Positions 1 through 64,000 of a stretch of 64,000 nucleotides of DNA are shown here, in pieces; within the stretch, counting starts at the first letter, position 1, and each line of letters begins with the position of its first letter. Both the position numbers and the translations under genes were made by a program. Where the stretch lies: positions 41,548-105,547 of the forward strand of contig CANGCM010000002.1 of NCBI GenBank assembly GCA_947452535.1. The letters are read 5' to 3'. The notes under the pieces are model-generated. The model was given only the letters and a program-made list of their open reading frames with translations, had not been told where the DNA came from and ran no database searches. This stretch comes from Burkholderiaceae bacterium (GTDB taxonomy: Bacteria; Pseudomonadota; Gammaproteobacteria; Burkholderiales; Burkholderiaceae).

Positions 1-78
1 ATTCTGAGGAATAGTTAAATTCAGATCAGTAAGGATGGCACAGGGTCCACGATAGATTGATAGCTGGCTGGTTTTCAT
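1..78 (-). CDS. ABC transporter ATP-binding subunit (BtuD/FecE-like), N-terminal part only; continues off the window
   Basis: ATG at 78-76 overlaps the permease stop (ATGA). Reads MKTSQLSIYRGPCAILTDLNLTIPQN, a typical ABC-ATPase N-terminus, and is next in the B12 uptake operon. Confidence 0.65.
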   Translation of the reverse strand, partial: MKTSQLSIYRGPCAILTDLNLTIPQN

Positions 79-1052
79 GGGCGAGCTCCAAAAGCGCTTC
101 GCCTGAGAAGGGTTAGTAAATATAGACCTCCCAAGACTGCCGTGACAATACCAACTGGTATTTCTAGTGGGGCAAATAAAGTACGTGCAAGTAGATCCGA
201 GCTCAGTAATAAGATTCCGCCACCAAGACAGGAGAAGAGTAGCTGTATACGTTGCCGTCCGCCAGAAAGCGTTCTCACTAAATGGGGTGCTGCCAATCCG
301 ACAAACGCAATCAGACCGGTTTGTGCAACAGCGCACCCAGTAGCTAAGGCAAGAACGCCAATCAAAACAAGACGCAGTTGGTCTAGCGGCAAGCCCAAGG
401 TGCGAGCGGTATTCTCACCCAGAGATAAGGCATCTAAGGTGGGGCTGATAAGCAAAGTGACAAGTAAACAAACTACTAAAGCGCCAGCCATCAGCTCTAC
501 GCCAGGCCAATTCAGTAATGTCGTATTGCCCAGCATGAAAGACTGAATACTTTGAAATAGATCTGGACGTATAAATGTAAATAAAGAATTTGCTGCTCCT
601 AAGATCACGCTGATCACTACACCGGATAATAAGAGGCGCAGGGAACTGCGGTAACCTCCGGCTAGAAGCAGGGAGGCTATAACTCCCAGCATTGCCCCAA
701 AAAAAGCGCCACCATTAAGACCAATCAGCTCTAACCAAGAGTTACCAAGATAAGCAAAGCAGAGAATGCTAGCAACGCCTAGCAGTGCGCCTGATGCGCT
801 ACCTAATAGATAGGGGTCAGCCAACGGATTACGAAATAAGCTTTGTGCAATGCCACCCGCCAGTCCCAACAATGCGCCAGCAAGATAAGCGCCCAATGAT
901 CGCGGTAGTCGAATGTCAAGCATGATGACCTGATCAGGACCCAATGCATTCCAGCCAACACCCGTGCTCCCCAAAAGAGTTCCTAGCAGGACTAGGGTCA
1001 AGCTGAGAATGAGTAGGCCAGAAAGCTTGCCGAGAAAATGATTTTTTTGCAT
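75..1052 (-). CDS. btuC: FecCD/BtuC-family ABC transporter permease (B12 uptake)
   Basis: Motifs RLPR, FRNPLADPYLLG, GLIAFVGLAAPH, EIPVGIVTA. Start placed at ATG 1052 because it overlaps the upstream stop (TAATG). Confidence 0.88.
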   Translation of the reverse strand: MQKNHFLGKLSGLLILSLTLVLLGTLLGSTGVGWNALGPDQVIMLDIRLPRSLGAYLAGALLGLAGGIAQSLFRNPLADPYLLGSASGALLGVASILCFAYLGNSWLELIGLNGGAFFGAMLGVIASLLLAGGYRSSLRLLLSGVVISVILGAANSLFTFIRPDLFQSIQSFMLGNTTLLNWPGVELMAGALVVCLLVTLLISPTLDALSLGENTARTLGLPLDQLRLVLIGVLALATGCAVAQTGLIAFVGLAAPHLVRTLSGGRQRIQLLFSCLGGGILLLSSDLLARTLFAPLEIPVGIVTAVLGGLYLLTLLRRSAFGARP

Positions 1053-1954
1053 TACTGAGATGATGACATCTTCTCTTGAATACATTGAGAAATCATCAAG
1101 GCTGCCTCACCCATGCGGGGGCCGGGACGAACTAAGACATCATTCTGATCGGCAGTAAAAGTACAGATGCGATTCCTCACGACTGCCGGTATAGAGCTCC
1201 ACCCTGGGCGTCTCTTAATTTCAGCGGGGGAAGGTTCAGTGAGCAGAATGACATCGGGCTTAGCTTGCACCACAAACTCGGGATTAATTTTTGGAAACGG
1301 CCCCAGCGAATCTGGAATGATATTAATCAAATCAAGGCGTGACAGAATCTCCCCAATGAATGATGCTCTTCCTGCAGCAAAGGGCGCTGGATTGACCTCA
1401 ACATACACGCGAATATTTTTCTCAAGTAAGGACAATTGCTTATTGGCGCGCATGACCTGTTGTTGGATTTGATTCCAGACTCGACTACTTTCTGCAGTAC
1501 CCAAAATAGCATCTAGCTTTTGAAGCGCTCTCTCTTCATCACCCATGGACTTAATGTCTAGTGCAAATGTTTTAATCCCTAAAGAATTGAGCCTTGCAAT
1601 CACAGGCGAGGCTTTCTCAAGCAAAACCACATCGGGCTTGAGTTGCACAATGCGCTCAATATTGACATCACCCATTCCACCTAACTTGGGTAAATCCTGA
1701 ATCGATTTTGGCCAATTAGAGAAGCGATCAACGCCAACTAAGGCGCCACATTTCCCTAGGGCGCAAACCGATTCAGTGAGAGAGGGTAGAAGACTCACGA
1801 TACGCTGGGGCGGTTTATCAAACACCAATATAACGCCACGGTCATCGACTACGGAAACTGGCGCCGCAAAAACAACCAATGAAAATCCTAGAAAGAATAA
1901 AAGAACCCCAGCTAAGCGATAGCAAGGGCGAGTTGAGGTTTTCATGTCTTTCAA
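1052..1954 (-). CDS. btuF: Periplasmic cobalamin-binding protein (BtuF/TroA-like)
   Basis: Signal peptide, then VVDDRG...PQRIVSLLPSLTE, NIERIVQLKPDVVL, RPGPR. Lies downstream of the TonB receptor. Exact start (1954 vs 1945) uncertain. Confidence 0.85.
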   Translation of the reverse strand: MKDMKTSTRPCYRLAGVLLFFLGFSLVVFAAPVSVVDDRGVILVFDKPPQRIVSLLPSLTESVCALGKCGALVGVDRFSNWPKSIQDLPKLGGMGDVNIERIVQLKPDVVLLEKASPVIARLNSLGIKTFALDIKSMGDEERALQKLDAILGTAESSRVWNQIQQQVMRANKQLSLLEKNIRVYVEVNPAPFAAGRASFIGEILSRLDLINIIPDSLGPFPKINPEFVVQAKPDVILLTEPSPAEIKRRPGWSSIPAVVRNRICTFTADQNDVLVRPGPRMGEAALMISQCIQEKMSSSQ

Positions 1955-1966
1955 TATATTCTAAAT

Positions 1967-3976
1967 TTAGAAGTTATATCTTGCGCTTACAAAGTAAGTT
2001 GTTGGTGTTGTAGGATAGTAGTAATAACCTTTAACAGAGTCATACCCTCCAGTTGTTGCGTAAGAATTGCCACCAATATTTTTAATCATTAATTTAGTAT
2101 CCCAAGAACCTACCTTATAGCTAGCATAAATATCTGCTGCTACATAGGATGGAATCTTTGCTAGTGAATTCATCATGTTTGGGTCTGCATCATAGTTTTG
2201 ATTGCCTACATAATTAATCACTGCACCTGCACTCCATGCACTATTAAACACATATTGGGCGCGAGCGTTTAGCAGTAGATTAGGGGATAGTCCGACACCT
2301 ACTCCAGCTGCGGATCCGGTAGCAAAGGTGGATCTTTGAATTTTGCCACCAGCCGCGAGAGTGAGATTTCGGGCGACATTGCTTGAGGAGTCAAAAAGGA
2401 AGCCGGTGCGATTAATATTACCGATGGTGTTGATATTTCCATAGGTAGATGGGTCGTAGCGAATTTCATTTTGCGTAATTGATTGGAATAGTAGAGCTGA
2501 AACATGGGATTGATGCATGCTCCAATCACCCCCAAACGAATAGGTTTGAGAAATTTGGGGCTTTAAGATGCCATTGAATACTGGCGCTCCATAGCCGCTG
2601 TTTGCACTTGGATCATAGCCCCAGAATTCGTCTGTATTTGGAAACCGATAAGATTGATTCCATTTAATGAATATTTTTCGTCCTGATTGATAGTTGTAAT
2701 TCAATGCAATGTCGCCAGCATTTGCTGAGTATTTTTGACTGGCACTAATCGCTGAGCCAGAAGAGAGGTCGCTTGTAGACGCATTCTGTGCTTGATGTCT
2801 AAAGCCCCCACTGGCTTCTAGTCCGTTGACTATCCTTAGAGGAATTCGTGAGATGAGATACACCGATTGATTGAGGACGCTGACGTTTTGCTGAAGACTA
2901 GTTGTGCTAAAAGTTGAGCCTGAAGAGCTACTTTGAGCGGCTTGATTAAAGTCATAACCAGCAACGGTTGTTCCCCACTCACCAAAGTTTGCTTTCACTT
3001 TTGGAGAGGCTGCAAGTTGCCAGTTTGGATATAGGTAGTAGTAGGGATAGGCCGGGATATTGGAGTTCAAATTTTTATTTGAATATGTCCCATCAATGTC
3101 AAAAGTAAGTCTATCTGTGATCGCTTTGATAAAGCCAGCCCTAATTCCGGATTGATCCGTGGTTGTGGTTGATCCAATAAATTCAGATCTCGCCGATCGG
3201 GTATTGCCTGTTCCCGCCTGACCTAAAACCGATCCCGGTGTTTGGGAGTTTGAGTGGTTAAAGAATACGTCCGCATAGACTTGATCAATTCCACCCAATG
3301 ATTGAGTTACTTTGGCGTCAAATGAGTAGGCGTTTGCTGCGGAGTTTTGTCGCCAACCATCTGTATTGGAGGTATTTGCGGTAAGTTGAATGGTTGTGTC
3401 ATCGAACTTGTTACGTAAAATTGCATTGTTAATAACGGTGTTGTAGCTTCCATAAGTAACCGAGGCTTGGTTCAGGTTTTTTGCGCCACCATTAGTAATG
3501 ATGTTGATCACCCCTCCCACGGCTCCGTTACCGTATTGAACGCTTGCTCCACCTTGTAGTACCTCAATTCGCTCGATGGAGTCTATCGGGATCGATTCCC
3601 AATTAATAGTGCCTGAATCTATAGGATTTAATCGCTGCCCATCCACCAATATCAATGTCGTGCTGTTTGCAGAAGCGCCATAGCCACCCATATCTACAGA
3701 CGCATCTAGATTTAATGAGTTCCCGCTAGAGTATTTGACACTCAATCCACCAATTTGGGATAGCACTTCAGGAATGTTATTTGAACTTGAGTTTGCAATT
3801 TCATCGCGTGTGATCACTTTGACGTTTGCCGGAACCTCATTGAGGTTCTGTTCAAAACGTGAACCAGAGACAATGACTGTTGACTGAGAGTTTTGTGCAA
3901 TTGCCGTTGAACTTAGGGTGATTGCTGCGCCGCAAAGTAGGGCGCCAATAATTCTGCTGCTGAACTGCTGTTTCAT
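1967..3976 (-). CDS. btuB: TonB-dependent outer-membrane receptor, likely for cobalamin
   Basis: Signal peptide, TonB-box-like TVIVSG, plug motif IERIEVLQGGASVQYG.GAVGGVINIIT, C-terminal aromatic YNF. First gene under a cobalamin riboswitch. Confidence 0.85.
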   Translation of the reverse strand: MKQQFSSRIIGALLCGAAITLSSTAIAQNSQSTVIVSGSRFEQNLNEVPANVKVITRDEIANSSSNNIPEVLSQIGGLSVKYSSGNSLNLDASVDMGGYGASANSTTLILVDGQRLNPIDSGTINWESIPIDSIERIEVLQGGASVQYGNGAVGGVINIITNGGAKNLNQASVTYGSYNTVINNAILRNKFDDTTIQLTANTSNTDGWRQNSAANAYSFDAKVTQSLGGIDQVYADVFFNHSNSQTPGSVLGQAGTGNTRSARSEFIGSTTTTDQSGIRAGFIKAITDRLTFDIDGTYSNKNLNSNIPAYPYYYLYPNWQLAASPKVKANFGEWGTTVAGYDFNQAAQSSSSGSTFSTTSLQQNVSVLNQSVYLISRIPLRIVNGLEASGGFRHQAQNASTSDLSSGSAISASQKYSANAGDIALNYNYQSGRKIFIKWNQSYRFPNTDEFWGYDPSANSGYGAPVFNGILKPQISQTYSFGGDWSMHQSHVSALLFQSITQNEIRYDPSTYGNINTIGNINRTGFLFDSSSNVARNLTLAAGGKIQRSTFATGSAAGVGVGLSPNLLLNARAQYVFNSAWSAGAVINYVGNQNYDADPNMMNSLAKIPSYVAADIYASYKVGSWDTKLMIKNIGGNSYATTGGYDSVKGYYYYPTTPTTYFVSARYNF

Positions 3977-4139
3977 GATGAACCTTCTACCTTCGAATTA
4001 CCTAGCTCACTTCCCCGTAAGCTGGGTCGAACAGAATTTCACTTGTGAAGAGTTCGAGCGTCAATTGGACATCCTTGCCGAGTTGGCTTGGGATGCTTCA
4101 TTAGCGCGCGAAGATCCCCGTCCGCAAAATTCCACCTGT

Positions 4140-4326
4140 CTTGGCCGGTATCCGGGCTAGTAAATCTCAGAATCTAGCCTTCCCATGCAATTGACGCGCA
4201 CAGTGGCTTATTTAGACTCCTGACACCTTCACCTTGAAGTGGGGTGTATTTACTTACCGTTGCGGGGGCAGCACACGTTTAGTGTTTCCCGTTTAACTTT
4301 ATTGCACTGCAATAAAGCACCACGAC
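4140..4326 (-). ncRNA. Cobalamin (B12) riboswitch
   Basis: Minus strand reads GGTGC-hairpin-TTAAACGGGAA...GCTGCCCCCGCAACGGTAAG...GCCACTG...GGGAAGG...AGCCCGGATACCGGCC, the conserved B12-element motifs. A -10-like TAGAAT lies at 4338-4333. Upstream of btuB. Confidence 0.93.
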
Positions 4327-4411
4327 ATGGCAATTCTATCTCATGGACAGGTTTTTTTACCCCTTTTTAATTATGAAAAGCCTACAATTACGGCTCTAGG
4401 ATCAAGAATTT

Positions 4412-5029
4412 ATGACAGCATTAGATAAGCACCCCGAAAAAAATCTGATTCGTTTACAGCTTAGCCAAAACTCGGTGTTGAAAAGCTTGGATTCTGAATC
4501 AATGGCTGATTTAGAACGTCATTTAGTGATTTCAGACCTCAGAAAATCAGAAATACTCCTCCATCAGGGCGATCACCAGATGGAACAGTACTTTGTACTA
4601 GACGGAATTTTGAAGCGCATTGTCTCTAGCGCTGATGCAAAAGAGATGATTTTGCGTTTCGCCATAGAGAAAGACATTGAGACGAGCTATGCAGCCTGGC
4701 GCCTTAAGACCGCAGCCCCATATAGCATTGCGTGCGTTACCAAGTCCCGAGTAGCTCGGATGCCACTCAAGAAATGGGTAGAGTTCCTAGATGCCCACAA
4801 GTCGTTAAAAGAGAGTTTTGAGTTTGAGGTTATGCGCTTAATGAGCGAGATCATGGCTCACACCATTACTTTACATATGCTCGATGCGCCAGGCCGGGTA
4901 GAGCGGTTCTTGCGTAAATACGAGGACTTATTTGAATTACTTCCTAAAAAAGAGCTGGCCGCATACCTTAATCTATCCCCAGAGACTTTGAGTCGCCTCA
5001 AAACAAAGCATAAAGAGCTTTTTGTCTAA
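4412..5029 (+). CDS. Crp/Fnr-family transcriptional regulator (no Fe-S Cys cluster)
   Basis: cNMP-binding-like domain (ILLHQGD..YFVLDG) and C-terminal HTH ELAAYLNLSPETLSR with the FNR-type E..SR recognition helix. Confidence 0.88.
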   Translation: MTALDKHPEKNLIRLQLSQNSVLKSLDSESMADLERHLVISDLRKSEILLHQGDHQMEQYFVLDGILKRIVSSADAKEMILRFAIEKDIETSYAAWRLKTAAPYSIACVTKSRVARMPLKKWVEFLDAHKSLKESFEFEVMRLMSEIMAHTITLHMLDAPGRVERFLRKYEDLFELLPKKELAAYLNLSPETLSRLKTKHKELFV

Positions 5030-5064
5030 CTACTACCCCTAGTTCTTTATAGATTTCAGGGGAA

Positions 5065-5107
5065 ATTGACCGAAGTCAATGATCATCCTTGCCCTCAGGC
5101 CTAAGAT
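5065..5107 (+). promoter_or_regulatory. Fnr/Crp-type operator ATTGAC-N4-GTCAAT plus -10 TAAGAT (class II activated promoter of oxc)
   Basis: Palindrome ATTGAC CGAA GTCAAT at 5065-5080 and TAAGAT at 5102-5107. The box centre falls at -41.5 from the implied +1 (5114). Confidence 0.7.
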
Positions 5108-5240
5108 TCAGTCCAGCCTCAATAGGGGCATTTATTTTGACCTATGGCACTAATAACAACTTAATTGGAGACGGTTAGCGAAAGCTAAATTGCACATTCC
5201 AGGCTTGACGTTCGGGCGGTGTAATTCACTAAAATTTTTT

Positions 5241-6950
5241 ATGACAACAGACAATCAAAATACGCAAGTCACTGATGGCTTTCATCTCGTCATTGATGCT
5301 TTAAAGGCAAATGACTTAGACACCATTTTTGGTCTGGTCGGCATTCCCATCACTGACTTATGCCGTTTGGCTCAAGCTGAAGGATTGCGCTTCATTGGTT
5401 TCCGTCATGAGCAGCATGCCGGAAATGCTGCAGCGATTGCCGGTTACATGACTCAAAAACCTGGTATTTGTATGACTGTGTCAGCACCGGGTTTCTTGAA
5501 TGGTTTGACAGCGCTAGCGAATGCTACTGTGAACTGCTTTCCAATGATTTTGATCTCGGGCTCAAGTGAGCGCGAGATCGTTGACTTGCAGCAGGGTGAT
5601 TACGAAGAGATGGATCAGCTCAATGCGGCTAAGCCATATTGCAAAGCAGCCTACCGTATTAATCATATTGAGGATATCGGCATTGGTTTTGCTCGGGCAA
5701 TTCGTGCAGCTGTTTCTGGTCGTCCTGGCGGCGTGTACTTAGACTTACCCGCTCAATTATTAGCCCAAACAATGCCTGTTGAAGAGGCGAAGAAATCAAT
5801 CTTCAAGGTAATTGATCCGGTTCCACGTCAAATTCCTGCACCTGATGCTGTAGAGCGTGCGCTGAATGTGCTAAAGGGTGCAAAGCGTCCATTGATCCTG
5901 TTGGGTAAAGGCGCTGCTTATGCTCAAGCGGATGCTGATATTCGTGCTTTGATTGAAAAATCCGGTATTCCTTACTTGCCAATGTCGATGGCTAAAGGTT
6001 TATTGCCAGACAATCACCCACAATCTGCCTCTGCAGCACGTTCATTTGTATTGGCCGAAGCCGATGCCGTGTTATTAGTAGGTGCGCGTCTGAACTGGTT
6101 GCTCGCACACGGTAAAGGCAAGACTTGGGGTAAAGAGCCTAAGAAGTTTATCCAAATAGATATTCAAGCGAACGAAGTAGATAGCAATGTGCAAATCGAT
6201 GCTCCATTGATCGGCGATATTGGTTCATGCGTCGGCGAGCTCTTAAAAGGGATTGCGGTAGTTCCAAAGCCATCTACTGAATGGATCGGCGCAATCAATG
6301 AGAAGAAGAATAAAAACTTAGCGAAGATGGCGGAGACACTTGCTAAAGAAGCTTCGCCAATGAACTTTCATGGTGCCTTGCGTGCGATTCGTGATGTGAT
6401 CAAGAAAAACCCAGATGTGAACTTAGTAAACGAAGGTGCCAATACGCTCGACTATTGCCGCGCCATTGTAGATATGTACAAGCCACGCAAACGTTTTGAC
6501 TCCGGTACCTGGGGCATTATGGGTATTGGTATGGGCTATGCGATTGGTACATCAGTCACTAGCGGTTTGCCGACTGTTGCAGTGGAGGGTGATAGCGCCT
6601 TTGGCTTTAGTGGTATGGAATTAGAAACTATCTGCCGTTACAACTTACCAATCACAACCGTTGTTTTCAATAACAACGGTGTATACCGTGGCACCGACGT
6701 CAACCCAACAGGCGGGGCAGATGTGGCGCCAACCGTATTCGTTAAGAATGCGCGCTATGACAAGATGATCGAAGCCTTTGGCGGTGTTGGTTACTACGTG
6801 ACCACCCCAGCTGAATTAGAGGCAGCATTGACTAAAGCGATTGCTGAACGTAAGCCGGCCTTGATCAATGCCGTAATTGATGAAACTGCCGGTACAGAAA
6901 GTGGACGTTTAACAAACCTCAATCCTTCCACCGCTGCTAGTAAGAAGTAA
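5241..6950 (+). CDS. oxc: Oxalyl-CoA decarboxylase (ThDP-dependent)
   Basis: [47 protein letters not shown], ThDP motif [11 protein letters not shown]...NNNG, C-terminal GTESG. Alternative TTG start at 5190. Confidence 0.96.
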
Positions 6951-6956
6951 TTCGCA

Positions 6957-7009
6957 AGTAATACATAAGCAATATTTTTTGAAATCAATTTAGTAATAAA
7001 TAAGCAATA
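6957..7009 (+). repeat. 18-bp direct repeat AGTAATA(C/A)ATAAGCAATA in the oxc-frc spacer
   Basis: Copies at 6957-6974 and 6992-7009, one mismatch, 35-bp period. Confidence 0.75.
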
Positions 7010-7027
7010 CTTTAAGGAGAATCAAAC

Positions 7028-8278
7028 ATGACTAAACCATTAGACGGTATTCGCATCATCGATTTCACGCATGTGCAAGCTGGTCCTGCATGTACTCAGC
7101 TGTTGGCTTGGTATGGTGCTGACGTGATTAAAGTGGAGCGTCCAGGTTCTGGGGACGTGACTCGTAGTCAGTTGCGTGATATCCCTGGCGCAGATGCTTT
7201 GTACTTCACTATGTTGAATGGCAATAAGCGCTCTTTGACTTTGGATACCAAGACTCAAGAAGGTAAAGAAGTATTGGAGAAGATGATCAAGACCTCTGAC
7301 GTGATGGTTGAGAACTTCGGTCCTGGCGCCTTAGATCGTATGGGCTTTAGCTGGGCACGGATTCAGGAATTAAATCCAAAGATGATCATGGCTTCTGTAA
7401 AAGGTTTTAGTGATGGCCACTCATATGAAGACTTAAAAGTGTATGAGAACGTTGCTCAGTGTGCTGGTGGTGCTGCTTCTACAACCGGTTTCTGGGATGG
7501 CCCCCCTACAGTTTCTGCCGCTGCCTTAGGCGATAGCAATACTGGTATGCATTTGGCAATTGGCATCTTGACTGCATTGATGCAGCGTCAAAAAACTGGC
7601 AAAGGTCAAAAAGTATCCTGCTCAATGCAAGATGCTGTATTGAACTTATGCCGCGTGAAGTTACGTGACCAACAGCGTTTGGACAGGATTGGATACTTAG
7701 AAGAATACCCACAGTATCCACACGGCACATTCTCTGACGTAGTTCCCCGTGGCGGTAACGCAGGTGGTGGTGGGCAGCCAGGTTGGGTGTTGAAGTGTAA
7801 GGGGTGGGAAACAGATCCAAATGCTTACATCTATTTCACCATTCAAGGCCATGCTTGGGAGCCAATTACCCGTGCAATCGGTAAGCCAGAGTGGGCAACT
7901 GATCCGGCTTATATGACTGCTGAAGCCCGTCAAGATAAAATTTTTGATATCTTCGCAACCATTGAAGCTTGGCTCAAAGATAAGACCAAGTACGAAGCGG
8001 TTGATATTCTCCGTAAGTTCGATATTCCTTGTGCACCCGTTTTCTCAATGAAGGAGTTGGCTGCCTCTCCTGACTTGCGTAAGAGCGGTTCTATTGTTGA
8101 GGTTGACCATAAGGTTCGTGGCAAGTATTTGACAATCGGTAGCCCAATCAAGTTCTCTGATTTAGAGATTGAAGTTGGTCCATCGCCCGTGTTGGGCGAA
8201 CACACTGACGAGGTGTTGACTGATCTTGGCTACAGCTCGGATGATATTGCTAAATTGCACGCAGCCAAAGCAGTTTAA
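7028..8278 (+). CDS. frc: Formyl-CoA:oxalate CoA-transferase (family III), paralog 1
   Basis: [21 protein letters not shown], active-site ALGDSNTG, glycine loop [11 protein letters not shown]. Strong SD AAGGAGA. Confidence 0.95.
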
Positions 8279-8307
8279 TCGTCATTAACGACATTTTTCT
8301 TGCTTTC

Positions 8308-8336
8308 AAAGGCGCTCCTAGTGAGCGCCTTTTTTT
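8308..8336 (+). terminator. Rho-independent terminator after frc-1
   Basis: AAAGGCGCTC-CTAGT-GAGCGCCTTT followed by a T-run. Confidence 0.88.
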
Positions 8337-8389
8337 GTAACTCAGAAAGAAAAGAAAATGGTTGGAGAAAATAGATATAGACTGAGTAC

Positions 8390-8839
8390 ATGAACGCAAA
8401 TATTGATTTAAGCCAATTAGTGAACTGCATTGGGGATGCGATCATCGTTGTCGATGCCCATGAAAAAATTGTGCTGTGGAATCCTGCCGCTACTCGAATC
8501 TTTGGTTACTCTGAAATAGAAGCTTTGGGAAATACCCTAGATTTAATTATTCCAGAGCGTCACCGTCAAAGGCACAATGAGGGTTGCCGCAAGACGATGG
8601 ACACAGGTATTACTCGTTACGGCACCTCATTACTTAAAGTGCCGGCCCTTCATCAGAGTGGCAGCATGCTTTCGATCGCCTTTACTGTGGGCATGCTTTT
8701 TGATGAGAATCACAAGGTAAACGGAATCGTTGCGGTGATTCGGGATGAAACCGAGCGCTTTGCACAGGAGCGTGAACTGAAAAAGCGGATCTTTGATCTT
8801 GAAGGATCTAAAGGGGTGGTTTTAGGTCAAAAAGTGTAG
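8390..8839 (+). CDS. Stand-alone PAS-domain protein
   Basis: DAIIVVD...IVLWNPAATRIFGYSEIEALG..LDLIIP, ending in VIRDETER plus a coiled coil. No output domain. Confidence 0.88.
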   Translation: MNANIDLSQLVNCIGDAIIVVDAHEKIVLWNPAATRIFGYSEIEALGNTLDLIIPERHRQRHNEGCRKTMDTGITRYGTSLLKVPALHQSGSMLSIAFTVGMLFDENHKVNGIVAVIRDETERFAQERELKKRIFDLEGSKGVVLGQKV

Positions 8840-8953
8840 CTTAAGCCCTTTTTTGCATGAAATCAGGCGTATTCCTGGGTGCTGGTTTGAGCATATTCCC
8901 CCGCTGGTAAAATTGGATTAATTCAAAATTTCAATCTTTTTAGGACTTCAATC

Positions 8954-10201
8954 ATGGCAAAAGCATTAGACGGGGTGAAAATCCTCGACTTTACTCATGT
9001 TCAATCGGGGCCAACTTGTACTCAGTTACTCGCATGGTTTGGTGCCGATGTCATCAAGGTGGAAAAATCCGGTGAGGGTGATGCAACGCGTGGTCAATTG
9101 CGTGATATTCCTGATGCGGATAGCTTGTATTTCACAATGTTGAACCATAACAAGCGTTCGATTACCGTCAATACCAAAACGCCTCGTGGCAAAGAAATTC
9201 TAGAGCGCCTGATTAAAGAATGTGATGTTTTGGTTGAGAATTTTGCCCCTGGAGCATTGGATCGCATGGGTTTCTCTTGGGAGCGTATTCAAGAGCTCAA
9301 TCCTATGATGATTATGGCTTCGGTTAAAGGTTTTGGCCCCGGCCCTTATGAAGATTGCAAGGTTTATGAAAACGTTGCGCAGTGTGCGGGCGGTTCGGCA
9401 TCTACTACTGGTTTTGATGACGGCCCTCCTATGGTGACTGGTGCGCAAATTGGGGATAGTGGTACTGGTCTGCATTTGGCATTAGGGATCGTCACAGCGC
9501 TATATCAGCGTACACACTCTGGCCGTGGCCAAAAGGTATTGGCAGCCATGCAAGATTCGGTCTTGAACTTATGTCGCGTGAAGTTGCGCGATCAGCAACG
9601 CTTAGAGCGCGTTGGCTTGATGCAAGAGTATCCGCAGTTCCCAAATGGTGAATTTGGCGACTCTGTACCCCGTGCTGGCAATGCCTCTGGCGGCGGTCAG
9701 CCTGGTTGGATTGTGAAATGTAAAGGCTGGGAAACAGATCCAAATTCCTATATGTACGTCATCATTCAAGCTCCAGTTTGGGAGGCGGTTTGCAAAGTGA
9801 TCAGTCGTGAAGATTGGATTACGGATGTGCGTTTTGCATCACCAATGGCCCGCTTGCCACACCTCATGGAAATTTTTGGTGAAATTGAAAAATGGACTAT
9901 GACTAAGACAAAGTTTGAGGTGATGGATATTTTGAATAAATACGATATCCCATGTGGCCCGATTTTATCGATGAAAGAGATTGCGGAAGAGCCAGCATTA
10001 CGTGCTACCGGAACGGTCGTTGAAGTAGATCATCCGATTCGCGGCAAGTACCTTACCGTTGGTAACCCAATCAAGATGTCTGATAGTCCAACCGATGTCA
10101 CTCGCTCCCCATTGCTTGGTGAGCATACCGATGAGATTCTCAGTGAGCTTGGTTTTACTACTGATGAATTAATTTCTCTTCGTCATGATAAGGTGATCTA
10201 A
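8954..10201 (+). CDS. frc: Formyl-CoA transferase (family III), paralog 2
   Basis: [40 protein letters not shown]. Confidence 0.93.
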
Positions 10202-10202
10202 G

Positions 10203-11135
10203 ATGCGGATTGCGTTGATTGGTAGTGCAGATTTTGGAAAAGCGGCCTTAGAAGCCTTTTTAGATCGTGGCGATGAAGTAGTTGCCGTCTTTTGTCCGCC
10301 TGATAACCCGAAATCAACTAAGCCTGAGGTACTGAAGGAGGTTGCTATTGCAAGGGGTCTAGCCCCATTGCAATTTTCTTCCCTCAAAGGTCCTGAAGCG
10401 GCCCAAGCGATGATTGATAGTAAGGCCGATATCTGTGTCATGGCCTATGTACTGCAATTTGTACCGCAAGAGCTGTGTAAGATTCCAAAGCATGGCACGA
10501 TTCAGTATCACCCTTCTTTATTGCCGAAGTATCGTGGCCCTAGTGCGATTAATTGGGCGATTGCCTTAGGTGAAGAGAAGACCGGTTTAACGATCTTCCG
10601 ACCATCTGATGGTTTGGATGAGGGTGAAATCATTTTGCAAAAAGAAGTCGCTATTGCACCTGATGACACTCTAGGTAAAGTCTACTTTGACCACTTGTTC
10701 CCGCTGGGTGTCAAAGCCTTGCTTGAAGCTGCTGATCTAGTGGCTGCCAACAAACATCAAGAGCTTGTACAAGATGAGTCACAGGCAAACTATGAAGGCT
10801 GGTTTGGAGTTGATGCTGCCCGAATTCATTGGACAACCCATATTAATCAAATCTACAACTTAATTCGAGCATCCAATCCTGCGCCTGGTGCGTGGACCAA
10901 GATTGGTGAACAGAAGGTGCAGATCTACGATTGTCGTAAGCATATAGCTGCCACTTTTGGTTCTGTAAAAGGTAAGCCTGGAGAAATCACCCAAATTACT
11001 TCGAGCTCATTTTTTGTTGCCTGCCATGGTGGACAAATCGAAGTCCTCAAAGCCAAGGGTGTTGCAGGAAAAGTACCCGGTGCCGAGTTGGCTAAGGAGA
11101 TGAATCTAGAAGTAGGTCAGTTTTTTACGCTATAA
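10203..11135 (+). CDS. Formyltransferase-fold protein (Fmt / 10-formyl-THF dehydrogenase N-terminal-domain-like)
   Basis: HGTIQYHPSLLPKYRGPSAINW, DGLDEGEIILQKE, PDDT, PAPGAWT. Starts 1 nt after the frc-2 stop. Confidence 0.85.
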   Translation: MRIALIGSADFGKAALEAFLDRGDEVVAVFCPPDNPKSTKPEVLKEVAIARGLAPLQFSSLKGPEAAQAMIDSKADICVMAYVLQFVPQELCKIPKHGTIQYHPSLLPKYRGPSAINWAIALGEEKTGLTIFRPSDGLDEGEIILQKEVAIAPDDTLGKVYFDHLFPLGVKALLEAADLVAANKHQELVQDESQANYEGWFGVDAARIHWTTHINQIYNLIRASNPAPGAWTKIGEQKVQIYDCRKHIAATFGSVKGKPGEITQITSSSFFVACHGGQIEVLKAKGVAGKVPGAELAKEMNLEVGQFFTL

Positions 11136-11308
11136 AGAACTGTTCTCAATCGTCTAACTTCTTCATTGTTATCTGGTGACAATGCGAAGTTTTGTTCGGT
11201 AACAAACATAAAATCAATTTTATTTTTTAAAAAGGTAATAACTTACAAATACAAAATTTAGTTTCGATTTCCCTAGGTGAATACCCCTTCAGGGAATATG
11301 ATTATTAA

Positions 11309-11650
11309 ATGTCTGAACATTATGTTAAATACCTGCATTTCTCTAGCTCTATCAGGAAGATAAACAAGCGCTATAAGTTGACCGAGCACAAACAGGTTAT
11401 GGTGCTTGAGGAAGTCCTTACCGCCCACGCGGAGAGCGTCACCCTTTCTGTCTTAGATCTCATACTGCTAAAAGAGATTGCCTCCCAAGCAACTCTATAT
11501 TCAATTACAAAGCGACTAATAGATTTAAAACTGATTAAGACGAAAGTCTGCAAAGTAGATGGGCGGCGTAAATACATACTCCCAACGAAGCTAGGGATGT
11601 CTTGGTTGAATGATTGCTCAGAGCTGTTGGCCTCAACTACTAAAAAATGA
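11309..11650 (+). CDS. Winged-helix (MarR-like) DNA-binding protein
   Basis: SQATLYSITKRLIDLKLI followed by wing motif DGRRKYILPTKLG. Confidence 0.65.
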   Translation: MSEHYVKYLHFSSSIRKINKRYKLTEHKQVMVLEEVLTAHAESVTLSVLDLILLKEIASQATLYSITKRLIDLKLIKTKVCKVDGRRKYILPTKLGMSWLNDCSELLASTTKK

Positions 11651-11958
11651 TTTATTCCGCATGTAGAGGTGTGCTGTTGATTTCTTTGGGATTGCTATCC
11701 ATGTCGACACTAACCTACGCTCAACTCACTAAAGAAGATAGGGTGATTTGTTATAAATCAGCCATCAAGGAACCCCTCACTTTTTATGGCAACCCAATGG
11801 ATGCCTTTACCCTATATGACGGTAGTAAATGGAAGGTTGCCGATGGAGGCCCTGTTGAATTTATACCCTTGCGCTATCGCAATGTAATAGTTTGCCCAAC
11901 TGAACAACTTCTGATTATTGATAAGAGGGCGTTATTAGTTGAGAAGATGAGAATCTAA
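11647..11958 (+). CDS. Hypothetical protein with probable signal peptide
   Basis: ATGA overlap with the upstream gene, hydrophobic N-terminus ending TYA, two Cys in the mature part. Confidence 0.55.
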   Translation: MIYSACRGVLLISLGLLSMSTLTYAQLTKEDRVICYKSAIKEPLTFYGNPMDAFTLYDGSKWKVADGGPVEFIPLRYRNVIVCPTEQLLIIDKRALLVEKMRI

Positions 11959-12014
11959 AGCCATTCTTCTTTTCTTGAGCCCCATAGCGCCTAAGGCGCA
12001 TTGAAATCTTGTAG

Positions 12015-13724
<1,710 letters not shown>

Positions 13725-13732
<8 letters not shown>

Positions 13733-13913
13733 TTGAATAAACGTAAGCGCGTTGCTTTAATTTGGCAGCTTTGGCACGTCGCTGATCTTCAGTGCTCAAA
13801 GGCTCTTGATCCCACAGGAGCGCACGACCCGCTTGCTGACCTGCTTCGAGGTCTGGTTTCTCAGATTTGAGCTCATCTAAAAACTGGGTGAATTCAGAGG
13901 TATATCTAGCCAT
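13725..13913 (-). CDS. DUF3460-family small protein
   Basis: Y.SEFTQFL..LK...P.LE..Q..GRALLWD pattern, in the usual position upstream of scpA in Burkholderiales. ATG at 13913. Confidence 0.8.
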
Positions 13914-14061
13914 CACATTTCCTAAAAATCTCAATTAATTCAATAACTTAAAAAATAACTTGGCGATAACTCTCTGCCTAGCCCATCATTATTAACGATT
14001 TTCCCTACAAACCCGTCGACTTTTTGGCTAAGTCCTGAAAAATCCCCTTATAGAGATATTT

Positions 14062-15732
14062 TTAGAGGTTTGCAGCCAATAAGACCTCAATTTGAGGCGC
14101 TTCGACCCGAGTCATGAGGTGTTTATAGGGTTTGATCGGATTTTGGCTGGAGAGGGGCGCTTTAACGTCATTCCAGGTTAGGGCTGGCACGGAGAGGAAG
14201 TCCTCGACACCAGCCGTTACCTTGGGTAGCACTGGTTTGAGATAGAGGCTTAGCAAACGGAATCCTTCTAATGTCACGCTACATACCTTTTGTAGATCTG
14301 CTTCACGCTCTGGATCTTTAGCAATTTCCCAAGGCTTGTTTTCATCTACGAAGCTATTTAACTTATCAGCCATTTCCATGATGGTGCGCAATGCTTTTGC
14401 ATACTCGCGTCCTTCATAGAGCTCGGCAATTTTTTCACTAGCCGAAGTAATGTCAGTCAGTAGTGGATTATTCATGGCTTCATCGGAAACAATGCCGCCG
14501 AAACGTTTCACTAAGAAGCCGGCACTACGGCTGGCAATATTGATATATTTGCCCAATAGGTCGCTGTTGACTCTGGCAACAAAGTCTTGAAGATTAAGAT
14601 CTAAATCCTCCATACTGTCATTGAGCTTGGTTGCAAAGTAATAACGGAACCATTCTGGATTAAAGCCAGACTCAATGACGCTGTGCGCAGAAATTAAGGT
14701 TCCACGTGACTTACTCATCTTCTCGCCATCGACTGTGAGGAAGCCGTGAGCAAAGACATTGGTTGGTGTGCGATAGCCTGCAAAGTGCAGCGTTGCCGGC
14801 CAAAAGAGTGTGTGGAAATACAGAATATCTTTACCAATGAAGTGATACTGCTCGGTAGTCGTATCTGGCCTGACCCACTCCTCAAAGTTCAGTCCTTTAC
14901 TCTGGCAGTAGTTGAGGAAGCTGGCGTAATAGCCAATTGGGGCATCAAGCCAGACGTAGAAATATTTGCCAGGAGCATCTGGGATTTCAAAGCCAAAGTA
15001 GGGTGCGTCACGCGAGATATCCCAGTCACCAAGCTTGCTCTCTCCGGGCTGTCCAACCCATTCCTTCATCTTGTTACGGGCTTCGGGTTGTAGTGGTGTT
15101 CTGACTTGAGTCCAGTCGCGCAAAAATGTTTCACAGCGAGGATCAGATAGCTTAAAGAAGTAATGATCAGAAACTTTGGTAATTGGTGTTGCACCGCTCA
15201 CCACTGAGAAAGGATTTTTTAAATCCGTTGGTGAATAGGTTGCCCCGCACTTTTCGCAAGAGTCACCATATTGATCTTTAGCGCCACATTTAGGGCACTC
15301 GCCTTTAATGAATCGATCTGGCAAGAACATTTCCTTCACAGGATCGTAAGCTTGCTCAATCGCACGTTTTTCAATCAGACCCGCATCTCTTAGCTTAAGG
15401 TAGACGCTTTGAGAGAGTGTTTCGTTCTCAGGGCTATCAGTGGTGTAGTAGTTGTCGAAAGAAATCAAGAAGTCATCGAAATCGCGCTTATGCTCTTTCC
15501 AGACATTCGCAATCAGTTCCTTGGGGGTGAGCCCCTCTTTTTCAGCGCGCAGCATGATGGGTGTGCCATGAGTATCATCAGCGCCAACATAATGCACTTC
15601 ATGACCACGCATTCTTTGGAAGCGGACCCAAATATCGGTCTGGACATATTCCACCAAGTGACCGATGTGAATCTGGCCATTGGCGTAAGGCAATGCGGAG
15701 GTAACTAGCAGGCGACGTTTGGGGCTACTCAT
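14062..15732 (-). CDS. metG: Methionine--tRNA ligase (lacks the C-terminal tRNA-binding domain)
   Basis: [13 protein letters not shown], zinc knuckle CPKC/CEKC, KMSKS. About 556 aa from ATG 15732. Confidence 0.96.
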
Positions 15733-15865
15733 GAAAAGCGGACTTAAATAGAAAAATTTCAACCAATGGGAATACCTGATTATGAGGCTTGAAGCCCTGT
15801 TTCAGCACTAATTTTAGTCTGCGGTTAAAGTTAACTCCGATTTGAACCTATTAAAGAGACGTTTT

Positions 15866-16714
15866 ATGGCCTTGCCCCACAATATCCAAATGTCAAATGC
15901 CTCCGTGCCCTTAGTGCACGAAGTGCAGACCATGGATGAGGCGGGACGCATCAAGACCACCCATATTCCTGGGGAGCGCCCCCTCACGATCTACTTGGAT
16001 AAACGCGAAGTGGTTACCTTGATGACCCTAGGTAGTGCTCCGGAGGCTCTGGTGCTTGGTTACCTCCGTAATCAGCGTTTGGTAGAGTCGCCGGACGATA
16101 TTGAGAGTATTCAGGTGGATTGGGATACGGATTCAGCCGCTGTTAAGACCCATCGAAGCACTGTTGATATCGATGCACTCACCAGCAAGCGGGTGGTTAC
16201 CACCGGTTGTGGCCAGGGCACCATGTTTGGTGGTTTGATGGAGGAAATGGCTGAGATCCGACTTTCTGATGGGCCTCAGCTCAGCCAAGAAGCAATCGTC
16301 AGTCTGATTGATAGCATTCGCATTCACGACACAATTTACAAAAAATCGGGCTCAGTTCATGCCTGCGCTGTGTTTGAGCGTGACGGCATGAATCAAGTGC
16401 GCCTGCTGCATTTCATTGAGGATGTGGGCCGACATAACGCGGTTGACTCGATTTCAGGTCTGATGTGGTTGGCTGATAAGCCAGGAAGAGATCTGATTTT
16501 CTTCACTACCGGGCGACTTACCTCGGAGATGGTCATCAAAGGTGCTCAGATGGGGATTCCTTTCCTCATGACCCGCTCCGGCATGACCTTAATGGGCCTG
16601 GAATTAGCCCGCAAAACCAATCTCACCCTCCTAGCCCGCTGTTCTGGGAAGCATTTTGAGATTTTCAATGCCCCAGAGAGGGTCATTTTTAGTTCTTCAA
16701 CTGCCTCCACCTAA
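15866..16714 (+). CDS. fdhD: Formate dehydrogenase accessory sulfurtransferase
   Basis: ERPLTIYLD..EVVTLM, TTGCGQG, GSVHACA, EDVGRHNAVD, TGRLTSEMVIK. Start could be 15842 (TTG) or 15866. Confidence 0.92.
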   Translation: MALPHNIQMSNASVPLVHEVQTMDEAGRIKTTHIPGERPLTIYLDKREVVTLMTLGSAPEALVLGYLRNQRLVESPDDIESIQVDWDTDSAAVKTHRSTVDIDALTSKRVVTTGCGQGTMFGGLMEEMAEIRLSDGPQLSQEAIVSLIDSIRIHDTIYKKSGSVHACAVFERDGMNQVRLLHFIEDVGRHNAVDSISGLMWLADKPGRDLIFFTTGRLTSEMVIKGAQMGIPFLMTRSGMTLMGLELARKTNLTLLARCSGKHFEIFNAPERVIFSSSTAST

Positions 16715-16756
16715 ATTGGGTAGGCGTAGGTCCTGCGATGGTTTTACAATTCGGCC

Positions 16757-17323
16757 ATGACTATTAAATCTGACCACTGGATCCGCCGCATGGGCGAGCA
16801 AGGCATGATCAGCCCATTTGAACCGGGGCAGGTCCGCCAAGATGCTGCCGGGCAAAAAATTGTGAGCTATGGCACTTCAAGCTATGGCTACGACATTCGT
16901 TGCGCTGATGAATTCAAGATCTTCACGAACATCAACAGCACCATTGTCGATCCCAAGAATTTCGATGAGCAATCGTTCGTCGATTTCAAGGGGCCGGTTT
17001 GCATCATTCCCCCAAACTCTTTCGCCTTGGCAAGAACCGTCGAGTACTTCAAGATTCCGCGCAGTGTATTAACGGTCTGCGTCGGTAAGAGCACTTATGC
17101 GCGTTGCGGAATTATTGTGAACGTCACTCCATTTGAGCCTGAGTGGGAAGGTTATGTAACACTCGAGTTTTCTAATACCACTCCCTTGCCTGCGAAAATT
17201 TATGCTGGTGAAGGATGTGCGCAAGTTCTGTTCTTTGAGAGCGATGAAGTATGTGGTACTTCTTACAAAGATCGTGGCGGTAAGTATCAAGGCCAAGTTG
17301 GCGTTACATTGCCAAAGACTTAA
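16757..17323 (+). CDS. dcd: dCTP deaminase
   Basis: [36 protein letters not shown]. Confidence 0.96.
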
Positions 17324-17363
17324 ATCTGTTTAATCGCCACACCGGCGAATTTAAAGGCTACTC

Positions 17364-19631
17364 ATGAAATTTCGTTTTCCAATCATCATTATCGATGAGG
17401 ACTTTCGCTCTGAAAATATTTCAGGTTCGGGTATTCGTGACTTAGCGGAAGCTATTGAAACCGAGGGTATGGAAGTCATTGGCTTGACTAGCTACGGTGA
17501 TCTCACATCCTTTGCCCAGCAAGCCTCCCGCGCCTCTAGCTTTATTGTTTCGATTGACGACGAAGAGTTTGTTTCTGATTCCGAAGATCATGATTTGCCT
17601 GCTTTAAATAACTTACGCGCCTTTATTACTGAGGTTCGTAAGCGTAATGAAGATATTCCGATCTTCCTGTATGGCGAGACGCGTACTTCACGCCATATGC
17701 CGAATGACATCTTGCGAGAGTTGCATGGCTTTATTCATATGAATGAAGATACGCCTGAGTTTGTGGCCCGTCATATTATTCGTGAAGCAAAGGTGTACCT
17801 TGATTCATTAGCACCCCCATTCTTCCGCGCGCTAACCAATTACGCCTCTGAGGGTTCTTACTCATGGCATTGCCCCGGGCACTCGGGTGGCGTTGCTTTT
17901 TTGAAGAGCCCAGTAGGGCGCATGTTCCATCAATTCTTTGGTGAGAATATGCTCCGCGCTGACGTGTGTAATGCGGTGGAGGAGTTAGGTCAGTTGCTGG
18001 ATCACACCGGTCCAGTATTGCAGAGCGAGCGCAATGCGGCACGCATCTTTAATGCGGATCATCTGTTCTTTGTAACAAACGGCACCTCTACATCCAACAA
18101 GATTGTTTGGCACTCCACGGTTGCCCCTGGCGACGTAGTGGTGGTAGACCGTAATTGCCATAAGTCGGTGATTCATTCGATTACCATGATGGGCGCGATT
18201 CCCATCTTCTTGATGCCAACCCGTAATCATCTGGGCATTATTGGCCCGATTCCGAAGGAAGAGTTTGAGTGGAAAAATATCAAGAAAAAGATCGACGCTA
18301 ATCCGTTCATCAAAAATAAGGATGTAGTTCCACGCGTGATGACGCTCACCCAAAGTACTTATGACGGCATCATTTATAACGTGGAGATGATTAAAGAGAT
18401 GCTCGATGGCAAAGTGGACTCATTGCATTTCGATGAAGCTTGGTTACCGCATGCGGCATTCCATCCTTTCTACAAGGATATGCATGCGATCGGCTCAGAT
18501 CGCAAACGTACCAAGAAAAGTTTGATGTTTGCCACTCAATCTACCCATAAGTTATTGGCGGGTTTATCACAAGCTTCTCAAGTATTGGTTCAGGATGCCG
18601 AAGATACCAAGCTGGATCGGGATTGCTTTAATGAAGCCTATCTGATGCACACCTCTACCAGCCCTCAGTACGCCATCATCGCGTCATGCGATGTGTCTGC
18701 TGCCATGATGGAATCTCCTGGTGGTACTACCTTGGTTGAAGAATCGATTGCTGAAGCAATGGACTTCCGTCGTGCGATGCGCGAAGTGGATGATAAGTTT
18801 GGCGCAGACTGGTGGTTTAAGGTTTGGGGCCCAGATCACTTAACCGAAGAAGGTATTGGTGAGCGCTCTGATTGGATGCTGGAACCCAATGCCAACTGGC
18901 ATGACTTTGGCAAGGTTGCTGAAGATTTCAATATGTTGGATCCAATTAAAGCGACTGTTGTAACCCCTGGCTTAGATATTGAGGGGAACTTCGGTTCTAT
19001 GGGTATTCCGGCGAGCATTGTGACTAAGTACTTAGCTGAACACGGCGTGATCGTAGAGAAGTGTGGCCTTTACTCCTTCTTCATCATGTTTACGATTGGT
19101 ATTACTAAGGGTCGTTGGAATACTCTGGTAACCGAGCTGCAACAATTTAAAGATCACTTTGATAAAAATGCCCCTCTCTGGAAAGTATTGCCAGAGTTTG
19201 TTGCTAAACATCCCCGTTATGAGCGCGTTGGCCTCAAAGATGTCTGCCAGCAGATTCATGAGTTTTATAAGGGTCGCAATGTGGCCCGCATGACTACCGA
19301 GATGTACACCTCAGATATGGTGCCAGCAATGATGCCTTCGGAAGCTTGGGCCAAAATGGCACATAAGGAAGTGGACCGCGTTCCTTTAGATCAGTTGGAG
19401 GATCGCATTACTGCAATGCTAGTAACTCCTTATCCTCCAGGCATTCCACTGCTGATTCCAGGCGAGCGCTTCAATAAGCGCATCATTGACTATCTCTACT
19501 TTGCACGCGACTTCAATGCGCAATTTCCGGGCTTTGAAACCGATATTCATGGTCTAGTCAAAGCAGATGTAGATGGGCGTAGCGAGTATTACGTTGATTG
19601 TGTAAGACAAGAGCCGGATATTACTTTGTAG
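17364..19631 (+). CDS. Arginine/lysine/ornithine decarboxylase (PLP, wing-domain type)
   Basis: N-terminal receiver-like wing, PGHSGG, NGTSTSNK, DRNCHKS, HFDEAW, PLP-lysine TQSTHKLL, PYPPGIP. Confidence 0.93.
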   Translation: MKFRFPIIIIDEDFRSENISGSGIRDLAEAIETEGMEVIGLTSYGDLTSFAQQASRASSFIVSIDDEEFVSDSEDHDLPALNNLRAFITEVRKRNEDIPIFLYGETRTSRHMPNDILRELHGFIHMNEDTPEFVARHIIREAKVYLDSLAPPFFRALTNYASEGSYSWHCPGHSGGVAFLKSPVGRMFHQFFGENMLRADVCNAVEELGQLLDHTGPVLQSERNAARIFNADHLFFVTNGTSTSNKIVWHSTVAPGDVVVVDRNCHKSVIHSITMMGAIPIFLMPTRNHLGIIGPIPKEEFEWKNIKKKIDANPFIKNKDVVPRVMTLTQSTYDGIIYNVEMIKEMLDGKVDSLHFDEAWLPHAAFHPFYKDMHAIGSDRKRTKKSLMFATQSTHKLLAGLSQASQVLVQDAEDTKLDRDCFNEAYLMHTSTSPQYAIIASCDVSAAMMESPGGTTLVEESIAEAMDFRRAMREVDDKFGADWWFKVWGPDHLTEEGIGERSDWMLEPNANWHDFGKVAEDFNMLDPIKATVVTPGLDIEGNFGSMGIPASIVTKYLAEHGVIVEKCGLYSFFIMFTIGITKGRWNTLVTELQQFKDHFDKNAPLWKVLPEFVAKHPRYERVGLKDVCQQIHEFYKGRNVARMTTEMYTSDMVPAMMPSEAWAKMAHKEVDRVPLDQLEDRITAMLVTPYPPGIPLLIPGERFNKRIIDYLYFARDFNAQFPGFETDIHGLVKADVDGRSEYYVDCVRQEPDITL

Positions 19632-19647
19632 TGTGCGGCACTAAATG

Positions 19648-19680
19648 CAAAAGCCACCTACGGGTGGCTTTTGTCTTTTT
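19648..19680. terminator. Bidirectional intrinsic terminator
   Basis: CAAAAGCCACC-TACG-GGTGGCTTTTG between convergent genes. Confidence 0.88.
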
Positions 19681-21212
19681 TAATTCGCCGGTTTATCCAA
19701 TTGAAATACCACTGGCGCATCCTCGTCAACCTTGCTTGGTGATTTTTCTGGCTTGGCTTCGTTGCCGTCTGTGAAATTAAATTCCTTACTTTCGGCCACT
19801 GCTGCTGGTTTATCTAAGAGAGTGGTGACTAGCGCCGGGAATGCCGCTACAACGACAACCATAACGAGTTGCAGTACTACCCAAGGTAATGCGCCCCAGT
19901 AGATGTCACTACTCTTAACTTCTTTGGGCGCTACACCGCGCAAATAGAAGAGTGCAAATCCAAAAGGGGGGTGCATAAATGAGGTTTGCATATTGACGCA
20001 GAGTATGACGCCAAACCAAACAAGTGCCGCGCTAGCAGCGGCTTGGGGGTTGCCGTTCATTGAAGCGAGCAACACTGGCCCTAAGAGCTTGACGGCAACC
20101 GGTGCCAGCATAGGCACTACGATGAATGCAATCTCGAAGAAGTCTAAGAAGAAGGCTAAGAAGAAAACAAATAGATTGACGACAACTAAGAAGCCAACCC
20201 AACCACCAGGCAGATTTGAAAATAACTCCTCCACCCAATGACCTCCATCCACACCTTGGAAGACGACTGAGAAGCAAGTGGAGCCAATCAAAATGAATAC
20301 CACCATGGCAGTAATGCGCATCGTGTTTTGGTAAGCCTCCTGAATTAGCCCCGTGAGATTGGGAATGCTCGCTCTACGAATCCAGGCTAAAAGCAGTGCA
20401 CCCATTGCCCCCATGGCGCCTGACTCAGTTGGAGTCGCAATTCCAGTCATGATGGTGCCGAGCACCAAGAAAATCAGCACCGCAGAAGGAATAATTCCCA
20501 TGAGGCATTTTTGCCAGAGTGGCCAACCTTTGAGTGTGAGTTCATTTTCTGGAGCAGCAGGTAAGTAGTCTGGCTTAAAGCGTGACAGAAAGAAGGTGTA
20601 GAGTGCAAAAAGACCAATTTGCAGAAGTGATGGGCCCCAAGCGCCGAGATAAATGCTGCCAACATCAGCGCTGCCACTTTGAGTCTTGAGTTGATCGGCT
20701 AACACGATCAAAACCAGTGAAGGGGGTACTAATTGCGTAATGGTCCCAGAAGCCGCTAAAACGCCCGTAGCGTAGCGCATGTTGTAGCCGTAACGCATCA
20801 TTACTGGTAGTGAGATCATGGCCATAGCGATCACCTGAGCAGCCACCGTGCCAGTGATCGCTCCCAAAATGAATCCCACAATGATTACTGAATAGCCGAG
20901 GCCACCCCGAATGCGCCCAAATAGTTGACCCATCGAGTCGAGCATTTCTTCGGCAAGACCACAGCGCTCCAAAATAGCACCCATGAAGGTGAAGAAAGGA
21001 ATAGCCAAGAGGAGATCATTCGCTAAAACGCTGCCAAAGATCCGTTGTGGAATAGCTTGTAAGAACGGCATACCAAAAAAGTTCTCACTAATGGCGATGC
21101 CAGCAAAAAAGAGACCTGCCGCCATTAAAGAAAATGCTACCGGAAAGCCGATCAACATAAACACAATCAGCCCGCCAAACATGAGTGGCGGCATCCATTC
21201 AAGTGGAATCAT
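19680..21212 (-). CDS. TRAP transporter large permease (DctM)
   Basis: LLAIPFFTFMGAILE, LVPPSLVLI, ATPTESGAMG, PPFGFALFYL. Confidence 0.92.
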   Translation of the reverse strand: MIPLEWMPPLMFGGLIVFMLIGFPVAFSLMAAGLFFAGIAISENFFGMPFLQAIPQRIFGSVLANDLLLAIPFFTFMGAILERCGLAEEMLDSMGQLFGRIRGGLGYSVIIVGFILGAITGTVAAQVIAMAMISLPVMMRYGYNMRYATGVLAASGTITQLVPPSLVLIVLADQLKTQSGSADVGSIYLGAWGPSLLQIGLFALYTFFLSRFKPDYLPAAPENELTLKGWPLWQKCLMGIIPSAVLIFLVLGTIMTGIATPTESGAMGAMGALLLAWIRRASIPNLTGLIQEAYQNTMRITAMVVFILIGSTCFSVVFQGVDGGHWVEELFSNLPGGWVGFLVVVNLFVFFLAFFLDFFEIAFIVVPMLAPVAVKLLGPVLLASMNGNPQAAASAALVWFGVILCVNMQTSFMHPPFGFALFYLRGVAPKEVKSSDIYWGALPWVVLQLVMVVVVAAFPALVTTLLDKPAAVAESKEFNFTDGNEAKPEKSPSKVDEDAPVVFQLDKPAN

Positions 21213-21760
21213 TGCATGGGCTTTTCATAATGAAGATCAGCGGATGGTAGCGTCTCCTTGCCTTGAAGAGCGCCAATCCGCTTAATGATTTCTGAGAGTC
21301 CTTGCAGGCTCAACATGAAGAAGCCGAAGGGAACGATCAACTTAATGGGATAGCGAGGTAAACCCCCTGCATTAAGCGAATGCTCCGAGACTAGCCAGGA
21401 GGGGTAGAACAAGGTGGTCCAGGATAGCCAGGCAAATAAGAGGCAAGCGGGCATCAAAAACAAACTTAAACCAAAGAGATCAATATAGAGGCGTCCGCGA
21501 TCCGATAGTTGAGAGTAAATTAAATCTACTCGAACATGCTCATTTCGTTTGAGGGTGTAAGAGGCGCCAAGCATGACGGCAGCGCTAAAGAGATACCACT
21601 GCAATTCTAATGGCCAGTTATTGCTGATATCTAAGCCGTAGCGCAGCAGCGCATTAGTCGCTGAAACTACGCAAGATAGCAAAATCATGATGCTAGCTAT
21701 CTTGCCTAGGAATTGATTTAGACGATCAATTCCAGTTGAGAGTGTTCCCCAAAACCCCAT
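21209..21760 (-). CDS. TRAP transporter small permease (DctQ)
   Basis: ELQWYLF..LGASYTL..NEHVRVD, four TM segments, ATGA overlap with dctM. Confidence 0.92.
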   Translation of the reverse strand: MGFWGTLSTGIDRLNQFLGKIASIMILLSCVVSATNALLRYGLDISNNWPLELQWYLFSAAVMLGASYTLKRNEHVRVDLIYSQLSDRGRLYIDLFGLSLFLMPACLLFAWLSWTTLFYPSWLVSEHSLNAGGLPRYPIKLIVPFGFFMLSLQGLSEIIKRIGALQGKETLPSADLHYEKPMQ

Positions 21761-21765
21761 CCGAT

Positions 21766-23184
21766 CTAGAGGTCCGCACGACCCCGCTGAATTGCGGCGA
21801 GTACTTGGGCTGGAGCAGTGCCACCAGCATGTTGACGGGAGTTAACAGATCCATCTACCGTTAATAGGGCAAACACATCATCACCCATGAGCTCAGGGCG
21901 ATTATCTAAGCCACAAGCAAAGCGCAACTCAGCAAGACTAAGGTCAGTCAACATGCAATTACGGCCAACGCAAGCTTTTACTGCATGGGCTACTGCTTCA
22001 TGAGCATCGCGGAAGGCCAAGCCTTTTTTAACTAGATAGTCGGCTAAGTCGGTCGCTGTTGCAAAGCCCTCTTCGGCAGCAGCTTTCATCACATCAGCCT
22101 TCACTTGAATATGGGGAACCATATCCGCGAAGATGCGCAAAGTATCTTGTACGGTATCAACCGCATCAAACAAAGGTTCCTTATCTTCTTGATTGTCTTT
22201 GTTATACGCCAATGGCTGACTCTTCATTAAAGTTAATAAAGACATTAAATCGCCATACACGCGCCCCGTTTTGCCACGAGCAAGCTCCGGCACGTCTGGA
22301 TTTTTCTTCTGCGGCATGATGGAGCTGCCGGTGCAGAAACGGTCTGGCAAATCAATAAAGCCAAAGCGTGGGCTCAGCCACAGTACCAACTCTTCGGAGA
22401 GGCGCGAGACGTGCATCATTAAGATGGATGCAAAGGCGCAGAACTCTATAGCGAAGTCACGGTCAGAGACTGCATCTAAAGAGTTATTGCAAATACCGTC
22501 AAAACCTAGAGTCTTGGCCACTTGCTCGCGATCAATTGGATAGGTCGTTCCAGCTAAAGCAGCGGCACCGAGCGGTAAGCGATTAAAGCGGGTGCGTAAA
22601 TCAGTTAAGCGACTCGCATCGCGGCTAAACATTTCGTAATAAGCCATCAAGTGATGACCAAAGGTAATGGGTTGAGCCACTTGTAAATGGGTGTGGCCTG
22701 GCATGATCGTGGCAGCGTGAGTCTCTGCAAGATCGAGCAAGGCAATACGTAATGTTTTGAGGGTCGTCGCAATTTGATCGACGCTGTCACGCAGCCATAG
22801 ACGTAAATCGGTTGCTACTTGGTCGTTGCGTGAGCGACCAGTATGTAGACGCTTTCCGGCATCGCCAACTAATGTAGTGAGGCGAGCCTCGATATTGAGA
22901 TGGACATCTTCTAGGGCGAGCTGCCAGTTAAATTCACCGGCTTCGATTTCCTGTTTAATCTGGGCCATACCTCTCTGAATATCGGCTAAATCTTGTGCGC
23001 TAATAATCTTTTGGGTCGCCAGCATTTCGGCGTGGGCCAAAGATCCTGCGATATCAACCAAGGCAAAACGTTGATCAAAGCCAATGGAGGCCGTATAACG
23101 CTGTACTAGTTCGTCGACAGGTTCGGTAAAGCGGGCCGACCAAGCTTGGGCTTTGTTGGCAAGGGAATTTTTTGATGAGCTCAT
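21766..23184 (-). CDS. argH: Argininosuccinate lyase
   Basis: [44 protein letters not shown]. Confidence 0.97.
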
Positions 23185-23225
23185 AAACGCAGTATATTGG
23201 TAGGTCTTTTATTATTTTAAATGCT

Positions 23226-24185
23226 ATGTCCGAAACCTCTATTTCTAGCGCTCCTAAGCGCCTTGTAATTGCCTCTCGCGAGAGCCGGCTTGCCATGTGG
23301 CAGGCGGAATACGTGCGGGATTGCCTCAAAAAGCTCTATCCAAGCTGCGATGTCCAGATCTTGGGTATGACTACCCGTGGAGACCAGATATTGGATAGGG
23401 CCCTCTCCAAAGTAGGCGGAAAGGGCTTATTTGTGAAGGAGCTTGAAACTGCTCTGGAAGATGGTCGAGCTGATTTGGCGGTGCATTCTCTCAAAGATGT
23501 CCCAATGGTGATGCCAACAGGCTTTGATTTGTCTTGCGTCATGGCGCGTGAAGATGCCCATGATGCATTGGTTTCTAATGACTATGCCAGTCTGGAAGAT
23601 TTACCAAAAGGCGCAATCGTGGGTACGTCTAGCTTGCGACGTGAATCTGTTCTCAGAGCCAAGTTTCCCCATTTAGTCATTGAGCCTTTGCGTGGCAATT
23701 TGGATACCCGCATGAGTAAGTTAGATCGCGGCGAGTACCAGGCCATTATTTTGGCTGCCGCAGGTCTCAAGCGCCTCGGCTTAGAAAGTCGAATTCGAGC
23801 ACTATTGCCGATTGATCCCTATACTCCTGCAGCTGGGCAGGGTGCTTTGGGGATCGAAACCCTTAGCAAGCATCCCAACATTAAGCAGTGGCTTGCCCCA
23901 CTGAATGACTTAGCAACTTTGTATGCAGTCTCTGCCGAACGCATGGTGTCGCGCCAGCTTGGCGGATCTTGTGAGGTACCTCTTGCGGCATATGCTACTT
24001 GGGATCAGGGTCAGATGAATATTCGATCTTTTGTAGCTAGCGTAGACGGCAAGGCATCTTGCCTCGCTACCGCGCAAGGTGCAGTAAGGAGTCTAGAGGA
24101 TGCAGAAGCCTTGGGCTTTTCTGTGGCACAAGATTTAATTGCGCAGGGTGCTGCAAGCTTGTTACCAAATGGCTTGCCCCAGTAA
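23226..24185 (+). CDS. hemC: Hydroxymethylbilane synthase
   Basis: [44 protein letters not shown]. Confidence 0.97.
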
Positions 24186-24206
24186 TTCTCAATCTCACAA
24201 AGCATC

Positions 24207-25016
24207 ATGAGTAGCAAGACTATTGTGATTACCCGCCCTAGTGGTCAGGGTCGACAATTGTCCGAAACGCTACAAACGAGCTTAGTGAAGAGTGGTATCG
24301 CAAAAGAATCTTTCCCCAGAATTATTGCTTTGCCATTGCTTACCATCGTCCCGAAGAGTGAGGATGCTTTATCTCATCGGCTGATTCAAGCACTTCAATC
24401 TGCCGACCTGGCGATATTCGTAAGCCCTAATGCCATTGAGTGCACTCTGCGACTTATAGAAAAGCCTTGGCAGGATCTAGCGAATCATTTGATTCCTATT
24501 GGGGTAATGGGTGGCAGCAGTATGACAGCCTTAAAAAATCATGGCATTGGTACTGAGAGCGCTCCCACATCTGTCATTCTTCCTCAAGACAATGCCCATT
24601 GGGATTCTGAGGGCTTATGGCTTGAGTTGCAGAAGTTGCAATGGAATTGGCCAGATAAAAAAGTGCTCATTTTCAAAGGTGAGGGTGGGCGTGACTGGTT
24701 AGCGGAAACCTTAAAAAATGCAGGGGCGCAGGTCGAGGCAATTTCCGTTTATAAGCGCGTGCCTCTGGCTCTGGATAATCCAGCTTGGCATGACATTCAT
24801 GAGATAGATTTTGCACAATCCCTTTGGTTGCTGACCTCGTCTGAGGCAGTACGCTACTTAGGACAAGCGAGCTTGAAGCTAGAGCTCGCAACAGCGATCT
24901 GTCCACATCACAATATTGCAGATGCTGCCAAGCAAGTTGGCTTTGGGAAAGTGTTGACTTGTGAGCCCGGAGATGACGCTTTGATCGCAGCATCGCAAGC
25001 TTGGGCCGCTATTTAA
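24207..25016 (+). CDS. hemD: Uroporphyrinogen-III synthase
   Basis: VITRP, IFVSPNA, DSEGL, GEGGRDWL, VY.R, TSSEAV. Follows hemC. Confidence 0.9.
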   Translation: MSSKTIVITRPSGQGRQLSETLQTSLVKSGIAKESFPRIIALPLLTIVPKSEDALSHRLIQALQSADLAIFVSPNAIECTLRLIEKPWQDLANHLIPIGVMGGSSMTALKNHGIGTESAPTSVILPQDNAHWDSEGLWLELQKLQWNWPDKKVLIFKGEGGRDWLAETLKNAGAQVEAISVYKRVPLALDNPAWHDIHEIDFAQSLWLLTSSEAVRYLGQASLKLELATAICPHHNIADAAKQVGFGKVLTCEPGDDALIAASQAWAAI

Positions 25017-25585
25017 TCTAATCGGTGGTTCAGGAGGGCTGGTAGAAATACCTCGCTCACTAAGAGTGGGCGACCTTTGAGCTTATAGAGTGTTCTTCTT
25101 GCCCAACTAGCCGATGGTAGTTCAGGATATAACTGTAAACATTTTTTCCATAGCGCACTTTGTTTATCAAGACGGGCAATTTCCCGAAGCGGTTTTTTGT
25201 GGGAGTGCATGCGCGTTTTTGCAAATAGAACAGCGCCTAATGGCTTCTTGCCCAAGCGCAGAACCTCATGATTACTTCCGCTTGCGCTCATGGTGGGAAT
25301 AATGCTGCGTGCCATGACCAGCGGAATACCATTGGCGCAGAGCAAAACTTCTCGTATACGGCAATGTTTTATCTTGAAGTGAAAATAGCGACTTTCGTCG
25401 CTATCTACATTTTGTCGGCAATCGCGCAATACTAAAACATCTAGTTTTTGACCAATTGCCTGTTCAATTTTTTGGGTTAAAGAACCAGTATCGCTAAGCC
25501 AAGACTGCCACTGACGTGGCGCTTGATGAAGTTCACCGGAATCGACTCGATTCCATGCAGAACGGAGACGAGAACGGTGAGCCAT
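25013..25585 (-). CDS. ubiC: Chorismate--pyruvate lyase
   Basis: WLSDTGSLT, REVLL, ARSIIP, LGKKPLG.VLF, WARR, LLVSEVFLP. Confidence 0.9.
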   Translation of the reverse strand: MAHRSRLRSAWNRVDSGELHQAPRQWQSWLSDTGSLTQKIEQAIGQKLDVLVLRDCRQNVDSDESRYFHFKIKHCRIREVLLCANGIPLVMARSIIPTMSASGSNHEVLRLGKKPLGAVLFAKTRMHSHKKPLREIARLDKQSALWKKCLQLYPELPSASWARRTLYKLKGRPLLVSEVFLPALLNHRLD

Positions 25586-25587
25586 GT

Positions 25588-27180
25588 TTAGTTGCCGCTA
25601 AAGCTTCTACGTTGTCCACCAGTTTTGGGTTTAGCAAAACGGGGACCAGCAGACGGACGCGAGTCACCAGAGCGCGCAGGACGTGAGTCGCCGGACGGAC
25701 GGGAGTCACCAGAGCGCGCAGGGCGTGAATCAGCAAAACGATTGGCGCCAGCAGCAGGACGCGAGTCGCCAGATGGACGTGAGTCACCAGAGCGAGATTC
25801 AAAATGATTACCTGAGCGATTACCGCCACCACCACCGCTACCAGAGCGAGACTCTGAACGAGCGCCTGAACCATAACGTCCGCCACCACCACCGCCGCCA
25901 GAACGACCGCCACCACCGAAACCACCGGAACGACCGCCACCTGGGCGACCGCCGCCACCACCAAAACTAGGTTTAGCTTGTGGCTCGAGACCAGCGATCA
26001 CTGAAGCAACAATATCTTGCTGTGTAAAACGTTCAATGTTACGAATCTTGGCGCGATCACGATGTTCAACCAAAGTAATAGCAACACCATTACGACCAGC
26101 GCGTCCAGTTCTACCGATGCGGTGCGTATAGTCTTCTGGTTTCATTGGCAAGCCAAAGTTAATCACGTGACTGATACGAGGTACATCGATACCACGAGCG
26201 GCCACATCAGTTGCCACCAAAATCTTGGTATGACCTTTACGCAAAGACTCAAGACGACGCATACGAACAGCTTGAGGCATAGCACCATGTAAGGCGCTTG
26301 CTTCGTAACCATTGGCACGCAAGGTATCAGCAATCTTTTCACTTTCAATTTGGGTGCTTGCAAACACAACTGCTTGATCCAAAGAGGCATCAGCCAAAAT
26401 ATGTTCGAGCAATTTATGCTTGTGTGACATGCTGTCAGCCCAATGCAACTTCTGTTCGATATTGGCATGCTTTTCACCAGCGTGAGCAAGCTCAATACGC
26501 TTAGCATTCGTAGTCAACTCATTAGCCAGAGACATAATCTTTGGTGCAAAAGTCGCAGAGAACATCAAGGTTTGAGTGCGGCTAGCGCAACGTTTATCAA
26601 TTGCTTCGAGATCATCAGCAAATCCCATGTCCAGCATGCGATCCGCTTCATCGATAACGAGTTGTTTTACATCATCTAAGCGAATCGCTTTGCTGTCCGT
26701 CAGGTCGAGTAAACGACCTGGAGTTGCGACAACTAACAATGCGCCTTTAAGGGCTTGGATTTGCTTGCCATAAGGCATTCCACCCATGACAGTTGCGATA
26801 CGAATACCCTTCATGCCACGAACTAAGTTCACTGCATCTGCAGCAACCTGTTGAGCTAATTCACGGGTAGGGCAGAGCACTAACACTTTAGGTTGAGCGC
26901 GGCCTGGTACAGGCGAGTTGTTCGGATTGTCTTCGATGAGTTGATTAATCAAAGGCAATAAAAAGGCTGCAGTTTTACCGCTACCAGTTTGGCTGCTGAC
27001 TAATAAGTCACCGCCAGCGAGAGCCGCAGGAATAACCTGAGCTTGCACTTCAGTGGCTTGGGTGTAACCCAGTTCAGCAACGTTTTTAAGGAGTTGCGCC
27101 GCAAGGGCGAAAGACTGGAACTCAGTTCCAGCTGGTTTTGAGTCCTTAGACTCATGATTAGTTTCTTTAGAAAAAGTCAT
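25588..27180 (-). CDS. DEAD-box RNA helicase with low-complexity C-terminal tail
   Basis: Q-motif, TGSGKT, PTRELA, TPGRL, DEAD, SAT, ARGID, HRIGRTGR. Start placed at ATG 27180. Confidence 0.95.
   Translation of the reverse strand: MTFSKETNHESKDSKPAGTEFQSFALAAQLLKNVAELGYTQATEVQAQVIPAALAGGDLLVSSQTGSGKTAAFLLPLINQLIEDNPNNSPVPGRAQPKVLVLCPTRELAQQVAADAVNLVRGMKGIRIATVMGGMPYGKQIQALKGALLVVATPGRLLDLTDSKAIRLDDVKQLVIDEADRMLDMGFADDLEAIDKRCASRTQTLMFSATFAPKIMSLANELTTNAKRIELAHAGEKHANIEQKLHWADSMSHKHKLLEHILADASLDQAVVFASTQIESEKIADTLRANGYEASALHGAMPQAVRMRRLESLRKGHTKILVATDVAARGIDVPRISHVINFGLPMKPEDYTHRIGRTGRAGRNGVAITLVEHRDRAKIRNIERFTQQDIVASVIAGLEPQAKPSFGGGGGRPGGGRSGGFGGGGRSGGGGGGGRYGSGARSESRSGSGGGGGNRSGNHFESRSGDSRPSGDSRPAAGANRFADSRPARSGDSRPSGDSRPARSGDSRPSAGPRFAKPKTGGQRRSFSGN
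25650..25965 (-). repeat. Coding repeats: Gly/Arg-rich tract plus about six DSRP units in the helicase tail
   Basis: Translation SGDSRPSGDSRPAAGANRFADSRPARSGDSRPSGDSRPARSGDSRP, preceded by GGGGR/S repeats. Confidence 0.85.
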
Positions 27181-27430
27181 GCTATTACACATCCCTATGA
27201 AGGGATGTCTCCGTGTATACACTCTCTGTTTTTTTGAGTGTGATGGTCAAAGGCATCGACCATCAGGCAGGCGGCAGCGCGTTTTTTAAAATCGGTGTTT
27301 ATGACTTCTACACGATACGCTGAAATATAGCTGGGGGGCGATGAATCAAATTGCTTTAAAAAGCCTCCTATTATGACATTTTAATTGCGGTAGTACAAGG
27401 GTTTTCCCGAATTAATTACTACTGAGGGAA

Positions 27431-28852
27431 TTAGGACAGCCAGCGCAATAAACGCTCCACAGCTTTGTTATAGGGCGGTCGAGCCAGCTTAGTGCCGCGT
27501 AAAAAAGGAAGACCAAACAAGCCACGGACCTCTAAAACAGATTTGCGATGGCTAAACGCCTCAAATCCGACTTTGCCATGGTATGCCCCCATCCCGCTGG
27601 CACCAACACCACCAAAAGGCAGATCTTCGATAGCTGCATGCAAAAGAGTGTCATTGATTGTCATGCCGCCAGAGCGGGTCTCGTTGAGGAATTGCTTCAT
27701 CACCTTCTTATTTTTACCAAACCAATATAGCGCTAGCGGTATTGGGCGCTCATTGATATAGCGAATAGTGGAGGGGATATCGTTGATTGCTACGATCGGC
27801 AAAATAGGGCCGAAGACCTCTTCTTGCATGATGAGAGCATCTTCGGAAACATTGAGGAGTGCTAAGGGCGTGAAGGGCGGCGTCTTATCGGTATTAGAAG
27901 AAATCAGAGGAATGGCTTTTGCTCCCCGATTGACTGCATCTTCAACTAGCTGATGCCAGCGCGTCAATTGATGCTCATCAATCGCACTGGTGAATTCTTC
28001 AGGATTCGAGAATTGATTTTGAGCTGCACGCTGAAGCTCTTGAACAAACTCCTCACAATCACTGGCATGTAACAAAACGTAATCAGGTGCAATACAGGTT
28101 TGACCACCATTAATGAGCTTGCCGTAAACGATGCTAGCGGCAGCATCTTTCAGATTAGCTGATGGATCAACAATGGCGGGGGACTTGCCGCCGAGCTCTA
28201 AGGTAACGGGTGTGAGGTGATCAGCGGCTGCACGCATCACCTTTTTGCCTACATCTCCTGAGCCTGTAAAAAACAAATGATCAAAAGGGAGTGCTGCAAA
28301 AGATTCCGCAAGATCCGGTCCGCCGATGCTCACACAAAACTCACTAGGGTGAAAATATTCCTGAATCAACATTGCCAAGAATCCAGAGGTGCGAGAACTC
28401 CTTTCTGACGGCTTGAGCCATACTCGATTGCCAGCTGCAAAGGCTGCGATAGTGGGAACAAGCGCTAGTTGAATGGGGTAATTCCAGGGGCTCATGATGC
28501 CCACAACGCCCATAGATTGCATTTGGGTCCAGGCATGCGAAGAGCCCAAGAACCCTGGTGTTGGAACAAGCTGGGGCTTCATCCATTCTTTCAGGTGTTT
28601 GCGGACATGTTTGCAGGCCTGATAGATCATCTGAAATTCAAGTAGTCGACTCTCAATTGGGTGGCGAGTACCGAAGTCTGCAGACAAGACTTTGCTAATT
28701 TTTTCCTCGTTAGCAATCATCATTTGCTCAATGCGCCCGATGCGCTCAAGGCGAACCTCTAAGCTAGGGTTTGGCTCTAAAGCATAAGCAGCTTTGATTT
28801 CATCTAATTGGAGTGTGAAGCGGTTTATGGACATGAGGTTTATAGATGGCAA
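27431..28852 (-). CDS. NAD(P)-dependent aldehyde dehydrogenase (class 3 / coniferyl-aldehyde dehydrogenase-like)
   Basis: SPWNYP, KPSE, FTGS, LELGGKSP, GQTCIAPDY, EEVFGP, PFGGVGASGMGAYHG. Start uncertain (28852 TTG or 28834 ATG). Confidence 0.9.
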   Translation of the reverse strand: MPSINLMSINRFTLQLDEIKAAYALEPNPSLEVRLERIGRIEQMMIANEEKISKVLSADFGTRHPIESRLLEFQMIYQACKHVRKHLKEWMKPQLVPTPGFLGSSHAWTQMQSMGVVGIMSPWNYPIQLALVPTIAAFAAGNRVWLKPSERSSRTSGFLAMLIQEYFHPSEFCVSIGGPDLAESFAALPFDHLFFTGSGDVGKKVMRAAADHLTPVTLELGGKSPAIVDPSANLKDAAASIVYGKLINGGQTCIAPDYVLLHASDCEEFVQELQRAAQNQFSNPEEFTSAIDEHQLTRWHQLVEDAVNRGAKAIPLISSNTDKTPPFTPLALLNVSEDALIMQEEVFGPILPIVAINDIPSTIRYINERPIPLALYWFGKNKKVMKQFLNETRSGGMTINDTLLHAAIEDLPFGGVGASGMGAYHGKVGFEAFSHRKSVLEVRGLFGLPFLRGTKLARPPYNKAVERLLRWLS

Positions 28853-28885
28853 GCAAAAGTTTTAAGAAGGCATTAGGATAAAGCC

Positions 28886-29458
28886 ATGAGCGAAATCATC
28901 GGTAAAAATCACCCTGTCTTAGAGCGCGCCACTTTGGGTGGCGGTTGTTTCTGGTGCCTAGAGGCGGTTTATCAGCAAATTTCAGGCGTGAGTTCGGTAG
29001 TGTCTGGGTATGCGGGTGGAGCAATGCTCAATCCTGACTATGAGTCGATCTGCTCTGGTCAAACTGGCCATGCAGAAATTGTCGACGTGTATTTTGATCC
29101 GAAGATAGTATCTTTTCGCGACTTACTGGAAATCTTTTTTGTCATTCATGACCCAACAACCTTGAACTACCAAGGCAATGATCGCGGTACGCAATACCGC
29201 TCAGTCATTTTTACCCATAGCGAAAGTCAAAGTGTTGCAGCTCACGACTTAGTCAGGGAGTTGGAGGAGGCGAAGGCCTATGCCAATCCGGTAGTGACGC
29301 AAATTGATGCAGCCCCCATCATTTATCCAGCCGAAGAGTATCACCAGAATTATTTTCGTCAGCACCCAGGTCAGGGCTACTGTATGGCAGTTGTAGCTCC
29401 TAAATTAGCAAAATTTAGAGCCAAGTTTCAGTCCTTAATTGCTCCAGAGTTTCGCTAA
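28886..29458 (+). CDS. msrA: Peptide-methionine (S)-S-oxide reductase
   Basis: GGGCFWCLE, TGHAE, RGTQYRS, AEEYHQNY, GYC. Confidence 0.96.
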   Translation: MSEIIGKNHPVLERATLGGGCFWCLEAVYQQISGVSSVVSGYAGGAMLNPDYESICSGQTGHAEIVDVYFDPKIVSFRDLLEIFFVIHDPTTLNYQGNDRGTQYRSVIFTHSESQSVAAHDLVRELEEAKAYANPVVTQIDAAPIIYPAEEYHQNYFRQHPGQGYCMAVVAPKLAKFRAKFQSLIAPEFR

Positions 29459-29489
29459 GGCAAGCAGACCTCACTCCTGCGATTCTCTT

Positions 29490-30134
29490 TTAGGGTGCTA
29501 GGCGAGTGATACGCCAGCGAGCCCCATCCATTTGATAGTGAATGCGGTCATGAAGGCGTGAAGGTCTACCTTGCCAAAATTCAATCTCCGTTGGACGCAG
29601 GCGATATCCTCCCCAATGCGCTGGTCGTGGAGGCTTATCTCCAAAGTCCGCTACAAAACGTTTCTCCGCCTCTTCAAGAAATTCCCGATTTGGAATCTCA
29701 GCGCTTTGTGGTGAGGCCCAGGCTCCAATGCGAGAAGCGGCCGGGCGAGAATGAAAGTATTCATCACTCTCAGCGGCAGTCACTTTTTCAACTAGGCCTT
29801 TGATGCGAACCTGGCGTTCAAGTTCATGCCAGTGAAATAGCAGTGCTGCGTGAGGGCGCAGGGCTAATTCTTTACCTTTTTGACTTTCATAGTTGGTAAA
29901 GAAGCTGAAGCCGGCCTCATCTGCGCCTTTTAGCAAAACAATGCGCGCTGATGGATTGCCGACTTCATCGGCAGTCGCTAGCGTCATTGAGTTAGGCTCT
30001 GGGCATTCTACTTTGATTGCCTGATCAAACCAAACCTGAAATAAGGTCAAGGGATTAGGTGGAACCTCGGTTTCTGAAAGCTGACCGAAGGTATAGTTTT
30101 TGCGGAGTTGAGCAATAGATGTGTTACTTGACAT
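29490..30134 (-). CDS. pdxH: Pyridoxine/pyridoxamine 5'-phosphate oxidase
   Basis: [48 protein letters not shown]. Confidence 0.96.
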
Positions 30135-30284
30135 AGTTTAAGGATAAACCAATTGTAAGTAGTTGGTTTTATGGGTCCTGGAGGACTGGATGAGACATTT
30201 TCTTATGTCAAATACCCCTGATATTTTGCATCTGACAGCGTGATGTGAGCTCTTGTAGAATGGAAAAGCAATATTTACTACCTT

Positions 30285-30800
30285 ATGGGAGAAGATTTCT
30301 TGAACTTAGATCTGAACGACTTTGCCACTCAATGCCACGCTATTTTGAAAAAAGATATCGGCCCTTTGGGGAGAGCTCAGGTAGCTGAACTATTAAAGCA
30401 ATTGCTAGCTGATCCGCAAGCCTTGCAAGGATATTTTTCTGCCAACACGGGTGAGCGGGAATTACTCTACGAGGACCCCGATCTGGGATTCTGTATTTTG
30501 GCGCATTGCTACAAAGGCGCCAAGACTTCTGACCCGCATGATCACGCTCACTCTTGGGCGATATACGGGCAGGCTGACGGTCAAACTAAAATGCAAGATT
30601 ATGAGTTAATTGAAAAAGCTCAAGGTGATGTCTTAGCGAGGGTTCGAGCCACGCGCACCTATGAATTAACGCCTGGAGTCGCTTATGTTTATAACGAGGG
30701 GGATATCCACTCGCCAACTCGGCTAGCGCCAACAAAGTTAATTCGGATTGAGGGAACCAATATGGCTAAAGTAAAGCGTGATCGCTTTACTTTGGCTTAG
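30285..30800 (+). CDS. Cupin-fold, cysteine-dioxygenase-like metalloprotein (function unknown)
   Basis: PHDH..SWAIYG and GDIH motifs, i.e. three His spaced as in thiol dioxygenases. Alternative TTG start at 30300. Confidence 0.6.
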   Translation: MGEDFLNLDLNDFATQCHAILKKDIGPLGRAQVAELLKQLLADPQALQGYFSANTGERELLYEDPDLGFCILAHCYKGAKTSDPHDHAHSWAIYGQADGQTKMQDYELIEKAQGDVLARVRATRTYELTPGVAYVYNEGDIHSPTRLAPTKLIRIEGTNMAKVKRDRFTLA

Positions 30801-30893
30801 GGCTATTAAAGGTAACTTCAATATTTAATTGCCCTGCAATTTTCGATGTTTTGATTCTGAGATGACGTAACACTACAGATTGCATTTGAGCTT

Positions 30894-31643
30894 ATGACAA
30901 ACGATGGCATGGAAGATAGTTTGGATGACCGTCGTTTCGGGGGGGTAGCTCGACTCTACGGCCCAGAATTGCGCGAGCGTTTTCGTCAAGCTACGGTTGT
31001 AGTTGCCGGCTTGGGAGGAGTAGGATCTTGGGCTGCCGAAGCTTTGGCGCGTACTGCTATAGGCCATCTAGTGCTCATCGATTTTGATCACATTGCTGAA
31101 AGCAATACAAATAGACAACTTCATGCGCTTGATGGCGAGTATGGCAAGGCTAAGGTGCAAGCCATGACAGATCGTATTCGACAAATTAATCCCGAGATCA
31201 CACTCACCACTCATGATGCTTTTTTGGAGCCAGAAAATCTAGATTTATTGATTCCAGAAAATGCGATCGTTTTAGATGCAACAGATTCAGTCCAAACCAA
31301 AATTGCTTTAGCAGTTTGGGCAACTCAAAGCGAGCGCGCATTGGTGATGTGTGGTGCAGCTGGTGGAAAATCAGATCCTACTTCTGTGCGTTGCGATGAT
31401 CTTTCTCGAACTGAGCAAGATGCGTTGCTAGCAAAGGTGCGTCAAGGTCTTAGACAGGATCATGGCTTCTCAAGAAATCTCAAGAAAAAAATTGGTATCC
31501 GTGCCATCTATTCTCATGAACCTAGGGCGGGTGCTGCAAGCGGTGGTCTTGCTTGTTCTGGTTATGGATCAACCGTCATGGTTACTGCGGCCTGTGGTCT
31601 AGCCGCTGCTGCTGAAGTTTTAAACCTGATTGCCGCTCAGTAG
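30894..31643 (+). CDS. tcdA: tRNA threonylcarbamoyladenosine dehydratase (ThiF family)
   Basis: RRFGGVARLYG, GLGGVGSWAAEALAR, SNTNRQ, GAAGGKSDPT, GYGSTVMVTA. Confidence 0.88.
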   Translation: MTNDGMEDSLDDRRFGGVARLYGPELRERFRQATVVVAGLGGVGSWAAEALARTAIGHLVLIDFDHIAESNTNRQLHALDGEYGKAKVQAMTDRIRQINPEITLTTHDAFLEPENLDLLIPENAIVLDATDSVQTKIALAVWATQSERALVMCGAAGGKSDPTSVRCDDLSRTEQDALLAKVRQGLRQDHGFSRNLKKKIGIRAIYSHEPRAGAASGGLACSGYGSTVMVTAACGLAAAAEVLNLIAAQ

Positions 31644-31865
31644 CCAATCTTCAAATCAATCACTCAATTCCTAGGGGGAATCCCTGTAGGAAATTACGGA
31701 TTCTGATGTCATCCCAAATTTATTGCTTCTGTTCAAAGCCTTTATTTATATAGCTTCACTATTTTATTTCGCACCATATTTATTTAATTAAGCACTTTAG
31801 ATATTTCTATCCCCTAGTAGAGAAGTCGAGTCCTCCCTAGACTTTGTCTCGTTGGTGACTTACCA

Positions 31866-33272
31866 ATGACAAATCGAAAGGGGGTCTCTTTGCAGACTGA
31901 ACAAACTGGGTTACAGCGCCACCTCAAAGTACGGCATATTCGCCTTATGGCCTTGGGGTCAACTATTGGCGTTGGATTATTTCTGGGCTCGGCAAGCGCA
32001 ATTCAAATTGCGGGACCTTCCATCCTATTGGGATATTTACTGGCTGGCATCGTTGCCTTCATTGTGCTTCGCACCTTGGGGGAGATGGCAGTGCACGAAC
32101 CAGTCGCCGGTTCATTTGCGGCTTATGCCAATAACTATGTTGGACCACTTGCGGGTTATATGGTGGGCTGGGGTTACTGGACCTATTGGATCGTTGTCGG
32201 AATAGCCGAAGTCACTGCTGTAGGTATTTATATGGGGATTTGGTTTCCAGAAACACCACAGTGGATCTGGGCGCTGTCTTCTATTTTGATGATGGGTCTG
32301 ATTAACCTGATTGCTGTCAAGGTGTTTGGTGAATTTGAGTTTTGGTTTGCCTTGATCAAAGTGGTTGCTATTGTTGCCATGATCGCACTGGGTGGCTCAG
32401 TGATTTTCTTTGGTTTTACCAATGACTGGAATCCGGTTGGCTTTAGCAACTTATGGCAACACGGTGGATTCTTTCCAAATGGTATTAGCGGAATGCTACT
32501 GTCACTGCAGATGGTCTTATTTGCTTATGTTGGTATTGAGATGATTGGTTTGTCTGCTGGTGAAGCAGAGAACCCACGCAAAACCATTCCAATGGCAATT
32601 GATTCATTGGCATGGCGCATCTTGATTTTTTACATGGGCGCCATTCTTGTCATCTTGGCAATCTTCCCCTGGAATGAAGTTGGACAACAGGGCAGCCCAT
32701 TCGTAGTGATGTTTGAACGAATTGGGTTACGCGAGGCCGCTGGAATCGTCAACTTTGTGGTGATTACTGCAGCCTTATCTTCATGCAATGCCGGCATCTT
32801 TAGCGGTGGGAGACTCTTGTACGCACTCTCGGTGAATGGTTATGCCCCTGCGCCATTTGCCAAGTTATCGAGGTACGGAGTCCCCCATAGGGCAGTGATG
32901 GTGACGGTAGCAATTTGCATGACCGGCGTAGTACTCAACTACTTTGTTCCAGAAAAAGCGTTTCAATACGTCATGGCTGCAGTAACTTTTATTGGATTGA
33001 TGGTGTGGATCGCTATTTTATTCACGCAAATTCAATTTCGTCGCTCCCTTACTAAAGACCAGGTTGCTCAATTAGCCTATCGCACCCCCTGGTGGCCTTA
33101 TTCCTCATGGTTTGCATTGGCGTTTATTGCCTTGGTAGTGGTGCTCATGGGCTTTCATGAGGATGCGCGGATTGCTTTGGTCTTAGGTCCGTGTTTATTA
33201 GGCGTGTATTTAGTCATGTTTTACGTCGTTGGCTTACATCACAAAACAAAATTAAGTCGTGAATTCAAATAA
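31866..33272 (+). CDS. APC-family amino-acid permease (CycA/ProY-like), probably alanine uptake
   Basis: RHIRLMALGSTIGVGLFLG, FGEFEFWFALIKV, GIEMIG. Co-oriented with ald. TTG at 31890 after SD AAGGGGG is the likelier start. Confidence 0.9.
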   Translation: MTNRKGVSLQTEQTGLQRHLKVRHIRLMALGSTIGVGLFLGSASAIQIAGPSILLGYLLAGIVAFIVLRTLGEMAVHEPVAGSFAAYANNYVGPLAGYMVGWGYWTYWIVVGIAEVTAVGIYMGIWFPETPQWIWALSSILMMGLINLIAVKVFGEFEFWFALIKVVAIVAMIALGGSVIFFGFTNDWNPVGFSNLWQHGGFFPNGISGMLLSLQMVLFAYVGIEMIGLSAGEAENPRKTIPMAIDSLAWRILIFYMGAILVILAIFPWNEVGQQGSPFVVMFERIGLREAAGIVNFVVITAALSSCNAGIFSGGRLLYALSVNGYAPAPFAKLSRYGVPHRAVMVTVAICMTGVVLNYFVPEKAFQYVMAAVTFIGLMVWIAILFTQIQFRRSLTKDQVAQLAYRTPWWPYSSWFALAFIALVVVLMGFHEDARIALVLGPCLLGVYLVMFYVVGLHHKTKLSREFK

Positions 33273-33282
33273 GGAGACATAA

Positions 33283-34401
33283 ATGATTATTGGCGTACCT
33301 CAAGAAGTGAAAAATAATGAGTTTCGTGTTGGCTTAACCCCAGGTAACGTGCGAGGGTTGTGTAGGCAGGGACATTCTGTTTTGGTGCAGCGTGGAGCAG
33401 GAGAGCAAATTGGCTTGAGCGATGAGTCTTATCGCTTGGCTGGCGCCACCTTAATTAATAGCGCTGCTGAGGTCTTTTCTAAGGCCAAGATGGTGGTGAA
33501 GGTGAAGGAGCCTCAGCCACAAGAATGCGCCATGTTACGTGAAGATCAAATCCTCTTCACCTACTTGCATTTGGCGCCAGATCCACAGCAGACTAAGGCC
33601 TTGCTTGCATCAGGTGCAACCTGTATTGCTTACGAGACGGTCACTTCATTTAGCGGTGCCTTACCGCTCTTAGCGCCGATGAGTGAGGTGGCAGGCAGGA
33701 TGTCTATTCAAGCAGCCGCTACGCATCTCGAAAAAACCCATGGTGGTTTGGGAATATTGATGGCGGGAGTTCCGGGCGTAGCGCCTGCAAAGGTAGTGAT
33801 ATTGGGCGCTGGCGTCGTAGGCCGCAATGCCTTGCAAATGGCGGTTGGTATGGGCGCAGATGTCTGCATCTTTGATCGCAATATTGACTGCTTAAGACAG
33901 ATTGACATACTTTACGGTAATCGCGTAAGAACCTTTTATGCCGATCCACTCTTGGTAGAGTTAGAGGTTTGCGAGGCGGATGTGGTGATTGGGGCTGTGT
34001 TGTTGCCTGGTGCTGCAGCGCCCAAACTAGTGACAAGAGATATGGTGCGTAAGATGAAGTCTGGCGCAGTAGTGGTCGATGTAGCGATTGATCAAGGAGG
34101 TTGTTTTGAAACTTCTAAACCCACAACCCATACAGATCCTACTTTTATTGTTGATGGAGTACTGCATTACTGTGTGGCCAATATGCCTGGTGCAGTTGCC
34201 AGAACTTCTACCTTTGCTTTAACGAATGCAACTTACCCATTTATTGAGGCATTGGCAAATCGGGGAATGGTAAATGCGCTCTCTCATGATCATCATCTAC
34301 GGAACGGCTTGAGTGTTCATCGAGGAAATCTCACTTCTGAGCCGGTAGCGCAGGCTCAAAAAGTCGATTTTGTCTCAGCAGAAGAGTTACTAGACGTTTA
34401 G
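33283..34401 (+). CDS. ald: Alanine dehydrogenase
   Basis: IGVPQEVKNNEFRV, KVKEP, FTYLHLA, PMSEVAGR, DVAIDQGGC, YCVANMPGAV. Confidence 0.96.
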   Translation: MIIGVPQEVKNNEFRVGLTPGNVRGLCRQGHSVLVQRGAGEQIGLSDESYRLAGATLINSAAEVFSKAKMVVKVKEPQPQECAMLREDQILFTYLHLAPDPQQTKALLASGATCIAYETVTSFSGALPLLAPMSEVAGRMSIQAAATHLEKTHGGLGILMAGVPGVAPAKVVILGAGVVGRNALQMAVGMGADVCIFDRNIDCLRQIDILYGNRVRTFYADPLLVELEVCEADVVIGAVLLPGAAAPKLVTRDMVRKMKSGAVVVDVAIDQGGCFETSKPTTHTDPTFIVDGVLHYCVANMPGAVARTSTFALTNATYPFIEALANRGMVNALSHDHHLRNGLSVHRGNLTSEPVAQAQKVDFVSAEELLDV

Positions 34402-34424
34402 TTGTTTGATTCAAGTTATCAATA

Positions 34425-34456
34425 CTGAATGCATCAAGCTGATCTGATGCATTCAG
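34425..34456. repeat. Perfect 12-bp inverted repeat after ald (terminator or RNA-stability hairpin)
   Basis: CTGAATGCATCA-N8-TGATGCATTCAG. No immediate U-tract. Confidence 0.6.
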
Positions 34457-34470
34457 CCTAATGTATTTTT

Positions 34471-35085
34471 ATGACTGAGGTGAGCCTCTCTTCCTCTATC
34501 ATTCTAAGTATGGATATATCTGCATTAGCAATTTCTACCGGTGTAGTAGCTTTGGCGGAGATGGGCGACAAAACCCAGCTTCTCTCATTGATGTTGGCTA
34601 CACGCTATCCCAAACACGCCTTAGCAATTATTGGCGGTATCTTCATTGCCACTATTGCAAACCATGCCTGCGCCGCATTTTTGGGGCACTGGCTAACTTC
34701 TTTTATGAGCCCCAATCTACTGAAGTGGATTTTAGGTTTGAGCTTCCTCGGCATCGGTCTTTGGTTATTGGTGCCCGATCATATTGATGATGCCGCAGGT
34801 TCCAAAATAGCTGACCGCGCTATTCAGGTGTTTTTTTTGACGGTCGGACTTTTTTTCGTGGCGGAGATGGGGGATAAGACCCAGATCGCTACGATTGCCT
34901 TAGGTGCGAAGTATTCCGATGTCGTCTCGGTAACTATTGGCACCACTTTAGGGATGATGTTGGCTAACGCTCCCGCAGTTTGGATTGGGCAGAAATTTAC
35001 CCAACGTATGCCCATTAAGTGGGTGCATGCTGTTGCTGCCTTTACCTTTATTGCTATTGGGATTGCAACCCTAGTCTGGGCCTAA
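34471..35085 (+). CDS. TMEM165/GDT1 (UPF0016) family Mn2+/Ca2+ transporter
   Basis: Two AEMGDKTQ motifs. ATG 34510 (MDISAL) may be the true start. Confidence 0.92.
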   Translation: MTEVSLSSSIILSMDISALAISTGVVALAEMGDKTQLLSLMLATRYPKHALAIIGGIFIATIANHACAAFLGHWLTSFMSPNLLKWILGLSFLGIGLWLLVPDHIDDAAGSKIADRAIQVFFLTVGLFFVAEMGDKTQIATIALGAKYSDVVSVTIGTTLGMMLANAPAVWIGQKFTQRMPIKWVHAVAAFTFIAIGIATLVWA

Positions 35086-35119
35086 GGCAAAAGTTGCTGT
35101 CGGGGCTTAAAATTACCCC

Positions 35120-37729
35120 ATGAAAACTGATCTCCCGCAGAGCTTTCGCAGGCTCGAATACCGCGCTCCCAATTACACCTTTGCGCAAGTTGAACTAGAT
35201 ATTGCTCTAGATCCTGCCAGGACAATTGTGAAAAGTCGACTAGAGGTTTTGCCTGGTGCTGGTCATGAGTCAGGCGCCCCTCTGGTGTTGCAAGGCTATG
35301 AGCTTGAGTTTGTTAGTTTGCGGATTAATGGCCAAGCACATCGTCAGTTTGAGCTATCCCCTGAAACGCTGACTATTCATGCATTGCCGAATGAGGGTAA
35401 ACAGGCTTTCATTGTCGAAATTATCTGCGTCTGTGTGCCCATTAAAAATACTTCCCTAATGGGTTTGTATGTTTCCAATGGTAATTTCTTTACGCAGTGC
35501 GAAGCTGAAGGCTTTAGAAAAATTACCTACTTCCTCGATAGGCCAGATGTAATGGCGCGTTATCGTGTAACTCTCCGTGCTCGTGAGGAAGAGTATCCAG
35601 TGCTGCTATCTAATGGCAATCTAATTAGTACTGAGAAATTACCCAACGGTTGGCACAGTGCCGTTTGGGAAGATCCATTTCTAAAGCCGTCCTATTTGTT
35701 TGCCTTGGTTGCCGGCAAGTTGGAATGCATTGAAGAGACTATTACCACTAGTAGTGGCGCTAAAAAGTTGCTACAGATTTGGGTTGAGCCGCACGACTTA
35801 AAGAAGACCCGTCATGCTATGGATTCGTTGATTGCCTCGATTCATTGGGATGAGAAACGCTATGGCTTAGAGCTCGATCTCGAGCGCTTCATGATTGTGG
35901 CGGTGGGTGATTTCAATATGGGCGCAATGGAGAACAAGGGTTTAAATATCTTTAATACCAAGTATGTTCTTGCTCAGCCTGAAACTGCAACAGATGCAGA
36001 CTTTGCCAATATTGAAAGCGTGGTTGCGCATGAGTACTTTCATAACTGGACCGGTAACCGAGTGACTTGCCGCGATTGGTTTCAGCTCTCGCTTAAAGAG
36101 GGGCTGACAGTATTCCGCGATCAAGAGTTCTCTGCAGATCAGATGGGTAGTGAGTCCGGCAGAGCGGTAAAGCGGATTGAGGATGTTCGTCTCTTGCGTC
36201 AACTGCAGTTTCCTGAGGATGCGGGACCGATGGCCCATCCAATACGGCCAGATGAGTATCAGGAGATCAATAATTTCTATACCGTGACCGTGTATGAGAA
36301 AGGCGCAGAAGTGGTGCGCATGTATCAAACTTTATTAGGTATTGAGGGTTTCCGTAAAGGTATGGATCTTTACTTTGACCGTCATGATGGTCAAGCCGTC
36401 ACCTGCGATGATTTCTTGGCTGCAATGGCAGATGCTAATGGGCGTGATCTTTCACAATTTAAGGGTTGGTATAGTCAAGCAGGGACCCCTAGGGTCACAG
36501 TGGCGGAGTCGTACGACGCAGGTAAAAGCCAATATCAAATTACCTTAACCCAAAATCCTGCAGTCAATGCGACACAAAAAGAAAGCAAGCCTTTTCATAT
36601 TCCACTGAAGATGCGTTTACTGACGCCAGCAGACGATCAGGTCGAGATCTTGATAGAGTTAACGCAAGAGCAGCAAAAGTGGACTTTTAATCAGGTAGTC
36701 AGTCGTCCCGTACTGTCAATTAACCGTAGTTTCTCAGCCCCAATCAATCTCGACTTTGATCAAAGCGAGGCGGATTTATTGGTGATGTTCTCCAGCGACG
36801 ATGATGCCTTCAATCGCTGGGAGGCTGGTCAGAAGTTGGCCATGCAAATGATTTTAGGTAATCGCTTACCTGATGCAGCCCTCATTGCCGCCTATCGCGT
36901 ACTGCTAACGGATCCAGATCTCGATCCGGCATTTAAAGATTTGGCGCTAACCTTGCCTGCAGAGACTTATTTATACGAACAGTGCGCTAGCGTAGATCCT
37001 CAACAGATTTATGCTGCACGCCGCGCCTTCCGTCACGCCATCGCAACAGAGTTACGTATCGAATGGGCAGCGCTCTATCAGCAGATGCAAACAACAGGAC
37101 CCTTTAATCCTAATGCGGCCAGTGCTGGTAAGCGTGCTTTGAAGAACTTGGCACTCAGTATGTTGCTCGAAGCCGATCCACTCATCTGGGCGCCAATGGC
37201 AGTCAATCAATATCAGAATGCGGATAATATGACCGACCGATACGCTGCTCTAGCCGGCTTGGTCACGCATGGATCAAAATCGGCAGAAGCGTGTTTAGAG
37301 GATTTTTATACTCGCTTTGCTGACGATGCTTTGGTGATTGATAAGTGGTTTGCGTTGCAATCAAGCCGTCCGCCTGTTGCCAATACTGAGCCCACTCTAA
37401 GTGGGGTCAAACGTTTGCGTGAGCATGAGGCCTTTAGGATGAACAATCCCAATCGAGTACGCAGTGTAATTCATGCTTTTTGTATGAACAACCCCGCCAG
37501 CTTTCATCAGATTGATGGCAGTGGCTATGCATTTTGGACTGAGTCAGTTCTCGCTTTAGACCCCATCAATCCCCAGATTGCTGCTCGTTTAGCAAGAGGT
37601 CTTGACCGTTGGTGTCAATTTGCAAAGCCTTATCAAGACCAAATGCTGGCAGCCCTCAAGCAGGTTGCCGCTTGCGAAACCCTCTCTGCGGATGTCAAAG
37701 AGGTGGTTTCGAAGGCTTTAGGGAATTGA
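35120..37729 (+). CDS. pepN: Aminopeptidase N (M1 family)
   Basis: TQCEAEGFR, GAMENKGLN, HEYFHNWTGNR...KEG, YEKGAEV, NPNRVRS. Confidence 0.97.
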   Translation: MKTDLPQSFRRLEYRAPNYTFAQVELDIALDPARTIVKSRLEVLPGAGHESGAPLVLQGYELEFVSLRINGQAHRQFELSPETLTIHALPNEGKQAFIVEIICVCVPIKNTSLMGLYVSNGNFFTQCEAEGFRKITYFLDRPDVMARYRVTLRAREEEYPVLLSNGNLISTEKLPNGWHSAVWEDPFLKPSYLFALVAGKLECIEETITTSSGAKKLLQIWVEPHDLKKTRHAMDSLIASIHWDEKRYGLELDLERFMIVAVGDFNMGAMENKGLNIFNTKYVLAQPETATDADFANIESVVAHEYFHNWTGNRVTCRDWFQLSLKEGLTVFRDQEFSADQMGSESGRAVKRIEDVRLLRQLQFPEDAGPMAHPIRPDEYQEINNFYTVTVYEKGAEVVRMYQTLLGIEGFRKGMDLYFDRHDGQAVTCDDFLAAMADANGRDLSQFKGWYSQAGTPRVTVAESYDAGKSQYQITLTQNPAVNATQKESKPFHIPLKMRLLTPADDQVEILIELTQEQQKWTFNQVVSRPVLSINRSFSAPINLDFDQSEADLLVMFSSDDDAFNRWEAGQKLAMQMILGNRLPDAALIAAYRVLLTDPDLDPAFKDLALTLPAETYLYEQCASVDPQQIYAARRAFRHAIATELRIEWAALYQQMQTTGPFNPNAASAGKRALKNLALSMLLEADPLIWAPMAVNQYQNADNMTDRYAALAGLVTHGSKSAEACLEDFYTRFADDALVIDKWFALQSSRPPVANTEPTLSGVKRLREHEAFRMNNPNRVRSVIHAFCMNNPASFHQIDGSGYAFWTESVLALDPINPQIAARLARGLDRWCQFAKPYQDQMLAALKQVAACETLSADVKEVVSKALGN

Positions 37730-37762
37730 AGTTGGTTTGCTAGTTTTTTTATTTCAGTAAAT

Positions 37763-38146
37763 TCAATGTAGATTCTCTTTGAAGGCAACATCAAGCTGGG
37801 TGGCTAGTGCCTGCAAATTTTTATCGAATGTCCAAAGTACGGTATTTTTTGATAGCAGGGTTGAGGCAAGCAGTGAAATATCAACTGCTCCGCAGCCTAA
37901 CTGATAGAGCTTATTTTTCTCTATGAAATCGATTGTCTCTTCTGTTGTCGCTATGGTTGCTTGACGCAAAATTTTTAATTGACTCAACGTTTTTAGTCTC
38001 GGAGCTGGGGGAGATCCGCATGCAAGCTCCAAAATAACTAATGGATGACATAGGATTTGATCATTCACTAAAAGCGACTGTAATGAGAGGTTACCTTTTC
38101 TGAAGTGGGACACCCATACTGAAGTATCAGCCAGAACCATCGTCAT
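37763..38146 (-). CDS. vapC: PIN-domain toxin of a type II TA system (VapC-like)
   Basis: VLADTSVWV, HPLVILELACG, VDISLLAS, LWTFDKNL. Confidence 0.88.
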   Translation of the reverse strand: MTMVLADTSVWVSHFRKGNLSLQSLLVNDQILCHPLVILELACGSPPAPRLKTLSQLKILRQATIATTEETIDFIEKNKLYQLGCGAVDISLLASTLLSKNTVLWTFDKNLQALATQLDVAFKENLH

Positions 38147-38148
38147 AA

Positions 38149-38352
38149 TTATTGACCCTCCTTTGGCTTTCGACGAGGAATGTTTTTCATTTCAGGCGCT
38201 TGCCCACCTAATGCCGCCAACCGTTTTCCGACTTGAACTCTGATGAATACACTCATGGCCTCTCGGAAAAGATCGGCTTTGTCCATCCCGGGGTCCGCAA
38301 GCTCTAGTCCGCGCTGATAAAGCTCGTCATCGATAGTTACAGTAGTTCTCAT
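38149..38352 (-). CDS. vapB: Antitoxin (VapB, ribbon-helix-helix type)
   Basis: [11 protein letters not shown]..., LAALGG..P....PRR. Lies 2 nt upstream of the PIN gene. Confidence 0.88.
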
Positions 38353-38533
38353 AGGTATTCCTCATCAATAATGATGCATATTAACATCAAAAATATCATC
38401 AATATAGAGGAAATTACCTATTAATGGGTGTTCAGCCCCTTTAAATATGGCATCTAAAGTTGATTTTTAAGAATATGCTGCCTGAACAGGGCAAAATAGA
38501 ACTCATACGAGATATGTTCTTTAAACAGTATTC

Positions 38534-39559
38534 ATGGAGACCCTCCTTTTGACCGCTTCAAGTACTTTTAATACCAATTTCAAGCAATATCTAGAAACCA
38601 CCAAGGTGAAGGGCGTAGCTATTCCTGCTGGCCTACAAGAGCTATTGTTGGCAGTTGCTAATACTTGCTCAACTTTGAGCCATGAGGTGGCTCAAGGCGC
38701 CTTGATTGGTTTATTAGGTTCTGCTGGTACTGGCAATGTTCAGGGTGAAGTTCAGCAAAAGCTCGATGTCATTGCCAATGACTTATTAATTGACGGTGTA
38801 CAGGGATGCCAATCCTTAGCTGGTCTGGCCTCTGAAGAGATGGAGTTGCCACTGCCAGTTCAAGGTACAGGGGATTACCTGCTTTTATTCGATCCATTAG
38901 ATGGTTCATCCAATATCGATGTCAATGTGTCTATCGGCACCATATTTTCAGTACTGAAGAAGCAAGATCCAAAGGCCCCATTACAAACGGCGGATTTCTT
39001 ATTATCAGGACGTCATCAGGTTGCTGCTGGTTATGTGGTCTATGGCCCGCAAACGACGATGGCCTTAACGCTTGGCGAAGGTGTCGTGATGTTTACTTTA
39101 AACAAGCTCACTGGTGAATTTGTCTTGATTAAGCATGCAGTGGAGATTTCCCATTCAACCAAAGAGTTTGCAATCAATATGTCCAATATGCGTCACTGGG
39201 CAGAGCCTGTGCGTCGCTATGTGGATGAATGTTTGGCTGGCACTAGTGGTGAGCGTGATAAAGATTTCAATATGCGTTGGATTGCTTCTATGGTTGCCGA
39301 TGTACATCGCGTACTTTCTCGTGGCGGTATCTTTATGTACCCATGGGACCAACGTGAACCTCATAAGCCCGGTAAGTTACGCCTCATGTATGAAGCAAAC
39401 CCAATGAGCTTTTTGGTGGAGCAGGCTGGTGGTGCATCTACCAATGGTGATCAACTCATTATGGATATGATTCCGACTGAGTTACATGAGCGGGTCTCTG
39501 TCATGCTGGGATCTAAAGAAGAGATAGAGCGTTTGCAGCATTACCATTCTCAGGCTTAG
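38534..39559 (+). CDS. fbp: Class 1 fructose-1,6-bisphosphatase
   Basis: [49 protein letters not shown] 38549 after GGAGA is an alternative start. Confidence 0.96.
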
Positions 39560-39573
39560 TACTCACAGTAAAT

Positions 39574-39605
39574 AAAAAAAGCCCAATCACTGATTGGGCT
39601 TTTTG
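39574..39605. terminator. Bidirectional intrinsic terminator between fbp and cphA
   Basis: AAAAAGCCCAATCA-C-TGATTGGGCTTTTT. Confidence 0.88.
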
Positions 39606-39637
39606 CTTGAGGAATTCATTTATCCTGAAATCATTTC

Positions 39638-42208
39638 TTAGGGCTGAACCTTCTCCTTGAGGTAGGCAAGCGATTCTTCTACCTGATCAATCAGTATGAG
39701 GCAGATATCACCAGCAGATAAATCATTTAGTGCGGTATCAATCGCTAAAAATTCGCCGGTGATTTCTTTTACTTGTTTGGCTTTCTTAGTTCCCACCAAG
39801 CCTTCTCGTAAAAGTTTGAGTACTTCTCCATCTTCGCGGCCTCGTTGACATTGATCTTGGTAGAGGATGACATTATCAAAGCTATTACCAAGGATGCGTG
39901 TGAGATCACGAATATCTTCATCGCGACGATCGCCAGCGCCACTAATCACTACATGACTCTTCTTGGGCTTCATCGCCTCAATGGCACTTGCTAGGGCACG
40001 CATTGCATCAGGGTTATGGCCATAGTCAGCAATGACCGTAGCACCCTTGTGCTGGAATTGATTAAAGCGCCCTGGCACCACATTGGCTGAGCTCTCAAAG
40101 GAGTGAAGTCCACGTGCAATTTTGTCAGCATCCAAGCCTAAGGCCCAGGCTGCACCGATTGACGCCATTGCATTTTCAACTTGGAATCCTAAAACAGCAT
40201 TTTGAGTAAATGGAATTTCACTCACCGGGAAGCGGAAGAGCACGCGTGAGCCTTTGGAGCAGACGATATAAGTGCCATCAAAGTAAATAACCTTTTTATT
40301 TTTGGCGCGATGTGCTGCAATGACAGGATGATGTTGATTCTGCGCAAAGAAAATCACTCTGCCGGTGCAGACATCACCCATTTTCACAACAATCGGATCG
40401 GCGGCATTCAAAACTGCTGCACCAGTTGGCGCGACATTTTGAACTACAACCCTTTTGAGGATTGCCAAGTCTTCAACACTAGCAATGTAGTTGAGTCCTA
40501 GGTGGTCACCTTCACCGATATTGGTAACCACGGCAACCTCACATCGATCAAAGCCTAAACCTTCGCGTAACATTCCACCACGGGCGGTTTCTAGAACTGC
40601 CGCATCCACATCAGGATGCATAAGGACATTGCGAGCACTCTTAGGACCGCTACAGTCACCAGAATCAATTAAGCGATGGTTGATATACACCCCATCGGTA
40701 GTCGTCATACCAACACGTAAGCCAGTCTCATTCAGTAAATGAGCGATAAGTCGGACAGTAGTCGTTTTGCCATTAGTCCCGGTCACCGCTACGACTGGGA
40801 TGCGACCATCTTCGCCTAAGGGATACATCATATTAATGATGTCTTCACCAACGGGTCGACTCTTGCCATAGGAGGGTTTTAGGTGCATCCGTAAGCCTGG
40901 TGCAGCATTGACTTCTACGATGCCGCCGCCTTGACTTTCCAGGGGCTTATAAATAGCCTCACACAGAATATCTACACCAGCGATGTCTAAGCCGATCATT
41001 TGTGCGGCAGCAATTGCGCTGGCGGCAACATCAGGATGTACGTCATCCGTAACATCAGTTGCTGTGCCACCAGTACTCAGGTTGGCGTTATTACGTAGCA
41101 GAACACGTTCACCGGTTTTAGGTACATATAGCGGGCTCAAGCCATTGCTCGCTAAATGCGTCAGAGCAATATCATCAAAACGAATCTTGGTTAAGGCGGT
41201 TGCGTGGCCATCACCCCGCAATGGATTTTTATTTTCTAGTTCAACGAGCTGAGCAACACTCAGCTTGCCATCGCCAACAACTTGCGCAGGTTCGCGTCGT
41301 GCTGCGGCCGAGAGACGATTGCCCACAACCAGGAGGCGATAGTCGGCTCCAGGAAGGTAGCGCTCAACGATCGTTTCACGACCAAAAGCTTGGGTCACTG
41401 TAAAGCCAGCGCGCACTTCTGCTTCGGTTTGAATATTAGCAACCACACCTTTACCTTGGTTGCCATCTTTTGGCTTTAGCACAATCGGTCCGCCAATATT
41501 TTGCGCTACGCGCCACGCATCATCAGCGGTGGTGACTACATCACCGATCGGCACGGATACCCCAGCGGCAGCCAATAAATTCTTGGTGAGTTCTTTATCT
41601 TGAGCAATGGCTTCTGCAATTGCGCTAGTGTCACTAGTCTCAGCCGCTTGGATCCGTTTTTGTTTGCTACCCCAACCAAATTGCACCATGCTGCCTTCAG
41701 TCATGCGGCGAAAGGGGATGTTTCTTTGCACAGCAGCATCCACAATAGATCCAGTGCTTGGTCCTAGGCGAACATCCTCATACAGAGCTTCTAATTCTGA
41801 TAGGGCGGCAGCAAGGTCAAACGGTACATCACTAAGAGTTGCTTGAATCAGTGCAAATGCAAAGTCAAACGCCATGCGCCCCACAACTTCCTCGGAGTAC
41901 TCCACCACAACTTGGTAGACACCCACCTCAATCGTTTGCACTGTGCGACTAAAGGTAACAGGGCAGCCTGCTTGAGACTGAAGACCTAGCGCAGCATGTT
42001 CGAGCGCATGGGCTAAGGACAGGGTTTCGTTATGACCACCGCGACGCATGCTCCCTAATTGAGGAAAGCGTTCACGGATCTTGTTTTCAAATTGCGGAAT
42101 CGAATCGATTGAACGCTCCGATTCTTCACAAGAAACAATTGCCTCTAGGGCGGTATGGCGACTCCATAAATTGGGGCCGCGTAGCATTCGAATACGGGTG
42201 ATTTCCAA
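39638..42208 (-). CDS. cphA: Cyanophycin synthetase, full length (betaproteobacterial CphA3 type)
   Basis: RGPNLWS, LGPSTGSIV, ATP-grasp KPKDGNQGKGV / NANLSTGG / EVNAAPGLRMH, Mur-ligase GTNGKTT, LETARGG, DHLG, DYGHNPDA. TTG start with SD AGGGG. Confidence 0.93.
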   Translation of the reverse strand: MEITRIRMLRGPNLWSRHTALEAIVSCEESERSIDSIPQFENKIRERFPQLGSMRRGGHNETLSLAHALEHAALGLQSQAGCPVTFSRTVQTIEVGVYQVVVEYSEEVVGRMAFDFAFALIQATLSDVPFDLAAALSELEALYEDVRLGPSTGSIVDAAVQRNIPFRRMTEGSMVQFGWGSKQKRIQAAETSDTSAIAEAIAQDKELTKNLLAAAGVSVPIGDVVTTADDAWRVAQNIGGPIVLKPKDGNQGKGVVANIQTEAEVRAGFTVTQAFGRETIVERYLPGADYRLLVVGNRLSAAARREPAQVVGDGKLSVAQLVELENKNPLRGDGHATALTKIRFDDIALTHLASNGLSPLYVPKTGERVLLRNNANLSTGGTATDVTDDVHPDVAASAIAAAQMIGLDIAGVDILCEAIYKPLESQGGGIVEVNAAPGLRMHLKPSYGKSRPVGEDIINMMYPLGEDGRIPVVAVTGTNGKTTTVRLIAHLLNETGLRVGMTTTDGVYINHRLIDSGDCSGPKSARNVLMHPDVDAAVLETARGGMLREGLGFDRCEVAVVTNIGEGDHLGLNYIASVEDLAILKRVVVQNVAPTGAAVLNAADPIVVKMGDVCTGRVIFFAQNQHHPVIAAHRAKNKKVIYFDGTYIVCSKGSRVLFRFPVSEIPFTQNAVLGFQVENAMASIGAAWALGLDADKIARGLHSFESSANVVPGRFNQFQHKGATVIADYGHNPDAMRALASAIEAMKPKKSHVVISGAGDRRDEDIRDLTRILGNSFDNVILYQDQCQRGREDGEVLKLLREGLVGTKKAKQVKEITGEFLAIDTALNDLSAGDICLILIDQVEESLAYLKEKVQP

Positions 42209-42216
42209 TTAAGCCC

Positions 42217-44400
42217 CTACTGGATGCTGGCATCAGAAACAAAGGTTTCAGCGCCAGCCTCGATAACGTTAAATGGAATGCCTAAGGCCCAAGCTGCCCC
42301 AATTGCAGCACCGAGATTCATGGGTTTCCATGGCTCATTCGTATTTGGCTCAGAGTGGTGTGGCACAGGAATACTCTTTTGATCTAGCTTGCCAGATTTC
42401 AAGGTAATTTGCTGATTGCCAATAATAACAACGCGACCACCATTTTTTAAGTGCTCTTGTGTAATAGGGGATGAAGAATCTTGGGTAAAAAAGATGACTT
42501 CGCCATCACACAGCTCCGCCATTTTTGCAACTAGAGGGTCGTCTGCATTGAGAACAGCAACACCAGTTGGTAGCACAACATCCACTTGCGTTCTGACGAT
42601 GCTAAAGACCTGGTCCTCATCAAAAATAGCGTACTGAGGAAAGTTGGCTGTTGGGTCTATGTTCATCACAACACCTACTTGGCAGCGGTCATAGGCAAGA
42701 CCTTCGATCAACATGGATAAATTGTTATTCTCGATAACGGCTGCTTCAACAGCGCGATTTAGCAAAGTACGGCGGGCATTTTCCCAATTAGCAGCATTGC
42801 TCTTTTGGATTGAGCGGTGACCAAAAAATAAACCTTTGCTACAAGAAAGGCCAACATATAAATTAGTCAGTCGCAGAAAGTGCGCAATCATTTCAGCGAC
42901 AGGGGTTTTACCTCGTGCGCCACATACACCCACCACTGGAATGCGGAAATCCGTTCCTGGTGGAAAGAGGTGATCGGTAATTGCTTTGCCAACAGGCTGA
43001 GGTTTACCGCTCGCTGGTTTTAAGTGCATCAATAAGCCAGGACCAGCATTCACTTCTACAATGGCGGCATTCTGTCCTTCTAGGGGCTTGCTGATATCTT
43101 GGGCCACAAGATCAACGCCCGCGATTTCCAATCCAACCACGCGTGCAGCTAAGGCAACCTGACTAGCTACCTCAGGGTGGACTAGGTCGGTGACATCAAA
43201 GGCCATATTACCGTTGCTCTGAATCAGTACTTTTTGATCAAGAGTCGGAACACTGGAACCAGTCAACTTTTGGCGCGCAAGCTCTAACTCGACCGCAGAA
43301 TCAATGCGAACTGGGTTGAGTGGGCACTCTTCAGTTGTACCACGACGTGGATCAGAGTTAATTTGAATTTGAATCAACTCTAGAACGGTATTTTTTCCAT
43401 CACCTGTGACCCAAACGGTTTCACCCTTAGCGGCTGCAACCACTTTATTACCCACTACGAGTAGACGGTGCTCATCACCAATAATGTGGCGCTCAACCAA
43501 GACCTCGCTACCCTCATCAATCGCTACCGCGTAAGCAGCTTTAATTTCTTGTTGGGTGTAGAGATTAATAAATACTCCACGACCGTGATTGCCATCAATC
43601 GGCTTCACTACAACGGGTAATCCAATGTCCTGTGCTGCTTCCCAGGCATCATCGGGACTAGTGACCGTGCGACCCTCAGGGGTTGGCACTCCCGCGCTTG
43701 CTAGAAGGCTCTTCGTCAGATCCTTGTCGCGAGAAATCGTTTCCGCGATGGCGCTAGTTTGATCGGTTTCTGCTGTCCAAATGCGACGCTGATTCGCGCC
43801 ATAACCCAGTTGCACTAAGTTACCTTCGGATAGACGGATAGAGGGTATTCCGCGTTCTTCTGCTGCGTTAACGATGCAAGCAGTGCTAGGTCCAAGCAAT
43901 AGATCATCGCCAAGATCGCGTAGTTCTTTAACGATGGTAGCAACCAGTGTGACTGGATCTTGGGTATCTTGGGCTAAGGCAAGATATAAGTCGCGAGCAT
44001 ATTTCAGCGCAGTGAGAGTCACCTCTTCATTGATGGCGCTTACCATCACTTTGTAAACACTGCGACGATCGCCGTCACGTGCCTTACCAAATCCACCCGG
44101 AATACCAGATAAATTTTGTAATTCAAGGGTGAGGTGCTCAAGGATGTGAGCAGGCCAGGTGCCTTCTTCAACTCTTTTGAGGAATCCACCAGCTTCGCCA
44201 TAACTACAGCGGTGTTCTTGCAAGCTAGGGAGTGCCTTTACAAGACGATCATAAAACCCAGGAATCAGGTTGGAGGGGTAGTCCTCCAAGTCGCCGATAT
44301 CGACCCAAACCTCAATGACAGGATGATATGTCCACATATTGGGGCCGCGGAGATGCTTGACGCTCAAGATCTCGATGGTTTTATCTAGTAATTGGGGCAT
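42217..44400 (-). CDS. cphA: Cyanophycin synthetase paralog, C-terminally shortened (CphA3'-type)
   Basis: RGPNMW, HRCS..GGF..R...GT..HILEH, LGPSTACIV, KPIDGNHGRGV. Mur-domain P-loop is degenerate (GARGKT). Start at ATG 44400 or GTG 44427. Confidence 0.88.
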   Translation of the reverse strand: MPQLLDKTIEILSVKHLRGPNMWTYHPVIEVWVDIGDLEDYPSNLIPGFYDRLVKALPSLQEHRCSYGEAGGFLKRVEEGTWPAHILEHLTLELQNLSGIPGGFGKARDGDRRSVYKVMVSAINEEVTLTALKYARDLYLALAQDTQDPVTLVATIVKELRDLGDDLLLGPSTACIVNAAEERGIPSIRLSEGNLVQLGYGANQRRIWTAETDQTSAIAETISRDKDLTKSLLASAGVPTPEGRTVTSPDDAWEAAQDIGLPVVVKPIDGNHGRGVFINLYTQQEIKAAYAVAIDEGSEVLVERHIIGDEHRLLVVGNKVVAAAKGETVWVTGDGKNTVLELIQIQINSDPRRGTTEECPLNPVRIDSAVELELARQKLTGSSVPTLDQKVLIQSNGNMAFDVTDLVHPEVASQVALAARVVGLEIAGVDLVAQDISKPLEGQNAAIVEVNAGPGLLMHLKPASGKPQPVGKAITDHLFPPGTDFRIPVVGVCGARGKTPVAEMIAHFLRLTNLYVGLSCSKGLFFGHRSIQKSNAANWENARRTLLNRAVEAAVIENNNLSMLIEGLAYDRCQVGVVMNIDPTANFPQYAIFDEDQVFSIVRTQVDVVLPTGVAVLNADDPLVAKMAELCDGEVIFFTQDSSSPITQEHLKNGGRVVIIGNQQITLKSGKLDQKSIPVPHHSEPNTNEPWKPMNLGAAIGAAWALGIPFNVIEAGAETFVSDASIQ

Positions 44401-44610
44401 ATGTGGAATGGGTAGTCTTAGCACCACCTCAGGAGGTGAGAGCGGGGATAAGTCAGGCTGTCTCTCTAGTTCTTATAATTATTCTAAATCCACAAAATTG
44501 GCAAAAATACTTAAAAAAGCCCATATTGATAATTTAACGGCTTTCCGCCCTCTAAAGTTGACAGAGCCACTAAATCTAAAAAATGGAGCTCCACTATACT
44601 TTTAGGACTA

Positions 44611-46959
44611 ATGAAGCTAGAAATTTCCCCATCCACAACGCCTATACCAAGTAATTGGGCTAGCGCTTTGATGGGATCTCAGCCACCCGTCAAAGACTTT
44701 GACTCAATGCTGGCATGGGTTGAGCTGGATCTCGATGGTGAAATGCGCTTTAAAAAAAGCCTGCTTTGCTTGCTTCCTACAGGGCTATTTTGGACCGACG
44801 GCACCCGCTCAGAATTCTGGCCGATAAGCTCTGGGGCACATCTTCTTCACGGCGATCATGCTGGAGTAGGTCATCTCAAACTGGAGTCTCAGACTAGTCT
44901 ACTCAGACTTTGGCATTTCACACTGGCAGTGAACCCGCAAATACTTCGCCTCCAAAGTAGTTTTAAGCAGTTGATGCGAGGTGATTTAGAGAGTCAGGAT
45001 CCAAAGGCATCTGAATACGATAAGCAGGTTTGCCCTGCCTGTTTAAGTCCTAAGCCTACCAATTCCGATATTTGCCCTACTTGCGATCCCGAGGAGGATG
45101 CGCCTCCCTCTACTTGGACCTTGTTTAAGTTGTGGCGTTTTGCTCGCCCCTATAAAAAAGAGCTGTTACTAGGTTTTATTCTGACTTTACTGTCAACGGG
45201 TGCAACCTTAATTCCGCCTTACTTGACGATGCCTTTGATGGATCATGTATTAATTCCTTATGAAAAAGGGAATCCGATTGATTTTGATTTGGCAAGCAAA
45301 TACTTAATCGCTTTATTTGCAGCTGCCGTGGTGGCATGGGGCTTGGGTTGGTGGAAAACCTACCTCCTCGCATTGGTGAGTGAGCGCATTGGGGCGGATT
45401 TACGCAACACGACTTTTGAGCATCTACTTAAGTTGTCTTTGGAGTATTTTGGCGGCAAAAGAACGGGTGATTTAATTGCGCGCATCGGCGCTGAGACGGA
45501 TCGTATTTGTGTATTTCTATCCCTCTACGCGCTAGACTTTGTAACCGATGTAATCATGATCACCATGACTGCAGCGATCTTGGTTTCGATTGATCCCTTG
45601 CTTGCTCTAGTGACACTTGCACCCTTACCATTTATTGTCTGGATGATTCATGTAGTGCGAGACAAACTCCGTTTTGGTTTTGAGAAGATCGATCGTATCT
45701 GGTCTGAGGTAACTAATATCTTGGCCGATACGATTCCAGGTATTCGGGTTGTTAAAGCCTTTGCTCAGGAAGAGCGTGAGCTCAAGCGTTTCGTAGATTC
45801 CAATAAACATAATTTACAAATTAATGATCGCGTAAATCGCGTGTGGGGATTATTCTCGCCAACGGTCACCCTTTTAACTGAAACAGGTCTCTTAGTGGTG
45901 TGGGGATTTGGTATTTGGCAGGTGGCTCATCAAAAAGTAACCGTAGGCGTGCTCATTGCCTTCCTTGCTTATATTGGACGCTTTTATATTCGCCTAGATT
46001 CAATGAGCCGGATTGTTTCACATACACAAAAAGCAGCTGCGGGAGCAAAACGTATCTTTGATATTTTGGATCACGTTTCTAGCGTCCCTGAGCCCATTAA
46101 TCCGGCGCCTTTAGGCCCAGTTAAAGGCCGTATCTCCATGCGGGGCGTCGGTTTCCGCTATGGTAACCGCGCTGTATCCAAGGGAATTGATCTCGATATT
46201 GCCCCGGGAGAAATGATTGGCTTAGTTGGTCATAGTGGTTCCGGTAAAAGTACTCTAGTGAACTTGATTTGTCGCTTCTACGATGTGAGTGCTGGCTCGA
46301 TCGCTTTAGATGGGCGCGATATTCGTAGTATTGGAATCGCAGACTATCGCAAGCGTATTGGTTTAGTTCTGCAGGAACCCTTTTTGTTTTTTGGCACGAT
46401 TGCAGAAAATATTGCTTATGGCAAATCCGATGCAACACGCGAAGAAATTATCGAAGCAGCACGCGCTGCACATGCTCATGAATTCATTCTCCGCCTACCA
46501 CTAGCTTATGACTCGCTAGTAGGAGAGCGCGGTCAATCACTTTCGGGTGGGGAGCGTCAGCGTATTTCGATTGCACGTGCATTGCTGATTAACCCCAGTA
46601 TTTTGATTTTGGATGAAGCTACTTCTTCAGTAGATACGACCACCGAAAAAGAAATCCAACGTGCTTTAGATAATCTAGTTAAAGGCCGTACTACGATTGC
46701 AATTGCCCATCGCCTTTCTACTCTTAGAAAAGCGGATCGCCTGGTGGTGCTCGATAAAGGCGAGATCGTGGAGATTGGTCCACACGATGAGTTAATGAAT
46801 CAGCAGGGCGCATATTACGCCCTGTATCAGGCACAACTTCGCCATGCTGCAGAGCTCGTTGAGGGCGGCGCTATTGGCGAAAGTATTGAAGAGAGTGAGA
46901 TTAAGGTCGAAGCAGAGCGCTTAGAGTTGATTGCCAGGCAAAAAAGAGGTGAGGTATGA
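44611..46959 (+). CDS. ABC exporter (TMD+NBD fusion) with N-terminal extension and CxxC-x10-CxxC zinc ribbon; cyanophycin-locus-associated
   Basis: GHSGSGKST, LSGGERQR, ILDEATS, IAHRLST, six-TM exporter domain, CPACLSPKPTNSDICPTC. Confidence 0.9.
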   Translation: MKLEISPSTTPIPSNWASALMGSQPPVKDFDSMLAWVELDLDGEMRFKKSLLCLLPTGLFWTDGTRSEFWPISSGAHLLHGDHAGVGHLKLESQTSLLRLWHFTLAVNPQILRLQSSFKQLMRGDLESQDPKASEYDKQVCPACLSPKPTNSDICPTCDPEEDAPPSTWTLFKLWRFARPYKKELLLGFILTLLSTGATLIPPYLTMPLMDHVLIPYEKGNPIDFDLASKYLIALFAAAVVAWGLGWWKTYLLALVSERIGADLRNTTFEHLLKLSLEYFGGKRTGDLIARIGAETDRICVFLSLYALDFVTDVIMITMTAAILVSIDPLLALVTLAPLPFIVWMIHVVRDKLRFGFEKIDRIWSEVTNILADTIPGIRVVKAFAQEERELKRFVDSNKHNLQINDRVNRVWGLFSPTVTLLTETGLLVVWGFGIWQVAHQKVTVGVLIAFLAYIGRFYIRLDSMSRIVSHTQKAAAGAKRIFDILDHVSSVPEPINPAPLGPVKGRISMRGVGFRYGNRAVSKGIDLDIAPGEMIGLVGHSGSGKSTLVNLICRFYDVSAGSIALDGRDIRSIGIADYRKRIGLVLQEPFLFFGTIAENIAYGKSDATREEIIEAARAAHAHEFILRLPLAYDSLVGERGQSLSGGERQRISIARALLINPSILILDEATSSVDTTTEKEIQRALDNLVKGRTTIAIAHRLSTLRKADRLVVLDKGEIVEIGPHDELMNQQGAYYALYQAQLRHAAELVEGGAIGESIEESEIKVEAERLELIARQKRGEV

Positions 46960-47432
46960 ACCATCATCAAAAACCCCATACGCTTGAGCGAGATTTGCTT
47001 GGTCGCCTCATATTGATTGATGCTAGTGGAGTTCGTCATGTGGGCGTTTATCCCGTTAGGGCTTTTCCGATTACCGCACCAGGCGCAGGAATCTCCATCA
47101 TGAATCAATCCGGCAAAGAGTTGTGTTGGTTTGATGGCAGTAAGTCGATCCCAGAATCTGAATTAGCGCTCATCGAAGAAGAAATGGCGGCACGCGAATT
47201 CATGCCTGTCATTGAAAAAATTACCAAAGTATCCACGTTTGCCACGCCAAGTATTTGGGATATTGAAACCGATCGTGGTCCGACCAGAATTCGCCTTAAG
47301 GCCGAGGAAGATATCCGCAGAATCGCTGGTAATACATTGCTGATCGCTGACTCCAATGGCCTGCAATTTTTGATCAAAGATTCCACTGAGCTGGATAAAG
47401 TCAGCAAGAAGATTTTGGACCGATTCCGCTAG
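46956..47432 (+). CDS. DUF1854-family protein
   Basis: PVRAFPITAP, REFMPVI, WDIETDRG, EEDIRR, LLIAD..G..F.I. ATGA overlap with the ABC gene. Confidence 0.82.
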   Translation: MNHHQKPHTLERDLLGRLILIDASGVRHVGVYPVRAFPITAPGAGISIMNQSGKELCWFDGSKSIPESELALIEEEMAAREFMPVIEKITKVSTFATPSIWDIETDRGPTRIRLKAEEDIRRIAGNTLLIADSNGLQFLIKDSTELDKVSKKILDRFR

Positions 47433-47627
47433 GAATTAATCCCACAAAGATTATGGGTTTAATCTCTGCTTTTGGGAGTTGAACTGCCACTAGGGTTATC
47501 CCTAAATGCCCTTTTGCTGATTATTGATAGCGATCAAGTGGCGACGTCCTTACTTGGATAAAAATCATTACATAACAAAGAAAAGCCAAAGTAATATTGG
47601 TGTACCAAATTTTTTGGAGGAGCGAAC

Positions 47628-48632
47628 ATGAAGATGAAGTTAAAAGGGGCATTGATTTCCACCGCATTAGCCCTTGGTGCCGTTAGTGTTTCACCTGCTT
47701 TTGCTGCTTGGGAACCCACTAAGCCAGTGGAGTTCATTATCCCTGCCGGACCAGGCGGCGGTGCTGACCAAATGGCACGCATGATCCAAGGCATCATTTC
47801 AAAAAATAACTTGATGAAGCAGGCCATTATTCCGGTAAATAAGTCTGCTGGTGCTGGAGCAGAGGGCTTTTTGGCAATGAAGGAGGCTAAGGGCGATCCT
47901 CACAAGATTGTGATCACGCTCTCTAACTTATTTACTACTCCATTGGCTACTGGTGTTCCATTTAATTGGAAAGATATCACCCCGGTTGCAATGTTGGCCT
48001 TAGATCAATTTGTTTTGTGGGACAACGCAGATAAGCCTTATAAAACGGCCAAAGAATACATCGATGCCGCTAAAGCAGCTGGTCCAGGTAAGTTTAAGAT
48101 GGGCGGAACAGGCTCTAAGCAAGAGGACCAAATTATTACCGTAGCTCTTGAAAAAGCCACTGGCGCTAAATTTACTTATATCCCATTTAAGGGTGGTGGC
48201 GATGTTGCTGTTCAGCTCGTTGGTAACCATATTGATTCTTCTGTGAACAACCCAATCGAAGCGGTTGCTCAGTGGCGTGCAAATAAATTGCGTGCTTTAT
48301 GTGTCTTTGATGACACTCGCATGCCTTACAAAGAGAAGATTACTGATACGCAATCTTGGTATGACGTCCCAACCTGTAAAGAGGCTGGAGTATCAACTGA
48401 TTATGTGATGTTGCGTGGTATTTTCATGGCCCCAGGCGTAACTCAAGAGCAGGTAGACTTTTATATTGATCTCTTCAAAAAGGTACGCGCGACCCCGGAG
48501 TGGAAAAAGTTCATGGCTGATGGTGCATTTAATCAAACATTCATGACTGGTAAAGAATTCAATAACTGGTTAACGCTGAATGAACTTTTGCATAAGCAGT
48601 TGATGTCTGAAGCTGGTTTTTTGGCTAAGTAA
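47628..48632 (+). CDS. tctC: Tripartite tricarboxylate transporter substrate-binding protein (TctC/Bug)
   Basis: Signal peptide, P.KPVEFIIPAGPGGGAD, YIPFKGGG, VPT.KEAG. Confidence 0.9.
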   Translation: MKMKLKGALISTALALGAVSVSPAFAAWEPTKPVEFIIPAGPGGGADQMARMIQGIISKNNLMKQAIIPVNKSAGAGAEGFLAMKEAKGDPHKIVITLSNLFTTPLATGVPFNWKDITPVAMLALDQFVLWDNADKPYKTAKEYIDAAKAAGPGKFKMGGTGSKQEDQIITVALEKATGAKFTYIPFKGGGDVAVQLVGNHIDSSVNNPIEAVAQWRANKLRALCVFDDTRMPYKEKITDTQSWYDVPTCKEAGVSTDYVMLRGIFMAPGVTQEQVDFYIDLFKKVRATPEWKKFMADGAFNQTFMTGKEFNNWLTLNELLHKQLMSEAGFLAK

Positions 48633-48647
48633 TTAGAAAAATTTAAA

Positions 48648-48676
48648 GGGGCCTCCTTATGGAGGTCCTATTTTTT
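48648..48676 (+). terminator. Intrinsic terminator or attenuating hairpin after tctC
   Basis: GGGGCCTCC-TTAT-GGAGGTCCT followed by ATTTTTT. Confidence 0.7.
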
Positions 48677-48738
48677 GGTGTTTAGCATCATTTAATTCAA
48701 AGTAGTATTTATTAATCATTTATTGGCGAGCGAAGCAC

Positions 48739-49266
48739 ATGTCTGAACCTTCAAATAATTCAAATCAAGAATCCGTGATCAGCGTGAGAATGATGGACAT
48801 CATTACCGCTCTCCTATTTATTACTGTAGGCCTAGTAGTGATGATAGGCAGCGTCAAGTTAGGTGCTAGCTGGGGTAGTGATGGACCAGAGGCTGGTTAT
48901 TTTCCGTTCTACATCAGCTTAATCATTTTAATTTCTAGTTCCGTCACCCTGTATCAAGCAGCGATTGTGGATAAGAAAAAGAAAACAGAATCATTTGTTG
49001 ATAAAGAGTCTTTTAAGCAAGTAATGGCCGTTTTATTGCCAGCAATTATTTTTGTTTTGGGTGTTCAGTTGATCGGTATTTATATATCTTCCGTGGTCTA
49101 TATTGCGATCTTCATGATTTGGCTGGGTAAGTACCCGGTATGGAAAGCGGTTGCAGTTGCGCTAGGGGTGAGCGTAGCTCTTTATCTCATGTTCGAGTAT
49201 TGGTTCCAAGTTCCATTGCCACATGGCTCATGGATTAATCCGCTTGAGTTTATTGGTGTGCAATAA
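48739..49266 (+). CDS. tctB: Tripartite tricarboxylate transporter small subunit TctB
   Basis: GPEAGYFP, F...F.VPLP.G. Lies between tctC and tctA. Confidence 0.88.
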   Translation: MSEPSNNSNQESVISVRMMDIITALLFITVGLVVMIGSVKLGASWGSDGPEAGYFPFYISLIILISSSVTLYQAAIVDKKKKTESFVDKESFKQVMAVLLPAIIFVLGVQLIGIYISSVVYIAIFMIWLGKYPVWKAVAVALGVSVALYLMFEYWFQVPLPHGSWINPLEFIGVQ

Positions 49267-49319
49267 AAAGAATCACGATTAAAAAAGATTAGAAAAGATT
49301 AGAAAAGAAGGAGTTCAAG

Positions 49320-50819
49320 TTGGAAGAAATTAGCGCTCTATTCAGCGGCTTTGCCGTTGCAATGACACCGTTCAACCTGCTATTAATGCTGGTAGGCGTC
49401 ACTCTTGGTGTGATTATTGGTGTATTACCAGGCTTAGGCGGCGCTAACGGAATTGCAATTTTATTGCCATTGACCTTCACTATGCCTCCAACATCTGCAA
49501 TCATCATGCTCTCCTGTATTTACTGGGGCGCATTATTTGGTGGTGCGATTACATCCATTCTATTTAACATTCCTGGAGAACCTTGGTCAGTTGCAACCAC
49601 TTTTGATGGTTACCCAATGGCACGAGAAGGTAAAGCTGGCGAGGCATTAACTGCAGCGTTTACATCTTCATTTGTTGGCGCATTCTTTGCGATTGTGATG
49701 ATTACTTTCCTGGCGCCCTTGGTCGCCAAGTTTGCCTTGCAATTTGGACCGCCTGAGTTTTTCTCGGTCTACCTCTTGACCTTCTGCAGCTTTGTGGGAA
49801 TGAATAAGGGGTCACCATTCAAGACAATCTCCGCCATGATGCTCGGCTTTGCCTTGGCGTCCGTTGGTATGGATACCGTCACTGGTCAATTGCGCTTGAC
49901 TTTTGGCAGTCATGAGTTGATGCGTGGTTTTGACTTCCTGATCGCGGTTATTGGTCTATTTGGTATTGGTGAGATTCTGTTGTCAATGGAAGAGGGTCTT
50001 GAATTTAAGGGCGCTGCTGCGAAGATTCGTCGTCAAGTGGTGTTGGAGACTTGGGCAAAGTTGCCCAGATACTGGGCCACTACATTACGCAGTTGCTTGA
50101 TTGGTTGCTGGATGGGTATCACTCCAGGCGGCGCAACTCCAGCTTCTTTCATGGCCTATGGCGTTGCTAAGCGCGTTTCTAGGAATGGTGAGAAATTCGG
50201 CAAAGGCGAGATGGAGGGTATTGTTGCTCCAGAAACTGCGGCTCATGCTGCTGGTACTGCTGCCTTACTACCCATGCTCTCCTTAGGTATCCCGGGGTCA
50301 CCAACTGCGGCTGTATTGCTTGGTGGCTTGTTGATCTGGGGTTTGCAACCAGGACCATTACTTTTCGTTGAGAAGCCAGATTTTGTTTGGGGTCTGATTG
50401 CTAGTATGTACTTAGGTAACTTGGCAGGCTTGTTTGTTGTTTTGACTTGCGTTCCCTTGTTTGCTTCCATCTTGAGAATCCCATTCTCGATTATTGCTCC
50501 AGTCATTATTGTGATTTGTGCGGTGGGTGCATATACCGTTCATAACGCCACTTTTGACATTTGGTTGATGATGGGCTTCGGGGTACTCGGCTATATCTTT
50601 AAGAAGCTTGACTATCCCATGGCGCCAATGGTCTTGGCCTTGGTATTGGGTGACCGCGCAGAAGATTCCTTCCGTCAGTCGATGTTGATGTCTCAAGGTA
50701 GTGTGGATATATTCTTCTCCAACTACTTAGTAGCTAGTATTAGTTCCCTTGCATTGCTATTGCTCTTCTGGCCGTTGATTGGAAAAGTGATTGCTAAGAA
50801 AAAGGTATCTGTCGCCTAA
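49320..50819 (+). CDS. tctA: Tripartite tricarboxylate transporter permease TctA
   Basis: GVLPGLG, SILFNIPG, DGYPMA, GIVAPETA, LGIPGS, GLQPGPLLF. TTG start with SD AAGGAG. Confidence 0.93.
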   Translation: MEEISALFSGFAVAMTPFNLLLMLVGVTLGVIIGVLPGLGGANGIAILLPLTFTMPPTSAIIMLSCIYWGALFGGAITSILFNIPGEPWSVATTFDGYPMAREGKAGEALTAAFTSSFVGAFFAIVMITFLAPLVAKFALQFGPPEFFSVYLLTFCSFVGMNKGSPFKTISAMMLGFALASVGMDTVTGQLRLTFGSHELMRGFDFLIAVIGLFGIGEILLSMEEGLEFKGAAAKIRRQVVLETWAKLPRYWATTLRSCLIGCWMGITPGGATPASFMAYGVAKRVSRNGEKFGKGEMEGIVAPETAAHAAGTAALLPMLSLGIPGSPTAAVLLGGLLIWGLQPGPLLFVEKPDFVWGLIASMYLGNLAGLFVVLTCVPLFASILRIPFSIIAPVIIVICAVGAYTVHNATFDIWLMMGFGVLGYIFKKLDYPMAPMVLALVLGDRAEDSFRQSMLMSQGSVDIFFSNYLVASISSLALLLLFWPLIGKVIAKKKVSVA

Positions 50820-50861
50820 AACGAATTAGCAGATAGCCCAAAACGAAGATTGGGCAAAGAG

Positions 50862-50889
50862 AAGGGGGCGTAAGCCCCCTTGTTCTATT
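50862..50889 (+). terminator. Intrinsic terminator after tctA
   Basis: AAGGGGGC-GTAA-GCCCCCTT followed by GTTCTATT. Confidence 0.75.
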
Positions 50890-50933
50890 GAGGCGGAACG
50901 ATTTGCCACAAACTCCGATAAAATCTCTCCATC

Positions 50934-51305
50934 ATGAATTTCCGCAAAAACCGCGTCATTCACTGGATTGCCTCACTGGCAATCGCTATGAGTGCACTTG
51001 CGCCAGCAATGTCTCAAGCAGTATCGTTCACGAAACACGGCCAAGGTTTTGCGATGGAGATTTGTTCCGCTAGTGGTAATAAGGCCGAAGTCAATATTCA
51101 GATGGATGACCAAGTCATAGCGGATCAAGTGCAGCCTTGCCCATACTGCCTTGCTCAAAATAGCATCACTCCAGCCTTAAATACCAGTCTCACGTTCCAG
51201 GCGCCGCAAAATCTTGCTTTGCTACCAAAACTTTTTTATCAATCACCCAAGCCAATCGCTGTTTGGGTAACGCCTCCCTCGGCAGCGCCTCCCACTAAAA
51301 CCTGA
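50934..51305 (+). CDS. DUF2946-family protein (CruR/CutF-like copper-responsive leader)
   Basis: N-terminal signal/TM segment with LAP, EICS, CPYC, proline-rich C-terminus PPSAAPP. Upstream of a copper chaperone. Confidence 0.8.
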   Translation: MNFRKNRVIHWIASLAIAMSALAPAMSQAVSFTKHGQGFAMEICSASGNKAEVNIQMDDQVIADQVQPCPYCLAQNSITPALNTSLTFQAPQNLALLPKLFYQSPKPIAVWVTPPSAAPPTKT

Positions 51306-51378
51306 GTTTTTTTAGGTCACGGTTTGAAGCCGTGTGTTGAGTAAGTTGCTTGCTCAAATTTGAGGGGGAAATAGGATC

Positions 51379-51792
51379 TTGAAAAAATTATTCAAAGTAT
51401 TAGTACTGGCATTTGTATTCGCAGCATCACCATGGGCACTCTCTGCCGCAAATGATCCGTTATTTATCAATTTATCTACCGATGAGATTAATCGTTCTTC
51501 AATGGCGATCAACTTTGCTAAGCATCATTTTTCCACTGGTCATCCGCTAACTATTTTCTTAAATGACAAGGCGGTGATCTTGGGTGTGAAGGCTGGGTCC
51601 ACTAAACATGCCGAGCAGCAACAAGCTTTATCTGAAGTAATTAGTGCTGGAGCTTTAGTCATCATGTGCCCCATGTGCTTAAAGCAAGCAGGTTATTCCG
51701 AATCTGATCTTATTACCGGGATAAAGCTGGGTGGTCCCAAGCTTACGGGCGATGCTCTTTTTAAGGATGGTACTAAGACCATGAGCTGGTAG
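51379..51792 (+). CDS. Secreted DsrE/DsrF-like protein with CxxC
   Basis: Signal peptide, LFINL, LTIFLNDKAV, CPMC, DLI.G pattern of the DsrE fold. Confidence 0.65.
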   Translation: MKKLFKVLVLAFVFAASPWALSAANDPLFINLSTDEINRSSMAINFAKHHFSTGHPLTIFLNDKAVILGVKAGSTKHAEQQQALSEVISAGALVIMCPMCLKQAGYSESDLITGIKLGGPKLTGDALFKDGTKTMSW

Positions 51793-51885
51793 CAATGCAA
51801 TTTTATTTGCACCAATAAGTAGACGTACGTTTAAAAAGAACCCGAGAATTTATCGGGATTTAAGTTTAACTAGGGAGATGTACGA

Positions 51886-52362
51886 ATGAAGCGCAACACA
51901 TTATTTAATGCACTATTCATATCAGTAGTAGGCTTTAGTTTTGCCGGCATAGCTCAGGCTCAAAATGCTAAAGTGGGAAGCGTTCAGATTGAAAATGCCT
52001 ACACTCGATCTACTGTTCCGGGTCAAATGGCTGCTGGTGGCTTTATGAAGATTGAAAACACAGGTGCTACCGATCAGTTGATTTCTGCAAGCTCTCCCGT
52101 TGCTGGTGAAGTGCAATTACATGAAATGGCCATGGAGGGCAATGTCATGAAGATGCGTCAAGTCAAAGAGGTGGTAGTGCCCGCAGGTGGTGCTGTTGAG
52201 TTAAAGCCAGGCGGTATGCATTTGATGTTCATGAACATTAAGGCACCACTGGCTGCTGGTGAGACTGTACCAGTCAAACTGAAGTTTGCTAAAGCAGGTG
52301 AGGTTGAAGTGAAGTTTCCAGTTAATGCAATGGGCACTCAAGGTGGAGCAATGAAACACTAA
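51886..52362 (+). CDS. Periplasmic copper chaperone PCu(A)C
   Basis: Signal peptide and HEM..EGNVMKM...LKPGGMHLM copper-binding motif. Confidence 0.92.
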   Translation: MKRNTLFNALFISVVGFSFAGIAQAQNAKVGSVQIENAYTRSTVPGQMAAGGFMKIENTGATDQLISASSPVAGEVQLHEMAMEGNVMKMRQVKEVVVPAGGAVELKPGGMHLMFMNIKAPLAAGETVPVKLKFAKAGEVEVKFPVNAMGTQGGAMKH

Positions 52363-52396
52363 GTGCCTACCTAGAATGCATCTGACTTGATTGTTA

Positions 52397-52432
52397 AAAA
52401 AGCCCCTAGTTTTACTTAGGAGCTTTTATTTT
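52397..52432. terminator. Probable bidirectional terminator between PCu(A)C and ilvD
   Basis: AAAAGCCCCTA-N8-TAGGAGCTTTT, imperfect stem flanked by A and T runs. Confidence 0.6.
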
Positions 52433-52457
52433 GATGCTCAGGATTTATTACTTGCGA

Positions 52458-54146
52458 TTAATCTAAATTCAGATCCGTTACCGCACCTTTACTTGCGCTA
52501 CTTGCAAGATAGGCATATTTAGCTAGCAAGCCGCGGGTGTAGCGAGGCTTAGGTTGAACCCAGACAGCACGACGCTTAGCAATCTCTTCATCGCTCACAT
52601 TGAGTTGAATCAGAAGCTTGTGGGCATCGATTGTCACGGAGTCGCCTTCATGAATGAGGGCAATCACGCCACCCACAAAAGCCTCAGGTGCAACGTGACC
52701 AACCACCATCCCCCAAGTACCACCAGAGAAGCGGCCGTCTGTGATGAGGCCTACTGTCTCGCCTAGACCTTGGCCAACTAAGGCAGAGGTAGGGGAAAGC
52801 ATCTCACGCATGCCAGGACCGCCTTTAGGGCCCTCGTAGCGAATGACCATGACGTCGCCGTCTTTGATCTTTTGCGCCATGATTGCAGCCATCGCATCAT
52901 CTTCAGAATCAAATACTCGGGCAGGCCCGGTAATCGATGGGTTCTTGAGACCAGTAATCTTGGCGACGCAACCCTCAGGAGAGATGTTGCCTTTGAGGAT
53001 GGCTAAGTGACCTTGCTTGTACATCGGATTATCTAGAGTACGAATGACCTTTTGATCTGCACGTGGGACTGATGGAACATCTTTTAATGTTTCAGCAATC
53101 GTTTTGCCCGTAATCGTCATGCAGTCACCATGCAGGAGGCCGCCATCCAGCAAAATCTTCATGACTTGTGGAATGCCGCCAGCTTGATGTAGATCGGTTG
53201 CTAAATATTGGCCGGATGGCTTCATATCCGCAATAACAGGGACGCGTTTACGAATACGCTCGAAGTCATCAATGGTCCAATCGATCTCAGCAGCGCTGGT
53301 GATTGCCAAGTAATGCAGAACGGCGTTGGTAGATCCGCCCACTGCCATGATGACACTCACTGCATTCTCAATCGATTTTTTGGTGATGATGTCACGGGGA
53401 CGTAAATTGTTCTTAATTGCTTCAACCAAAACAATTGCAGACTCATGCGCGCTAGCTACTTTTTCCGCATCTTCATTTGACATCGTGGATGAGTAAGGTA
53501 GGCTCATGCCAAGTGCTTCAAACGAAGAGCTCATGGTATTGGCGGTATACATGCCACCGCAAGAGCCACTGCCTGGACAGGCATTTTGTTCTACACCTTT
53601 AAGATCTACTTCAGTCATGCGCCCTGAGGTAAATTCACCAACAGCCTCAAAAGCGGAAACAATATTCAAGTCCTTACCTTTGTAGTGGCCTGGCTTAATC
53701 GTTCCACCGTAAACATAAATACTCGGCACGTTTGTGCGCGCCATTGCCATCATGCCGCCTGGCATATTTTTATCGCAACCGCCAATCACGACAACACCGT
53801 CTTGCCATAAACCATTGACGCAAGTTTCAATGCTGTCAGCAATGACTTCACGGGAGATGAGGGAATATTTCATGCCCTCAGTACCCATACCGATACCATC
53901 AGATACTGTTGGAACTCCAAATACTTGCGATTTAGCGCCGGCCTCCTCTAGGGCGATTACCGCAGCATCTGACAGCTTCTGTAATCCGCTATTACAAGGG
54001 GTAATTGTGGAGTGACCATTTGCCACGCCGACCATCGGCTTAACGAAATCCTTCTCTTGGTAGCCCATCGCGTAATACATTGAGCGATTGGGCGCTCGAG
54101 CAACCCCTTCGGTGACATTGCGAGAGCGTTCATTGAGGCGTTTCAT
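52458..54146 (-). CDS. ilvD: Dihydroxy-acid dehydratase
   Basis: [50 protein letters not shown]. Confidence 0.96.
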
Positions 54147-54240
54147 ACAGATATTGACTCCAGAAAAGAATTTGTCGAAAAGCTCTATTGTGCCGTGAGA
54201 AAAGGGGTAATGCAGGGGTTTATGCGACTAATGCCCTAAT

Positions 54241-54263
54241 ATATTGACGCACTGCAACAATAT
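54241..54263. promoter_or_regulatory. Imperfect palindrome ATATTG-ACGCA-C-TGCAA-CAATAT (candidate regulator site)
   Basis: Dyad symmetry in the ilvD / response-regulator divergent region. Confidence 0.45.
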
Positions 54264-54372
54264 TATTTCTATTGTAATTAAAAATTAAATCGGATTATTA
54301 GCTCAAAAGCTAATATCCTTCGTAATAAAGCTACAGTACATTCTGAGATTAATTACTTTTCCTTTAAATTCA

Positions 54373-55023
54373 ATGACTAAAGCTGGCCACATCTATCTAG
54401 TTGACGACGATGAGTCGATGCGAACCTCTTTGGTTCGGATGCTAAGAGATATTGGTTATATTGTTGAGGACTTTTCCTCAGCAGCCGCATTTTTAGAGCA
54501 TTCTCTTCCCGTAGCGCCGGCGGTGATCTTGCTAGATATGCAAATGCCGGATCTAACAGGCCTGGATTTACAGGAAAAATTAATCAAGTTAGGTCGCAAA
54601 ACCCCAATTGTGTTTGTGAGTGGACAGAGCCATCCCCATCAGATCGTCAAAAGCCTGAAGCAGGGTGCTGTTGATTTTCTTTTCAAACCTTTCAATTTGG
54701 ACGATCTATTGAAGGCTATTGCTGATGCGATTGAGCTTGACAGACGTCAGCTCAAGCGTATTTCGAAAGAGGTGGAGGTTAAGCAAGACTATGCCACCTT
54801 AACACCTAGAGAGAAGGAAGTCTGCTTCTGGTTAGTCAAGGGATTGCTCAATAAAGATATTGCTGTCAAACTGGGTACGACTGATGCCACGATTAAGGTA
54901 CATAAAGCGAGAGTCATGGATAAGATGAATGTCGAATCTGTTCAGGTATTGGTTGCCAAGTACCTTGAATCCAATCTTGAAAATCACCACAACAATAAGC
55001 ACTTGAGCACATTTTCCGGATGA
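54373..55023 (+). CDS. FixJ/LuxR-family response regulator (no adjacent kinase)
   Basis: LVDDD, LLDMQMP (phospho-acceptor Asp), FLFKP, LTPRE...GLLNKDIA..LG...TIKVHKARVM. Confidence 0.92.
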   Translation: MTKAGHIYLVDDDESMRTSLVRMLRDIGYIVEDFSSAAAFLEHSLPVAPAVILLDMQMPDLTGLDLQEKLIKLGRKTPIVFVSGQSHPHQIVKSLKQGAVDFLFKPFNLDDLLKAIADAIELDRRQLKRISKEVEVKQDYATLTPREKEVCFWLVKGLLNKDIAVKLGTTDATIKVHKARVMDKMNVESVQVLVAKYLESNLENHHNNKHLSTFSG

Positions 55024-55038
55024 TCTGTAGACGCTATT

Positions 55039-56076
55039 GTGAACGCTAATTCAAAACTTCCTGAGATTTGCAATGAAGTCTTTACAAAGGCTCGGGAGAA
55101 GCTCGGTCTTAGCACCAAGGAACTCGGCAGCTTAGCTTGCCTATCGACTCGGCAGATTGAGCAAATTGAAAATGGCGAGACAAACTCGTTTTATAGCGCT
55201 CAAATTAAAGTCACTGCAGCTAAAAAGGTAGCAAAACTTCTCAACTTGAGTGATGAAGAGGCATTTGACTTTAGCTCTCAGGCTCCAAAAAAGATGAGTG
55301 TAGCCTCAGTTGAATTACCGATTGCAGAGATTAAATCAACACCAGCCCTAAAGGCTAAAGATCTTAAAATTGCAGAAGAAAAAAAAGAGCCCGTTAAAAA
55401 AGCCCAGCCCAAAGAGGTTCAAGTCAAAGCCGTTTCCTCAATTGAGATGACTACCAAACAAAAGGCTCCATCACAAAAGAAATTATTTCTTTGGGGTAGC
55501 GTGGGTGCAGCAGCGGTATTTGCCGTGATTAATTTACGACCATTATTTTTCGCTGATAAGCCAGAAGAAATTTCCCTCGTAAAAGAAGAGCTTGTTGAGC
55601 CCGCTCCAGCGGCGGCCTCAACACCTATTGAGTCAGCATCTGCTCCAACGCCAACGCCAACGCCAACGCCAACGACAGTCCCCTTAGCTGCCTCAACCCT
55701 TGCGAATGCAGGCGTTGCAACAACTGCTAACCCTTCCTCAGGGGCTTGTCCCGCAGAGGAGGGCATCATTAGCTTTAAACCAGAGGCGCCACGTAAGGTA
55801 GCGGATATGGTGTTTGTTCAGACTAAAGCTCAGCAGGTAATTTGTGTCATTGATGCCTCTGGCAAGACTCAGAATAAGCTGGTTGAGCCTGGAGTAGGAG
55901 CATCTTTTTATGGTAAGCCGCCATTTAAGGTGCTGACAGCTGGGTTAAATCAGGTGGATGTATTTTTCCAAGGTGCAAAAGTGCGCTTATCAAATCTCAA
56001 TACCAAAACATTGATTTTGGAAGCTTCTGAAGTGCTTATTCCGACTGCGGATCGGTCAGACTCTCAGCTACGCTAA
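55039..56076 (+). CDS. RodZ-like protein (N-terminal HTH, single TM, Pro/Ala linker, C-terminal DUF4115-like domain)
   Basis: AREKLGLS..ELG.LACLSTRQIEQIENG, TM segment LFLWGSVGAAAVFAVI, C-terminal GKPPFKVL. Confidence 0.65.
   Translation: MNANSKLPEICNEVFTKAREKLGLSTKELGSLACLSTRQIEQIENGETNSFYSAQIKVTAAKKVAKLLNLSDEEAFDFSSQAPKKMSVASVELPIAEIKSTPALKAKDLKIAEEKKEPVKKAQPKEVQVKAVSSIEMTTKQKAPSQKKLFLWGSVGAAAVFAVINLRPLFFADKPEEISLVKEELVEPAPAAASTPIESASAPTPTPTPTPTTVPLAASTLANAGVATTANPSSGACPAEEGIISFKPEAPRKVADMVFVQTKAQQVICVIDASGKTQNKLVEPGVGASFYGKPPFKVLTAGLNQVDVFFQGAKVRLSNLNTKTLILEASEVLIPTADRSDSQLR
55645..55674 (+). repeat. Perfect (CCAACG)5 in-frame microsatellite encoding (Pro-Thr)5
   Basis: Five exact hexamer copies. 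Confidence 0.92.
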
Positions 56077-56110
56077 CCCTTGCGAGAGTTAGCGCATTGG
56101 GTGTTAACTC

Positions 56111-56458
<348 letters not shown>

Positions 56459-56500
56459 TTAATACAGTAATCATACCTAGAACTGAAAGCAAATGCCCGG

Positions 56501-58120
56501 TTACGCTCTAAATTGAGAGGTGATGGGATAACGCCAGTCGCGTCCAAAGGCTCGTGTGGTTACGCGGACACCAGGAGGTGCCTGGCGACGTTTGTATTCG
56601 TTCAGTTTAATCAGGCGAGTGACCTTTTCAACGCTCTCCGGCTCAAAACCAGCGGCAATGATTTGGGCGATAGATTGGTTTTGCTCCATATAGCGCTCAA
56701 CGATACCGTCTAGCACTTCATATGAGGGCAGGCTATCTTGGTCAGTTTGATCTGGGCGTAGCTCAGCAGAAGGGGCGCGCGTCAAAATCCGCTCCGGAAT
56801 AATTGGGGCTAGCATATTGCGATAGGCGCAAAGGCGATAGACCAAAGTCTTGGCGATATCCTTGATGACGGCAAAGCCACCAGCCATATCACCATATAAG
56901 GTGCAGTAGCCCACGGCCATTTCACTTTTATTTCCTGTTGTTAGTACAAGACGCCCCGTTTTATTGGAGAGCGCCATCAGGAGAGTGCCACGTACCCGGG
57001 CCTGAATATTCTCTTCGGTAGCATCGAGTTTCAGGCCTTTAAATTGCTCGGCCAAGGCATGCTCTAAAGCATCAACAGGTTCGCTAATGGGAATCTCATC
57101 GTATTGCACCTGAAGATTGTTGGCCATTTCTCGGGCATCAAGCCAAGAAATATCAGCGGTGTACCGTGATGCCATCATGACTGTACGAACTTTATCGGCA
57201 CCTAAGGCATCTACTGCAATTGCTAGCACCAATGCAGAATCAACGCCTCCAGAGAGACCGATAATGACTCCAGGGAAGTGGTTTTTTTGAACGTAGTCAC
57301 GCACACCTAAAACCAGCGCTTGATAAGCCTGGGCTTCGACGCTACTAGGTTTTACAAGCGATCCTGGATCTAAGTCACAGGACGCATTGATATGGACAAA
57401 GCCTAGATCAGTTTCAAACTGAGACATGGTCATGACTACTTTACCGGTGCTATCTAAAGCAAAAGAGCCACCGTCAAAGACAAGCTCATCTTGACCACCT
57501 ACCGCGTTCACATAAATCAGCGGCATCTTCGTTAATGCAATCTGTTTACGTAGAACATCGATGCGTAAGGATTCTTTTTGGAGGTGGTATGGGGAGGCAT
57601 TTAAGACAAGCAATACTTGAGCACCAGCGGCATGAGCCTGTTTGGCAGGGCCTGCATGCCAGGCATCTTCACAAAGAATCAGTCCGTATCGGATGCCTGC
57701 ATTTTCAAATACGCAGGCTTGCTTACCTGGCGTGAAATAGCGTACTTCATCAAATACTTCATGATTAGGTAATTCTTGTTTTGCGTAGCTAGCAAGTACC
57801 TTGCCATCTTGAATGACCGAGGCATAGTTTTGTAAACCAGCAGCAGTCTTTTTGGGGTGACCAACAATCACAATCAAACCAGGAAATTTCTGGAGCTCAA
57901 TCATGAGGGAGCTAAGCTCACGATCTGCAGCCTCAATAAAAGCAGGGCGCAAGAGCAAATCTTCCGGCGGGTAACCGGTGAGCGAGAGCTCTGGCGTGAT
58001 AACTAGTGAAGCACCCTGGGCATAGGCATCGGCTGCAGCTTGAGAGATCAGCCGCGCGTTGCCAGGCAAATCACCCAATAGAGGGTTGATTTGCGCTAGG
58101 GCGATTTTCTGTGCATTCAC
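56501..58120 (-). CDS. nadE: Glutamine-dependent NAD+ synthetase
   Basis: CN-hydrolase domain (PELSLTGYPPEDL, K..LPN..VFDE.RYF, ICED) and synthetase motifs GLSGGVDS, ENIQAR, TGNKSE, PSAEL. Confidence 0.96.
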   Translation of the reverse strand: MNAQKIALAQINPLLGDLPGNARLISQAAADAYAQGASLVITPELSLTGYPPEDLLLRPAFIEAADRELSSLMIELQKFPGLIVIVGHPKKTAAGLQNYASVIQDGKVLASYAKQELPNHEVFDEVRYFTPGKQACVFENAGIRYGLILCEDAWHAGPAKQAHAAGAQVLLVLNASPYHLQKESLRIDVLRKQIALTKMPLIYVNAVGGQDELVFDGGSFALDSTGKVVMTMSQFETDLGFVHINASCDLDPGSLVKPSSVEAQAYQALVLGVRDYVQKNHFPGVIIGLSGGVDSALVLAIAVDALGADKVRTVMMASRYTADISWLDAREMANNLQVQYDEIPISEPVDALEHALAEQFKGLKLDATEENIQARVRGTLLMALSNKTGRLVLTTGNKSEMAVGYCTLYGDMAGGFAVIKDIAKTLVYRLCAYRNMLAPIIPERILTRAPSAELRPDQTDQDSLPSYEVLDGIVERYMEQNQSIAQIIAAGFEPESVEKVTRLIKLNEYKRRQAPPGVRVTTRAFGRDWRYPITSQFRA

Positions 58121-58164
58121 TTTGAATTACAAAGCCTTTACTGGTAATGAGGTCAGCAAAAAAA

Positions 58165-58701
58165 TTATTGATGTTCTTTGTTGTAACGCTCAATACCCTC
58201 CAATATTTCCTGATGAGCATCTGCAACTCCACCCCAGCCCTTTACTTTGACCCATTTACCTGGCTCGAGATCTTTATAGTGCTCGAAGAAGTGTTGTATT
58301 TGGTTGAGGCGTAATGGATTCATATCTTCTGGTTTTTGCCAGTGTGTATAAATCGATAAAATCTTATCTTCTGGAACGGCTAATAATTTAGAGTCTTGTC
58401 CAGCTTCATCTTCCATTTGGAGTAAGCCAATAGCACGACAACTGACAACCACTCCTGGAATGAGTGGAAATGGAGTGACTACGAGAACGTCAACGGGATC
58501 ACCGTCACCAGCAATCGTTTTATTGATGTAACCATAATTACATGGATAGTGCATTGCAGTACCCATAAATCGGTCAACAAAAATAGCGCCACTCTCTTTA
58601 TCCACTTCGTACTTCACTGGATCAGCATTCATTGGAATTTCAATAATGACATTGAAGTTTTCAGGGATCTTTTTACCTGGCTTGACCTTGTCGAGACTCA
58701 T
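58165..58701 (-). CDS. ppa: Soluble inorganic pyrophosphatase (family I)
   Basis: [37 protein letters not shown]. Confidence 0.96.
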
Positions 58702-58871
58702 ACATACTCCGAATAATTATAAGTAAATACCCTGATCCCATGAAGAGGGCGCAGGGGCGATTCTGTTACATACTGTTAAAGCTTAAAGACCATAGTTTAA
58801 AGCTTTCAGAAACTGGGTCTACCTAAGCGCTGGATATAAAACAATAAAGATCAACTTTAGGGAGTTCAAGC

Positions 58872-60932
58872 ATGACTAATGTCACCTTAGGCTTGTATTT
58901 TGCCTTGGTATGCGGCGTCCTAGCTGTAGTTTATGGCTTTGTGATGCGCGCCTGGATTTTGAAGCAAAGTACCGGTAATGCAAAAATGGAGGAGATTGCA
59001 GCGGCAATTGAGCAAGGTGCAGCCGCTTATTTATCGCGCCAATATAAAACGATTGCTGTGGTTGGGGTGGTTCTTGCCATTCTGATGGCGCTCTTCTTAG
59101 ACTATGCAACTGCAATCGGCTTTGTAGTGGGTGCGGTCCTCTCTGGTGCTTGTGGCTTTATTGGTATGAATGTTTCAGTCAAGGCTAATGTTCGTACTGC
59201 ACAAGCCGCAACTGTTGGCATGAATGAAGCCTTGAATGTGGCCTTTAAGGGTGGCGCAATCACCGGCATGTTGGTGGTTGGCCTCGGGCTCTTAGGGGTA
59301 GGCTTGTTCTTTATGTTCCTTCTTTCTATTGGATCGGGTCAAGATCTCTCTGCTGTATTGCATCCACTCATTGGTCTGGCATTTGGTTCATCATTAATTT
59401 CGATCTTTGCGCGCCTTGGCGGTGGCATCTTTACTAAAGGCGCAGACGTTGGTGCTGACTTGGTTGGTAAGGTAGAGGCAGGTATTCCGGAAGATGACCC
59501 ACGCAATCCAGCAGTGATCGCTGATAACGTTGGCGATAACGTAGGAGACTGCGCAGGTATGGCTGCCGACCTTTTTGAAACTTATGCCGTGACACTGATT
59601 GCAACGATGGTGCTCGGTTCCTTGGTGATCACTGGTGCGCCAGTAGCTGCCATCATTTATCCATTGGTCTTGGGTGGTGTCTCCATCATTGCCTCTATCA
59701 TCGGCTGCTCTTTTGTAAAAGCAACGCCGGGTATGAAGAATGTGATGCCAGCCTTATATAAGGGATTGATCATTGCCGGTGGACTGTCCTTAATAGCGTT
59801 CTACTTCGTGACTAACTTCATCATGCCTGATGATGCTTTGGGCATTCCGGGTAGTCAGTGGCGTTTATTTGGCTCTACCGTAGTAGGCCTCCTCTTAACT
59901 GCAGGCTTGGTGTGGATAACCGAGTATTACACTGGCACTCAGTTCAAGCCAGTGCAGCATATTGCCGAGGCTTCAACTAAAGGCCATGGCACCAATATCA
60001 TTGCAGGCTTAGGCGTCTCCATGAAGTCCACTGCATACCCTGTCTTGTTTGTATGTGCAGCGATTTTTGCAGCGTACTGGTTGGCTGGTTTGTATGGTAT
60101 TGCAATTGCAGCAACAGCCATGTTGTCGATGGCAGGCATTGTTGTTGCATTGGATGCTTATGGCCCAATTACCGATAACGCTGGCGGCATTGCTGAGATG
60201 GCAGGTTTGCCACAAGCAGTGCGTGATATTACCGATCCATTGGATGCAGTTGGTAATACCACTAAAGCGGTGACTAAAGGCTATGCAATTGGTTCTGCTG
60301 GTTTAGCTTCTCTGGTGCTATTTGCTGATTACACCCATGCACTGGAGGGTATTGGCCAACAAGTTTCCTTTGATTTATCTAATCATATGGTGATTATTGG
60401 TCTCTTTATTGGAGGTATGATTCCTTATTTATTCGGTGCGATGGCGATGGAAGCAGTTGGTCGTTGCGCTGGTGCGGTAGTGGAAGAAGTGCGTCGCCAG
60501 TTTCGCGAGATCCCTGGAATTATGGAAGGCACTGCCAAACCGGAATACGGTAAAGCAGTAGATATGCTCACCTCTGCGGCCATTAAAGAAATGATTATTC
60601 CCTCTCTACTACCGGTGGTAGCGCCGATCGTAGTCGGTCTCTTGCTGGGGCCTGCTGCCTTGGGTGGACTCCTGATGGGTACGATCGTGACTGGTTTATT
60701 TGTGGCAATCTCAATGTGCACTGGCGGTGGGGCTTGGGATAACGCCAAGAAATATATCGAAGAGGGTAACTTCGGCGGTAAAGGTTCTGAGGCGCATAAA
60801 GCAGCGGTGACTGGAGACACTGTAGGCGACCCCTACAAAGATACCGCTGGTCCTGCAGTGAACCCACTCATCAAGATTATTAACATCGTGGCATTGCTCA
60901 TCGTGCCATTGTTACCGGTGATGAGTCGCTAA
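58872..60932 (+). CDS. hppA: Membrane-integral pyrophosphatase, K+-independent H+-pumping type
   Basis: [34 protein letters not shown] (Lys signature of K+-independent enzymes), [19 protein letters not shown]. Confidence 0.93.
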
Positions 60933-60956
60933 TAAGAGCAAGCACAGCAGCAAATT

Positions 60957-60985
60957 AAAACGCCTAGCAATGCTAGGCGTTTTTT
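60957..60985. terminator. Bidirectional intrinsic terminator between hppA and trxB
   Basis: AAAACGCCTAGCA-A-TGCTAGGCGTTTTTT. Confidence 0.9.
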
Positions 60986-61005
60986 ATTACTAATTCAGTG
61001 AATGC

Positions 61006-64000
<2,995 letters not shown>

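Follow-up and report, generated by a model that had tools for sequence, protein, structure and literature searches.

Organization of the ftl locus

Breakdown of oxalate by formyl-CoA:oxalate CoA-transferase (Frc) and oxalyl-CoA decarboxylase (Oxc), whose products are formyl-CoA and CO2, is a textbook pathway. Genes for both enzymes are present in the stretch of DNA analysed here (the window; 64,000 nucleotides), which derives from a Polynucleobacter genome. The same cluster holds an open reading frame of 310 amino acids at positions 10203-11135 of the forward strand, here named ftl (product Ftl). The gene order is crp-oxc-frc1 followed by PAS-frc2-ftl, with these features:

4412..5029, + strand: Crp/Fnr-type regulator, upstream of oxc (Pfam PF00027, cNMP-binding, and PF13545, HTH_Crp_2)
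5190..6950, + strand: oxc, oxalyl-CoA decarboxylase, a ThDP enzyme (NF006721, 1015.8 bits, cut-off 557; TIGR03254, 983 bits, cut-off 739)
7028..8278, + strand: frc1, formyl-CoA:oxalate CoA-transferase (TIGR03253, 724 bits, cut-off 504)
8308..8332, + strand: intrinsic-terminator-like hairpin, 10-bp stem and T-run (pattern match only, from a consensus scan)
8390..8839, + strand: PAS-only protein, 149 aa (Pfam PAS families; weak match to the FixL PAS domain)
8954..10201, + strand: frc2, second formyl-CoA transferase paralogue (TIGR03253, 728 bits; YfdW, 614 bits)
10203..11135, + strand: ftl, stand-alone formyltransferase resembling the ALDH1L1 N-domain, candidate 10-formyl-THF:CoA formyltransferase (Pfam Formyl_trans_N and Formyl_trans_C; ALDH1L1-type residues; tree)

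The products of oxc, frc1 and frc2 each exceed NCBIfam equivalog cut-offs, and the best solved relatives of frc1 are YfdW (680 bits) and O. formigenes Frc. The predicted hairpin stands between oxc-frc1 and the second unit, which is headed by the PAS gene in most, not all, Polynucleobacter loci. The Crp/Fnr-type regulator is kept at the same place in Polynucleobacter loci, and also in contigs L115 and L117. It is the frc2 type of transferase gene that precedes ftl in other families, where the frc in question shares 72-83% identity with frc2 and 63-65% with frc1.

The stop codon of frc2 (TAA, 10199-10201) is separated from the ATG of ftl at 10203 by a single base, G at 10202, as a preliminary description of this DNA had noted. 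A Shine-Dalgarno-like word, GGTGA, is located within the 3' end of frc2, and ftl would be co-translated with that gene. Metatranscriptome contigs from three freshwater libraries cover parts of frc2 and ftl with 85-99% likeness (5-7% of sampled words matched; DNA carry-over is possible), and none of the contigs in these libraries spans the frc2/ftl junction with at least 31 letters on each side. The metG gene resides approximately 3 kb from ftl on the opposite strand.

Relationship of Ftl to characterized formyltransferases

The best PDB matches of Ftl are N-domains of ALDH1L1 (2bw0, E = 3.9e-50, 174 bits), followed by Met-tRNA formyltransferase (Fmt; 5uai, 3.4e-38) and ArnA. A likeness to the ALDH1L1 N-domain had been proposed in the preliminary description, and every motif quoted there is present in the Ftl translation. 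Six ALDH1L1 residues, Phe89, His106, Ser108, Arg114, Asp142 and Tyr200, are all retained, corresponding to Phe86, His103, Ser105, Arg111, Asp139 and Tyr197 of Ftl. The alignment also bears out the earlier reading that the catalytic His and Asp (His103 and Asp139) are kept, whereas the Asn of Fmt and ArnA is replaced by Gln101. Thus, Ftl carries the motif I-Q-Y-H-P-S, compared with N-x-H-[AG]-S in Fmt and ArnA, and the change from Asn to Gln is found in 35 of the 38 members of the Ftl clade with a readable motif. In addition, the tRNA-recognition loop of Fmt is deleted in Ftl, which is 5 residues shorter at this point.

Quick trees and an approximately unbiased (AU) test were used for phylogenetic placement. 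In a tree of 116 rows, Ftl (41 rows, support 97) and the ALDH1L1 group fall within a clade of 62 rows (support 97) that leaves Fmt and ArnA outside. Ftl forms its own clade apart from the ALDH1L1 group, and the branching order of the two is left unresolved by a 49-row tree. A clade uniting Ftl with true Fmt is rejected by the AU test (delta lnL 146, p = 4.8e-40). The fold does not discriminate among these groups: a Foldseek search of the PDB matches ArnA-N, ALDH1L1-N and Fmt to Ftl with TM scores of 0.83-0.92. Ftl is told apart from these proteins only by sequence and tree. The net charge of the C-terminal domain was considered as a proxy for tRNA binding and dropped as too noisy (many library representatives have odd tails).

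The fmt model TIGR00460 is the best NCBIfam match of Ftl, but at 159.8 bits it falls below the cut-off of 201.5. A true fmt above the cut-off (248-280 bits) was found in 18 of 18 congeners searched. In both genomes checked for its neighborhood (G002 and G013), def lies directly upstream of this gene, which is distinct from ftl; ftl itself has no def neighbor, as previously stated. Both def and fmt are missing from the window's own assembly, which is 75% complete. Judged by its sequence, the ftl product is not the cell's Met-tRNA formyltransferase, and the earlier view that it is unlike bacterial Fmt is upheld by the score, the Gln, the loop and the AU test.

Association of ftl with frc, oxc and fhs

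Across the 80 Polynucleobacter loci, ftl lies next to frc2 in every case in which the contig extends that far. Genome samples were surveyed beyond the genus, where Ftl orthologues are 40-63% identical. In 9 of 10 testable genomes, representing at least eight other families, ftl and frc reside in one cluster, and in eight ftl directly follows frc. The same nine clusters also hold Oxc or an enzyme resembling 2-hydroxyacyl-CoA lyase (HACL), likewise ThDP-dependent. Both Oxc and HACL-type lyases yield formyl-CoA. All eight Ftl genomes (six genera) in one sample of 401 genomes are among the 22 genomes (14 genera) that have Frc. The frc-ftl arrangement is not due to chance, as it holds throughout these Polynucleobacter loci and recurs in distant families, and the tight linkage to frc read from the single locus is supported. 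Some members of the Ftl clade have no frc nearby, such as P0128 and G805 (fhs-ftl only).

A second recurrent partner is fhs, encoding formate-THF ligase, which adjoins ftl in five contexts. Ftl-Fhs fusions make up at least 34 protein clusters, and in many Alphaproteobacteria-type contigs the fusion is a single protein of 880 aa. One diplonemid transcript encodes an Ftl-Oxc fusion. The longer Ftl relatives found are all fused to Fhs or Oxc, and none to an aldehyde dehydrogenase. The preliminary description had anticipated an anticorrelation between ftl and fhs. This holds in Burkholderiales, with no fhs detected in the complete genomes of Polynucleobacter or in G669, and fails elsewhere, where ftl is adjacent or fused to fhs.

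Two apparent longer forms of Ftl were set aside. An apparent Frc-Ftl fusion (P0306) is treated as an assembly artifact, since its contig (L106) contains several genes split by frameshifts; the order oxc-frc-ftl-fhs on this contig nevertheless remains informative. A 610-aa open frame around ftl in G669 is probably an over-extended reading frame in a GC-rich genome, as its N-terminal 296 residues match no family. Overall, the Ftl family is mislabeled and is built into oxalate/formyl-CoA operons.

A proposed formyl exchange and its relation to known systems

Ftl is predicted to be a soluble two-domain formyltransferase with a site of the ALDH1L1-N type (His103/Ser105/Asp139). In ALDH1L1, the formyl group handled by the N-domain is accepted by the thiol of a phosphopantetheine arm, and mercaptoethanol can serve as acceptor in vitro (PMC4388273; PMC8748788). 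By analogy with this nearest characterized relative, the attacking group at the Ftl site would be a thiol, rather than water or an amine. Because the pantetheine arm seen by cryo-EM of ALDH1L1 sits in the C-terminal domain, not the N-domain (PMC8748788), no residue-level map of thiol binding can be transferred to Ftl. Gene context, fusions and analogy make CoA the most likely acceptor. We therefore propose, with a probability of roughly two in three, that Ftl is a reversible 10-formyl-THF:CoA formyltransferase (10-formyl-THF + CoA-SH <-> THF + formyl-CoA). This is the exchange suggested in the preliminary description, and it is the reaction that best matches the gene contexts and fusions. Ftl would thereby connect two pools of activated formyl groups, that of folate and the formyl-CoA of the Oxc/Frc cycle.

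The preliminary description called the link undescribed, which for the chemistry does not stand. LctF makes formyl-CoA from 10-formyl-THF and CoA in vitro (PMC11730586), and formyl transfer from 10-formyl-THF to CoA has been proposed for the N-domain of HypX (PMC6802093). CoA-formylating chemistry is thus already known (LctF in 2025; HypX as a proposal), and it is a role beside Frc and Oxc that is undescribed.

The main role of such an exchanger may be to start and top up the Oxc/Frc cycle, although we hold this only tentatively. Because the cycle is autocatalytic and formyl-CoA is labile, with a half-life of 1.9 h (PMC3720670), we slightly favor priming over a drain to folate. YfdE has been suggested as a primer of the Frc/Oxc cycle under shortage of formyl-CoA (PMC3720670), and no YfdE equivalog scores above the cut-off in Polynucleobacter. 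In this genus, which lacks Fhs, the donor would be 10-formyl-THF derived from FolD. Where Fhs is adjacent or fused, formate and ATP would be the source, and the pair would amount to a formyl-CoA synthetase that yields ADP and uses THF as its carrier. It is conceivable, if doubtful, that Ftl and Fhs together form a THF-mediated formyl-CoA synthetase (formate + ATP + CoA <-> formyl-CoA + ADP + Pi) that serves as a start-up and repair device for Frc/Oxc and Frc/HACL cycles, with the stand-alone Ftl of Polynucleobacter tying the cycle to FolD-derived 10-formyl-THF. If this is true, the pair running in reverse would make ATP from formyl-CoA by substrate-level phosphorylation, at a new site.

The same reaction could instead carry net flux from Oxc-made formyl-CoA to THF and on to purines, fMet and C1 metabolism, as the preliminary description held. 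We consider this direction somewhat less likely than priming, although several observations favor it. In the complete Polynucleobacter genomes, which have no fhs, Ftl would be the sole entry of oxalate carbon into the folate pool; formate itself would be barred from this route, whereas with a fused Fhs the 10-formyl-THF could yield formate and ATP. Passing formyl from its thioester to THF is expected to be slightly downhill, against the priming direction, and Frc enzymes sometimes prime themselves with succinyl-CoA, which also weighs against a priming role. The shared intermediate of the diplonemid Ftl-Oxc fusion can only be Oxc-made formyl-CoA, and the fusion makes most sense if Ftl consumes it. 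The Fhs reaction can run both ways (delta G of +5 kJ/mol toward ATP formation; PMC8085960), and frc2 might, speculatively, keep oxalate activated by using another CoA donor. However, Frc uses one formyl-CoA for each one made by Oxc; therefore, formyl-CoA sent to THF would have to be replaced by another thioester, and no ATP would be saved. This stoichiometry and the Fhs fusions weaken the earlier idea of an ATP-free shunt. Moreover, both frc copies are true Frc by profile score, Ftl and Fhs would act in parallel if both made 10-formyl-THF although fused enzymes are usually sequential, and both known CoA-formylating enzymes (LctF as shown, HypX as proposed) run toward formyl-CoA.

Transfer of formyl from 10-formyl-THF to an acceptor other than CoA, for example an amine, a sugar nucleotide or a carrier protein encoded near oxalate genes, appears improbable. 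Most members of the superfamily of Fmt, ArnA and sugar N-formyltransferases do act on amines and have the fold in common with Ftl (TM 0.83-0.92), and frc is not nearby in a few clade members. However, the clusters examined contain no recurring gene for sugar-nucleotide metabolism, NRPS/PKS or carrier proteins. What recurs beside ftl is Frc, Oxc or an HACL-like enzyme, and Fhs, of which the first three bind formyl-CoA, and the Asn of amine formyltransferases is the residue that has become Gln in nearly all readable clade members.

We give still less weight to a hydrolase, whether a PurU-like 10-formyl-THF hydrolase, which the preliminary description had offered as its alternative, or a THF-mediated formyl-CoA hydrolase freeing formate and CoA. 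For eukaryotic oxalate breakdown, hydrolysis of formyl-CoA has been put forward as a step. The isolated ALDH1L1 N-domain hydrolyzes 10-formyl-THF in vitro, but only if a thiol is added to make the first attack (PMC4388273). Were Ftl PurU-like, its fusions with Fhs would spend ATP on 10-formyl-THF only to hydrolyze it, a futile ATPase, which makes this alternative unlikely. Furthermore, PurU models score Ftl at 19.7-26.4 bits against cut-offs of 223-286 (TIGR00655, 19.7 against 285.95), Ftl has no ACT domain, and a PurU-like gene is present elsewhere in the genus. Formyl-CoA also decays unaided, and formate is already released by Frc.

That Ftl is a second Met-tRNA formyltransferase is practically untenable: the source annotations label it methionyl-tRNA formyltransferase, TIGR00460 tops its NCBIfam matches and metG is on the other strand close by, but the score is below cut-off, the AU test rejects the grouping, the tRNA loop and Asn are gone, congeners have a true def-fmt pair, and the genes conserved beside it, frc, oxc and fhs, have no part in translation.

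An exchanger of the kind proposed would bear on the start-up of the formyl-CoA cycle, its survival of formyl-CoA decay and its link to one-carbon metabolism. If formyl exchange between CoA and folate by Ftl is true, it would add a step to the oxalate pathway, correct a widespread mis-annotation as Met-tRNA formyltransferase and explain a bacterial origin of the thiol-directed chemistry of the ALDH1L1 N-domain. Synthetic formate pathways and HACL-based formyl-CoA pathways would also gain a naturally occurring way of making formyl-CoA with conversion of ATP to ADP. Polynucleobacter is abundant in fresh water and lives on products of photo-oxidation, oxalate among them, and such an exchange would bear on its gain of C1 units and energy.

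Among known systems, Fmt (TIGR00460; PDB 1fmt, 2fmt) has in common with Ftl the overall fold (TM of about 0.9) and the H-x-S-L-L-P and Asp motifs. It uses 10-formyl-THF, the donor also proposed for Ftl, but differs in the features described above: profile score, Asn, tRNA loop, clade and a separate gene in congeners. The N-domain of ALDH1L1/FDH (PDB 2bw0, 1s3i, 4qpd) is 32-33% identical to Ftl, has the two-subdomain fold and the motif Y-H-P-S-L-L-P, and likewise lacks the tRNA loop of Fmt. Its natural acceptor is a phosphopantetheine thiol, whereas the thiol used by Ftl is presumed to be free CoA. Ile occupies the position of Gln101, and ALDH1L1 carries additional carrier and aldehyde dehydrogenase domains, whereas Ftl stands alone and has Frc, Oxc and Fhs as its partners.

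YfdE/UctC (acetyl-CoA:oxalate CoA-transferase) is a functional analogue of Ftl in its proposed priming of the cycle, and not a homologue, having a family III CoA-transferase fold and acetyl-CoA as donor. The N-domain of HypX (HoxX; PDB 6j0p; PMC6802093), which acts in synthesis of the CO ligand of O2-tolerant [NiFe] hydrogenase, has the formyltransferase fold and the His/Asp pair, and HypX binds THF. However, it is distant from Ftl (E = 6.6e-11, TM 0.67, 18-19% identity), replaces by Asp the triad Ser that Ftl keeps as Ser105, and is fused to an enoyl-CoA-hydratase (ECH)-like decarbonylase domain that holds CoA and that Ftl lacks. LctF, from lactacystin biosynthesis in Streptomyces lactacystinicus (PMC11730586), belongs to a secondary-metabolite cluster without Frc, Oxc or Fhs, where it feeds a PKS loading domain. 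It is likened to Ftl by reaction rather than by sequence, being a stand-alone Fmt-like protein that carries out the reaction proposed for Ftl.

The oxc-frc-ftl cluster

Seven features, all on the plus strand, span 4.4-11.1 kb of the window and end with ftl, which encodes the protein Ftl (P0001).

4412-5029, plus: Crp/Fnr-type regulator (Pfam)
5190-6950, plus: oxc, oxalyl-CoA decarboxylase (NF006721, 1016 bits)
7028-8278, plus: frc1, formyl-CoA:oxalate CoA-transferase (TIGR03253, 724 bits)
8308-8332, plus: strong terminator-like hairpin (consensus pattern)
8390-8839, plus: PAS-only protein (Pfam; weak match to a FixL PAS domain)
8954-10201, plus: frc2, second CoA-transferase (TIGR03253, 728 bits)
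10203-11135, plus: ftl, 310 aa (Pfam Formyl_trans_N and Formyl_trans_C)

The TAA stop of frc2 (10199-10201) is followed by a single base and then the ftl ATG, as the preliminary description had stated, and all of the motifs that it quoted are present in the ftl translation. Because of this 1-nt gap and a GGTGA word 7 nt 5' of the ATG, frc2 and ftl are probably translationally coupled.

The PAS-only protein is undetected in several Polynucleobacter lineages (for example, loci L015, L021, L022, L062, and L074) and recurs, flanked by the same genes, in the distant contig L115. In Polynucleobacter, the ftl-panC spacer varies from ~15 nt to ~8 kb. In the window (11136-12014), it carries two small ORFs, 11309-11650 and 11647-11958, which overlap by 4 nt and are shared only with L026 among 80 Polynucleobacter loci. 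The first is weakly PadR/SarA-like (E 0.005-0.009), and family-profile searches gave no family match for the second; the two might represent an inserted small regulator or a toxin-antitoxin-type pair. Further 3' of ftl, at a distance of 3-5 kb, are metG (14062-15762, minus strand) and fdhD (15842-16714, plus strand). The latter encodes a maturation factor for formate dehydrogenase, whose alpha subunit is encoded on other contigs. Just upstream of the regulator, on the minus strand (75-3976), are genes for a TonB-dependent receptor, a periplasmic binding protein, and a FecCD-type permease, a set that looks like iron/siderophore or cobalamin-type uptake.

Gene contexts and fusion proteins

All 80 Polynucleobacter loci preserve the order crp-oxc-frc1-(PAS)-frc2-ftl, as far as contigs reach. 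These loci are close kin, and the survey was therefore widened beyond the genus. Orthologues of ftl were found in six other genomes of a class-level sample of 400 (45-51% identity), and a phylum-level sample of 401 yielded five further orthologues outside the genus (40-58% identity). Conservation of ftl next to frc, which had been anticipated, extends to these genomes: frc is in the ftl cluster in 9 of the 10 non-genus genomes with usable flanks and directly 5' of ftl in eight, and it is 72-83% identical to frc2 versus 63-65% to frc1. The single genome that has only an fhs-ftl pair (fhs encodes formate-THF ligase, Fhs) carries a true frc elsewhere. In the phylum sample, 22 of the 401 genomes, from 14 of the 211 genera, have Frc above its cut-off, and all eight genomes with Ftl (six genera) are among these 22. 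The nearest non-Polynucleobacter relative (63% identity) occupies another position in the same oxc-frc-PAS-frc cluster; thus, the linkage survived rearrangement.

Four of these genomes encode a true Oxc (65-71% identity with that of the window) as the ThDP enzyme 5' of frc, as do metagenome contigs L103 (1032 bits), L106, and L115. Five Gammaproteobacteria have another enzyme in this position, only 24-26% identical to Oxc, whose best solved relatives are 2-hydroxyacyl-CoA lyases (HACL; 7pt3, 1.8e-78). Because Oxc and the HACL-like enzyme both release formyl-CoA, this thioester is the common denominator of the ftl contexts. Other recurring neighbours include a GntR regulator, the TctABC transporter, formate dehydrogenase, and, most prominently, Fhs, whose gene adjoins ftl in five contexts. 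Loci L097-L101 (genomes G162, G182, G334, G349, and G094) share the order tctCBA-gntR-[HACL-like enzyme]-frc-ftl-(fhs, fdsBA or a panE-like gene); their ThDP enzyme is closest to 2-hydroxyisobutyryl-CoA lyase (7pt3), and a formyl-CoA cycle is presumed there.

A search for longer relatives produced at least 34 clusters of 878-898-aa Ftl-Fhs fusion proteins, in which residues 1-310 are ~50% identical to P0001 and the remainder is a full Fhs (952 bits). For one such fusion, the gene order is gntR-oxc-frc-[ftl::fhs], on contigs as long as 623 kb. The transcriptome data for the diplonemid Namystynia karyoxenos include a 920-aa protein (P0309), listed under two protein ids in EukProt, that joins an N-terminal Ftl to a C-terminal Oxc (587 bits, which exceeds the cut-off). 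What looks like a fusion of Frc with Ftl is most probably an artefact of a frameshift. Enzymes that are fused usually have an intermediate in common; between them, the Fhs and Oxc fusions name both proposed substrates, 10-formyl-THF and formyl-CoA, respectively. Judging from sequence and gene context, we propose that Ftl is a 10-formyl-THF:CoA formyltransferase acting in either direction (probability about 0.68), which would exchange formyl groups between 10-formyl-THF and CoA in formyl-CoA metabolism.

Direction of formyl transfer

The Frc/Oxc cycle is closed and autocatalytic, because Frc spends one formyl-CoA per oxalate and Oxc gives one back. The preliminary description had Ftl move formyl from formyl-CoA to THF as an ATP-free shunt from oxalate. 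The stoichiometry of the cycle suggests that such a shunt would not be free, because each formyl-CoA passed to THF would have to be replaced by another thioester.

By a small margin we favour a priming role, in which Ftl would start the cycle and replenish formyl-CoA with formyl drawn from 10-formyl-THF; together with Fhs, where the latter occurs, it would act as a formyl-CoA synthetase. Half of the formyl-CoA is lost in 1.9 h, and YfdE has been proposed as the enzyme that E. coli requires for cycle priming (PMC3720670). The preference stems from this decay and from the gene content of Polynucleobacter, where profile searches found no YfdE equivalog over the cut-off, complete genomes contained no Fhs, and an NAD-type formate dehydrogenase is present.

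The opposite net flux through the same reaction, draining formyl-CoA into THF, is only slightly less probable, with the cost in thioesters counting against it. Energetically, moving formyl from a thioester onto THF should be mildly favourable, which counts for this direction. The Ftl-Oxc fusion is most sensible if Ftl consumes formyl-CoA made by Oxc, and in Polynucleobacter, the absence of Fhs would leave Ftl as the sole entry of oxalate-derived carbon into folate. Moreover, Fhs can also run in reverse, at a cost of +5 kJ/mol in the ATP-forming direction (PMC8085960).

Relationship to known formyltransferases

Transfer from 10-formyl-THF to an acceptor other than CoA is unlikely, and simple hydrolysis even more so, because a fusion of Fhs with a 10-formyl-THF hydrolase would merely waste ATP.

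Although close homologues (Polynucleobacter, 80-92% identity) are annotated as "methionyl-tRNA formyltransferase" (Fmt), by sequence criteria the ftl product is not Fmt, and the annotation has a negligible chance of being correct. P0001 scores 159.8 bits against the fmt equivalog model, below the cut-off of 201.5. In an alignment with Fmt, ArnA, and ALDH1L1, His103 and Asp139 are invariant, Gln101 replaces the Asn of Fmt and ArnA, and P0001 is five residues shorter at the Fmt tRNA-recognition loop. A 116-row tree places P0001 within a 41-row Ftl clade (SH-aLRT 97) nested in a 62-row clade (97) that includes animal ALDH1L1 (P0199), with true Fmt and ArnA outside. Grouping P0001 with true Fmt, which the preliminary description had named as an outcome against its own reading, is rejected by the AU test (delta lnL 146, p 4.8e-40).

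The separate def-fmt locus called for by the preliminary description exists in congeners: besides the ftl paralogue (~155 bits), 18 of 18 same-genus genomes have a gene scoring 248-280 bits, which lies directly 3' of def in both complete genomes examined. Neither def nor true fmt was found in the window's assembly, which is 74.6% complete; therefore, the housekeeping pair is most likely in the unassembled part. A third paralogue (L108, G002:C1:441449-442174, and equivalents in other Polynucleobacter; 289 aa, ~140 bits to fmt) sits on a long branch with ArnA N-domains.

The proposed likeness to the ALDH1L1 N-terminal domain (Nt-FDH) over Fmt held in phmmer searches of the PDB, which ranked Nt-FDH first (2bw0, 3.9e-50), then Fmt (3.4e-38) and ArnA; HypX is only a distant match (6.6e-11). 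Foldseek with the AlphaFold model of P0001 (confident, pLDDT 95.2) did not distinguish among the folds of Fmt, ArnA-N, and Nt-FDH. Key zebrafish Nt-FDH residues (Phe89, His106, Ser108, Arg114, Asp142, and Tyr200) are all identical in P0001. According to the zebrafish study, thiol attack opens the "hydrolase" reaction, with mercaptoethanol as the thiol in vitro (PMC4388273); in full-length ALDH1L1, the attacking thiol is the 4'-phosphopantetheine arm (PMC4388273, PMC8748788). Ftl differs from ALDH1L1 in its motif, which in the tree set is I-Q-Y-H-P-S (Gln in 35 of the 38 members whose motif could be read) versus I-I-Y-H-P-S in ALDH1L1 and N-x-H-[AG]-S in Fmt and ArnA. Overall, what the preliminary description observed is confirmed, and its interpretation has partial support: Ftl, widespread and mis-annotated, is a candidate thiol-directed, 10-formyl-THF-dependent formyltransferase of central formyl-CoA metabolism.

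In our literature coverage, which is incomplete and does not prove absence, no paper assigned a formyltransferase to the catabolism of oxalate or formyl-CoA. The chemistry itself, initially regarded as an undescribed link, has precedent: the same formyl transfer to CoA was proposed for the HypX N-domain (PMC6802093), and work published in 2025 demonstrated that LctF, from the lactacystin pathway, converts 10-formyl-THF and CoA to formyl-CoA (PMC11730586). LctF resembles Ftl in being a stand-alone, Fmt-like enzyme; the reaction demonstrated for LctF is the one predicted for Ftl.

Follow-up and report, generated by a model that had tools for sequence, protein, structure and literature searches.

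The window, a stretch of 64,000 nucleotides from a Polynucleobacter-like MAG, carries two paralogous genes of the cyanophycin synthetase family on the minus strand and, divergent from them, two further genes associated with cyanophycin metabolism. It holds an ordinary copy of a gene cluster that is common in Burkholderiales. We refer to the short upstream gene as cphA' and to the long downstream gene as cphA, with CphA' and CphA as their products. The genes and the signals around them are as follows.

39576-39604, minus strand: terminator-like hairpin with a 13-bp stem and a T run, 34 nt past the cphA stop codon
39638-42208, minus strand: cphA, long paralogue of 856 aa (P0002), N, G and M domains complete, M lid included
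42209-42219, minus strand: cphA'-cphA junction, with the TAG stop of cphA', 8 nt and then the TTG start of cphA; an AGGGG Shine-Dalgarno-like run overlaps the stop
42217-44427, minus strand: cphA', short paralogue of 736 aa counted from a GTG start (P0001), with N domain, G domain and M core and without the M lid; an alternative ATG start lies nine codons downstream at 44398-44400
44475-44504, minus strand: sigma-70-like promoter match upstream of cphA', between the divergent genes, a weak consensus match and only suggestive
44611-46959, plus strand: cyanophycin metabolism-associated ABC transporter, fused permease and ATPase, divergent from cphA'
46956-47432, plus strand: cyanophycin metabolism-associated DUF1854 protein, its first 4 nt shared with the 3' end of the ABC gene

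CphA' and CphA are 41% identical across 727 residues, and cphA' lies directly upstream of cphA on the same strand. The AGGGG run overlapping the cphA' stop implies that the two are translationally coupled. The hairpin sits between cphA and a convergent FBPase gene. Sigma-70-like promoter matches were fewer than in shuffled sequence. Both divergent genes exceed their equivalog cut-offs, the transporter with NF052233 (1314.6 bits, cut-off 880) together with the Pfam domains ABC_membrane and ABC_tran, and its neighbor with NF052234 (211.6 bits, cut-off 150) together with PF08909.

Tandem cphA/cphA' pairs had been named in the preliminary description of this DNA as known from beta-proteobacteria, and the window does carry this known tandem. 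In Cupriavidus necator H16, the pair is presumably H16_A0775 and H16_A0774. Clusters of this kind are on record from C. necator H16, Acidovorax sp. 3H11, and C. basilensis 4G11 (Price et al., 10.1101/072470; Adames 2013, as reported in PMC8560796). Their four genes agree with those of the window in identity, order, and orientation, and they share with it both the short upstream paralogue and the lack of a cyanophycinase. No structural difference sets them apart from the window, which holds an orthologous copy. The order cphA'-cphA is constant wherever both genes were recovered (77 of 80 related loci and 53 of 60 regions from the order sample), with cphA' immediately 5' of cphA or overlapping it. 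The ABC transporter gene adjoins the pair in essentially every related locus with enough flanking sequence, and the DUF1854 gene next to it is likewise conserved.

By profile scores CphA is a member of the CphA1 family, passing both TIGR02068 (1001.9 bits, cut-off 850) and NF010623 (1212.4 bits, cut-off 877), and it aligns end to end with the structures 7WAC and 7LG5 (E 1e-182 for 7LG5). CphA' falls below the cut-off of the TIGR02068 equivalog (700.9 bits against 850) but exceeds that of the NF010623 subfamily (1004.5 bits against 877), and on these scores it is a divergent CphA1 subfamily member only. Within the pair, PF02875 (Mur_ligase_C) is found in CphA alone, at residues 713-838. CphA' ends where this domain begins, at about residue 725 of SuCphA1 (Su), which bears out the earlier observation that the short protein stops before the last Mur lobe. 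An AlphaFold2 model of CphA' (pLDDT 86.3, pTM 0.81) is confident in all 3 domains, M core included, and its best PDB matches are CphA1 structures (TM 0.84 to 0.85), with CphA2 at TM 0.59 to 0.65.

The sites on which the comparison of the two proteins turns are the following, with residues in Su numbering unless stated otherwise.

41447-41467, minus strand: CphA G-domain P-loop, DGNQGKG rather than DGNHGRG, with Gln251 in place of Su His267
41996-42064, minus strand: CphA N-site remnant, the Cys59 region deleted; HxxEH is present in this genus and decayed elsewhere
42904-42921, minus strand: CphA' M-domain P-loop GARGKT, still GxxGKT in the window and degenerate in other genera
43030-43056, minus strand: CphA' Mg-ligand motif E-V-N, kept, with Leu466 in place of Su Arg458
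43198-43221, minus strand: CphA' shortened G-omega large loop in place of NANLSTGG, 4-5 residues deleted and with them the Asn394 region, which positions the Asp substrate
43576-43596, minus strand: CphA' G-domain P-loop DGNHGRG, retaining His281, the equivalent of Su His267
44134-44214, minus strand: CphA' N-domain Cx19HxxEH, a predicted metallopeptidase site with C74, H94, E97, and H98 (P0001 numbering)

SuCphA1 (7LG5, 7TXV; PMC9262961) has all 3 active sites in one chain, whereas by sequence the window pair has an intact N-site only in CphA' and the G and M sites together only in CphA. The exact Cx19HxxEH motif first noticed in the short protein is confirmed by translation, and alignment of CphA' to 7LG5 (E 1e-147) confirms the equivalence of its residues to Su C59, H79, E82, and H83, at exact spacing, with H72 and R85 corresponding to Su H57 and R70. 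CphA' thus shares with SuCphA1 both the site and its surroundings. This N-site is 100% conserved in the CphA' orthologues of both of our samples (78 and 51 sequences), as are 12 neighboring residues, and all of these match the canonical enzymes exactly. The E82Q substitution kills the N-site of SuCphA1 (PMC9262961). A Glu stands in both paralogues one residue before Su Glu215 (the HMMER alignment column corresponds to Su 214), and Glu215 is left out as evidence.

The rest of CphA' is more mixed. Compared with SuCphA1, the large loop and R458 are missing from its G domain, and the lid and the DH and ARGG motifs from its M domain. The absence of the NANLSTGG loop and of ETARGG and DHLG, all claimed from the sequence beforehand, is upheld by the translation. 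The CphA1 M-domain catalytic set (P-loop Lys/Thr, Glu558, Asp585-His586, M lid) is accordingly incomplete. The substitution of GARGKT for GTNGKT is real, but it does not amount to the loss it was taken for, since the sequence still fits the GxxGKT P-loop of Mur ligases; loss of the P-loop Lys is confined to other genera. In the G domain, the changes specific to CphA' are the deleted loop (in 100% of orthologues), 3 replacements of Arg by neutral residues, and 4 small substitutions, and the 4 changes at mapped positions lie in or beside the elements that position the incoming Asp. Position 458 is L, I, M, or Q in the orthologues and never R; in characterized CphA1, Arg458 recognizes the Asp substrate, H267, R309, N394, and R458 all matter for G activity, and a mutant without the M lid is strongly impaired (PMC9427784). 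The ATP-grasp catalytic residues His267, Arg309, Asp431, Glu450, and Asn452 are nevertheless all kept at 100% in CphA', a retention that the preliminary description overlooked. Its term "synthetase-dead" therefore holds for the M domain and for Asp binding but not for the ATP-grasp core, which is as conserved as that of CphA.

A similar overall shape, with N and G domains and a truncated, dead M domain kept as structure, is found in CphA2 (7TA5, 8FXH; PMC10273328). CphA2 combines a live G domain and an intact large loop, in which N393 and S395 are essential, with a dead N domain, while the sequence of CphA' has the reverse, with the loop deleted and the N-site intact. A role for CphA' as a CphA2-like dipeptide polymerase is rejected in view of the deletion of these essential loop residues.

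CphA has the opposite set of losses. Its N-domain remnant is without the Cys, as had been noted at the outset, and the deletion of the Cys59 region, an 11-residue deletion at the N-site, is found in 100% of CphA orthologues. In these, H83, E82, R70, and R102 drift, with F or A the usual residue in place of H83 in the wider sample. The full M-domain catalytic set is present, M lid included, and every G and M motif listed in the preliminary description is there. CphA is nevertheless not wholly intact: the preliminary description missed the Gln in place of His267, which is the one gap in an otherwise complete G-domain catalytic set. Since CphA' lacks the loop and R458, neither protein is fully canonical. 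Gln occupies this position in 73 of 73 and 47 of 49 CphA orthologues (about 98%), and the remaining 2 keep His. The published G-inactivating mutation of SuCphA1 is H267A (PMC9262961), and the Gln of CphA at a position whose Ala mutant is inactive counts against assigning polymerization to CphA. A dead G domain is nonetheless unlikely, given that the Gln is strongly conserved, that 2 CphA orthologues keep His, and that otherwise intact CphA-like genes (L093 and L128) share the Gln. We conclude from these sequences that the replacement is probably tolerated.

The complementary retention of sites, first seen in a single pair, proves to be universal and old (78 CphA' and 73 CphA; 51 CphA' and 49 CphA), and it is nearly invariant across some 130 pairs, which represent many families of Burkholderiales. 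In the close sample, drawn from 80 related loci, C59 and HxxEH are present, the loop is deleted, and R458 is replaced in 78 of 78 CphA' sequences; Cys is deleted and NANLSTGG, GTNGKTT, ETARGG, and DHLG are each present in 73 of 73 CphA sequences. The pattern is repeated in the wider sample, taken from about 45 further Burkholderiales genomes, in which 6 single-copy canonical CphA1 retain all sites. Phylogenetic analysis shows CphA' and CphA each to be monophyletic and joins them, with support of 1.0, in one clade apart from the single-copy canonical CphA1 of Burkholderiales, so that, on their sequences, the 2 proteins derive from one old duplication. An adjacent strong-plus-weak pair is present in 113 of the 128 Burkholderiales genomes that have a CphA N domain, and none of the 128 contains a CphA-type gene without a CphA'-type gene.

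Estimates of dN/dS in Polynucleobacter orthologues (omega about 0.03 to 0.05 in every domain of both genes) are unreliable and cannot rank the domains because dS is saturated at about 1.5, and we ranked constraint by amino acid conservation instead. Mean pairwise identity is 0.66 (N), 0.69 (G), and 0.50 (M core) within CphA', and 0.60 (N), 0.72 (G), 0.68 (M core), and 0.73 (M lid) within CphA. Near-invariant columns make up 39.0% of the G domain in CphA' versus 40.3% in CphA, and 11.7% versus 32.8% of the M core. The eroded M-domain motifs and the missing lid might be read as the decay of a duplicate that has no function of its own. This reading is effectively refuted by the conservation data: every locus sampled has an undisrupted cphA' reading frame, the N and G domains of CphA' are conserved as well as those of CphA or better, gene order is fixed across Burkholderiales, and cphA' has fitness phenotypes in other species (10.1101/072470).

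The explanation we favor, with moderate confidence, is that cphA' and cphA represent the split of an ancestral 3-site synthetase into a primer-making peptidase and a primer-dependent polymerase. Sequence comparison and a published in trans experiment support this division of labor well. After one such enzyme was duplicated, its jobs would have been divided, and judging from the residues each has kept, CphA' and CphA probably share the work. The CphA1 of Tatumella morbirosei (TmCphA1) and that of Acinetobacter baylyi (AbCphA1) are not known to have a CphA'-type partner. Like CphA, these enzymes (7LGN and 7LGM) have the G and M sites but not the residues of Cx19HxxEH; unlike CphA, they keep His267. 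In vitro, SuCphA1 with dead G and M domains, supplied in trans, renders TmCphA1 primer-independent (Sharon et al. 2022, PMC9262961), and by analogy this is exactly the arrangement that CphA' and CphA would form. CphA, which shares the G and M chemistry of SuCphA1, would act as the polymerase, its G domain adding Asp and its complete M domain adding Arg, and with its N-site destroyed it would be expected on its own to behave like the primer-dependent TmCphA1. The Cx19HxxEH metallo-site of CphA' would cut nascent chains into short (beta-Asp-Arg)n primers. With the lid and the DH and ARGG motifs gone, CphA' should no longer be able to add Arg, and the deletion of the large loop together with the loss of R390 and R458 should keep it from binding incoming Asp. 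Since it retains a folded G domain and M core along with the ATP, Mg, and acyl-phosphate residues, it most likely binds ATP and the C-terminus of the polymer. The perfect conservation of its ATP-grasp residues exceeds the needs of a pure peptidase or scaffold, and this counts against the split.

Comparison with the solved structures suggests that CphA' most likely assembles with CphA or as an oligomer of its own. Solved cyanophycin synthetases dimerize through the G domain and M core, the parts that make up the oligomer interface of CphA1 and CphA2 (PMC10273328). The same interface would serve a non-catalytic pseudoenzyme that scaffolds, stabilizes, or regulates CphA, for example by sensing ATP or polymer, with an idle N-site. 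The confidently modeled M core of CphA', folded despite its dead motifs, fits such a role, as does the purifying selection apparent in all domains, with the dS saturation noted above. We consider it improbable, since a scaffold has no need of C59, H79, E82, H83, H57, R70, E87, and R102 at 100% across the order, and the same residues decay in CphA. As to the complex proposed under the split, the lack of a fusion between the 2 proteins as Rosetta-stone support counts against it: a search of 5.8 billion proteins for longer proteins returned no CphA'-CphA fusion. Its only strong match, P0003 (1493 aa, on one contig), is a frameshifted read-through of 2 CphA-like genes that differ from this pair in type and in order. 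In the GC-rich genome G133, cphA' lies in an open frame of 1575 aa only because the frame stays open far upstream of the gene; cphA' and cphA are separate there.

Under the division of labor that we favor, the 2 proteins would be made together by translational coupling, beside an ABC exporter and a DUF1854 protein that are co-required with the pair in other species: cphA, cphA', the ABC transporter, and the DUF1854 gene are cofit in 2 beta-proteobacteria (bioRxiv 10.1101/072470). Neither in the native host nor in E. coli did the genes of C. necator H16 yield detectable cyanophycin (Adames 2013, as reported in PMC8560796); the pair may therefore make something other than ordinary cyanophycin or require a further factor. 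A different, rather unlikely possibility is that CphA' is an ATP-grasp ligase with a changed acceptor, one that phosphorylates the polymer C-terminus and either caps it or joins it to a partner other than free Asp, for example an oligomer, a different amino acid, or an acceptor in the envelope. The N-site could then trim or release the product and set its length. The pair would build a modified Asp/Arg polymer of defined length that the ABC/DUF1854 pump exports to the envelope, not a storage granule of cyanophycin. Such a polymer would explain the missing cyanophycinase and dipeptidase, the lack of cyanophycin in Cupriavidus, and the motility and stress phenotypes of mutants. An exported polymer has already been proposed by Price et al. 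(10.1101/072470), and the exporter is always part of the cluster. The G domain of CphA' is constrained to the same degree as that of CphA, and its changes are confined to the loop, the 3 Arg, and the 4 small substitutions, the mapped ones near the Asp-positioning elements. Against this, CphA2 cannot do without N393 and S395 of its loop even though its nucleophile is larger (PMC10273328), and a loop-less G domain may therefore be inert. Conservation of the ATP site could also be structural or regulatory, and a candidate acceptor is not evident at the locus.

The missing enzymes bear on a further reading, in which CphA' is a catabolic endo-cyanophycinase that replaces CphB and mobilizes stored polymer instead of making primers. 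We found neither a cyanophycinase (PF03575, Peptidase_S51) nor an isoaspartyl dipeptidase (IadA or IaaA; TIGR01975 above its cut-off, PF01112) in the window's genome, which is 75% complete, or in 3 Polynucleobacter genomes that are 100% complete. Cyanophycinase occurs in only 2.8% of 903 cphA1-bearing beta-proteobacterial genomes, a near-absence described in 2023 as unanticipated (PMC10206079). The suggestion in the preliminary description that the short protein stands in for cyanophycinase fits the lack of cphB but is weakened by the lack of the dipeptidase in this genus. The N-site is slow by design and releases oligomers instead of dipeptides (PMC9262961). The fitness pattern of cphA' resembles that of cphA and is not its opposite (10.1101/072470). 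With CphA' moreover co-translated with the synthase and not regulated against it, we regard a catabolic role as very doubtful.

For about two decades, annotations have called cphA' a second or degenerate cyanophycin synthetase, with no role assigned. The gene pair itself was already known, and what is added here is the residue-level partition of the 3 active sites of CphA1 over 2 proteins. We found no published statement of this complementary partition in the literature searched, which did not cover the 2023 Nat Prod Rep review. The split offers cphA' a testable role. If true, such a natural division of a 3-site enzyme, with polymerase and primer-making peptidase on separate chains, would be an in vivo counterpart to the in trans experiment of Sharon et al. 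2022, and it would account for the failed heterologous expression of beta-proteobacterial cphA alone. In cyanophycin production, primer supply, and hence chain length and yield, could then be tuned apart from polymerization. The conserved ATP site of CphA', together with the obligatory exporter, suggests that the product of these bacteria may not be a storage polymer.

The gene pair lies on the reverse strand, and we refer to the short upstream paralog, cphA', as S and to the long paralog, cphA, as L.

42217-44427, reverse strand: S (P0001), ORF of 736 aa
39638-42208, reverse strand: L (P0002), ORF of 856 aa
39576-39604: hairpin with a 13-bp stem and T runs on both sides, between the convergent cphA (L) and FBPase genes

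Both ORFs are present as the preliminary description stated. The proteins are 41% identical across 727 residues, and Pfam assigns the cyanophycin-synthase N domain, ATP-grasp and Mur_ligase_M to both, while Mur_ligase_C is found in L and absent from S. L exceeds the cutoff of 850 for TIGR02068 (CphA equivalog), while S falls below it at 700.9 bits and passes only the looser CphA subfamily model. The genes are separated by 8 nt, with a purine-rich ribosome-binding-like run overlapping the S stop codon. The promoter match 5' of S is weak and the hairpin terminator 3' of L is strong, the latter probably acting bidirectionally. Divergent from S are genes for a "cyanophycin metabolism-associated" ABC transporter and a DUF1854 protein, both above NCBIfam equivalog cutoffs. 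The source genome is a 75%-complete, 1.79-Mb MAG whose nearest relatives are Polynucleobacter.

In the ABC exporter (44611-46959, forward strand), the PF00664 transmembrane domain begins at residue 185, placing approximately 160-180 N-terminal residues outside Pfam domains. An ORF of 127 aa (37763-38146, reverse strand), flanked by the genes for aminopeptidase N and FBPase, has no Pfam or NCBIfam match, and tblastn matches it in only about 1/4 of related Polynucleobacter loci (61-88% identity), which makes it a variable small gene.

We aligned S and L to SuCphA1 (7LG5) and TeCphA1 (7WAC) and scored the residues with a reported mutagenesis effect (PMC9262961, PMC9427784) in the primer-making N domain, the Asp-adding ATP-grasp G domain and the Arg-adding Mur-ligase M domain.

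Active-site residues of S and L (SuCphA1 numbering)
N-site (Cx19HxxEH), S: Cys59, His79, Glu82, His83, His57 and Arg70 all retained
N-site, L: Cys59 region deleted; HxxEH alone retained
G domain, S: His267, Arg309, Asp431, Glu450 and Asn452 retained; large loop with Asn394 deleted; Arg458 replaced by Leu
G domain, L: complete except for His267 to Gln
M domain, S: GxxGKT P-loop and Glu558 retained; Asp585-His586, ARGG and the entire lid gone
M domain, L: complete

The complementary active-site loss proposed from the sequence is therefore correct. The motifs listed earlier were right, but that inventory overlooked both Gln267 in L and the fact that S retains its ATP-grasp catalytic residues, and it over-read GARGKT in S as a loss, since this P-loop still fits GxxGKT. 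His267 is present in all four solved, active CphA1 enzymes, and H267A is a published G-inactivating mutation (PMC9262961).

Conservation of this pattern, suggested earlier as a check, holds in two samples. A genome-collection scan yielded 80 loci, mainly from Polynucleobacter but also from Rhodocyclaceae, Achromobacter, Pandoraea, Herbaspirillum, Glaciimonas, Gallionella, Dechloromonas and Accumulibacter, and S lies immediately 5' of L wherever both genes were recovered. All 78 S proteins have the Cys and HxxEH, His267, the loop deletion and a replaced Arg458; their M P-loop is variable and the lid is missing in 75. All 73 L proteins have the Cys deletion, Gln267 and every G and M motif. Among 401 Burkholderiales genomes in a second sample, 128 contain a CphA N domain, of which 113 have an adjacent pair of matches, a strong one (S) and a weak one (L), a further 13 have a single match of canonical strength, and 2 have four. 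The single-match genomes list open frames of approximately 870-1025 aa, save for one fragmented assembly, and no L-type gene without S occurs among the 128. In 60 regions taken from this sample for a motif table, the pattern recurs in 51 S and 49 L, while six single-copy enzymes keep all sites within one chain. In this wide sample 16 positions around the S N-site are 100% conserved and identical to those of canonical enzymes, and in L the HxxEH has decayed, position 83 being Phe or Ala in most cases. In a phylum-wide sample, the pair turned up in Burkholderiales alone.

Other arrangements were also encountered. Two of the 49 L-type orthologs (L109:2517-5093 and L139:2466-5240) carry His at the His267 position (DGNHGRG) and the others Gln, so either residue seems tolerated in the polymerase partner. 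Genomes G152 and G355 have, in addition to the S/L pair, a second locus (L093 and L128) of two facing CphA-like genes, both lacking the N-site and both with Gln267 but otherwise with intact G and M motifs; this is a distinct CphA arrangement. In the Burkholderiales genomes of L101, L116, L117 and L118, a canonical single-copy CphA1 with three intact sites precedes an ORF of 585-651 aa with weak similarity to the M region, possibly a CphA2-like or Mur-ligase-like partner.

Sequence constraint differs by domain.

Pairwise identity and near-invariant columns by domain
Identity, N: S 0.66, L 0.60
Identity, G: S 0.69, L 0.72
Identity, M core: S 0.50, L 0.68
Identity, M lid: S not applicable (absent in most), L 0.73
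Near-invariant columns, G: S 39.0%, L 40.3%
Near-invariant columns, M core: S 11.7%, L 32.8%

By these figures, constraint in S is relaxed in the M domain and maintained in the G domain; dN/dS by domain was uninformative because dS is saturated. The S G domain has lost three Arg (Arg390 and Arg458 among them) and the loop's STGG segment, with four small substitutions (S to N, A to T, D to E, A to G). Arg390, Arg458 and the large loop, which position the incoming Asp, are all hit by S-specific changes. His267 to Gln is the sole group-specific G-domain difference between L and canonical enzymes. In a tree rooted on canonical single-copy enzymes from the same order, S and L are each monophyletic and form a joint clade (support 1.0), the result of one old duplication followed by a division of sites. 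An S subfamily in Achromobacter, Pandoraea and several further Burkholderiales genomes (L067, L073, L083-L085, L088, L089, L108, L120, L124, L125, L132-L134, L136, L137) has GTNGKT (GSNGKT and GINGKT in one case each) and DHLG but no ARGG. Its members are full length (approximately 865-908 aa, except L120 at 816 aa), most with recognizable lid-motif remnants, and look like an earlier or intermediate step in the decay of the M domain.

We modeled S with AlphaFold2 from 31 orthologs and obtained a confident model (pLDDT 86.3, pTM 0.81, truncated M core >90). It aligns with CphA1 structures at TM 0.84-0.85 but with CphA2 at only 0.59-0.65, and predicts a folded three-domain protein rather than a remnant. 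In CphA1, primers arise when the N-site cleaves nascent cyanophycin; synthetases without this site are primer-dependent, and SuCphA1 with dead G and M sites, supplied in trans, renders such an enzyme primer-independent (Sharon et al. 2022, PMC9262961). The S/L pair is the natural counterpart of that in-trans experiment. By this analogy, L would most likely polymerize and S would most likely supply primers through its N-site. The G domain and M core form the dimer interface of solved synthetases (PMC10273328). Since S retains both, together with ATP, Mg and acyl-phosphate residues, we infer that it still binds both ATP and the end of the chain, and that it forms oligomers, possibly with L. No fused S-L protein was found. 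A 1493-aa ENA metagenome protein (P0003), considered as a natural fusion, consists of an N-terminally cut CphA-like G+M unit and a second CphA-like unit with its M domain out of frame, and is probably a gene-calling or frameshift artifact.

An unlikely alternative is that S is a ligase with a new acceptor, the product being an exported, length-defined polymer. This reading draws on the fully conserved ATP-grasp core of S and on the Cupriavidus necator pair, for which cyanophycin was not detected (Adames 2013, as cited in PMC8560796). In addition, cphA, cphA', the ABC transporter and DUF1854 are cofit with motility and stress phenotypes, and an exported polymer has been proposed (Price et al., 10.1101/072470). 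It also draws on the missing cyanophycinase, which the preliminary description had reported and which we also find: Peptidase_S51 cyanophycinase, IadA above cutoff and IaaA are absent from the 75%-complete source genome and three complete congeners, in agreement with the presence of cyanophycinase in only 2.8% of beta-proteobacterial genomes with cphA1 (PMC10206079).

The gene pair, its exporter neighbors and the missing cyanophycinase are already published, and the window holds an ordinary ortholog. The literature searched, which one relevant review lies outside, contains no statement that the three CphA1 sites are split over two proteins. Added here are His267 to Gln, the loss of Arg residues from S, constraint values for each domain and a count in which L never occurs alone. 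The observation behind the earlier proposal of a primer-dependent polymerase with a primer-generating partner is confirmed, and that interpretation is partly supported. S and L are a natural split of a known kind of enzyme inside an already known cluster, a reading that reduces an old puzzle to a few simple experiments.
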